Of a DNA stretch of 64,000 nucleotides, positions 1 to 64,000 are shown one piece after another. The stretch comes from Iphione sp. A-MEVVRFRX5 (lineage: Eukaryota), in assembly GCA_976226885.1 (NCBI GenBank), contig OZ320314.1:81592001-81656000 (forward strand). Reading direction: 5' to 3'. The notes under the pieces are model-generated. The model was not told the origin of the DNA, did not search any database, and saw only the letters and a program-made list of their open reading frames with translations. A program made the translations under genes and the position numbers. How positions within the stretch are numbered: the stretch's first letter is position 1; each line of letters begins with the position of its first letter.

Positions 1-3000
1 CCGGAAAGTATCTCCGTCGAAATGAGGATTTTCTTTGTTTCAGAAAAGGTATCGTATTACCTCATTTTCGTCCACATTATAAACATGCGCCATTTTTCAT
101 CTCATGGTATCTCCTCGTTGCTTATGAAAGAAATAGCTGCTGGACGGAGAAACAGTTCACAGGCAAAAATCCTCCCCTAGGTCGATGGTAACCTAGGTCA
201 ACATGAAGAGCTCAGAGGGTGTGAGAAGTAGGCTCTTGCTTTACAGCCCCGCTGACAGGTACTTGTGGGAGATTGGCGCAAGAATGGCTGACTTACGTCC
301 AATGACGTCAGACTGTCCATCTCTCGTGTGGCGACACTTCAGGGCTCTGTCGTTAAGTAGTTCCTTGTCACTAAGGGCTGTCGTTCTAGTAAAAAAAGAA
401 GCGCGGACTCCCCCCAGTTGAAAGGTCGATTGAACAAAATAGGCCGTCCCTCTTCGGTGAGCGTACCATTCTATTTTGTTTCTGTCGATAAATATATATC
501 GCTGGACTGTCAGTTATCTTGCTACAAAGCATGTCTGGGTACGTTGTTCCACTCGATTGTGATTGCACCTCCATTCTCCTTAGCACGAACAACCAAATTA
601 TCAGCGATCGGATACCTTTGAAGGATACTCTAACGATGTACAAACGATTAAAAGGTTCTGCTCTGAGGAAATTCACCTCATGTTCATCTACGGAGCGATA
701 TTTTTTGTCAATTATTAATCGAGAGATCTATCAGTATGTACAGGGAGGGAAGAAACCGACTGATGACAATCCATAAAGAATGATATGCCCGGGACATGAT
801 TGTCTTTGCAAAGAGAATCTTTTCGTTTGCAAAATATCATCGAATACTTATATAACAAAATACACCAAGGGCCGTCTCTACTCGATTCAAGCAAGCATGC
901 GCTAGGATTTTGTGTAATATCTTTTAATAGAATGATGTATTTCAATAAAATCGTTGACTATCTTCGATCGGATAGATCATATTGCTTTTGAAAGAGCGCT
1001 TTAGACTCTATTATCAGATTCCCATTTTGTCATGCAAAGCTTACTCTGTTTCTAAAATTATGATAGGTTCATAGCATTTATTGACACCTGCTGCTATGGA
1101 CGTTCCAAATGTGCATAATCCTTTTATTCGAATCACCCACAGGAATAAAAATAAATTCATGGATATTTTCGTAGATGTTTTGCTACAGAAACTTTAGAAG
1201 TAAAGTTCCTATTGAATGAATATCGTATACCAATATCATATGTTTAATATATGACAATAACCCTTTGCATTTACCGCCGTTCTTAAGCGATTTCAGACAT
1301 TTGCATTCGTTATAGTCAAAGTCGCGAATGCTCCTACAACACCACCCGTCACTACCCACGTCTGTTCAATTCTAATGCACTGTCACTTCTGAAGGGAGAA
1401 ACAGAATACAGAATGGAAAGACAAATACAACCGACCTTTAAGACTGGAGCACTGAGTAGAGCTGGAAACTAAGTAAAATGTTCGAAATACTAAGCAAGGG
1501 ACACTATCAAGAGAATAGTTTCGACAATTCAGCGTCTGTCTCGACTGTTCTGTTGATAATTTAGAAAAAAAGGAAGAAAATATGCGGAGACCCTGTCGTG
1601 ATTGCCGGCAAACACTTGGTGTCCCAGCACTACAGGGACCTTCCGTATCCTTAACTTATCTATGAATGATAAACTCATAATATCTGGGCAAGAATAATGG
1701 AGAGGAATATTTGCTAAGAAAATAATTGAATATTTCCTTACATAAGGCTAATACATGTATTACCTCTTATCAAGGAAATCTGTGATGGACGTACATAGAA
1801 CCCTCCAAATTAGAAGCTCTAATGAGCAGCCATGTAATCTAATGTAAACCTTACAGGGATGTCAGTTCGTCATGGTTTAGTTGCCATGTTCTGGTAAAAA
1901 ACATATTCAGACCCAAGCACTAATGATCAGAACGCTAATGAGATCACATTGTATATTAAATCCATGGCTTGCTTAGGTGATCTTCATCCGAACCTACATG
2001 AACAGAGTTAGCGCGTCAAGGATTGAAATATGGAACTTGCCTGTTGCAAACATACACTTTGCCGGCACTGCGAGTTTTGTCGATGATCAGACATCATAGT
2101 GATTAAATTGCTAATTGGCTTTCTTTTTATTGGCATATTTCCGCCTGCATCAACCAGCGGGGACTATCCCACGGGTACCACTTGATTAGTTTGATGTCCT
2201 GGCCGAGGTGGAGTCTCTGCCTTGAAATGAGCTGCTTTCTCATCCAGAAGCATTTCATTGGTATGGCTTCAAGTCATTTCTAGGCGAAACTCGTTTGGTA
2301 TTTTCTTCCCTAGTTCCCTTTCTTCGTTCCTCAGTCGCTGCGTCGCTGAACACAACACTATGGAAGTCGTACAGCACAGGAGGCGCAATCAAAAATAAGG
2401 GATACGTCTGCCCATGCATACGAACCTAATGTTAATACAGAAAAATTGGACCCCAAATGTACGCACCTTTTATGAAACTGAAAACCCTGCCGTCTCTATG
2501 TGAAATGTGAGCGACTTCCTTGTCTTAGCTGATGTTTTGATACCCATGTAATGATCAGTAGTGGCGGATGGTAATGGTTTTATGTATAATTTTATAGCAT
2601 GCTCCCATGTAAACAAGTAAGACAGGTAAGCTGTACATGTAAACTGTTGACGAAGCCAAAGCAACTAATATTCACGATAAAAACACATACACTCAAATAT
2701 TCATATATATTCTGAATACGGATGGTCGAATTAAATTGCAACACTAAACCAAATATCTCAACAGATCCAGACCTATCCCCACGTTTTCATGTACCTAGTT
2801 ATGTCTGAACAGACTGACTTGGACTCCCTCTTGATTTTCTTTTAACGGGTGTGCATGTAGCCACACGCCGTCATATGCATTCAGGGAACAGACCAACACT
2901 GGCGTACTTGACAGCCTTTCTTAAATGTTTTCTCACTTGATTGTGTGTGCATCCAGCTATGTTTGAATGAACTGACAGCATTCACCTAATATTTGCTACG

Positions 3001-3599
3001 GGTGGAGGTCCCGGGGATTATATGTACCAAAAATGCATTGTGGCACAAGCATTTCATAGAAAGTATTTCAAAGGATCAAATGCTAAGTTGAAATCTTAAT
3101 TTGCTCCATTTGGACCTACTGATATTACAGAGGCAAAGACAAAACAGCGTTGTACATTTTCAGCATCTACCTATTGCCATATACGTGTATGTAGATGTTT
3201 TTGTCATGCAGAAACATTATTCCTTTTACCAGGCTTATTTGCACACGTCTTATTGTGATACAATACAATAAATTTGCTTCTTTATCAAGACTCAGTTGCC
3301 AACGTTATATTGTCCTACAGTATAAATGGGTTCTTCAGTTTAAGTTGCTAACCTCCTATTATCCTACATTAATTTTGTCCTTCCAACAATCCATCATGTA
3401 TACGCCAAGAATGAAGGGAAAACGCGGTGTGTAAGTACATGTTGGACCATCTATGTACATCACACTAGTATCATGTTATGCCAGATCACTGAAATGTGAC
3501 CAAACTGAATCAATGTACCATTAAATCAAAGTACATTTGAAAGTAAGATATCACAAAAAATTTAAAATGAGGATATTACAACAAATAATCTTCATACCT

Positions 3600-5590
3600 T
3601 TTCTTCTACTCTGACAGATACCTTCAAGAAGAAGACGCACTAGCTCTCTCCTCCAGATGATAGAGAACCACATCACGGAGGGATTGCAACTTAATGCGTT
3701 TAGAGCGGGTTCTTTTGCGATTGTAGATGTCCAGTAGCAGCATGGCCTGATGCTATCTTGCTTGTAAAGAGTAAGAAGATTGTTGTTCAACGCAAGTGGA
3801 TAACTTTGCACACAACGGAGAATGGATGCAGAGTGCAAGGGCAAGAGCCTCATCCTGTCTGACACAGAAAAATATGCCCGTCTCAACGCCTGCAGTTATC
3901 TATGTGTTACCTATGGCTGTCCCACCTATTTTGGCTGCACACGATCCATATATTTTTATAGGTTGAAAACAGAACTAACCCTTCTCATAGGATCAGTGGC
4001 ATGAGATCAACAGTAACATTATAATTGTAATGCCAAAAGGACAGAGAAACTAATATCAGTTGTTGTAGGGACAGCAGCCCGCCCCAGTTTTGGGAGGGAC
4101 TTCGACCTACCCATTAACGTGTATAATAGGCACGACAGAGAGGCATGAGTACTTTCTAGCGTATGCGAGGAGGTGCTCCAGATGCTAAAGGCAAGGGCCT
4201 AGAATTAGAGGAGAACGCTGATTGTGTACGACAATATACGACATTTCTCTAGGCTTAATATGCGTTCCTTCAACGCCCCCTACCCCCAGTGTGGAGAGAG
4301 ATGTTAGGAATATCACCTTGATGATCAAGGAAGCCTGAACGTCAGTCATCACAATCGGTATCACAACTGCTGAAGACATGTCCGTAGTCTGCCGTCTAAG
4401 GAGACATCAAATGAAGGGGACCGTCTGCTAAGTAAATTGGGCAGACAATTCTGTCGTGCTAATGAAACACAGCCAATGTAAGGAAGGATACCTGCATATT
4501 GATGGAATCTTACAGTTTTCCAAGCCCACAAGGATAGAGGTTAGCTGCATCAGAGGACCAGGAGAAGTAATTTGAAGAGGAGGAGCATGACAGACTTCAG
4601 TTACCCTGAAGTACTTCAGGTGGTGTGCGGCTTGCATGGACTCCTTCTTTGAAGACAGGGGAAAACGACGTGACAGTTATTAAGCAGGCTGAGACTGGGA
4701 CTTCAAAGACAAGCACTAAGAGGACCATGATAGGCTTCGTTTGGCCAGCGCGACAATTTAGTTTAAGTTCCAGATATACTTGCCAAAATCGCAATTGTTT
4801 TAATTATTGCAGTCATCCCTTGTTAAATCTCTAAGTTTTCCATCATTACCAGGCCACTGCATTACTGTTATAAGTTTTAGATATTATTGAAGCCACCCGT
4901 AAGGAATATCTGCTTCTTACTTCCAGATCATTCTATCAATATTATGGACTTTCATTCTTCTTTCACGCATCATCTTTGATCAATGAATGTCCTTCAATTT
5001 TTTTAAGAGATAGCATGTTTGTGAAGTTTATTTAACATAGTGAGGCAAAGTTCTCAACTTAGGCAATGTTTCCCCTGGAACTTTTGGAGTCAAGCTGAAA
5101 ATGTTCCAACTCGAACAGGATAAAGCTTAGTCTCAAGGCAATATTAAGGTCTTCCAACTTGAGAAAGAAGAATGGGGTCATGCCCTGAAAGAGAGGTGTT
5201 CATTGTTGCTAGTTTTGAAATTGATTATGTAATCTTCTAGTATATAAGGAGTCTCATTTTTTTCTGAATAAACAGATTCTCTCACTGCACCGGAAGAGAG
5301 TAACACTGAACAGCTTTTGTGTGGTTGTTCTTTAGTTTTCGATGACAGTGGCATCACATCAGGCTCATGTTATACTATCATTTATTGGCTATATACCCGT
5401 ATGACAGGGATTACTATAAAGTGTGACCCAGGAACGTTTAATGTTTCCCCTTCGCTCACCAGGACGCCCATGTGCGTTCTTATAGTGGCTTAAATGCCAA
5501 ATCCCATCTCTAGATAATTTGGTAGTAAAATGGAATCACCCGAAGCAGTGATTTCAGGACATAAGTGTTTACTCAAACAGACATGTACAA
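3600..5590 (-). mobile_element. Heavily degraded coding-like remnant, possibly the 3' part of an L1/Tx1-type LINE ORF2
   Basis: Stop-riddled minus-strand frames give fragments reminiscent of the post-RT region of L1/Tx1 ORF2: SEGETLNVP (~5450-5425; cf. GGLxVP), QWPGNDGKLRDLTRDD..LRFWQVYLEL (~4860-4770), a broken Cys/His knuckle DNCRR*DGHIFLC (~3900-3865) and MLLLDIYNRKRTRSKRIKLQSLRDVVLYHLEE (~3740-3645). No RT core motif seen, so the clade is tentative. Confidence 0.3.
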
Positions 5591-5809
5591 CTGACAGTGG
5601 AACCTCGTTTACCATACAACAGAGATAGTGGATAATACTAACTGCGGACATAACAACTAGAGATCTGTCTGAAAACCCTCTATTTGATATCTTATGTCTC
5701 CTAGACATAGCAGACTCTCGCCTATACTGGACACTCACCTCACATGATATGTTTTAAAGTACCAAACTAGCAATTTCTTAGGCTATTGTGGACGTAGCGT
5801 CTGTTGTCC

Positions 5810-6250
5810 TACTGTCTTGAGGATGGCGCGAATGACAGGCTGACAGGCGTTGATTGGAGGAGTGCTGGTACAGTGCCAGGCAATTCCTAACATCAGCTCA
5901 CACCTTAAGGATGGCGCAAATGACGGGCAGGAAGCACGGTAACCATGGATAGGAGGACTCTCGGGATAATGCCAGGCAATTCCTTAGGTCTGCTCACACC
6001 TGAGGACGACACGAAGGACAGGCCTGCAGGCGTGGATGTGAGGACTTCTCGGAGAATGCCTACCGCCGTCCTACTGTCCTTAACTCTGCTGACACCTGAG
6101 GATGGCACAAAAGACAGCCCTACAAGAGTGGCTGGGAGGACTGCCCAGGCAATGCCTACCGCAGTCCTACTGGCTTTAGTTCTGCTTACACCTGAAGACG
6201 GGCCACATGACAGGAATTGCAGGCCGACAGGAATGCGAGGAGGAGTCCCA
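5810..6250 (+). repeat. Tandem minisatellite, 96-bp (32-codon) unit, about 4-5 diverged copies
   Basis: Unit anchor (c/g/t)ACACCT(G/T)A(A/G) at 5899, 5995, 6091, 6187 (exact 96-bp spacing), plus a partial copy near 5815. Translates as LLTPEDDTKDRPAGVDVRTSRRMPTAVLLSLT / LLTPEDGTKDSPTRVAGRTAQAMPTAVLLALV. Confidence 0.9.
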
Positions 6251-6314
6251 GGACTGGGAGATACTACTGTCGCCTGCCACCATCCTACTACTATCAACAA
6301 CCGTCATTCCATCA

Positions 6315-7319
6315 CACACTCACCCAGGCAGGCTGCTGTAGAATGCAAAGTTGGAAATAGGACGGCAGACATCTTAGAGAAATATGAAAACTCCAATTCC
6401 AATGCTAAGAGAAGAGTGGGCCACCCTGCCCTGACTTCTTCAAGGTATCAAATTGATGGCTCTCCTAGCTCGAGGGTAAACACCACGTAAGAGGCATGAA
6501 GGTGTCTAGGAAGAAGGGTCAGTTCAAGAGGAGCAGGTTGGCGAGAGCTGGACACACTCCCACACCTCCTTGAATGCTACTAGTCAATTGAAATTTACAA
6601 CATGGATGAATTTGGACTGTTCTATGGAGCCCTTCCACACAAGCCCCTCTCCAAACTTCCAGTCATCTGGAAGGCTATTAAAGAGGCCTGGATGCCAATC
6701 CTTCTGTTTGAGGACTGACTAGCGCAGTTTAACAATAAATATAAATGCCAGAGACATCCTGTTGCCCTGCTGTTGTACAATGCCCCTATTCTTAGCCAAA
6801 ATGACATTAGGCTCAGCCATGTGAAAGTCATCTACCTGCAATCAAATTCCATCAATGTGCTATGGTCTCTGGATCAGAGGATCATTACATGTATGCCAGA
6901 TATGTACCAGAACTAACTCCTGTGGCATATGATCAGTCAGGCTGATGCAAAAAAGGATCCCATGACCATTGCCATATCAGTTGATATGCTGATGGTTATC
7001 AACTGGGTCAAGATTGCTACCAGACAGGCAAATTAGCACAGAGATGAAGAGATGCTTTTAGAAGCATTAGGTCAAACTGATGTCACCTTAGAACAGCTCA
7101 CCTGAGAACTTTGATGAAGGGGGAGGATGACCTTTCATTTGCTGGTTTGGTGAGGAGGGCTCAACAAGACCTGGGATTGAGTGATCCCTTCATTCCAGAG
7201 GAGTACTTTGATGTGGACTGCCCTGCCCACGATCCCATAGACAAGGACTGAGAAGACAGGATCTAAGCCAGTTGACAGAAGTAGAAGATGATGAAGAAGA
7301 AGAGGATGTCAAGGAGTAG
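6315..7319 (+). pseudogene. pogo/Tigger transposase remnant (CENP-B-type HTH + DDE_1), frameshifted
   Basis: SPRQAAVECKVGNRTADILEKYENSNSNAKR (psq-type HTH); FKVSN*WLS*LEGKHHVR at ~6439 (cf. FKASxGWLxxFKxRH); IYNMDEFGLFYGALPHKPL at ~6593 (cf. IFNMDETGLFYRALPDKTL); FNNKYKCQRHPVALLLYNAP..LSHVKVIYL..LDQRII (cf. VLLLLDNAPSH..LSNVKVIFLP..PLDQGII); acidic tail EVEDDEEEEDVKE*. Confidence 0.85.
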
Positions 7320-10300
7320 CCCATTACAGATCAAGAATTTACTGCAACCTAGCTAGAATGGGGGATAATTGTGCCATGAAAGGGTTATCAATAAGCATGG
7401 ATATTGCTCTCCACCTCGTCCAGTCATCCAGTGAGGAGACCACAAGGAATAAGATAAAAAAAATATACAAACCACCATCTCTACTATGCTCAAGAGATCA
7501 TGACCTGTTTCAATTTTCATGCTAGTTATTGTATTCATGATGTATATAGGATCTCTACTGTTATTTCCTCTTTGGTTAATTCCCCCGCTAACATAACCTG
7601 TTGATCAATTGTTTTTCGTATAGTAAAGTGTTTGAACTTTGATTATGGCTTGCTTTACTACAATAGTACTACATTTCAGCTACTGCGGACACCTCTTACT
7701 ACGCACAGAATGGTATCAGACCCTCTTCTATCTGCAGCTGCCAGGTTCCAATGTATATGATAAATGTTCTATGCTGCATTATTTTAGAATTTGCTGACCT
7801 TTTGGTACATTTTCATTTTAGGCCATTGCATTGCATGAATCCGAGATTCAAACTACAGTGCACACAGCAACTAAAGTATGCTCTCACATAAAGACCAGCT
7901 TTTAAGGCCACCTCCTAAATAAGACTTCGAAAGAACCACACGATTTCCTCTTATCGTCTGCAATTACCCTCATTAATAAAATTTTAGGACATCTCATCTT
8001 AAGCAAAGCAACATTTTTGCAAAACCCAAATGTTTTGAATCAATAATGAGAAACGGTAAACCCCCGTTTCTTTGTTGGAAAGAGAACAGGATGTGTGTTG
8101 GAGAATGTATGTAGGACTTTTTAGGCAAATTATCATACATCATTCAATGGCCTCTTCGCATAATGCAACAAATAACTATTAACACCCCGGTATGCGAATT
8201 CATTCCCAGTATATCTAACGTGAGTATTTCAACTCTATATTTCTTGTGGGAGAGAATGTGTATCGACTTACTGACCTAACTTATTGACATACATAGAATA
8301 TACAGCCCCCTACAAACAAGATCACCCCATAATTAATAAATCTGTTGGAAAGAGCAAAGAGTGGCTTCAATAACGATAGGATACTTTGCATGTACAGAGC
8401 ACGGATATTTTGTTGTATTGTTTTGAGCGATATGTAGAACATCCTTCTCTGTCCCAATCCTTACAACTCTAGAGTAAGTTAGAGAACGCAAAGATAAGTA
8501 GAGGTGAAGGATGAAGCCCTGATGTCATCTGTTTCTTTATCTTCGATCCCGATCTTTGAGAAGGAGCAACAGGCTTCACCCAAAGTGAACGGTTGTACCA
8601 AAGATGTGTGTCCCGGTTGCTAATCCCGCTTTTGTGTGCGACACTATTTGTAGCGTATTATACAAACCTGTATGTGTATTCCGGAAAGGTAGAGTGGTTA
8701 GTGGGTTCAGACTCATAACATGTGCCAGAAAACTCACCCTTACATTTGGATAATGGAGTCCGTGTACATATGTGTGTACATTTCTTGTTTCATACCATGT
8801 GTTTTTTGTTTCTGGTAATCAGTTACTGCAATGTCAGGAAAATCAGATGTAAGTGACAAATTACTTTCTCGTATTTAAAAGGGGGCAAAGACTATAATGC
8901 CTTCCTTACTCCGCATATTAGTTTGAGCAAGCAACAGCCAGTGGCTGTTGAATATACACCTCTCCCTGAAGTACCAACCTCTTGCTTATTCCTTGATCTC
9001 GACAAAGCGGATTAATCACTTACTTCTTGGCTCTGATAAGTATCTACTTCTGTCGCTACACTGTCGCCTGAGCGCTCGGCTCAGTGACCGCCTTGCAAGG
9101 AGCAGCAGCTGGCGCAATTAGCAGAAATCACCCACCCCATGCATCAGAGGTGGTGGTGGAGTATGGAGGTGGTGTGGGGGGACTGTTGGTGGGTGGTGGG
9201 ATGGTGCAGGGTTGGTGGGTCTCGGACGGGAGGGGGGGTGGGTTGCTGGGGGAGGGTGGCGTTGGAGCGGCTCGGTGGGCGCTGCGGGTGACGGCGCCCA
9301 CAGCTGGGGCCCCTGGCGCCCAAGACGCAGCGCCCACCCACAACCTCAGCGTGCGGCAGCTGCAGCACAGTGCCAGCGCATGGACAATGGGATCCGGCCG
9401 GCGTGGCGGATCGTTATGGCCCCAGCACTGCCTGCTGCGCCTGTGGATCATATATGATAGACGATGCTTACGCGCTGCTGAGATGGGAATCTCATCACCA
9501 TTACAATAAAGCACAACGAGGAGACTATCAACTAGTGTGCGGGGGGGGGGATGGTTAGAATGTATGAATTTGCTGTAAAGCAGCGGTAATGTATAGTGTG
9601 AGATGAATGCAAAAATAATTCGTAACTAAGCCATTCGATACATATTGCAGCGGCGCGAATATTGTATTTGTGTGGACTAAGACGTATAAATGCTGGGACT
9701 TCTATGGGACTTCGATGAGGACATTGAGGGGTGTGTCAGTGTATACTCTGATTCCTGCTTTGGCCTTTCTCTGTTTACCAATTTTACGACTACCTTTGGA
9801 GCCAATGATATGGAGAACATCTTCTTCCCTATCGAAACCACCTCCTTCCCGCTGTGTGACGGTTAGGAGGGGAAAATCACCAGGATGGAAAGAAAGATGC
9901 TTACTAAAAGAAGGTTTACTGAAACGTCGGGCAGGCTTTGGTGGAAAAGGCACGATCGAGCATAAGGGGAAACAGGGTGGCTGGGCGGGATCAGGTGGGG
10001 ATTAACATCGCATCGATGGGAGCTGTCATCTCATCCCTCTACCTTTACAGTATCGCTTCATATGGTATACATTTATCTCTGTGCAGTAGAAATTCAATAT
10101 GATGCTGGTTGAGGACAGGGCGCTGAGCGCACCTGTCAAACGCAAAACGGACGCGTGTACAGTCTTTTCAGAAATCTTTCTGTCCTGTAGAGAGATGCCT
10201 GCCACCCCCTCCCTTTTTCATACGCACGCACCCATCTAAGATATCAGTTGCACACCTAATTCCACTTTCTATGCATGCTTGAAGTGCAAGTAGCAATAAC

Positions 10301-11949
10301 ATTATGCTCTAGGGACCATTTGAATACTTCGGGGATGCATTAGAAAAAAACTGCTTGCTTTTCGAGATATATGTATGATTCCATTTTTTCCCTAGAATTA
10401 AACTATATTCCAAGAAGACTTGTTAGTGTGCCCACTCGACTTAACGATGATAGCTCAATATGTTTTTTCAGACAAACATATGTTTGAAAAACGACATCCT
10501 CCAATTTAGCATGGAATTACGGGAGGACGTATTGAAGGAAATTATTGGTAATGAGGCAAAATGAGCTGATCTTTTTTCCCTACTGACGCCCATTAAAACA
10601 TATCTTTAGCGTTAAACTGACTACAACTATTACATTAAAATGTTATCATTGGAACGAGTCTTTCGCTTTGTGCCAGCGGTCTCTTCAGCAGCACCAATCC
10701 GTTAAAAGTAAGGGAAATTTAGAACTTCTCATCTATACCTGCAACCTGATGCTCGGGGGGAATAGCACAGTTTATAATACCGGGAGCTAGCCATATAATG
10801 GAGAGAACAGCCATCCTGTTTCCGAAACCATGATCGCATTTAGCAGGGTAAACATTTCCAAGGTGGCGACAAGTAAATGAGTAACTGGCAGTTATAGAAG
10901 ATCATGAAATAATACGTATTGCACTGCATTCTCCAGAAAGACGTCGATTAATAGTTTCTATTGCTTGGCAGCATAGCTTCTTCCACTGGGCCAATTGATT
11001 CATTCAGTGTAATGTATGCAACGCCCTTTGCTTCTGCATGGTGTGCCTAAGGAAGCGTCCTTTTCTGACAGTTCCGGCGGGGGGCCGCTCTATTCTCCCA
11101 CTCTCTAACTCGCTGTCTGTCGACACGTAGCCCACAACCACAGACTCTTACAATGCATTAGGTACGTCGAGTCGGTCACGTGACCGGGACTGCAAGCAAA
11201 TGATGAATTACAGGCCATACGTAGGAGAGACGACATGATAAATGACATGCGTCGACATGATGGATGTCGAGTGTTTACATGATGGATGACACTCAGTTTC
11301 AGCGACAAGAATTGTGACCTAGAATTCTTCATTGTCGCAACTGCCTTTAACAGATCGTTGCACAGATGTCAGAGGGTTTGTGCCTCGCTTCCTTGGCATC
11401 CAACACTTATCATTCTTGCACTTACATAGCCAGAGTAGTTTTAGAACCTGTACCCTGTTGTCTAGTGGAATCCGGGCCATGTAAACCTAACGAATGTTTT
11501 CCTTACTTAGTTTTTTTTTATTATCAACAAAATAATAACCTCTGCCATGAACAGATGGCTTTTAACACTGAGGACAGTGCAAGACGAACGATAAAAATAA
11601 CAAAGCGTTTACGATCCGCATGACAGTTTAATGTCACTAAATGATAATACACGGACCGAGGAAAGACATCTGCATAAGAAAATATCTGGAAAGGAGCCTG
11701 TGTTATTCATAGAGTACGTTTCCCTCTGATAGAACATCGTCCGATAATGATGACATATATTTGGTGAAGTGGGTTGAGTCCACGCGAGGAGAGTCTCATC
11801 CTCCTGCATATACATTACATTCTGATAGCAGCAAATGTTTTCTTGACCAATGGGGAATCATTCCTCAATGATGTACCACCAACCACAAAGGCACAACAAT
11901 AGGAGGCTGAGAGGCGGGATTAGCATTCAAGCATTTAACGCAAAAATCA

Positions 11950-12450
11950 GGAGACAAGGCGAGCTAGGGGAGGGTGGGGGTCGGGGGGCAGTGTGATTTG
12001 GCTTAAAATACGGCACACTTTCCGATGACGTCACGTCTTTTGGTGTCACTCGGGTATCATCCCTCATCGCAGTGCCGCCCTTTACGACGGCACGGCTGCG
12101 ATCAGCGTTCGCTAAAAATGCCGGGCTTTTAGACGACGAGGGATGGGCCGCCGAGGGATCGACTAGAGCGTGGTGGTATAACAGTTGTCGGGCGCTCCGG
12201 CTTGAAGGCAGGCGGGATTTTTGCTATGACGTCACAGCAAGTGGGGCGGGACAGGCCCGGTTGCTAGGCTGGAGTACAAGCAAGGTTGGAGGGGGTGGGG
12301 GGCGGGGGTTAGTGGTACTGTTCGGGAGACACCAGTGTTTTACTGGCGTTGCGGAAGAGGGATGATGGATGGCACGTCTACCCCCTGTGTCAGGACCAGT
12401 CAGAAACCATGGCAACCGTATCCGCATTAGATACTGCCGTATCTAGTGGA
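11950..12450. promoter_or_regulatory. CpG-rich promoter-like island
   Basis: Two palindromic CRE sites TGACGTCA (12026, 12227), GC boxes GGGGCGGG (~12243, ~12298), X-box-like GAAACCATGGCAAC (12403), Pbx/Hox-type TGATGGATGG (12363). No downstream gene could be identified. Confidence 0.45.
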
Positions 12451-15230
12451 GCATTGTTGGCCTGATAGCCATGATGGTCGACCCGACAAATACGGTCGTG
12501 CCTGCCGCATCGTCGGCTTGTAGCGATCACTAAAGGTGACTGATACCTGGAGCTCAGCGCCGAATGAAAATATTATCTCTATACCGGAATGTCTGGTAAG
12601 GATGCCTGCCTAATGTAAACAGTATCCCCCTCGGCGGAAGTCTGCTTCGATGCACTCTAATTGTTCGATAGTGAATGACAGATCGCAGGGTCAGACAATG
12701 ACTGTAGAAAACCTGGCCCCTACCGGCCGGTCAGTAAACCATCTAGAACGCTCACCCTTCTCAGTTGGCTGTTCTAAATGGAGTGTGTTCCTAATTTTCA
12801 TTTTGAGAACAGCAGTACGCAGTAGGATTTCTTAACGTCGATGTACACATGAGCCCTCGCTGGCTTGCTTTAGAATTCGCAAGTTGCTGCATTAGGATTC
12901 TTCTTCAGATGATTAAAAGGTTTTAGTTCAAGAGATCAAGATTTTATTTGACAGAACACAACATTCCAATTAAAGTAGGCCATTTATAGGACTAGTTTTC
13001 GAAAGAAGCATGCTTCCGGAAGAATACATTAGGGGCCCATTAAACAGGAAAAAACGTTTTATCAAGCAATTACGAAACCTAATATGAATTTATCACACGT
13101 GCGCCCACAAGCAATTAAACTTTGGATATGTGATAGTCACTTTGTAATATATGAAGTGCATGAGGGGCACATGTCAAAATGGTGAATATTCTAGACAGTC
13201 TGACCTACGTGAAGCTATATTGATATATTGGTGCACATTTTCCGTGCAAATTAAAGTTATTCTTTTTACTATGTCATTCCCTGTAGTAGATCAATCTGAA
13301 AGGGTAAATTTTGTGTTTCATACAGCTACTATGTTGATTTCATCTAGAATATATTAGCTTTTTCCCACGTGTATGAGGTTCTGTGCTGCACTGTGAGTGG
13401 AAACTTATGTTTATGGTTCTTTTTGGTAATTTTATTTCCTTTCCTTACCGAACCAACGCCACAATGGGTTATTTCCTTCCAATTTGTTTTCTCGCTCATG
13501 AACCCTTAACAAACTTCCTAATTCATCTAATTTCATAAATTACAATCACATTCCACATGCACATTGATACTAACAGTTCATCCGAGATGAATATCACCCA
13601 GTTCCTAGAGCGCTTCTGCATATTTTAAAACGCTGAGAGATACGGCTGATGTTCAAGACATATGCAAATGAATGAAATAAGGGGGTAACGTGGGGAGTAA
13701 AAATTTGGCGGCCATATTTTTTTCAGCTCTGCTGGCCTCTGTAATCGTACACGTCGGGGTCTATACCGTGGTCATGGTTGCATTCCTCTTCATGCTTGCT
13801 GTGAACTTAGATCAAATTCCCCTAGCTCAAGGGTGAAGGTAAATAGGAGGCGATCATCCTACACAGCGCACTGCGTGTCGAGTTCCTGCCGGCTTGTTAC
13901 CTGCGTGACACCTTGCTTTCTTCAAGAATGAAGAGGACTGGCCGTCTCTTAAACTATCTATCAGCATCCAGCACAAATATCGTTCAAAGAACCGTCAGTA
14001 AAATGTTCAAAAAGGCGCGGAAGCTCATTTCCAACTTAAGATGATCTCAAATGGCACATAGTACATGCTTCCTTCTTCCACGTCCCTTTTTGGGAATTAG
14101 TGACAAATAGCAGTCCTCATAGCGGTATTTGTAGCTATCCAGAAAGACGTCGACACGACCGTCTTCGTTAACATCCTTAACATCTTCCTGTGGAAGGAAA
14201 ACGCGTTAGTTAAAGGTCGACACATTTACTGTGCTCGGTCATTAGGGATGATTTTATTTACTACGGTACTTATGAAAAACGTCGAGTTTTAACTGACACA
14301 CTCCGCATGAGACCTGCAGCCCCGTTCGACGGTGGGTGCAGGATGCCTTTGCATTTTTTCGTTCCTCTCCCGGAACTGGCGAATCCTGTTACATCGCCGT
14401 CGAACACGGGAGTAGGTGCCTGAGTGCTCACTCGGCGTCCCACAGGAAACGTGAGACTTGGCAAACGGTTTCCCCGCCAGAGAGAGCCACGGTCCGATAG
14501 CAAAACTACCGTGTACCGATCGTGCTTCTGTCCTCCTCGCTCAAGGCGCGCCACAATTGCATGCCACCAGAAACCAGTGACTAGTAGACTGAAAGGACTT
14601 TGCTAACCCTAGTGGGCTAGATACGTGTGAACCCCAGGCACCAGTGACACACATACGGTGCGTGTTGTTGTGCAGTCAGGAGAGGGTCGGCAAACATCAT
14701 GGCAGGTTGTATTACACTATACGAGTAAAAAAAAATTCCGTTGGCGAGTAGGTCATCGTGTAGCAAAGTCCGCGCTGCCTTAAACCCTATTTGAATCGAA
14801 TCAAAGGGAAAATCCAGAGTCAAAGAAGATTTCTTGAAGTAGTACCATGTCAACTCTTGTTTACGGGGACCATAAGTCACACGAAGAATGTCGCCTGTTG
14901 AATTGACCTGTCAAGTCGAAATAAGACATCGATTCGACCTGCAACTAACTCTGCTGAGAACCGACATAAACGTCAATAAGGCAGTAATCTGTATTTTTTT
15001 CTCCAGATCCCGATTGTATCTTTGTCCTGGGCTGGTTTTCCACCTAACCTATTCCAAAAACGCCAACCTTTGACGTTCAGTGAATTATCTATCAGAATGT
15101 AATGATTTGTAATTTGCGAGCCTGTGCAGTGGCGAGTACCTTCGATTGCATTACTTATAAGTTGCAAAAATCATTCACTTTGAATAAAGTATCGTTTAGG
15201 AAGTTTTTATGAGTAGGAAAAGAAAATCCA

Positions 15231-15530
15231 TGTGGGAAATTAGCTCAGTTGGTAATGATGCTTACTATTAATGGTCCACTGATGGAAAAGTCGGATATCA
15301 ATCCAGGGCCCTGGACTCTTGCTCATGACCAGATAGATTTACCTTAGCCCTAGTACAGAGTGCTTCACAACTTGTAATAAAGGTTGCAGATATATAGGAT
15401 TCTGTCCCTTATGTACAAAAAGGTCCAAAGAGACCTGTTCAAAATAAGAATAGGGGCAACCCTGGATATTTTGGTATCTTAGTAGTTTTCAATGATAGAT
15501 GGTAATATGCTAACCCAGCGAATTATGGAA
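15231..15530 (+). mobile_element. tRNA-derived SINE, degraded copy
   Basis: A-box-like TAGCTCAGTTGGTA at ~15241. The body is colinear with 45740-46025 (GGTCCACTGA, GGACTCTTG, ATAGGATTCTGTCCC, AATAAGA.TAGGGG.CAACCCTGG, ATAGATGGTA.TATGCTA). Confidence 0.85.
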
Positions 15531-18500
15531 AAATGGCTAAAAAGGTAGCTGAATATCTAGTTCATAAACCTTTGTTCAAATTACATATATATATGTGTTT
15601 AATATTATTATCAAAATCACAATGTCTCATCTTCTTGTCTTAGTAAACATCGTGTCATCTCTTCTTAGATCTTTTTTGAAAAGGTCAACATGTACAAATG
15701 GTTGTCGATAAATTGTGCACTGCTTGTTTTCCTACAAAGAGAAACCATTCCTTCAAAAAACATAGTACTTTCAGAGAGAAAAGGAACACAAACCATGAAA
15801 GCAGCAGCAGGCAAATTAAGAAGACGACTTTTCGATACAGCAACATATAGTAGCATGGCATGTTTTTTCGTCTAATTTAGTTTCTACTTGTCAACTTTGT
15901 ATATCAGGCAAGGTTAAACCATCTCACCCATATTGATGGGAATAAAGGAACCCTTCCAAAAATAACGTGTGTGTATATTTTGTTAACATGTCGAGGGCAT
16001 TTCTATTGTTCTGGTGGTCATGTGTGTAATGTGTACGTAGTCAATAGTATGCAGTGTGCACCGTGTACAATCTGGACAATGCTATCGCTTGTGTGGGTGA
16101 TTCGTATGCATTTATCACGAGATAAACAAGGCTATGAAAGGGGACGGTGCACATATCATAATGTGTACATTTCACAATGGACACATTAGGATCAGACTTT
16201 GTCACTTTCCATGTACTGTTCTGTGTGTGGTGTGTGCCTAGTGCTGGAAGGAATATTCTTAAATTGTTCTAACGTATACACAACAAACTACACGCATCAC
16301 CGACCACGTACCCTGCATGGCGCATACATGCAAATGTCTTGATAGGCGCAGTTGTAGGTAACTGCATATTCTAGGTAGGTGCACATATGTACTTATTACG
16401 TGTGTGAACTGGACCTACCATTATCCAAGCAGCAAGATATTTTATGCATCTGAATCGATGCGCGCATACAATTTTTGAGAGGAAGGAGAGAGAGAAAGGC
16501 GCGAATGTATGTGTGTAAATATGCCTGACAAAGGCCAGATTCCACATAATATGTACTTCTCTTACATCGATATCTCTAAAACAAGATTATTCGCATGGAT
16601 ATTTAAAAAAAAGGTGTACTACTGACCAGCAAATTGACGAACTCTGATACAGAGAATTTGCAGACACTGGTCATTGTCGTCCTCAGACAAGCACACATGG
16701 ATGCACATTGCATGCATGTATATCTGAGCCTAAGGAATAGCTTAGTTCATTCACATGATACTGGAAAGTCCATACATGCATGTGCGCTTTGTATTTAAGT
16801 AATATAGGCTTGACATAGTTTTTGTATGTAAATTTGTACATTTCCGGACCCATCTGTCTTGTGTCATCTGCAGGTGGTCCTGTCCACTAAGATCCCTGAG
16901 TAGATGCATAACAGACAGTAAACAAAGCAGACGCGGATAGATAAAAAAAAGATATTGTTTGCAGCGCAACCTTTCGGCCACAAGTATTCCAACGTTGCGA
17001 TGGAAGTAGTCATTTCGCGGTGTATGTACATGTATTACTACAGATGAAATATAATCCCCAGTGACATCAGGAAAACACATAATTAACGAGAGGTACAGTT
17101 CGATATTGGGTAGCATATATCGTTATTTGATGACAAAAGGACATACAAAACCAAACCGGCATGAAATCATTTCACCCTCGCAATGTGAACACGATGCTTG
17201 AAGTCACAGAATAATTATTGGGTATATCTGCGCATATGATCCTTTTTGAGAGCTCGAACACCGTATGAATGATAGTTTTTACCATGACATGTTGAAGCCC
17301 GTGTAATGTGATGTCAGGATATCCTGTTGCAGTTATTACTAAATTGATGTTGACACTCCCCATCATATTTCAGGATAATGCACGTAATTATGGACAGAAG
17401 ATTCATGTTATCGAAAACACAACGTCAGTGTGGATGAATGTCGTTTCTTTCCAGGAAGGAACACAAAATTATGCAGAGAAAGCAGGTTCAAAATATGTAA
17501 AAATGTACGCACGTGCATGGAGTTGGCAGTGTTGTGCATGTCCTCACTTGAAACTAGAGAGCTTATCTCACTGAACTGGAACAGATCGATTGCTGGGAGG
17601 CTTGGATGCAGTTAGCGGTTCACTTGTCTTTGATTGCAACGGCTTTTCAAAACTCATCACCCTGTAGCCAGGGAAATGTACGCATAGACACCTAGGAAAT
17701 GCACAAGGGTGTTGACGGGGCCAGCAATCAAAGACGAGTGAGAGATGGACAATATCCAAGGCATACTACACACGCAAAACGTTCAAGAGACTTTTGCGGT
17801 GTATGTTATAATCCATAAATATTGTCGGAGAATTCTTCCATTAGTATGCACGATAAAATCCTAAATTTCCAGACTCTTCCATAATGTGATGAACTGAACA
17901 GATGAGCCACACGTTTATTTGATTGTCATATCCCTAGATATATAATTACAATGCGTCAGATTTTCAAGTTGGCTACAACAATATCGTTAAGTTTGCGTCA
18001 GGTTTAATGACATGTAAATAATCTCAATTTTAGCTTTTAAATTGGTTGCATGCCTTTATTGCGTTTTTCCTTAATTTCTTTATGGGTGGATGCAGTCTAA
18101 GGGCTGGGCTGTGTGTTTTGGTCGGTGTGCGTTGGTAAGGCTGTGTGCATGAGGCTGCGCGTGTGGAGCGATGTGCCAGGAATCTGACGAGGCCAACGCA
18201 TCAGCACCTTTCCTCTCGTCGAACCCGCTCCGACAACGAAGTCCCGGGGGGTCCCGAACACCTCACATGCCTGGCTAGTTGGGAACAATGCTGTCATGTA
18301 AAATATTCATCTTTATTGATCTTACCTTTAAATCAGCGAAAAAGGGGGGTGCATGCAACATATCATGCAAACTAGCCCCAGCTACTGGTTCTGAAAACAG
18401 GAGTTCTGAGGACAAAAGTTGGTCAGATAATGGCTCTCAACGCAGTACCCGACATTAATGGTCAGCACGTTGGGCACTTAATGAGATGGCTCTGCTTCTT

Positions 18501-18836
18501 TTCACGAATGGACATGGAAGTTTGCTCCATTTCCAACCTTGAACGTATAACGATTTTGTACGTTGTAATTGAAGCAGCGATAAGATGGCTGGAAGCATTT
18601 ACTCAGGAGATGTTGTAGACGCAATACAATCGAAAACTGATCACATCACTCTCCCAAATACTTATTAACTCCAAGAGTAAATCATTAATACCACTTAGAT
18701 GTCCTTATAAAGCGTTTAAGTCCTTTAAGGAAGGGAAGTATATATGCAAGACAACCTTATTTCCTGGCTCTCCTTACTTCACAGTATATCCACGCAATGC
18801 TAATTCAATCTACTGTAAATCACTCACAGCAGTTAG

Positions 18837-20200
18837 TTCAAATTCAAATTCAAACAGTTTATTTACATTCTCAAAATTGCATTTACAATGGAATAAGGAG
18901 ATCTTCAAATAAATAGTGGGAAGTGATTTGGAGTAACGATGACCTATACATTGCATTTTGTGGTCTTTCTAGGGGTATCCTCACGTTTTGCCCTTGCCTA
19001 GTCCTAGGCCCGCACCTCTCAGATGCCTGTCACTACCAACCTGTGGACTAATTTGCAGAAGCCTTCCCCTGCCCCATAATGTCTGAACATCACACTGCCT
19101 GATTAAGGAAATTGCACTTCTCTGTTTGCGGAGTGTCCTAACCACTATCAGCTTCAATTGTCTATTGAGTTCCACCTGCAGAATTCATCCAAGTACTTTT
19201 TGCTCTTACTAGCAGTGGACCACAGTAATCAAAGATAGGCTGAATAAATGCATGATCCTGTCATTATATGGCAAGCTAGTTGTGAGCCAGACACCACAAA
19301 GCCCCTCTGCCTAGCTTTTCTCTGTACAGAGTTGGCCATGGTCCTTCAGGAGAAATCATCATCGACGTCATAACCTAGAAGCTTGACACTTTTTTGCTTG
19401 GTGACAGGAGAACCATCTAGGTCCGGATCTAGGTCTAGGTTACGGCCCTTCCCAAAGGTGATATAGCAGCATTGATGAAGAGCCCATTTTCCCTACACCT
19501 TTGTAATTTCAATCTCAAGGCAAAGCCATTTGAGATGCTGCAGAATCCTGTTGTGTCATCCGCAGAGATAACAGATAAGGTGACCATGAGTGAGCTGGGG
19601 AGACCATTGGTCACAGCCAAGAACAAGAGAGGCCCATGAGATTTTCCTTGGGCACTCCCTGTCTCACAGCCACGTCCTTGGATGCTGTCCCATTGCATTC
19701 CACATACTGTGCTCTCCCATCCAAATAAGACATCATCAACGATTGCCTCCCTGATTGCCTCGCAGTCAACATTCACACTCGATGGGCATCAACCGTAGGC
19801 ATCAACATTTCTCCCAGTGCAATCGGGTTGTAGTTTCTCCACTGACGCCCTTCATACATTGTCTGACCTACACGAGCCCTCAGTTTCTTATCCACAATAT
19901 ACACGGGTAGGTGGTCACATACATACCTACTCAGCGTCCCTGCCATTATGATATGCCTGATGTTTGAAAACACCAGGTCTAAGCGAGACTGACTAGTTTT
20001 GTGGATAATTGTTGGGGTGCTAATGTATTGCTGTAGCTGGAAATTCTTAGCTAAGTTCCTTAACTGGGTTGTACTTTTCCCCTTGCATAACCAATTGATA
20101 TTGAAATCCCCCCCAAAGACCACATCTGTGGTAATATTTTTCCTGTTTCCATCTCACCTGAATCGCTTTCCTGCAGCCACTGCCGGTTTTGCTGCCCAAC
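18837..20200 (-). mobile_element. CR1/L2-type LINE remnant (APE endonuclease + partial RT + 3' tail), internally deleted
   Basis: Endonuclease motifs GGDFNINWL, SRLDLVFSN, CDHLPVY (ORF 19773-20123). RT motifs GVP(Q)G with a frameshift, GPLLFL..NGLP, SADDTT (ORF 19435-19776). Downstream LDGSPVTKQKSVKLLG. The 3' end has AATAAA followed by a (TTTGAA)n tail at 18837-18863. Confidence 0.9.
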
Positions 20201-21219
20201 ACAATTCATTGGCACTAATTGTGTTCTTAGTCGATCCTAACTCAGTCATATTGTCGGTATCTTAGTTGCACTCTATTAATAAATACAGCAAGGGAACACA
20301 GCAGCTTCAGATTGTATCATTCATCGGTTTTCAGTGTATCAGCAGCGTATTGCTGTTAGTATAAAAACACAGGTTATTTTGAAGGCCCTAACAGTGGAAA
20401 GAATACGAGTATCATAATTCCTATTTGCCAACTGTTGAAGATATTGTGCCCTATCATTAACTTAGAGTGCTCCCGTTTATTGTTCAATTGAATCCTACTT
20501 TCCAATAGGCAGTTTATGCGCACACAACACAGACTTATCAACTTATAAGAGCCTGACCTTGCAATATATATCTTGCATCAATTTGTCAGATCATTACAGT
20601 TTTCTGATCACATTACTTGATTTATTCGGACATGTACTGTACTGGACATCAATTGACTCATCGCTGGGTGGCCATCTGCATTTCAGAAAGGTACAAAGGT
20701 TTTAATGGTCCTAGCAATCAAGGATACCCTCAGTGTGTATTTATATGAGTGTTACTTGAAAACATACAAGGTTTGGGGGATCCCTTCAGTCGATAATACA
20801 ATTTAATGCAAGTAAAGGTTGAGTAATGTCTAAAACTCCACCCAGCGATACTCTAGGAAACTTCTCCATCCCTATGATGCAGAGCTACGACGAAACTCTT
20901 GTCAGTAAACCTAACAGTTTCTGCAAGTTTTTTTTTGTGTTTCCGTTTGAACTGTATTTACCCTACGGAATAGTCATCATAAGGCAATGACATCCAAAAG
21001 TGTATTGGCATTAATCCTTAATTCATTGCTGCTTATTTTGTTTATGTGAGTTAACGATTTACTGCATATATACTGACATGCTGCTTTCCTCTCCATCTTG
21101 ACAAGTACCTTTGACAATCTACAGCCACTAACGTCTTATTTTTGTTACACTGAGGAGTGCGTCTTACCATTCAAGTAGGGGAGACAAGTGGAAATATGGC
21201 TGAATAATAAGTGCTCAGC

Positions 21220-21480
21220 TCTTGCCAGTTAATGAGAGGGAACTTCAACGGTGCCTCCTCCAGTAATTGTTCGTCAATAGCCCGCATAAAGTGGCGTGTT
21301 TATCACGCTCCAGCGCTCTCATTATGGCATGAAAGCTAATATTTAACGTTAGTGATTGCTTCTTGCCTCTTGTCGGGGGAATGGTAAATAGAAAACCCTT
21401 TTTCGAAATTATAATTAGATGAAACGGGCTAATTCAATTATGTCTGCCTCGCATTAATGGTGTAACTGATCGCTATACAA
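21220..21480. promoter_or_regulatory. Enhancer-like segment dense in TAAT/ATTA homeodomain cores
   Basis: TE-free segment with many TAAT/ATTA cores (GTTAATGA, GTAATTG, CATTATGG, GCTAATA, TATAATTAG, GCTAATTCAATTA, CATTAATG). Motif inspection only. Confidence 0.3.
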
Positions 21481-22466
21481 ACGGCATTTTTCCCCTCCTT
21501 TTTACCCAGTACAAAATAGGAAATGAACTCAACCATTTAATGCCTAACTTGAAAAGACAATTAAAATCTTGTCATCAACTAACATTAATTTTGTGAAACC
21601 GCCTTCTATTTAATCCATTTTACTCTTACCTGTTATATTATTGGAAGAAAAATATGTCCGTCAAATATCTAGAGAATTATTACATTGAGGTGCCTTCTGT
21701 AGGAAGGACTCATTAATACAGACCACATAAAGCAAGTCACTCTTATCACGAAAACACTCTGTCGAGATAGGTTTGCCCAGTGATAACTGCCTCCTGACCT
21801 CCCTTGTCTTCCCACCATCGCACTTAGAATGCGGCAGGGCGGCACAATACAATAAACCAAGAGGGTATAGGAAAACCTTGTGGGTTAATGACCAAATGTT
21901 GCAAAGAAAGTATTTGGAAGGGAGGAGCGAATGAGCTTTGTGTACACTGTTGGCTGGAGTGAATAGGACGTACCGAGTGTCTCGGAAGCGGTACTCCATG
22001 GTTGCAATCAGCAGCGGTAGTGAGAGCGCATAGTGCTTCCAGTCATCAGAAGGAATCAAATTAGCACGGGCACTGCCTCACATAAGGTCCGACATTACTG
22101 AACAATTAATGAGTGTGCGAGAAAATCATACAGAAGGTAAAGTTAATTAAGCCACGGCCGTCTCCCTTCGAGCTTTTTTTGTACTGTATCTCTGCATGGC
22201 GCACGGGATGCTAACTGTTGCCTGCATAACTCGGCATGTAAACCTGCTTATGGATGATTAAATAATGTAGGAAATGTATTGTATTTTCTTTATTTATTCA
22301 TCCAGTAATGCATTCATCATCTATATAATGATGTAGAGTGCAGTAATGCTGTTTCGATAGCAACGTAAGTCGATGTAGAAATTCAAGTATCCATCTCAGG
22401 TTTTTTTGAGCATGTCACTTGTGCTTCTCATACTATTGTCACAGAGATATGTGTATCCCTGTTCAT

Positions 22467-22510
22467 TTCGTCCCTACATAACAGCAGCTTCGTCCCTACA
22501 TAACAGCAGC
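22467..22510. repeat. Perfect 22-bp tandem duplication
   Basis: TTCGTCCCTACATAACAGCAGC x2. Confidence 0.95.
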
Positions 22511-25500
22511 TTTGAAAATGGCGACCAGTGCCCCCTCTACCTTAGAGTTACAACGTGAAAAACGTATGTTTTAGCCCGACTGGCACATTACACTAAGTAC
22601 GCCGCCTCGCCGCTAGAGTGCACTTGAAGCAGCGGCTTGCCGGCGAAACAAGAAAATGGTCATTCAATTTTGCCGGCGCTCTGCGCGTCCGGTGGACCAA
22701 AGTGACATTTATGGGTCATTTCCTGGCCGTCTTGTTGATGGATCAGGGCGAGCTGTGATAATTAGGGAACAAATGGGACCCCGACTGGTCGCGAGTGACC
22801 GCTGATGGTCAGTTGAGCGTCGAACGCTCATCTCCACTTGGCTGACCGATTGCCTCAACGCCTGATAGATGATGAACTCGCTGCATCCATAGGTAAGCAT
22901 GGACTGTTTCCCCTCGCCTCCCTACACTTCCACTAGTAAAGTCATTCTAGATATGGACATGCATTCTGCTGAAGCATAATTATAGGGCACTGAAGGAAAT
23001 TCAACTTTGGGCGACAGAAGCGGGCCGAAACAAACAGTTACGGACATGGTTCCGACTTTTCCAAGACCAGAGGCATATAAAAGAATTTTTTTCCTGCTTA
23101 CAAGATACTACATTATGAGTGCTTTAGTGGGGATCTGACATGGATATAGGCATAGTGTACATTAAAATTTTGATATGAAAAAAGGTTAGGAATGAAAAAA
23201 AATGATAGGATTGTGATAATATGAATTTGCATATTTACAAAATTAGACGATGCATAATAAGTGCTAATTTCAAATGAAAAATACTACACGTTATCCTTCA
23301 GAGACATCGACAGATCTATTTCTATATTCAAAGCACTATGAGTAGATCACTGCATGAGCCCAGTCCTCCAATAACTGGAAGTACAACTTCATCACACTGA
23401 TACCATACCTATGGAAATCTGTAGCCACAGTCTAGTTGAGCGTGCAATACAAAGTTTTGATAAAAGAATAAAATTCGATTCAGCTGTTTGCCCCTTGTAC
23501 TTATCTATGCGGGGGATTACTCTTTGGAGTGGTTGTATCGCTAAAATCAAAGCACTCCAATATCTATTTCACATAGAGGCTCGTGGCCTTTTCCCGTAGT
23601 ACGACCTGAGAAGTCCTTTGAAAAGATGACGGAAGGTCAAAAAAATGATTGAACCCTCATGGACAGGTAGTATGGGAGACTAGATCGTGGCTGTTAGCCT
23701 TCCCTCTCATGTAACATAGAAGTGATCTCATGGCGCTATGTCGTCGCAGTCTAGGTAGAGAAAGACCGTCTTTTGTCCGCGTTTTAAAAGACGGCTGTGC
23801 TATCGAAGTGTTTCTGCTACATCCGTGCTATTAAACTATGTATGTAATTAGAAATGTTTTTATTCAGGTAAGTGTATGTAGTTACAGCTAGATTTCTTTA
23901 AACGTTGCCTTTACCGCTTCTGGCAAGAAAGGAGACTGCGAAAGAAGTAACTGCCTCTCGAAGTATCATTTACAGTCAGCCACCCTCTTACTCACCTACT
24001 CCGTGGAAGCTACATGCATACGTTTTTAGACTCTCAGTCAACATCAGAGAGTTTATACATTGACACTGTCCATTTCAGGTCCAGACGTAAACACGTTGTA
24101 ATGCGTTGTTCAAACATTGAAAGCATTCTTCATCACGTCCCGCATGTCCCAATCTTCATCATGACGACACATAGGTGAAACCACACAAGCGGCTGGCGTC
24201 TGCTAAAAACTGTAGCATTGTGTTCCAGTGATAAAATCCTAGCTGCAGTCATTGCTGATACGGTGTCTTTACCAATAGATGATGCTTAGTGGCGGTTATT
24301 GCCAACATCTGTGGCGTTTGCCAAGTTAAGTCAAGGTAACCCTACTGCTGCGTCAAAGGAGTTTTTTCCAGCTTACACTCCGGCTGTTGTTGTTGTTCAC
24401 CAAAAGTATCGCCACAGAGCATGGTCTTGATTCCCCAGCATAACAGGCTTGCAATGAACACAATCATGCGTCTGATGTTATTGATGACACATCCCAGGTG
24501 AAGAAAGTATACGGTAATAATTCACCTATAGTCATAGTTATTGCAGTGTCTTGTGTACCTAGCGTAAGGAAATGTCTTGTACCCTCAAAATAAATCGAAC
24601 ATTATATTAATGTCAAAATCCGGGGTGAATATTTACAATCGATAACTTTCCTTGCAACTGTCGCAATTGTAAATCAAAAATGTCTTTACTAGATGCTGTA
24701 AATATGTTGAATTACTGAAGATGTTATATCCAATAGCTCAAGAAATACTTGTGCATGTACATGTGCAGAATATTAATTACATCATAAAACTGAAGAAACG
24801 TTCTGCTGCAAGCAATCGCGTAATCCCATACCAGTATATTCACACTCTCTCCCGACAAAGAGCAAAATAGCGAATAAATACATCTTAAAAACGCGGTTTA
24901 GCTTGTGTTACGCATTGAAAAGGGCGATATAATGAACTAGACATTAATAACTAGGGATCACGGATTTATTATTATAGGCTAGGAACAGTTTAGATCGGCC
25001 AATTCTGTTTGGTCCACACATACACACATTATACGTAGTAATACGTTAGCGTTAAAAATTCCGTCCTTGTTATATCCTGGATTTGTGTTGCATTTTCAAT
25101 CCAATGGACGCAGCATTCGCTCTTCAGTTTTATTTAAAGGCTGTCCTCCTCTTCGTTGATATTTAGTAAGATACTATTAGCATGCCTATCATTTGAAGAG
25201 ATCCCTTTTCCTACGCCAAGCATTATAGAATTAATAAGATACGTGCCTGTTGGTCCATTCGTGCAGTGGTCTTCAGGTTCGAATGTAAAGGAATATCTTG
25301 AATTTGAAGTAGCATATATCTTTGTATCAACAGATATGAGGTATGGACATTCAAATTTAAATAATACAGGTCTCTTTTGTCAGTGGTGATTGATGGTGTG
25401 CTCAAGCAGCTGCTAATACAGAGTGTTATTTTAAAGGTGGTAACACAAGTAACGAAATAGGAAATGAAGTATAATGTATTGTGTAACGTTGGATGACACA

Positions 25501-25770
25501 GACAAAGCAAATCTAGTGCCAGCAAAGTGTACAACCATAAAACTTCAGCGTGGAGTGTTCTATACTCGTGGATAGGGTGGGCATAGTTCAATGTTATTAC
25601 ATGTTCAATTAAGTCTCATTTCCATGGATAGCAGTACTATTTCTTCTCCTGATTATAACGATTAAAATCTGATAAACCGTCTTATTACAAGAGAATATGT
25701 TTCCCCTAAGAGATTGGAGAATAGGCGATGAACTCGATATTAAGGGTGTTCTTCTTTTCAGTAATCATAC

Positions 25771-25790
25771 ATATATATATATATATATAT
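25771..25790. repeat. (AT)10 microsatellite
   Basis: Direct reading. Confidence 0.95.
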
Positions 25791-26289
25791 GGATTTGAAC
25801 CATTATAAAATAAAACACTTTGCTACTACGCTGCTTTTGACTTGTTAATTATTTCTCAAGATTACAAAATGGTTTGAGACCGAAGGAAGAGTTATTTTCT
25901 CTAGTCAATATTTTCTACATCTTACAACCAATGATCATCTCATGATTTACTTACAAGCGATGGGTACAATCAATTTACAACACTTAAATCTCACAATGCA
26001 TCAAATGGAAGTACCTCAAGTGAACCATCATCTGAATGTTAAATCTGAACGTAAAAAACAGTCATAAATAGATATACATAAACTTCATTTTTCTTTTAAA
26101 ATTTCATTTTTACTTCTTACAGTCGCACTGGACATGAAAAAACATCATCTTAACATGCCATTGTCAAAAATATTTTAATATACAGTAATTACTCATCCAA
26201 ATAGAAGTAAAGATAATCTCTTGAAGAGGATTTTAAAACATACATCATTATTTGAAAAAGTACACCTTTTTATATGCAACACAAGCGCC

Positions 26290-26375
26290 TTTGGCGATAT
26301 GTCCTGCTGTTAAATCCATAAGTCGCGCTTCTAAGTCTGTATTTCCTGCCGCTAAGTCCATATGTCCCATTGCGC
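26290..26375. repeat. Degenerate 21-bp tandem repeat (about 3-4 units)
   Basis: GCTGTTAAATCCATAAGTCGC / GCTTCTAAGTCTGTATTTCCT / GCCGCTAAGTCCATATGTCCC (AVKSISR-ASKSVFP-AAKSICP). Confidence 0.65.
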
Positions 26376-26398
26376 GGACTTGTGTAAGCATGGGGTGG

Positions 26399-26429
<31 letters not shown>

Positions 26430-26436
26430 TGTGTGT
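26399..26436. repeat. (GA)n-(GT)n microsatellite
   Basis: Direct reading. Confidence 0.95.
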
Positions 26437-26544
26437 TTATGCTTGACTGCACACAGAGGCTTAGTGATACTAAATCTCGTAAACTATCAGATCTGGGTGA
26501 GATCTCCCCACTACTGGACTACTTTCAGGCACCGTTTTATATAG

Positions 26545-26640
26545 GTAGTGTAATTAAATTAAGCTAATCTTTGAGTGGGGGATCTGGGCACTTCCGGTGA
26601 TCAGGGTGTAAACAAAGATTTGTCAAAGCTGATTTATTAC
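26545..26640. promoter_or_regulatory. Compact enhancer-like motif cluster
   Basis: TAATTA (26551), TAATCT (26565, K50-homeodomain-like), CACTTCCGG (26589, ETS), TGTAAACAA (26607, Forkhead), AACAAAG (26611, Sox/HMG), TGATTTAT (26630, Pbx-Hox). Confidence 0.4.
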
Positions 26641-27660
26641 GAAAAAAATGGTAGCACTTGGGTTAAGTAAGATAATTCCATATCTTTATTGTTAATGTAA
26701 ATGAGTAGATTGGCCATCTAAGTACAATGTCTTTTTTTAAGTTTTAATTCAGCAAAAATGCTATGGAGGTGAAAAGTGTGTCTTAATGAGGGAATTTCTA
26801 CACATTTTAATGTGAATTTTAGGGGCTGGTGAAAACCAATGATATATTTTGACATATGCACTCAGTCCAAAGGTAGTTCTATATGTGTCTTTATTATGAT
26901 ATCAGTGTTAGCTTTGAAATAAATACCAAATAAATATTATGGGAGAAGACAATACAATGACTCAAAGAGAGAAGACCACTTCTTTTCACCTCCACTGCAG
27001 GCACCCTGACCTACATATGGGTAAGTGTACCAGGCTTATCAGCCACTGTGACATCATGCTCACTCCAATAATATTATTTCCTCATTACCGTTTAGAACAT
27101 CAGGTAAAAGTACTAGACATAAATGTTGTGCAAAAATAGCCCAGGTTTATATGGCAGGTTTCCCATTAGACTGTAAGATTATTCATCAGTGTTCAGTTTG
27201 TGCACTCAGGCATGGGAGGTATGCATGTGTGTGGAGAAAGCATTTGAGCTTGAAAACTTCACACAATGGCTCTTGCCTGAGTTGGAAGACCATTATTTGC
27301 CTAGACGCAAGACTTCTTCAAAGACCAAACAGGAGAAGTCTCCTTCCAGGACTGCCTCCTTGATCCAAGAACTTTTGAGAATGGAGTCACCCAAGACAGC
27401 TCCCTCAGCGGTGTCCTATACAACTTTATACTAGAGCAGATAATGCGGGCATCCCTGCCTACGGGAATGAAAATCGTTACTTATGCAGATAACCTTTCTC
27501 TACTCTACTCAGTGAGGAGGCCACGTCAGCCCTGGCACAAGGCCGTGGACAACCTACTAGGACTCAAGATTTTGACAAAAAAATACAAAAGCAATACTTT
27601 TTTCCAAATAAAGTTTTGACTCAGTAGACAGAATACTGAGTGTGTCAGAGAATTCAAGTA

Positions 27661-28249
27661 CAGTGGAACCTCTGTCTACGGATGCCTGGCCACTGGGGAC
27701 AACCCCTACTAGGTCCAGACTAAAACTCTTCATTCCATGTTTAACATGGCCAAGCAACTGAGGATGCTGACTTCCAGTGTACACTCGCCTTTGGGTACTC
27801 CCATTACAGTCCCACAGGCTTATTTCACAGGCTTTACAATGGGCAGTGACCTCCTAGAGAGTCCAAACACCTGTCCTTAGACCTACCAACACCTCAGGAT
27901 GGTGTGAAGGATGGGCCAGGAGAGGTTGGGAGGGCCTGTGTGACAATGCCGGGCTACCAACACCTGAGGAAGGAGTGAGGGAGGGCTGGTTGTTTGGGGA
28001 GAACAGTCGCGGATACTGCCGCCCCTAGCTACAGATCTTCCAACAGTTGGAGGAAGGTGTGAGGGATGGGCCAGTGGTGATTGGAAGACCCTCATGGACA
28101 TTCCCGGCCACATACTCAGAGCTGCCAGCATCTGGGGAAGGTGTGAGGGATGTCTATACTTTGGTGCGAAGGAAGTAGAGGTGTATCTCGGCTACTATGG
28201 ACGCTTTGCCACCAGTCCCGCTGCTGTCTGCTGTAGGGATGTTTCACTG
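27661..28249 (+). mobile_element. Non-autonomous Tigger-like element A carrying ~84-bp LPTPEDG repeats
   Basis: TA at 27659-60, then CAGTGGAACCTC. Right end GATGTTTCACTG, then TA at 28250-51. Internal repeats at 27883, 27954, 28037, 28122 (LPTPQDGVKDGPGEVGR-like). Confidence 0.75.
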
Positions 28250-28251
28250 TA

Positions 28252-29053
28252 CAGTAGTAAGGTGGGGTTCACATGTATCTGTACAAAAAGCACGTCTACA
28301 GGTCCATATCCGTAGCAACCTCCTGCAGATTCATAAATTTAATTGCCCACACATGAATACCAAATGATTCTGCATCACTGATTCCTATGAAAAACGGATC
28401 TGTATCCACAGAAAATCCATCAGCGACAGATTCGGAAAACATCTATGTGTCCCTATCTGCTTTGAAAGTAGTAGTCCTATGGATGGTTAAAATCCGTCTT
28501 CGTGTCCATATCCATTTTGAAGAAATATGGATGTATGTGAACCCCGTCTAACCCCATACAGCGGACAATGAAGGGGCTTTTACCATTCTGTCCACAATAG
28601 GGAGTCTCTGAAGTAGCCAAAATGGAGTAAACATGTATTAATAGTGGCAGAAATGTAGTAAAATAAACCGAAAATGGAGCAAAAATGTAGTAACAATGGT
28701 AGAAATGCAGTAGAAACGTATCCACCCTGGTCCTCCCGACCTCTGCTATCCCAAACTTTACACCATTCTGAGGTGTAGGTAGATCTGAGGAGGTGGCCGG
28801 CACTGTCCCACTGGTAATACTGACTTCTCCCAGCCCTTCTGTCATACCTTTCTCAGGGTTCGGTAGATCTAAGGAGGTAGCTGGCAATGTCCCACTAGTC
28901 CTCCCGACTTCTCCCAGCCCTTCTGTTACACCTTCTTCATGTTGTGGTGTCCACTGTTCCCTACAAGAATCACTGTTTGCGTCTGTAAAATTGGTGTCCA
29001 CAGTTGGTTGTCTGCATGATGGCTGCAATAGTGGTTGCAGTCCTCGTTCACTC
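28252..29053 (-). mobile_element. Non-autonomous Tigger-like element B, inverted relative to A, interrupted by a Harbinger-like MITE
   Basis: Starts CAGTAG(TAA) directly after the shared TA and continues CCCCATACAGCGGACA after the MITE, resembling the 3' terminus of A. Carries 84-bp repeats on the minus strand (GGTAGATCT at 28778 and 28862; ORF 28477-29028). Ends GTTCACTC + TA at 29054-55. Confidence 0.65.
28261..28548. mobile_element. PIF/Harbinger-like MITE (288 bp)
   Basis: TIRs GGTGGGGTTCACAT / ATGTGAACCCCGTC with a 3-bp TSD TAA at 28258-60 and 28549-51. Confidence 0.8.
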
Positions 29054-30563
29054 TACCATGGAGTGATACATGATCGACACCTCTCCTTTTGTAAGTGTGC
29101 AGAACACAACGCCAAAAGAACAAGCACACATCTCAATGTCCCAACGGCCATCTCCTCAGTTGGTTGAACAGACCTCCAGATCATGTCTACTATCTGCATT
29201 GGAGACATCAGACTCATTCTGCAGCATGGAAGTGCAACACTTGCCAACTAAGGCAAGACAGCCAACAAGAAATCAGAGAACCTCCAGAACAGAGATCTCC
29301 CGGCCATACTCAGACTCCTTCAATGGAACAATGTAGATGCACCGCGACCTGAAACAAACATCCCGCCACTCAGCACCAGGCACAATGTTCTCACAGCAAA
29401 CCTTGCATTGAAAGTCACCCAAAATGCCAAACACGCTCCTCATTACAGGCTGAAAGATGTACTCACCACGAGTCACAGCATCAGGACATGGTCCTATCAG
29501 ACAGCTACCATCTTCAACCTACTACTCCTGCTGAAGCTCACCGCAAAGCAACTGGAAGAATTTGGCAAGAATCTCCAGCAGCAATATGCATCTTTAAACA
29601 CTGGCAGAAAAGAAATAAAGGCCCTTATTCAACCTATGATGCAGCCCTACAACACAGAGGAGAAAACCATGCAAGGAGATGTTCAGTACTACACTGACAA
29701 ATCTGTTATCCCAGAAGAATAAGCAGGCTGTGCCTTCTTCATCCCGCATGGAACCAAGGGATTCCAAGTCTTGGACCTTACATCCACACTCCATACAGAG
29801 CTAGCAGCTCAGGGCTCCGGCCACAGAAGGGTACTAGGGGTAGCCATCTATACTAACTCATCGGATGCCACACACAACCTACAGCATTACACACCTCAAA
29901 ACGGCAACCAGCTGATCGACCAGACACATCACACCATGCACGGAGACACCCAACATATATCAACTGGATCCCTAGCCCGGTGGCGATCCTCAGCACTGAG
30001 GCAACAAACAAAGCAACTAAATGTGGCACAAGGAAACCTCAAATTGACATTAACAATCTAAAAAAAACACAGATGAAATTCCAGATCAGAACGTAAGTTG
30101 TTGAACTATTAATTCTCCAGGTAACACAGACAAACGGTGCCAACTGCCTAAGAGAAGGCTCACAGACAGCAACACTCTGCAGACAGTTAAGACATTAATT
30201 TTGATGCTCAGAAAATGACCTCCCAAGAGATCAGATGAACAATATCTGCCTCAGATGTGCCCACCCAGTGAGCATCATGATTACCGACTACCCAGCCCTG
30301 AGAAAGGAAAGGCAGATACTCCCTGAGTACCGTGAAGAGGACATGTAACTAAAACAGACTAACTTGCACTCGATATCCTGCAAGCTTAATTAGATGTTAT
30401 GAGGGACTCGCTCCTATCCTACTGAAACACCCCGTGAAGAAATAGATCACGACAAGAGAACTCAGGGTTGTCGCTTCTGGAGAACAGGGCATTCGTGGGC
30501 CAACCTTTATGCGACCTGCAAATCACGAAGAAACGAACAATGGAAGATAGAAGCGAGAGTAAA

Positions 30564-30572
30564 AGAGAGAGG

Positions 30573-30652
<80 letters not shown>
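30564..30652. repeat. (GA)n microsatellite
   Basis: About 89 bp, nearly pure GA. Confidence 0.97.
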
Positions 30653-30654
<2 letters not shown>

Positions 30655-32269
30655 CAATGTATGCACCAAAGGCGAATGTCTAACTAAAATAAAGTGTTAA
30701 CAGAATTCAGTATTTTGCTTTTCTGTTAAGTGGAGTACTTTTTACTTTACATGACAGCGCATGTCACGCGTGTTCTTCTAGAAAAATAACCACGCTCTTA
30801 TTCGTTTTGATAAAGTCATGACCAACCGAAAACGAATGTATTGAATGAATTAAAACATGAACTGCACAGCGTAACACAACTGTAATCGTAATTAACATTA
30901 TTCTATTTGTAATTCAATATATTTACAAGCAAAATGTGTTCTGCACATTACTCTATGTAATAAAATAGGGTCTTTGCCACTGCACTCTGAGCATAATCCA
31001 TCATGATTCTTCAATAGTTCATAAATAAACCCGTTTCTGGCCGTTATCCAGGCGGTGTCTTCACTTACGAAGGCACTGGTAAGGCAAACAGTCGCATCAT
31101 TTCTAATGGTTCTCGTAAACAGTGGTAGCACCGAGCGTGAGCAGAAATTCTGCCCATCCAGGAGCCAAACATACGCCCGCTGCATCGGTGATGACAAGCT
31201 AGTGGGTTGAGGCCCACAACTATTGTCTGTATACTGTAGTTAGTTGTCAGAACGTAGCGTATGTAGCACCCACACGCTCAATAATTTCTTGCTGACAGTC
31301 AAAAGCATGTGAAATTGAATGGTTTTCTAATTACTGCGTATATCGACTGTTAGCGTTCCTGCAGATAGAAGCGGTTGCTAATCCCAGTAGAAACAACGTG
31401 TCAGATATTTGTCTATAATATTAGTTCGAAACAGTTTTTCATCGAAAATAAATGGCAGCACCTAAAATGAAGAGCTAATAGTTAATCACTGTCACTCGCA
31501 TCGCATGAGCAGTGGTAAAAACACCAGCTAATAATACGAAAAGAAAACACCTTTTACGTATTCACTGCCATTGCCAAATATGTCGGTCTGACCTTTAGCG
31601 TGAGTTAGGTATGTAGCGGGATGGATGCTCGAGTGGTTATGGAGCTATTCTCGACCTGTCACTCCTTGATGCTATCTTGATGATTGTCAATGGCATGATT
31701 CATGCCAAAATGCCCTCAGGCAGTGTCCAATGTTTTGGGTACTTTCCGAGCGTCATCCCATCTCTTTCCGCTCGGTACATTATTATAGCTGTTCTGACTT
31801 AGTGGCGTGTTGCCTACCCAGCTGGCCCCCTGCCCTACGAATAGACCGCGAAAAGACCAGCCTGTGCTTTGTTTGAGTGTTGTATAGAGACCGAGAAGTG
31901 TCTAAATCTGCACGAACATGAACTGTTTTCTTAGACTAGAAGGGAAAAAGGCAAATTCAGAGTCGAATATCTGGGTCGATATGTTGCATCTTCGAGAGTT
32001 TTGCAGTGATGTGCGTTTTAATGTCAAGGCTTGATTTGATACTACTATTGGATCCAGGGAGAAAGGTGTCGAGGGAACTTTCTACGAACGGCTAGATATC
32101 GAGCGCAGCTCATATATCGCCATGATCAATGCTCAACAACCGACGTATGGAGGAAATAGATAAGAGAGAATTATCTGAGCAAATCTAAAAGGAACCCACA
32201 TCCTCATCCAATCGTGACTGCTCTTAGCGTAGGACTGAGGATCAATCGTACAGCATATGGGACGCCATA

Positions 32270-32569
32270 GGCGGTGTTTACATGTATTCATATTTTTCTA
32301 TGGATACGGATCCGCAGAGATCTGTTCAATAGGAATCAAGTACAACATTCGCATATGGCCGTATCCATTATGGTCTATGGATACGGATTTGTATCCATAT
32401 GTGACGAATCCATCTGAGATGGTTTTTCCTACAACTACTGATCCATATTTCATAGGCACAACACTTTAGGAAACATTAAACATTTAGTTAATGAAACACA
32501 CAGCTGGAAGTATTTCATGTCTCCTGATCTGTAGATGGATTTTTCGAATGGATACATGTGAACCACCCC
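32270..32569. mobile_element. PIF/Harbinger-like MITE (300 bp), same family as 28261-28548
   Basis: TIRs GGCGGTGTTTACATGTAT / ATACATGTGAACCACCCC; 3-bp TSD ATA at 32267-69 and 32570-72; internal GGATAC/GTATCC motifs. Confidence 0.75.
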
Positions 32570-33301
32570 ATAGATAAGCCAAGCTAGAACCAAAATTACA
32601 AGTCACATTGACATGTTTGTATCTGTAGAAACCCTCTAATGCCACACCTGACAGGACTGGCTAAATCTCAATGGAGGGTTTCCCACCCACCTGATTGTTG
32701 TCTTTCTTGCAAGCTGTACAGTATATTGGGACTTGTCAAACCTGCCCGTAATTCTAGGTTGCTCCCGTAGATGAGATGCCCGCCGGGTGAGCTTTTAATG
32801 TTTATTCATACGTGTAACTAACCAGGTAATATATTTCAGTTAATTTTATCCAGCTGCCTCTAGTCTCACTAACATTTAAGTACAATTATACGGATTCACG
32901 CCCCTGATATTGTAAACAGAGATAGTCGGGGGAAATACAAAGGGTTTAGTGTACGAAATTTGGTTTAACTAGCAGCAGAACATTGCAATATTTATCTGGT
33001 AACAAGTGTTGTACTTTCCTACGGTGCGAGATGTTGCTCTTGGGCTTCAGGGATGGAACTTAATACTTGAATGGAGTCTGCATCCACTTAAATAACTGGC
33101 CCAAGCTTCAAGGCATAATTAACGTTTCCTGCAGTACTTCCCAAGGAAAAACAATCTCACAGTTGTGTTTTATCGCACGCGAATCGTTTCATATTTTCCC
33201 ATTGCTTTTCGTCCTTGTCGTCCTTGCTTTTCATCCTTGTACAAATTATTATATAGCCAAGGCCAAAATAGGAATAACCGTGGACAGATCCTACGGATAA
33301 A

Positions 33302-33560
33302 TTGTTCAGCTTTGTTCTAATGAGCGATTGAATAGCAAACAGAATCGGCACTGCTTGAAAGCAGCAGGGAATGAAATCATACAGAGCAGTAAGGATATAT
33401 ATATATATATATCCTAATGGTTTACATATCTCTTGTTCAACTTTGTTCTAATGAGCGATTGAGTAGCAAACAGAATCGGCACTGCTTGAAAGCAGCAGGG
33501 GATGAAATCATTCAGAGCAGTAAGGATATATATATATAACCTAATGGTTTACATATCTCT
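33302..33560. repeat. 131-bp tandem duplication containing an (AT)n tract
   Basis: CTTTGTTCTAATGAGCGATTG starts at 33310 and 33441. Near-identical copies with (AT)9 vs about (AT)6. Confidence 0.95.
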
Positions 33561-35849
33561 CCTGTAAGACACTTAATAGCAGAGATGACAACAGGCCATG
33601 TATCTCATTTCAGTCCACCATGGTAAATAATACAAAATTGAATTTAGCAGAGAAATTCCTCATCAATAACACGTAAGTCTAAACATCCAGGAGTAAGAAT
33701 ATACTCCATATAAGAAATAGCATAACCTGACACGCTGATCGTCATCTATCACTTCCAGTACCTAGCATTTATAAGAGACATATTTGGAACCATGTCACGC
33801 AGATCTTCCTTGCATGGCTTCCTTATTCAATATCGTCCTTGCAACTGTTCTTTTCTTTTTGATTGGGCAATCTAGTAGAGGAATCTCCTGGATTCGAAAC
33901 AAACCCTTTCGGCAATAAAGAGCCGAGGGGCTTTAGAGTTTGTTTCATTAATTAAACCTTGAAACATTACATGTACGACTACAGTATTGCGTTTCACTGC
34001 TACTGCAATGTATTGCTTAGGCCTATCAACAGATATATGTGTGTCCGGTAACCTGGCCAACCTTAATTTAGTGTCAATGGAGATTTCTTTTAAGTGCATT
34101 ATTGTTTGTAAAATGAATAAGGATACAGACTCGTACGATACAACATTTGTTGATTAGACCATTACTTTTAATACAATACCACCCAAGAAGTAAAAATGAT
34201 ATAGCCACATGAATTTATTGCTTTATGAAACGTAAAAATAGGAGGAAAAAAGATATCACCTACCTACCAACCCTATATTTTGTCAACATGTTACTGAAAA
34301 CACAGACTTACTACTTAGTATATCTGTCTGACGAAGGCTAGTCTATGATTTACCTTCGTTAAATGAAATCATTTGTCTAGCCGTCGCTTTCAGGCTATAG
34401 TGTTGAACCAACATATATACCGTCAACGGGCGTATACTACCAGTATGTCATTTACTGCGTCCTCTAAAGCTTATATTTGTATGCCATGCACCCACAGCTC
34501 TATTGTTACCCTATCCATAAATTATTCCTGGTTTTCCTTACTAGCAGAGGGCCGAGGTTCGTTTACACAACCGGCTGTAAAGAAGAAAACTGCTCGCGGG
34601 AACGTTTGCCGGAGCCGCCACCTGTTTGTGACCAAGAGGCATGTGTGCTTCTCACGGCGAGACAGACGCAAACCAAACAGGAGTTACTCAAGAAGGTCGG
34701 GATCGAAACGCAACGACTTGTAAGAGAGAGGACCTGAGATCAGAAACATCTGATGACAGTGAATAGATGAATGTGTAGCAGAGATCCGTGAGGACATAGC
34801 AGCTATGGAGACACAGACTGAAGCTTTTGTCGGTAAAGGTCACATCGGCAATACATTTTCCTTCTGCTCAAACTTAAGCTTAGGAGAACGTTAGGCTGCA
34901 TATATCATAATCACTCGAAGTTGAGTTGAGACCTGCGACACAGGGAGGCGCACAGTGACGGCATTACTTTATAATTTGTATCGGCAGAAATTCTTTGACA
35001 AGCTTTAGGGGGTATCGAATCAGTATTCAGAACCATAACACACTGCTAGCGAACACCTCTTCACACATACTCTACATGATACGCAAAAGAACTGGTATCA
35101 AGATGTGGGTTTTTCACAAGACAATATTCCCATCATACATACTACCAGCAGAATCATAAAATGTTCTAGACATCCAACACAAATTCTGAAAATTAAATTC
35201 AAAGACAGATCATCCAGATGTTTTACTTCGATTGCCGTTAGATTTGTTCTAATAAGTTATAAAATGATTGGAATCCTGTGCCAAGGGCAGCTAATGACCT
35301 ATTCTTTTAAAGTACAGATGAACCTCCTTTTCCAGAGTACATTGGTTTTTTGAATATATAAACGGTTGACAAGGATTCTGGATAGCAAAAATCACTACAC
35401 ATGCATCTCCTGGTGGGAAAAAATGACATTTCATGGCCATTGCAGCAAATTCCAAGGAGAAAGTGCCCAAAATATGGCAAAGTTCAGGGAGAAAGTGATG
35501 AAAAATGGTTAATTTCAGGGAGAAAGTATGGATAATGTGGATAAGTGTGGATAAAGTATGAATAATGTTAGTCCCTCTACGCTGTGTTCTTTACTTTAAG
35601 AGGTCGCGGGCCACATGTCGCTGTTATGTAATCATTTTTTGGGGGCTGTCTGCACATGCTCTAATGCCTGATGCTTACTTTGTTCTCCCTAGTCCGGTTA
35701 ACTGTGTCTATTCCTATAGTAAATAATCTAACAATGTGGTCAAATACATTCCGGATGGTGGTTAATGGATTCCAGTTAAATAGTACGATTTATACAGGGA
35801 ATTAATTTGTAATTTGAAATAGTGATGGTTGATGAGGATATCCAGTTGT

Positions 35850-35879
35850 TGGGACTCCGGTAGACAAGGTTTGACTGTA
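35850..35879. mobile_element. Isolated Tigger-type terminus
   Basis: GACAAGGTTTGACTG followed by TA (reverse complement TA|CAGTCAAACC, a typical pogo/Tigger TIR start). Partner end not found. Confidence 0.35.
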
Positions 35880-36025
35880 TATAATCATTGGACTACTGTA
35901 CAACTTACTGCATAAATTCAAATACCAGATGCTCTGCCGCTTTAAACTATGACCTATCTGTATGGAAACCAGAAAGAGCGGATTATATATTGTTAATATA
36001 AAGACGGTTTCCATACATCTGGAAA

Positions 36026-36515
36026 CATGGGTGAGCATGCATGTGCATGTTGTTTACGTGGCAGTGCATTTTTTATTTCACATACCCTCATGCACATGGG
36101 TGTCCTTCATCATCTGTGAAGGCAGTGAAGGACAGTGCATGAAATGACTAGGAAAATGACAAAAAACGACAAAAAACACCCCAAACACAATAATTTCATG
36201 GAAAACAGACCGAAAAACATTAAATTTCAAGAAAATGGGCCTAAACACACCAAATTTCATGGAAAATGGGCCTAAAACGGCTAATTTAATGTAAAATAGG
36301 CCGAAAAATGGCAAAAAATGAGTGAAAAAACACAAGAAAAACACCAATTTATGTGGCAATGTGCATAACTGTGCATAAGTGTGCTGTAGTGTGTCTAAAA
36401 GTGAGTAAAAGTGAAGAAATAGGAAGAAATCACTGTGCATGACTGTGCATGTGCATGGAATTATTGAGCATGCACCGAAAATGATCCATGCACACTGTAT
36501 GCATGGTCACTCATA
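36026..36515. mobile_element. MITE-like foldback element with internal ~30-bp A-tract repeats
   Basis: Inverted ends CATGGGTGAGCATGCAT..GTGCATG vs CATGCAC..ATGCATGGTCACTCATA. The interior has about 4 units like AAATTTCATGGAAAATGGGCCTAAAACGGC. Confidence 0.65.
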
Positions 36516-50380: not shown

Positions 50381-51779
50381 ATGCCCAGACAGGAGCTGCC
50401 AATTGAAGAGAAGGTTTGGCTTATACAGTCCTCTATGGATTGGAGTCAACGGAGTCTTGCAGAGGAATTCAAATTGAAAAGACACCTCAAGCCAGATATT
50501 GTCCCAGTATGAAACGTGCAAATCCAGCAGCAAAAAGGCATTGCTTCTCCACTGACCTGACAACCTCAGACAACATGAGGTTCTACTGGTCCACTGTATG
50601 TAGTCCCTCAACCTCCTAGTGCCTGAGCGGATGATTCAGGAAAAAGCAGTGCTGTTCTCTAAAGAGCTGAATCCACCGGATTTCAAGGCATCTATGGGCT
50701 GGGTGAATCGATTCAAACAGTGACATGCAATTGCAGTCTGTGGAAAGAGTGGAGGCACATCGGACTAGTCTGTCAACAACTGACTTGACTGCCTCCCCGA
50801 GATGCTGAGCGGATACTCTACAGCCACAAACTTTAAAATGGATAAGACAGGCCTTTTCTATAGGAGTATGCCTGATAAGACCCATGCCAAGAAGGGAACC
50901 CATGCAGTAAAGAAATCCAAGGAGAGGATCACTCTGTCTCTGTGCTGTAACATGGAGACGGAGTTTGAAAAGGCTTGTCATTGCAAAGGCGCAGTGACCC
51001 AAGTGCCTTAGGCATGTTGACATATTTATCCTCCCTGTCACCTGGAAAGTCAGCTCTAGGGTCTGGATAACAGCCACAATCTTAAAGGAATGGCGGCACT
51101 CTTTCAACAAAAGAATGAGGAAGCAAAGAAGACGTGCTCCTATTGCCTGATAATGCACCCTCACACCCACTTGAAATCAAGCTGAGTCATGTGAAGATAA
51201 TCTACTCTACAAGAAACTTTTGAACTTCTCCCTCACCAATGCTGACTACAGTGATGGTCCCATAGACACTCAGGCACTGATGAAGTCAGTTGATCTGTAG
51301 AGGGTGGTCTACTGGCTGAAGAACTGAAATTAGCAGTTGAAGCCACAAACATTTCAGAAATGTTTCCACAAAGCAGGTGTGAATGTTCCTCAGCTGTGCA
51401 CTCAATTGTAGGAAGAAGAGGATGAAGATGACATCCCTCTTGATGAATTGGTCAGGAGGCTGCTTCCTGGAGAAGACCCATGTCTGTCAGATGATTATTG
51501 TGGATTTGATGATGAGCTACCAGCTCATCACCAGGACATTGACAGTGGTCTTATCCCTAAGAAAGATCCTTTAGAAGAAAAAGGGTATGAAGAAGACACA
51601 TGAGTGTCCCTTGAATCTCACATGCAGAGGCTATGGAGATAATGGAGACACAATAGAGACAAACCTTCTCCCAACATGGAATCAAAAGAAGCCTTGATCC
51701 TCTGATGATCTCCATAAATAACTTTGGAAAGCACATTCAGCAGGCCATGAAGAGGCAACCCATAATGGACACTTCTTAG
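50381..51779 (+). pseudogene. pogo/Tigger transposase remnant (near full length, many stops/frameshifts)
   Basis: ATG at 50381: MPRQELPIEEKVWLIQ..SQRSLAEEFKL (psq HTH); QEKAVLFSKEL..DFKASMGWVNRFKQ*H (HTH_Tnp_Tc5); FKMDKTGLFYRSMPDKT..KKSKERITLSLCCNM; FNKRMRKQRR..LLLPDNAPSHP..LSHVKII (DDE_1); acidic EEEDEDDIPL and terminal KRQPIMDTS*. Confidence 0.92.
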
Positions 51780-52017
51780 GTCTTCCCAGTGATACATACA
51801 ACTATTATGTATAGACAGACATTTATCTGTTCACTTTATCCCTGTTTCATATATATTTCCTCATGGAATTCCTCTTATTTCCATGTTTAAATGAAGAAAT
51901 GATTCAATGTGTACTTTATTCCATTCAGAATAGTCTTACACCGATTTATGGCCAAAACCACTGATGCAACCACTTGAGTCTAGAACAGAGGGGTGGTCAC
52001 AAATCAGCATTCAACTG
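50381..52017 (+). mobile_element. pogo/Tigger element hosting the transposase above; right end only
   Basis: Right terminus ...CAGCATTCAACTG followed by TA at 52018-19 (reverse complement TA|CAGTTGAA..GACCACC). A left TIR could not be identified. Confidence 0.55.
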
Positions 52018-54829
52018 TACATGTATATAGTGAATTGACATGCAGAAAAAACGACATTCATTAGTACATGAGTGAATATGCTTTTTTTAGCATTCATCAA
52101 AATGTAACGCAACATATGTATTATTCTAGAGTATAATTTCAGTAAGCAACAATAAAAATCATATTATTCATTCAACACGGCTACGCACCGATTGTGTGCT
52201 ATTGTAGAGATAAGTAAAAGCGTTGTGAGGGTAAAAAAGCTGGGGGCAATTAATCCCTACCACCCAAAAGCATCAAACTCGAGAACTAACAGTTCAGTGC
52301 AGTTTACCAGTTCCAGGCGTGTAGATTTCCAACAAATCATGATTGCCTCGAAGCACATTCCCTCTTCAGTGATGAGCGCTGAATAATTCAAAGGATTTTA
52401 AATGGAAGATCATCAGGCCTTAATGTTTCATCAGTGAGTACTAGACCCATGGCGACGGTGATAACTCCAATATGAAAGTTTCCCTGGATTTACTGTATAT
52501 TCGACTCACTAATACACAAGGCCGAAAACGATGCTGGTGATAACATTTTCCATCTACAACATGTAATATGGGCGGCAGCACCGTAAAATTGATGTCATAC
52601 GTTCGGGTACGCAGAGAAATAAACGTAATGTAATTGCCCATCGAAACAGCAATAATACGTGTCGTAAATGCAAATTCATTTTCATAAATTTACTGCAATG
52701 AAATATATAATAATCTAAAGAGGGCCTTCTCTTTGAAACCCTGATAGGGGACACATTTCAGACCTCCTAGCACTCCATATATGAGCTAAAGAGATTTTGT
52801 TCTCAGTAATATTTATCACAGTGTCTTTATTCAACACCTGTTGAATTATAAATATGCCCTAAGGGAAGAGCGAGAAGAGAACGTATTCTTTCCATGTGAA
52901 AGCGTGAGACTATAATTAAGCATAAATGCGAGTACTAGGCGACACTTTGCAGGACCACTGGTGAACAGGCACACAGGATATGCTCGATACCAAGAATCTG
53001 TCGAACTCGAAATACCAACAATGTGGCCCCAAGATCGAAAAGCGAAGACATGAATCCCATGTGAGACAGTAGTTGGCTCTAATTCGTAGGGGTGGGTTGC
53101 TGGCTAGTGATCTAGTCAATAAGGTATTGACCAGTGGTCAGTATAACCCTCTTTACGCGCTTGCCAGACTCCGAAAGCCCTCGACAAGAGTGATCACAGG
53201 CTGACGGTCAACCCAGCTCTTCTTCTTAACCCTTTCCTACCTGATCATTGAATCCCTCCCTGGTAGTGAGTCATACTATGAACGCTGACACAAGATATTG
53301 TCAATAAAGGAGGCGCGTGCAGTCTACTGTATGTATAATATATAGCCATGGATGTAATTTGAATGAATCCAGAGTCTGCTCTATCGTATATGGAAGGGGT
53401 TGAAAATGACCTTGATATATTTGTAGTTTGTGATGAGAGGAGTAGAGGGTGTGGTGTGTGTGTTTAGACACCCGGTTGTAGTGGCGCGGACTGCAGGTCA
53501 TTTCCGATGCTCAACCTCCCACAAGCCCTGTTTGCTGCGCTCGGCGATGTTTAATCTGGGAGGACGATGGTTGACCACCGTCCAACGGAGTTCCGGCCTG
53601 ATCCAAACAGTGCCGAACAGCGGTTCGGATCTGCGCCCCCTTAGTAGTTGTCTCGAGTGAACACCATAATCAAGATTCAATCACAGCTGAAGCAATCGGT
53701 TCGCTGGTTGAGCAGTCGGCTAGCCAGCGCGTAGCGCTTATAGGGACGAGGTGGTGTGGGAGGTGAGGGGTGGGCAGGACTTTGCCTGCTGTCTGGCGGT
53801 TAGTCGCCGTGTAGTAATGTGAATGTGAATTTTCAGCAGGGTACAGTCGTGAAGGGCTTATTTACCAGGGATTTCTTTTAAGGCAAGTCCGCATAACAAT
53901 TGTTGAACCGGTGAATATTTCATAGTTACTACCGGTATCACCTTTGGGAGAATTAGGTGCCTTGAGGATGAGAATCACGATATCATGTCGCACTGTAGTA
54001 ATACAGTCATCTATCGTATATTTCCGTATCACCAGCTAGTGTTTACATACTTTGGGTTTATAAACAAGAAACGTGGACCACTCGGGGCAGAAAATGCCAC
54101 AAATAGAATTAAATGGGTTCGGTCCCTAACAGAATTATTGCCGATGTCAGCAACAAAGTTAAGGCCGAGATTTTTCAATCAGCTTCGGACCAAACCGGGA
54201 ATTGCAAATTCCAATGATGGCGCAGCCATCCATATATTGACCGCAAGAGAGCGACCTGTGCAGCAACAATACTCGAAATATTACCAAGAAAGTACGCAGA
54301 GGGAAGGGAAAAGAGAAATGGGAGCGTCTGCCCTGCTCGAATCGTCCATTCCTTTTAGTCGGGATGGCAAACAAGGGGCGGTATTTCCAGCGACTGACAA
54401 CGTCTTTCGAGTAAATCTCCGGCAAACAATGTCTCCGCTCTTTATCATACCCGGACAGTAATGGCCAGGCCTCATATGTTGATATTCTCACAATAAAGAA
54501 AAAAACAGACGAAGGATAAATGCCTCACTAAGGACAAAACACCGGCTCAGGTGGTGGTGCAGACAGAGTCGAGCATTTATTCAGACCGGACCTGGGAAGA
54601 GAGCTAGAAAAATAATGCGGATTTCCCCCATATTTTCGGAAAATAAATGGGAATTTCTCAAAAAAAGTATACTATTCGGTTATATGAGATTACCGTTTAA
54701 TGATGATCTTAATCCTTCAAGGTATTTAATATGAAAAAGGAATGGCTGACACAATCATTGTTAGGTATCCTTAGATACATGTTTTCACAGCACAGTTTTT
54801 GTAAATTCACTAGACTAGAAACAATAAAA

Positions 54830-54992
54830 TCCAAGGAAATTCAGCAAAGAAATATAAATCAGTCAAAATTCTCCACATTGTCTTTACTATTGTTGAAAAC
54901 TATAGGAAGAAAGTGACAAAAAAATAAAAGATACCCCCTCCCTACCTAGGTTTTTGGCTGGTCGTTACCAGAAACACACCTATCTTTTTGCC
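54830..54992 (+). mobile_element. Fragment of the GGC(C)-ended dispersed element
   Basis: Ends ACCAGAAACACACCTATCTTTTTGCC|TTA; homologous to 49178-49330 and 50099-50179. Confidence 0.55.
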
Positions 54993-56339
54993 TTAGCAAT
55001 CGTATAGCATTTCTATGTTGGGGCGTTTCAATTTGGCTGATGATACGTAAAAAGCCTTAGACTAACGATTTTCTTTAGGGAAAACTGAATCCATTCCCAA
55101 TACATTACTAGGTAAAGACTGAATGCTGCTCAGCGCGACAGATCTGAATCCTCGCCCGAACTAGGACAAGCAGTGTTAGATCAGCAAGCCAGTCGTCGAC
55201 ATTGAGAGTCACCTGGTGAGCGAAGACTGAACCTTTCAGCCGGTCTTGGAGAGTGTCGTGAGCATGTTACCAACTGCGCGAAACAGGATTTAATCACGAG
55301 ATGTGTATAACGCCTGGACGAATGCTGCGGAAAGTGTGAAAGACAGGTAAAGAAAGGGAGCTGCAGTGAATGTGCAGGGCTGTAAGGGGCTACTAGCCGA
55401 AAGGAAAATTGGTTCCACTTACAAAAAGGAGTTACCCCTTTCGATGAAACAAGACCTGTTATATTGCAAAAAGCTCTTCGCATATTAAATGTATTGGCAA
55501 GATGATTATGGAAGCTTCTTCTATATTTTTTTCTGTGGCAATAATGTCGTACTGTAAACCCAATTGCATAGGATGCTTCAATTCACCTGTGATTATGTGT
55601 CGCTTCTTTTAGCGGTAAGTCCAAGTAAGATCACCTATTAATCATAACCTTTTTAGGAGAATTTTACCATTGTGTGACGACTTTATTTCTTTAAAAAATG
55701 GCTGGTTTAATTGAAGGGAAAAGACGGATCAAAGTTATGTTCAAAGACGCTCAGGCATGGTACATGTGTATTCCTTTGGAACACGTCTGTGTGGATATAA
55801 AATGGCTGGACAATACAGGAAATGGAGGCAAAACAAATCTTCGTAAGCATGGCTGGAGCATTGGGCATAGTTTGCGGGCTTAAGCAAAGTTCAAGCGATG
55901 TTCAGCACTCACACTACATTTGACAGGCAGATGTAATTTAATTGCAAATATATTTATTTAGACGGATGTGATCTGATCGTAAGCCTCTGCTGCAGCCATT
56001 TCAATTATAAGCAGGAAAGATATCTAAAACCCGGCACAGAGTCTGATTGTTAGGCTGTCATATTTCCTGTGTGACGAATTGGGGCGTAGCTCATATGGTG
56101 CATCAGCTGTCGTGATATTCCATCTTTATGGAAGCTTTTGCACGACTGAAACAATTTCACGAGCGTCCTGGACATCCCTGACAATCCCGGCGAAAAGAAG
56201 GTCACAGACGAAACAAAGAAGTACGTTTCATGATTTTAAAACCTGCAAAGTTTGAACGCCAGGTATGAGTGACATCGTGACAGTCAGCATCCCTCATAAT
56301 CCTAAGATCCTTACCTTGGCAAAATCTCCGACCGCCGAT

Positions 56340-56730
56340 CCCTCACACAGAGCCAGAACTTGGGGGTATCCATAGCAACCTTGGCCTCATTAGTGGCGCC
56401 GTCTTCCGGGGGACCACATTAATTGGGATCGTCCCAATGCTGATCTCTCTACCCTGTAGAGAATCGCATGGGACCAAGAGCCACAACAGCGTTGTGTCAA
56501 CGGACCCCTAGACCATTAGCCCCCACCTAAGCCAATGATATAAAAGTCTGATCTAACAGAGGTCTCGCTTGGGCCAATATCATTACTTCTATAAGCCCCC
56601 GTTGACCTGGCACTTTCTTAGCTGTTGACCTCAAGGTGGTCCTACATTCTCAACGCCATGCTTCTAGATTCTTTTCACATTGGGCAATTGTGCCACCACG
56701 TCCCAATAGAAACCATGGCAACGACCCTCA
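56340..56730. promoter_or_regulatory. Promoter-like island with X-boxes, CCAAT boxes and a TATA-like element
   Basis: X-box GTATCCATAGCAAC (56366, matches GTHNYYATRGNAAC) and GAAACCATGGCAAC (56709); GCCAAT at ~56531 directly followed by TATAAAA (~56539); further CCAAT at ~56574 and ~56703. Confidence 0.45.
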
Positions 56731-58360
56731 ATTAGAGCACCTATCTGCACACCGTTTGACGGCCCCTTGCTAAGCATAATGAAAATGCTGTGCTAGACAG
56801 GTTTGACATCTCTGCGCCATACGTCATCATTTTCTACTTACCTCGACGTCCTGAAGGGATCAATGTCCTTGATGGTTACCAAGAAGCTGTCAAACAAAGT
56901 GCGTGTTAATACGTCACATCAATAAGGAAAGTTGTATGCTGTCATTGTTTTCTTCGCGCAGGGAGTCAGCACAATGCACAGGGGCGCGCCTCCGGTGTGA
57001 GATGAGGAGATAAGAAGGCTAAAACGAGGGGTTTACGATTCATATATCCGACACTAACAGACCCTACGTTAAATTTAGATTGATGAAGGTTGCGTCATTG
57101 TAGCATACAGAAGGGTATACTTATCCCTGTGGAGTCCTTGTTTGCTGAGGCTAATAGCGGGTGCGTATTCTTGCGTTTTCTTTTGAAGATGACTATATTA
57201 ATATGTAAAAGGGATCTCCAATGCAAGAATAGCCAGGAGGAAGTTCAAATTCAAGGAAGATAACCAGGGACTGCTTCGCTGGGGTAAGCGTTAAAGGCGG
57301 TAATGGTGAAGTAAAGCATCCTTAGTAGAGCTACCTGGGGTTTAATTGGCCAGATCCTCCTTATTTTCCCATACTTATGCCGCGAACGGCTCCGCAAGCA
57401 ACCATAATGGCAACGCCGATGAAGGCTTTCACAATCCTCTCCCTGCCCCAAACCATTATATGCACAATTTAATGTCTGATTTACTATGAAGATTGCATCT
57501 ATTTGTATTCATAGCTGACCATTTTTTCACAGATTAGATCCTCATTTCCATCATCGCAGCCTTTTCCTGTTCATGTAAAGTTGGCTCTGTGGCTCATCGT
57601 TTCGCATTTTGTCATTTATATTACAAACTGACTATATCTTGCATTACCAATCAACCATATTTGTACGTCATTACATATGATATATACAATCCTCATCATT
57701 TCCTTGGTCATGCATCCTATTATTAATTGGTTAAGAGAGTCAGTATGGATTCAGCGGCCGTTTAGATGTGAAGAATCGTGAGAGTTGGATAAATGACTAG
57801 ATAAGAATGAACACGACTATGACAAAGTCACTTACTTCAGTAAACAGCTACTTGTCTACTCATGTCCGATGAAGTACGAGAGAAAGACACGGAAAAATGA
57901 CAGTCTGTAGGGAATCAAAAGATTAGCACTTGTTTAAAAATGAACAAACAACCACGGTGTTCCAAGCTGAATCGACCCATAGACGTTGCCACGAAGGTCT
58001 GTCTGAAAGGACGCAATCTTTACTGAGGATGACAACTTCTGGCAAAACTAGTAAAAACTATTCTTAATTTCCGCGTGTTCTTTTCTCAGTGAAATTCTAC
58101 ACTTTAACATCAACAAACTTTCTTTTGTTGCCATTATGAAAGTGACATTCTGCTACTGTTAGCCTTTCTGGAACTCTTCTAATCAAATGCCTTCTTGATA
58201 GGAAATGAATAAAAACAGTGACATAATTTTTCTCTTTAAATGTTTCTTAATTTACGAGGTAGTACCCTCACCTCAACATAATAAAGACAATTGAACTGAC
58301 AATTATTAGCGTATCTCCCATCAAAGTAAAGGCATGACAACACCCAGGATCAAGATTTAT

Positions 58361-59400
58361 AAGGTTCAAGGTTCAAGGTGTGGGGGTTGGGCAACGACCT
58401 TGGAGGGGTGCCCTGGCCTTCACTGGTTAGGAAGGCCTGTTCAGCGTGGCCTCCTGTGCTGTGTGTAGTGTGGGCATAATGGAAGTCACTCAGTGTGCCA
58501 CAGATAATGCCGGTGACTGACTGGCATGATCAAAACTGGGACCACCAACAGACAGTGAATCCTCAGGGCTCCCCGGGCTATATTTAACATCGGGATGGGG
58601 GATGAACAACAGCAAAGTCCCAGTACCAGTGCTTGCTCAGGCGTGGAGTGATTGGCAGGTGATGTCAAACAGGCTATTCGAGGAGTCAACTATGTGGTAG
58701 CACAGTGTAACACTGACCACTATGCTCACCCCTCCTAGGCATTGTGTTACAGTGGGTGCAAAACTGCCAGTGTCAGGACTGAATTCTAATGTAGACACAA
58801 GGTAGACCAAGTTGCCTAGGTCTACCTGGCTCCCCAGTATCGGGTTTCAGCCTTCAATCAGCCTGGGTCTATGACAGGTGCAGAGGGCCAGTGGTCTGAC
58901 CAGGGTGACAGTACAGGTCAGACCAGCTCCCAAAGTTTACAGTACATAGACCACCTTTGGACCTCCAACTAATTGTGTGGACCTGAGGTAAGGGGTTAGC
59001 CCACCTGGGGTTAGCTCCAACATAGATTACAGGGTGGTCAGTACCAATGCCAAAACTTTACACAGATAGCCCATTTGCACACATATGTTCTATATAAGTG
59101 TAACCAAGTCCCTCCTGACCAGGTTACACTGGTCCCCTTTCGAGTTACAGCTGGGAAGCCAGCCAGAACATGGGTACATTGCAAAGACTCAATGGTAAGG
59201 GGTTAGCCTAGCCATGAGTTGGCTCCCAAAGGGTTATAGAGTGGTCATACCAACTCCCGAGCCTACACAACATATGTACCAGTGCAATGCCTGTTACATA
59301 CACTCACCAACCGCAGCACGTCCTCACTCACTCAGAGCACTGAGACTCCTGACCAAGATGTATAGATTTTTATTTGTGGCCATACACAACTCTCTACAAA
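58361..59400 (-). mobile_element. Probable retroelement-derived repeat with a short 7-bp tandem tail
   Basis: Abrupt switch to GC-richer sequence starting at AAGGTTC-AAGGTTC-AAGGTG (a minus-strand (ACCTTGA)n tail, typical in form of non-LTR 3' ends). Internal repeated AAGGGGTTAGCC (~58990, ~59197). No protein motif recognised; right boundary uncertain. Confidence 0.3.
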
Positions 59401-60336
59401 ATGGAAACAGATCACGTACATGTGCACAAACTGGAAGGCATCCCTTGATTTATGCAGTCAATATGATGAGAAATAAACACTCTGGATTATGTGCATAGGA
59501 ATACGAAGGCAAGTATAAATAGTTAGTATGGATATTTTAAGTTGTATATATTCATAATATAATTTATAATAATAAATAATAATTCATAAGAAGGCCTGAA
59601 AATCTAACAAGGGTGTCCCATCACGACATTGTTTTGCTCAGGTCCAAACGTTACCCTTCTTTCCCCCGTCCCCCCAAAAAGGCCAGTAAATACCGCGATC
59701 GAGTTTTCCCTTAGGCAACTACTGTAACTTGTTATGCCATGGATCTTTTCAATTTCCTGCTGCTTTCCTGTCGAACATTACGTTACTGGTCTCATTGGTC
59801 ACTTGGCCTTGGCAACTATCGGCTATCTGCATAATCATAAAAGACCAGACAGCCCTCGCAGGTTGTCAAAGGTCTGTCCATATCTATTGCCATTGTAGCA
59901 AATGACATTACAGTACCCTGGACGACCCTTTTCAAGCCCGTGTTGTGCCTGCACCCACCCCGCCCAGTAAATGGATGTGTTTACGAGCCAAGGCAATTCT
60001 AGTGTGTCAACACCGATCACATGTAACAGTGATAAAGCGGGTAGTACTTTTGATCGAGATCCGCGCTCTCAGCTCTCTAGTCACTTGCAAACTGGAGCGA
60101 CGAGGGAGCGTTTACAGTAAAGACTAAAGAAATTGAAGCCTCTCACCCAAAGGCTGAAGAGCCAGACCTTTTGACACTTTTACTCTCCTTGGGAAAAGGA
60201 AAAGATGCTCTGCTGTCGCGAACCCCTGTCCCCAAATGAGTTTCTTATCAGAAGTTATGCATGTAAACCAGTTTACAGGTGATAACCTGGTCAGAAATAG
60301 GATGGAGACAGAGAGCGAGAATTATGGCTCAATTAA

Positions 60337-60466
60337 GGTCCAGTTTCCATGTATCCGTATATCGATATTCCATGCCAATCCATCGGGATGTTCAGACATA
60401 CGTTGGCCCGAAATACGACTTGGTGTGCTTCCATGTCCACAAATGTGTTTAGGTGTGAACTATACT
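60337..60466. mobile_element. Possible short Harbinger-like MITE
   Basis: TAA|GGTCCAGTTTCCATGTATCC ... GTGTGAACTATACT|TAA; weak TIR match and the same GTATCC motif as the 28261/32270 family. Confidence 0.3.
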
Positions 60467-63076
60467 TAAGTCTGCCTGTCTGTCTGCATGTCCTCTATAT
60501 TTATGGCTGAAAGATGATTTCCTTTGTGTGCAAATAATTATCTTTGAAACAGAGCAGGTTATGCATAAAGTGTACTTTCTTTTACAAATGTCGCTAGAAC
60601 TGAGAAAAATCTCTAGAAGTTTTTGCCTTATCCATTTTTCGATAATTGAGTAGAAAACCCTTCCACGTGTAAGCTATGTCTGTTTTGTGACAAAAATCAA
60701 GCATCCATACCTTGTTCTTTACATAGGCGATATATTAACCATTCCTTTTATGTCCATGTTCAGTTCTGACCTTAAACGCGTGTCAATGGACGTGGAATTT
60801 GGCACAAACATCGAATCGCTACCTTCAAACACGTATCTGAAACGTACACATGCAAATTGGGACTTCGATCCATCCAATGTATGATATGCCAAAAACTGCC
60901 ATACCTTTTTAATTTCCCGTTGTAGCTAAGGGCTGTCAACATGTACTACGCTATTCATAGTCTCTGTTGAATTGACGGCGATATAACAAAGCTACACCTG
61001 TCAATCCCGTGCACTTGAGCGACCAGATACGCCCTCCTCCGGCGCTGACGGTCGTAGTACGAGCAGCTCGGATAACAAGTGAGCAGCTGATGTTTAGTCG
61101 CTCACCTGCTCTGATTGATGGTAGTGTCATCAGTCAAAATATGAGCTCACACGTCGATATGATTAGCTCAACGTGTGTCTGGTGCTCGTCCGTGTGTCCC
61201 GCTTGCGGATGACGGATTGCTTGTAGGTGTGGCATTACTAAACAGTGTTGATACACGAGTGGGGTGGGGGTGAGGCAGTGGCATGCTTGATGTATGGGAT
61301 GGGCGCGTGCCGTCAAGACGATAGCCCTGGTTACATAGAAGATGGCGCCCAAATGTGAAAGGCTCAGTGAAAAAGGCACCTGTAAGGTGGGACCCTCGTG
61401 CCAGGGGTTATAATGGCCTACCAGGCACCGCTAGTACCAGTTTAATAGTGCGCTCTATGTGTCCATTCGTCTGTGGGTCAGTTTGTGCGTCTTCTCTTTA
61501 TCTGTTTAGGTGTGTGTATATGCGTGCGTTAGTTCCTCACCCCAATTTCAAAGGTCGAACAAAATGTAAATGAACCACCGTTTTAAAGAATAAGGCATCG
61601 GGATATATCTTTACCAAAATTTCATTAGCCCTTTAGAGTCGTAATCAATCTTTGAAGTATGTATGTGTGTATGATTACATACAATAAATTGGAATCAATC
61701 ATCTAGACGGCAATAGACAGAGCCAAGTCTATCAATTATCTTTACAAATTCCTGCTATTCCAGACATCCCTCCTTATGAACAGTTTCTCATCGGACCCTT
61801 TGTTGTCCGTATTAGTTAGATTCCACTGTATATAGTGCATATGAAAATTTACTTGCTGTCATGTGTCATAGGACTGAGTGCAGTGACAGCATCATGTATC
61901 ATCCAACACCAACACGTTCATTCCTTTAAACATATACATACATAAAAGAACTCATATAATATTTTATGGTTCAGCAGTGAAATAAAGTTTACTTCATCAA
62001 TATTAGCCGGTGCGATTTGTCAAAGGGAGCGTGGTCGACAGCAAAACAAAGACTGAGAAGGTAATGGCATCAACTATGCTAAAATTTGAGCCAAGCTAAC
62101 AGAAGGGTGTCCTCTTTTTGCTCCATTCCCCTGATCGTCAGTTGAGATGATGGATTAGCAGCTCATCTTAAAACCAGTCATCTGCGGGCTGGCAGAGACG
62201 GATTCCAGGGATTAATTAGATTTAACGTAAATGGGGCTAGACAGTTTGAAAGAGTAGTTATTACCGAGAGGATGCCCATCTGTTTGTAAGGTGTCTCAGT
62301 CCTACTGCCTTTTTGATTAAGTATGGCTTCCATATTACGATCACTTGAAAGATGTGGCGCTAGAACAACGTCGACTGCCAAGATCAGAGCAGCAGTGGTC
62401 TATTTAAACTGCCCTTTTTCACTGAAGGTATCTTTTTTTGATTCGCATGGCAATCTACATGTCTTAAATTCATTCAGGTCACGCAGAGGCTACAGAATGA
62501 ATACTGCTGGTTTAGACACAGCTCCTAAAGATATTTGAGGTACCTGTATTACAGTTTGTGATACTCTGATTAATATGCGTAATGAATATCAATGCATTTA
62601 CCACAGTTTGTGCCGTAAGTGGTACAGATTGACTGTAGTCGTTATGGAAGGAATATATTACCAAGAGCCAAGTCTTTGTTCTTATATTATTTCGAATGGA
62701 GAACTTTTGCTCTCAGTGAATGACTTTATCGTCACCTTTTGTGCCCCACGTCAGCTTCCCCGTCCCGAAGCAGGCGTGGCTATAATAGTTAAACGTAATT
62801 GTTATTTTCTGCCAAATCCTTCGTTTGGTTAACTACTATTTTGCATTCCCATCTATACATGAGTGGCGACCATAGCTTTACTCCTGTTATAAATATTCGC
62901 TTGACTCATGGAAGTAATATCGCGAAATGCGAAGTAAACTTCCACCATGGTTCTATTCCGAGCAAAGCGACATTGACAATGAACAAGGCATCATCCATAC
63001 GGCACGTGGTGAAGGCCACATAATAACGGCCTATAAATCCGACGGTTGACTATGCTTTGACAACTGCGTCAGTGTT

Positions 63077-63077
<1 letters not shown>

Positions 63078-63113
<36 letters not shown>
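63078..63113. repeat. (CA)n microsatellite, about 18 units
   Basis: Direct reading. Confidence 0.97.
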
Positions 63114-63119
<6 letters not shown>

Positions 63120-64000
63120 CAGCTGAAAAGCAGCCAAGAGGAAAAGCACATTTTCACTTTCACCGCAACTTTAAACACCACGAGAAGCTCTCAGGTTGTT
63201 TCATACAGACTTGAAAGTCGTCCTCAGAAATGGGTTCAGAGAAGACGTGGGCTGGCCACTTTGATGTGAAGGGTGGGCCATTCACCGACAGGACCCAACG
63301 AGGTGGGTCAGAAAAGTCTGTAATCATTACCATTGCCTTTAAAAAGAAGAATAAGGAAAAAGGAGTGAATCTGTATGGGTGGCGGCGGCGGAGCTGCGAC
63401 TGACGCTGTGTCTCCTATATCATTCTTCTCCTTGTGTACACTTTCATTTTCACCGCTGGGTGTCCCAGTAGAGTCGCTCGTCAGTGAGGGTTCTATGAGA
63501 AATACAGTGAAAAGGACAGGAGAAGCTCTTTAAATCTGACCATCAGTGTAGGATGAAAAAGAGGACCTCACAAGCGCGTGCACCTTTGAACTGCCCTGTA
63601 CATAGCAGGCACCGGCTGCTGCTGCTGCTGAGTGGCGCTGAAATGCGATCCTGCTGCCTTATCAGCCATTATCCCCAATACATCGTTCATACTCCCATGT
63701 TATTATTACCAAGAGAGGCGATTCAAACTGAATATAATAATTCTAGGGATTTTATACATTAAACAAAAGTCATGATTTCTACCGCGCAGATGAACTGTGT
63801 TTTGAACTATTTCATTTACATTTTCTCGTGCCTTTTTATATGGAGACAAAAAAGAAGCATCCCACGAGGCACATTTGTTCACAAATCTGAAATCATCTAC
63901 TATAATCTTCAAAGGGAAACGTATTTTTGCGCCCTGTTGAATGACCTGCACTGACATCTTGGACACAGAATGAAATAAACCGACATGATATTGGCAGGAA

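What the first reader, a model, noticed from the sequence alone, without database searches (positions are those of the whole stretch)
5595..7753. pogo/Tigger transposon family carrying a codon-multiple 'LPTPEDG' minisatellite, in frame with the transposase HTH
Seen: the same repeat core (ACACCTGAGGATGG...GGGAGGAC; L-P/L-T-P-E/Q-D-G...G-R-T) occurs in three Tigger-type elements: 5810-6250 (96-bp unit), 27883-28150 (~84 bp, +) and 28720-28940 (84 bp, -). The clean unit lengths are multiples of 3. In the long element the repeats run without a stop into SPRQAAVECKVGNRTADILEKYENSNSNAKR (ORF 5945-6490, 181 aa), which resembles the psq/CENP-B N-terminal HTH of pogo transposases. In element B they lie in a 183-codon ORF. 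Known: pogo transposases normally start about 20 residues before this HTH, as the copy at 50381 does. Inference: an ancestral element may have encoded a transposase with an N-terminal Pro/Gly/acidic tandem-repeat extension, or the family spreads a minisatellite in its 5' region. I do not know of this architecture being described, but cannot check.
Basis: partly seen in the sequence, partly recalled or inferred. Interest (0 to 1): 0.7.

Follow-up and report, generated by a model that had tools for sequence, protein, structure and literature searches.

The report
Non-coding minisatellite inside Tigger transposons
An old, broken Tigger/pogo jumping gene and its short derivatives carry an 84-96-base tandem repeat in front of the transposase gene; the repeat is real and spreads with the element, but it is not protein-coding, so the finding is an ordinary transposon-borne minisatellite.

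Summary
The repeats are real. Window 5595-7753 is a decayed, internally deleted Tigger-like (pogo) element with about five 96-bp units at 5795-6254. A profile built from them finds homologous units at 27874-28102 (+), 28729-28942 (-) and in at least 10 other loci of the same genome, mostly next to this family's 5' terminus.

The coding reading fails every test I could run:
- pN/pS in the 'LLTPEDG' frame is 0.77, against 0.71-0.97 in the five control frames. The transposase part of the same copy gives 0.37.
- Unit periods vary (64, 65, 74, 83, 85, 86 as well as 84 and 96), and neighbouring units change frame.
- The one copy that keeps both array and start codon (L054) has the canonical ATGCCTG start. 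The array is out of frame with it and ends in TGA 7 nt upstream.
- Intact sister elements (525-531 aa) start at MPEKR, which aligns with CENP-B residue 3. They read their own stop-free 5' repeats in at least three different frames.
- The array is GC/CpG-rich like the sister family's 5' region, unlike the CpG-poor ORF.

Best reading: a non-coding 5' minisatellite, probably promoter or leader DNA, spread by autonomous and MITE-like copies. The scan has already noted similar 5' repeat arrays in pogo elements elsewhere in this genome. Interest is low.

The parts
5595..5605 (+). 5' terminal inverted repeat of element A (CAGTGGAACCT); the flanking dinucleotide is GA, probably a mutated TA
   Evidence: matches the reverse complement of 7743-7753 at 10 of 11 positions; same TIR as element B
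5606..5794 (+). 5' subterminal non-coding region of element A
   Evidence: homologous 5'-terminal stretches lie next to arrays in other genomic copies (L056, L060, L061, L062); one search shows shared motifs with the sister family's 5' end
5795..6254 (+). Minisatellite, about five units (spacing 87, 96, 96, 96 bp); GC 0.56, CpG o/e 0.51
6265..6319 (+). Remnant of the 21-bp-type 5' repeat, and the place where the canonical ATG region has been lost (gap of about 40 nt against L054, L029 and L023)
   Evidence: alignment A1
6320..6442 (+). Remnant of the CENP-B_N-type helix-turn-helix (roughly residues 24-70 of the intact transposase), with a 21-nt internal deletion
   Evidence: Pfam CENP-B_N and PDB 1HLV matches of the intact homologue
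6548..7462 (+). DDE_1 catalytic domain and acidic C-terminal remnants in frames 2, 1, 3, 2, with stops; the Tc5 HTH domain is deleted
   Evidence: tblastn with L029 transposase residues 149-515, E 1e-54
7743..7753 (-). 3' terminal inverted repeat of element A, followed by TA
27661..28249 (+). Element B: complete 589-bp non-autonomous (MITE-like) member with TA on both sides. It carries decayed units at 27874-27948 and 28032-28102 and no transposase
   Evidence: (I6)
28252..29055 (-). Element C: transposase-less, 5'-truncated or decayed member. Its 84-bp array lies at 28729-28962, followed by AT-decayed short repeats. Its 191-codon open run (29052 to 28480) continues into a foreign MITE
28264..28546 (.). 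Unrelated MITE inserted into element C (TIR GGGGTTCACATGTA)
   Evidence: I4
50490..51549 (+). Another decayed Tigger-like transposase remnant in the window, without the 84-bp array
   Evidence: tblastn 8e-27 and 2e-16

Best explanation
The 84-96-bp repeat is a non-coding minisatellite. It lies between the 5' TIR and the transposase start codon of an old subfamily of Tigger-like (pogo) DNA transposons.

It is copied around the genome whenever an autonomous or short non-autonomous (MITE-like) member transposes. It then expands, contracts and decays locally by slippage or unequal exchange.

The long open frame is a by-product of three things. The unit has one forward frame without a stop. Several arrays happen to have periods divisible by three. 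In copy A, deletions removed the true ATG region and happened to leave the array in phase with the HTH remnant.

By analogy with intact sister elements, the array most likely belongs to the element's GC/CpG-rich promoter or 5' leader. This last step is inferred, not shown.
For: Shown:
1. Family membership and position. A's fragments match an intact own-genome transposase (tblastn 1e-54) that carries DDE_1 (2.6e-43), HTH_Tnp_Tc5 and CENP-B_N. Arrays sit about 200-220 bp inside the 5' TIR in A, B, L052 and L054. In L054, L055 and L056 they lie upstream of transposase remnants in the same orientation.
2. No coding constraint. pN/pS over 37 units is 0.77 in the ORF frame against 0.71-0.97 in the five controls. 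Among A's own units it is 0.94. The same measure on A's DDE pieces against L029, at equal divergence (29-33%), gives 0.37 against 0.82-1.37 (and 0.48 in the mirror frame). Three-base periodicity of column variability is not significant. The variable columns are C/T or G/A next to G or C, which is CpG decay.
3. Periods. TRF gives 83 and 65 (L057), 84 (L059, C) and 96 (A). Unit spacings range from 64 to 129 bp.
4. Frame. Successive units are read in different frames in L054 and L057.
5. Start codon. L054 keeps ATGCCTG, homologous to the MPEKR start of intact copies. The array frame is phase 2 relative to it and ends in TGA 7 nt upstream. The ATG frame has only 28 open codons upstream and crosses several stops in the array.
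6. N-terminus. Residues 3-126 of the intact transposase align with residues 3-130 of the CENP-B DNA-binding domain, 1HLV. The DNA-binding domain therefore starts at the N-terminus.
7. Sister-family analogue. There, 21-bp x7 repeats lie directly upstream of the ATG and are always stop-free. Different intact copies read them as CRCRRTF, AAALQSA, AAVLPSA or LPLPSYL, mostly with no upstream Met.
8. Composition. The sister family's 5' region has CpG o/e 0.63-0.92 against 0.04-0.09 in the ORF. A's array has 0.51 against 0.18 in the rest of A.
9. Chance open frames. C's 191-codon open frame runs into a foreign MITE. Complete transposase-less copies (B, L062) carry the array.
Against: - The LLTPEDG frame is the open one in most copies: 188, 184, 181, 191, 121 and 111 codons. 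In A this exceeds dinucleotide shuffles (P about 0.001), although shuffling destroys the tandem structure.
- The majority-rule unit carries an ATG in that frame. Translation from within an array is therefore physically possible if the array is transcribed.
- pN/pS in the ORF frame and in its mirror frame are the two lowest of six (0.77 and 0.71). This is the direction expected of a faint coding signal, though it is not significant.
- Only one decayed copy (L054) retains both array and ATG, so the ancestral phase is not securely known.
- The promoter or leader function is inferred only from position and CpG content.
Confidence: 0.85

Rival explanations
1. One reading: the ancestral active element encoded a transposase with a variable-length N-terminal Pro/Gly/acidic tandem-repeat extension. 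Translation would start at the ATG inside a repeat unit and run in frame into the HTH.
For: - Stop-free frame of 188 codons from the array into the HTH remnant in A.
- The same frame is open in several other copies.
- There is an in-frame ATG in the majority-rule unit.
- The clean arrays in A and C have periods 96 and 84.
Against: - pN/pS is indistinguishable from the control frames, while the transposase control gives 0.37.
- There is no significant third-position periodicity.
- Periods of 83, 65, 85, 86 and 74 occur in other copies.
- Frame shifts occur between adjacent units.
- In L054 the canonical ATG lies downstream and out of frame, with TGA before it.
- A's continuity depends on deletions that removed the ATG region.
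- The CENP-B-type DNA-binding domain begins at residue 3 in intact relatives.
- The array's CpG content resembles the 5' non-coding region, not the ORF.
- No protein family or Atlas match to the repeat peptide was found, which is weak negative evidence.
Confidence: 0.04
2. The units are functional subterminal repeats that bind the transposase (extra binding sites that promote synapsis or transposition), as in CACTA, P or IR/DR-type elements, rather than passive or promoter DNA.
For: - The position is constant just inside the 5' TIR in autonomous and non-autonomous members.
- The array is retained in short MITE-like copies that kept little else (B, L062).
Against: - The 12-nt TIR core is not enriched in the 84-bp units: mean best match 6.97 of 12 against 7.19 in shuffles.
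- A has no array at its 3' end.
- The conserved half of the unit is simply the CpG-free half.
- The unit shows no similarity to the sister family's 63-bp unit.
- No binding data exist.
Confidence: 0.1
3. The resemblance among the three arrays and the long ORFs is chance, with no real shared feature.
For: - blastn of A against B and C finds nothing at E<=1e-3.
- Pairwise local scores for A-B and A-C are modest.
Against: - Profile hits range from E 1e-15 to 2e-8 in B and C and in more than 10 further loci.
- B-C local score is 68 against 19 +/- 2.3 in shuffles.
- The position relative to the shared TIR is consistent.
Confidence: 0.01

Closest known systems
Tigger family of the pogo superfamily (IS630-Tc1-mariner group); typical structure described in PMC9219625 and PMC7386202
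   Same: TA target duplication, short TIRs beginning CAG, and a single ORF of about 525-531 aa in intact relatives, with CENP-B_N, HTH_Tnp_Tc5 and DDE_1 domains. The second and third catalytic Asp are 30 residues apart (my count on the L029 sequence printed).
   Different: PMC9219625 describes Tigger as about 2.8 kb with about 20-bp TIRs and does not mention tandem repeats (0 occurrences of 'tandem'). The elements here have long, repeat-built 5' regions: 84/96-bp arrays in the old subfamily, and 17-, 12-, 63- and 21-bp arrays in the intact one. I did not place the family in a phylogeny, so 'Tigger' rather than another pogo clade rests on domain content only.
Tandem-repeat-containing MITEs and DNA transposons that seed mini- or satellite DNA (e.g. 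DTC84 of Donax trunculus and pearl of oysters, PMC3879986; review PMC6947457)
   Same: Short TIR- and TSD-bounded non-autonomous elements with an internal array of up to a few units (B, L062). The same unit is also found in long arrays at other loci, up to about 1.1 kb, with period 84 or 168 by hit offsets.
   Different: Here the autonomous parent type can be recognised (pogo/Tigger). The array sits in the 5' region between the TIR and the transposase ATG rather than in a central module next to a microsatellite.
Intact pogo elements of this same genome with repeat-built, CpG-rich 5' regions (earlier scan notes s1-325191 and s1-323595)
   Same: Tandem repeats lie in front of the transposase gene. 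The 5' region is CpG-rich and the ORF CpG-poor; I reproduced this on L011, L023, L024 and L029.
   Different: Element A belongs to an older subfamily, about 67-74% identical in DNA, with a different and longer unit (84/96 bp) that shows no similarity to the 63-bp unit. All its copies that I examined are decayed.

Membership tests
pogo/Tigger DNA transposon | DDE_1 (DDD) catalytic domain | tested here: met
   A's pieces alone give no Pfam hit. They do align with residues 149-515 of an intact own-genome transposase (tblastn 1e-54), which matches Pfam DDE_1 at 2.6e-43. The motifs NMDEFGLFY, LLLYNAP and SLDQRII are visible.
pogo/Tigger DNA transposon | N-terminal CENP-B_N (psq-type) HTH plus Tc5-type HTH | tested here: inconclusive
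   In A only a partial CENP-B_N remnant survives (6320-6442), recognised by DNA alignment. The Tc5 domain is deleted. The related copy L054 has HTH_Tnp_Tc5 at 7.7e-6, and intact relatives have both domains and match 1HLV at 1.6e-12.
pogo/Tigger DNA transposon | Short TIRs and TA target-site duplication | tested here: met
   TIR CAGTGGAACCT is present at both ends of A. A has TA at its 3' flank and GA at its 5' flank. B has TA on both sides. The sister family shows TA|CAGGATAACC.
Tandem-repeat-containing non-autonomous DNA transposon (MITE-like) | TIR- and TSD-bounded short element without coding capacity, holding an internal tandem array | tested here: met
   B is 27661-28249 (589 bp, TIRs 87% complementary, TA flanks, no transposase match). 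L062 spans about 3744-4415 with TIRs and three units.
Protein-coding tandem repeat (N-terminal extension of the transposase) | Excess of synonymous over non-synonymous change in the proposed frame, relative to other frames | tested here: not met
   pN/pS is 0.77 against 0.71-0.97 in controls. The positive control on the transposase part gives 0.37. The periodicity test gives P=0.13, or 0.36 corrected.
Protein-coding tandem repeat (N-terminal extension of the transposase) | Unit length a multiple of three and frame kept across units and copies | tested here: not met
   Periods of 83 and 65 (L057) and spacings of 64, 65, 74, 85 and 86 occur. Frame switches occur between adjacent units in L054 and L057.
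Protein-coding tandem repeat (N-terminal extension of the transposase) | Continuity of the repeat frame with the transposase frame in copies that keep the start region | tested here: not met
   In L054 the array is in phase 2 relative to the canonical ATG (L054:4394, minus strand), with TGA 7 nt before the ATG. Only one such copy was available.
Protein-coding tandem repeat (N-terminal extension of the transposase) | Expression of the repeat-HTH junction as RNA or protein | not testable with these tools
   The look-up of sequencing runs listed no run.

The most novel reading that the evidence does not exclude
In the active ancestor of the 84-bp subfamily the array may have been transcribed. Because each unit holds an ATG in a stop-free frame, translation would then have started inside it. 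That would give either a transposase with a copy-number-variable, disordered N-terminal extension or a regulatory upstream ORF whose length tracks array size. The present copies are too decayed for the weak phase signal (0.77 and 0.71, the lowest two of six frames) to be told from noise.
Probability: 0.04. Interest if true: 0.6.

Novelty: new member of a known kind. Interest (0 to 1): 0.2.

Why it matters
As it stands, the finding is a clean example of two things. A transposon-borne minisatellite can mimic a long ORF fused to a real domain. A pogo/Tigger lineage can disperse tandem-repeat seeds, through autonomous and MITE-like copies, that grow into kilobase arrays elsewhere. Its practical use is for annotation: stop-free frames upstream of pogo transposases in this genome should not be called as N-terminal extensions.

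The more interesting biology lies in the young sister families. They have many intact copies, with a CpG-rich repeat-built 5' region set against a nearly CpG-free ORF. Other findings of this scan already cover that.

Tried and rejected
- Pfam on the eight stop-free pieces of A gave no relevant hit. I used intact transposases from the same genome as the reference instead.
- NCBIfam and the ESM Atlas gave nothing for the repeat peptide.
- I tested whether the 84-bp unit is related to the sister family's 63-bp unit. It shows no similarity above shuffles.
They do not.
- I tested whether the sister family's 5' region is depleted of ATG, as a long 5' UTR might be. It is not depleted overall; only the last 230-290 nt, the 21-bp repeats, are ATG-free.
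- Multiples of three: by my hand count from the coordinates, about 15 of 27 unit spacings are divisible by 3. The spacings within one array are not independent and the profile boundaries are approximate, so I give this no weight.
- The shuffle test of ORF length (P about 0.001) is not a valid null, because shuffling destroys the tandem structure. With about 4% stop probability per codon, a 32-codon unit is open in a given frame about 27% of the time, and once open it stays open along an array whose period is a multiple of 3.
- Transcript evidence: no sequencing run was listed.
No family-wide reconstruction was possible. I built only a majority-rule 78-column repeat unit, not a consensus of the element or of the transposase.
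- The large protein searches (search for homologous proteins, the search of protein representatives) were not run, because the conclusion does not rest on absence of relatives.
Full report
**What is there**

Window 5595-7753 is bounded by the inverted 11-mer CAGTGGAACCT, with TA after the 3' end and GA before the 5' end. Its translated pieces are too short and decayed for Pfam. They do match open frames in other loci of the same genome. Four of those loci hold intact 525-531-aa ORFs. For L029 and L023, Pfam finds DDE_1 (about 2.5e-43), HTH_Tnp_Tc5 (about 2e-18 to 2e-19) and, below the cut-off, CENP-B_N.

tblastn with one of these transposases (L029:808-2391) hits the window at 6548-7462, residues 149-515, E 1e-54, in four frame pieces. 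It also hits a second remnant at 50490-51549. Residues 3-126 of that protein align with residues 3-130 of the CENP-B DNA-binding domain, PDB 1HLV (1.6e-12).

Element A is therefore a decayed Tigger-like (pogo) element. It has lost about the first 23 codons, 7 codons inside the first HTH, the whole Tc5 HTH and part of the DDE domain.

**The repeats**

TRF reports a 96-bp array at 5982-6201 and an 84-bp array at 28760-28934. A profile seeded with three units of A and iterated over the window and the fetched loci recovers several sets of units:
- five units in A (5817-6254);
- two in the plus-strand element (27874-27948, E 1.3e-15; 28032-28102, E 4e-4);
- three in the minus-strand element (28729-28942, E 1e-12 to 2e-8);
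- units in L004, L048, L050, L052 and L054-L062.

The majority-rule unit reads NSLDLLTPEDGAKDGPAGIGRTAGTM in one forward frame. The other two forward frames each hold a stop.

**Where the repeats sit**

In A, B, L052 and L054 the array starts 200-220 bp inside the 5' TIR. In L050, L056, L060, L061 and L062 it lies next to sequence homologous to A's 5' terminus. In L054, L055 and L056 it lies upstream of transposase remnants in the same orientation.

B (27661-28249) and L062 (about 3744-4415) are complete short elements with both TIRs, an array and no transposase.

A genome search with B's 5' part returns 78 matches. Some are runs of overlapping hits whose offsets imply periods of 84 or 168 bp, in arrays of 0.7-1.1 kb: C19:2228751-2229871, C4:93739628-93740636 and C10:2195534-2196222. 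Several arrays have the TIR nearby.

The family therefore carries a minisatellite in its 5' region and spreads it.

**Is it coding?**

Five lines of evidence say no.

1. Substitution pattern. Across 37 aligned units, pN/pS in the LLTPEDG frame is 0.77. The five control frames give 0.71-0.97. Among A's own units it is 0.94. As a positive control I applied the same calculation to three ungapped pieces of A's DDE and C-terminal region against L029, at the same divergence (29-33%). It gave 0.37 in the true frame and 0.82-1.37 in the others, with 0.48 in the mirror frame. The method therefore detects old constraint even in this decayed copy. Column variability is slightly higher at phase 2, but not significantly (P 0.13, or 0.36 after allowing for three phases). 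The variable columns are C/T or G/A next to G or C, which is CpG decay.

2. Period and phase. TRF gives periods of 83 and 65 in L057 as well as 84 in L059. Unit spacings run from 64 to 129 bp. In L054 and L057 neighbouring units are read in different frames of the same stop-free run...CSHL... beside ...LLTP....

3. The start codon. L054 keeps ATGCCTGGACAAAG..., which is homologous to the ATGCCTGAAAAAAGG (MPEKRVMLSL...) start of the intact family. In that frame only 28 codons are open upstream, and the frame crosses several stops in the array. The LLTP frame is in phase 2 and ends in TGA 7 nt before the ATG. In A the ATG region is missing: there is a gap of about 40 nt against L054, L029 and L023, plus a 21-nt gap in the HTH.

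4. A natural control. The intact sister family carries its own arrays between TIR and ATG: 17-, 12- and 63-bp arrays and, directly before the ATG, seven 21-bp units. The frame of the ATG is open for 50-164 codons upstream in every copy. Different intact copies read the repeat as CRCRRTF, AAALQSA, AAVLPSA or LPLPSYL, and most have no upstream Met. The genome-wide search shows the same thing on a larger scale, with open frames of 580-680 aa around 528-aa matches. Stop-free repeats in front of a pogo ATG are thus common here and are not translated as a conserved peptide.

5. Composition. In intact copies the 5' region has CpG o/e 0.63-0.92, against 0.04-0.09 in the ORF. In A the array has 0.51, against 0.18 for the rest of the element. 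The array therefore groups with the non-coding 5' region.

In addition, the 191-codon open run of the minus-strand element continues into a foreign MITE inserted at about 28264-28546. That shows how easily such frames arise by chance.

**Why the ORF looks impressive**

It is the third-longest stop-free run in the window, and the run over the minus-strand array is the second-longest. It also exceeds dinucleotide shuffles (P about 0.001). Shuffling destroys the tandem structure, however. With T at 19%, a 32-codon unit is open in a given frame about a quarter of the time. Any array with a period divisible by three then inherits that openness. The adjoining 21-bp-type remnant is stop-poor, and the HTH piece is former coding sequence. 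The only coincidence needed is the phase, which has a chance of 1 in 3.

**Mechanism**

Shown:
- The array is part of the element.
- It is non-coding by every test available.
- It travels with autonomous and non-autonomous copies.
- It varies in unit number and length between copies.

Inferred:
- It belongs to a GC/CpG-rich promoter or leader, by position and by composition shared with the intact sister family.

A role as extra transposase-binding sites is possible but has no support here. The TIR core is not enriched in the units, there is no array at A's 3' end, and the conserved half of the unit is simply the half without CpG.

**Comparison with what is known**

Tigger elements are described as about 2.8 kb, with about 20-bp TIRs, a TA duplication and one ORF. 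The survey PMC9219625 does not mention tandem repeats. DNA transposons and MITEs with internal tandem arrays that seed satellite-like DNA are well documented (PMC3879986, PMC6947457). Two earlier notes of this scan describe repeat-built 5' regions in intact pogo elements of this same genome. I reproduced the CpG contrast on my own loci. For the 84-bp unit I did not find the TIR word that one of those notes reports.

**Limits**

No family-wide reconstruction was made.
- No sequencing run was listed, so nothing can be said about transcripts.
- I did not identify the organism. The clade within pogo rests on domain content only.

**Verdict**

The minisatellite-spreading reading is supported. The N-terminal-extension reading is not supported. 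This is a new member of a known kind, of low interest.

Noticed in passing
Own genome, e.g. G000:C11:24188100-24189683, C4:31877656-31879242, C15:2975849-2977441 (L029, L011, L023, L024 among fetched loci): Many intact Tigger-like transposase ORFs in three identity tiers relative to L029: at least 25 stop-free full-length matches at 93-100% aa identity, at least 12 at about 73%, and at least 15 at 52-54%. The first look gave 5602 candidates. This suggests several recently active pogo lineages in this animal genome.
   Followed up: partly
L011, L023, L024, L029 (5' region against ORF): The 5' repeat-built region has CpG o/e 0.63-0.92 and GC 0.56-0.60, while the transposase ORF has CpG o/e 0.04-0.09. 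The last 230-290 nt before the ATG (the 21-bp repeats) hold no ATG, whereas each 63-bp unit upstream does.
   Followed up: partly
L029:2539-2700, L013:2586-2753, L014:2604-2726 and others: The intact sister family also has a 63-bp tandem repeat (2-3 units) just downstream of the transposase stop codon. Its 3' TIR lies beyond the 3.6-kb loci, so the element is longer than about 3.6 kb, which is long for a Tigger.
   Followed up: no
window 28252-29055 with 28264-28546: Elements B and C abut tail to tail across a single TA (28250-28251). C holds a foreign MITE with TIR GGGGTTCACATGTA. Whether B and C are two insertions or one composite with long inverted arms was not resolved.
   Followed up: partly
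G000:C19:2228751-2229871, C4:93739628-93740636, C10:2195534-2196222: Runs of overlapping matches to the B-type unit imply arrays of 0.7-1.1 kb, with an 84-bp period and a 168-bp higher-order period. These would be local expansion of the transposon-borne unit. They could not be fetched.
   Followed up: no
window overall: CpG o/e of the whole 64-kb window is 0.66 at GC 0.42, higher than is typical of mammalian DNA. The organism was not identified.
   Followed up: no
L057:3369-3649: An AT-rich 67-bp tandem repeat (4.3 copies) lies directly upstream of the 83-bp array in this copy. Its relation to the element is unknown.
   Followed up: no
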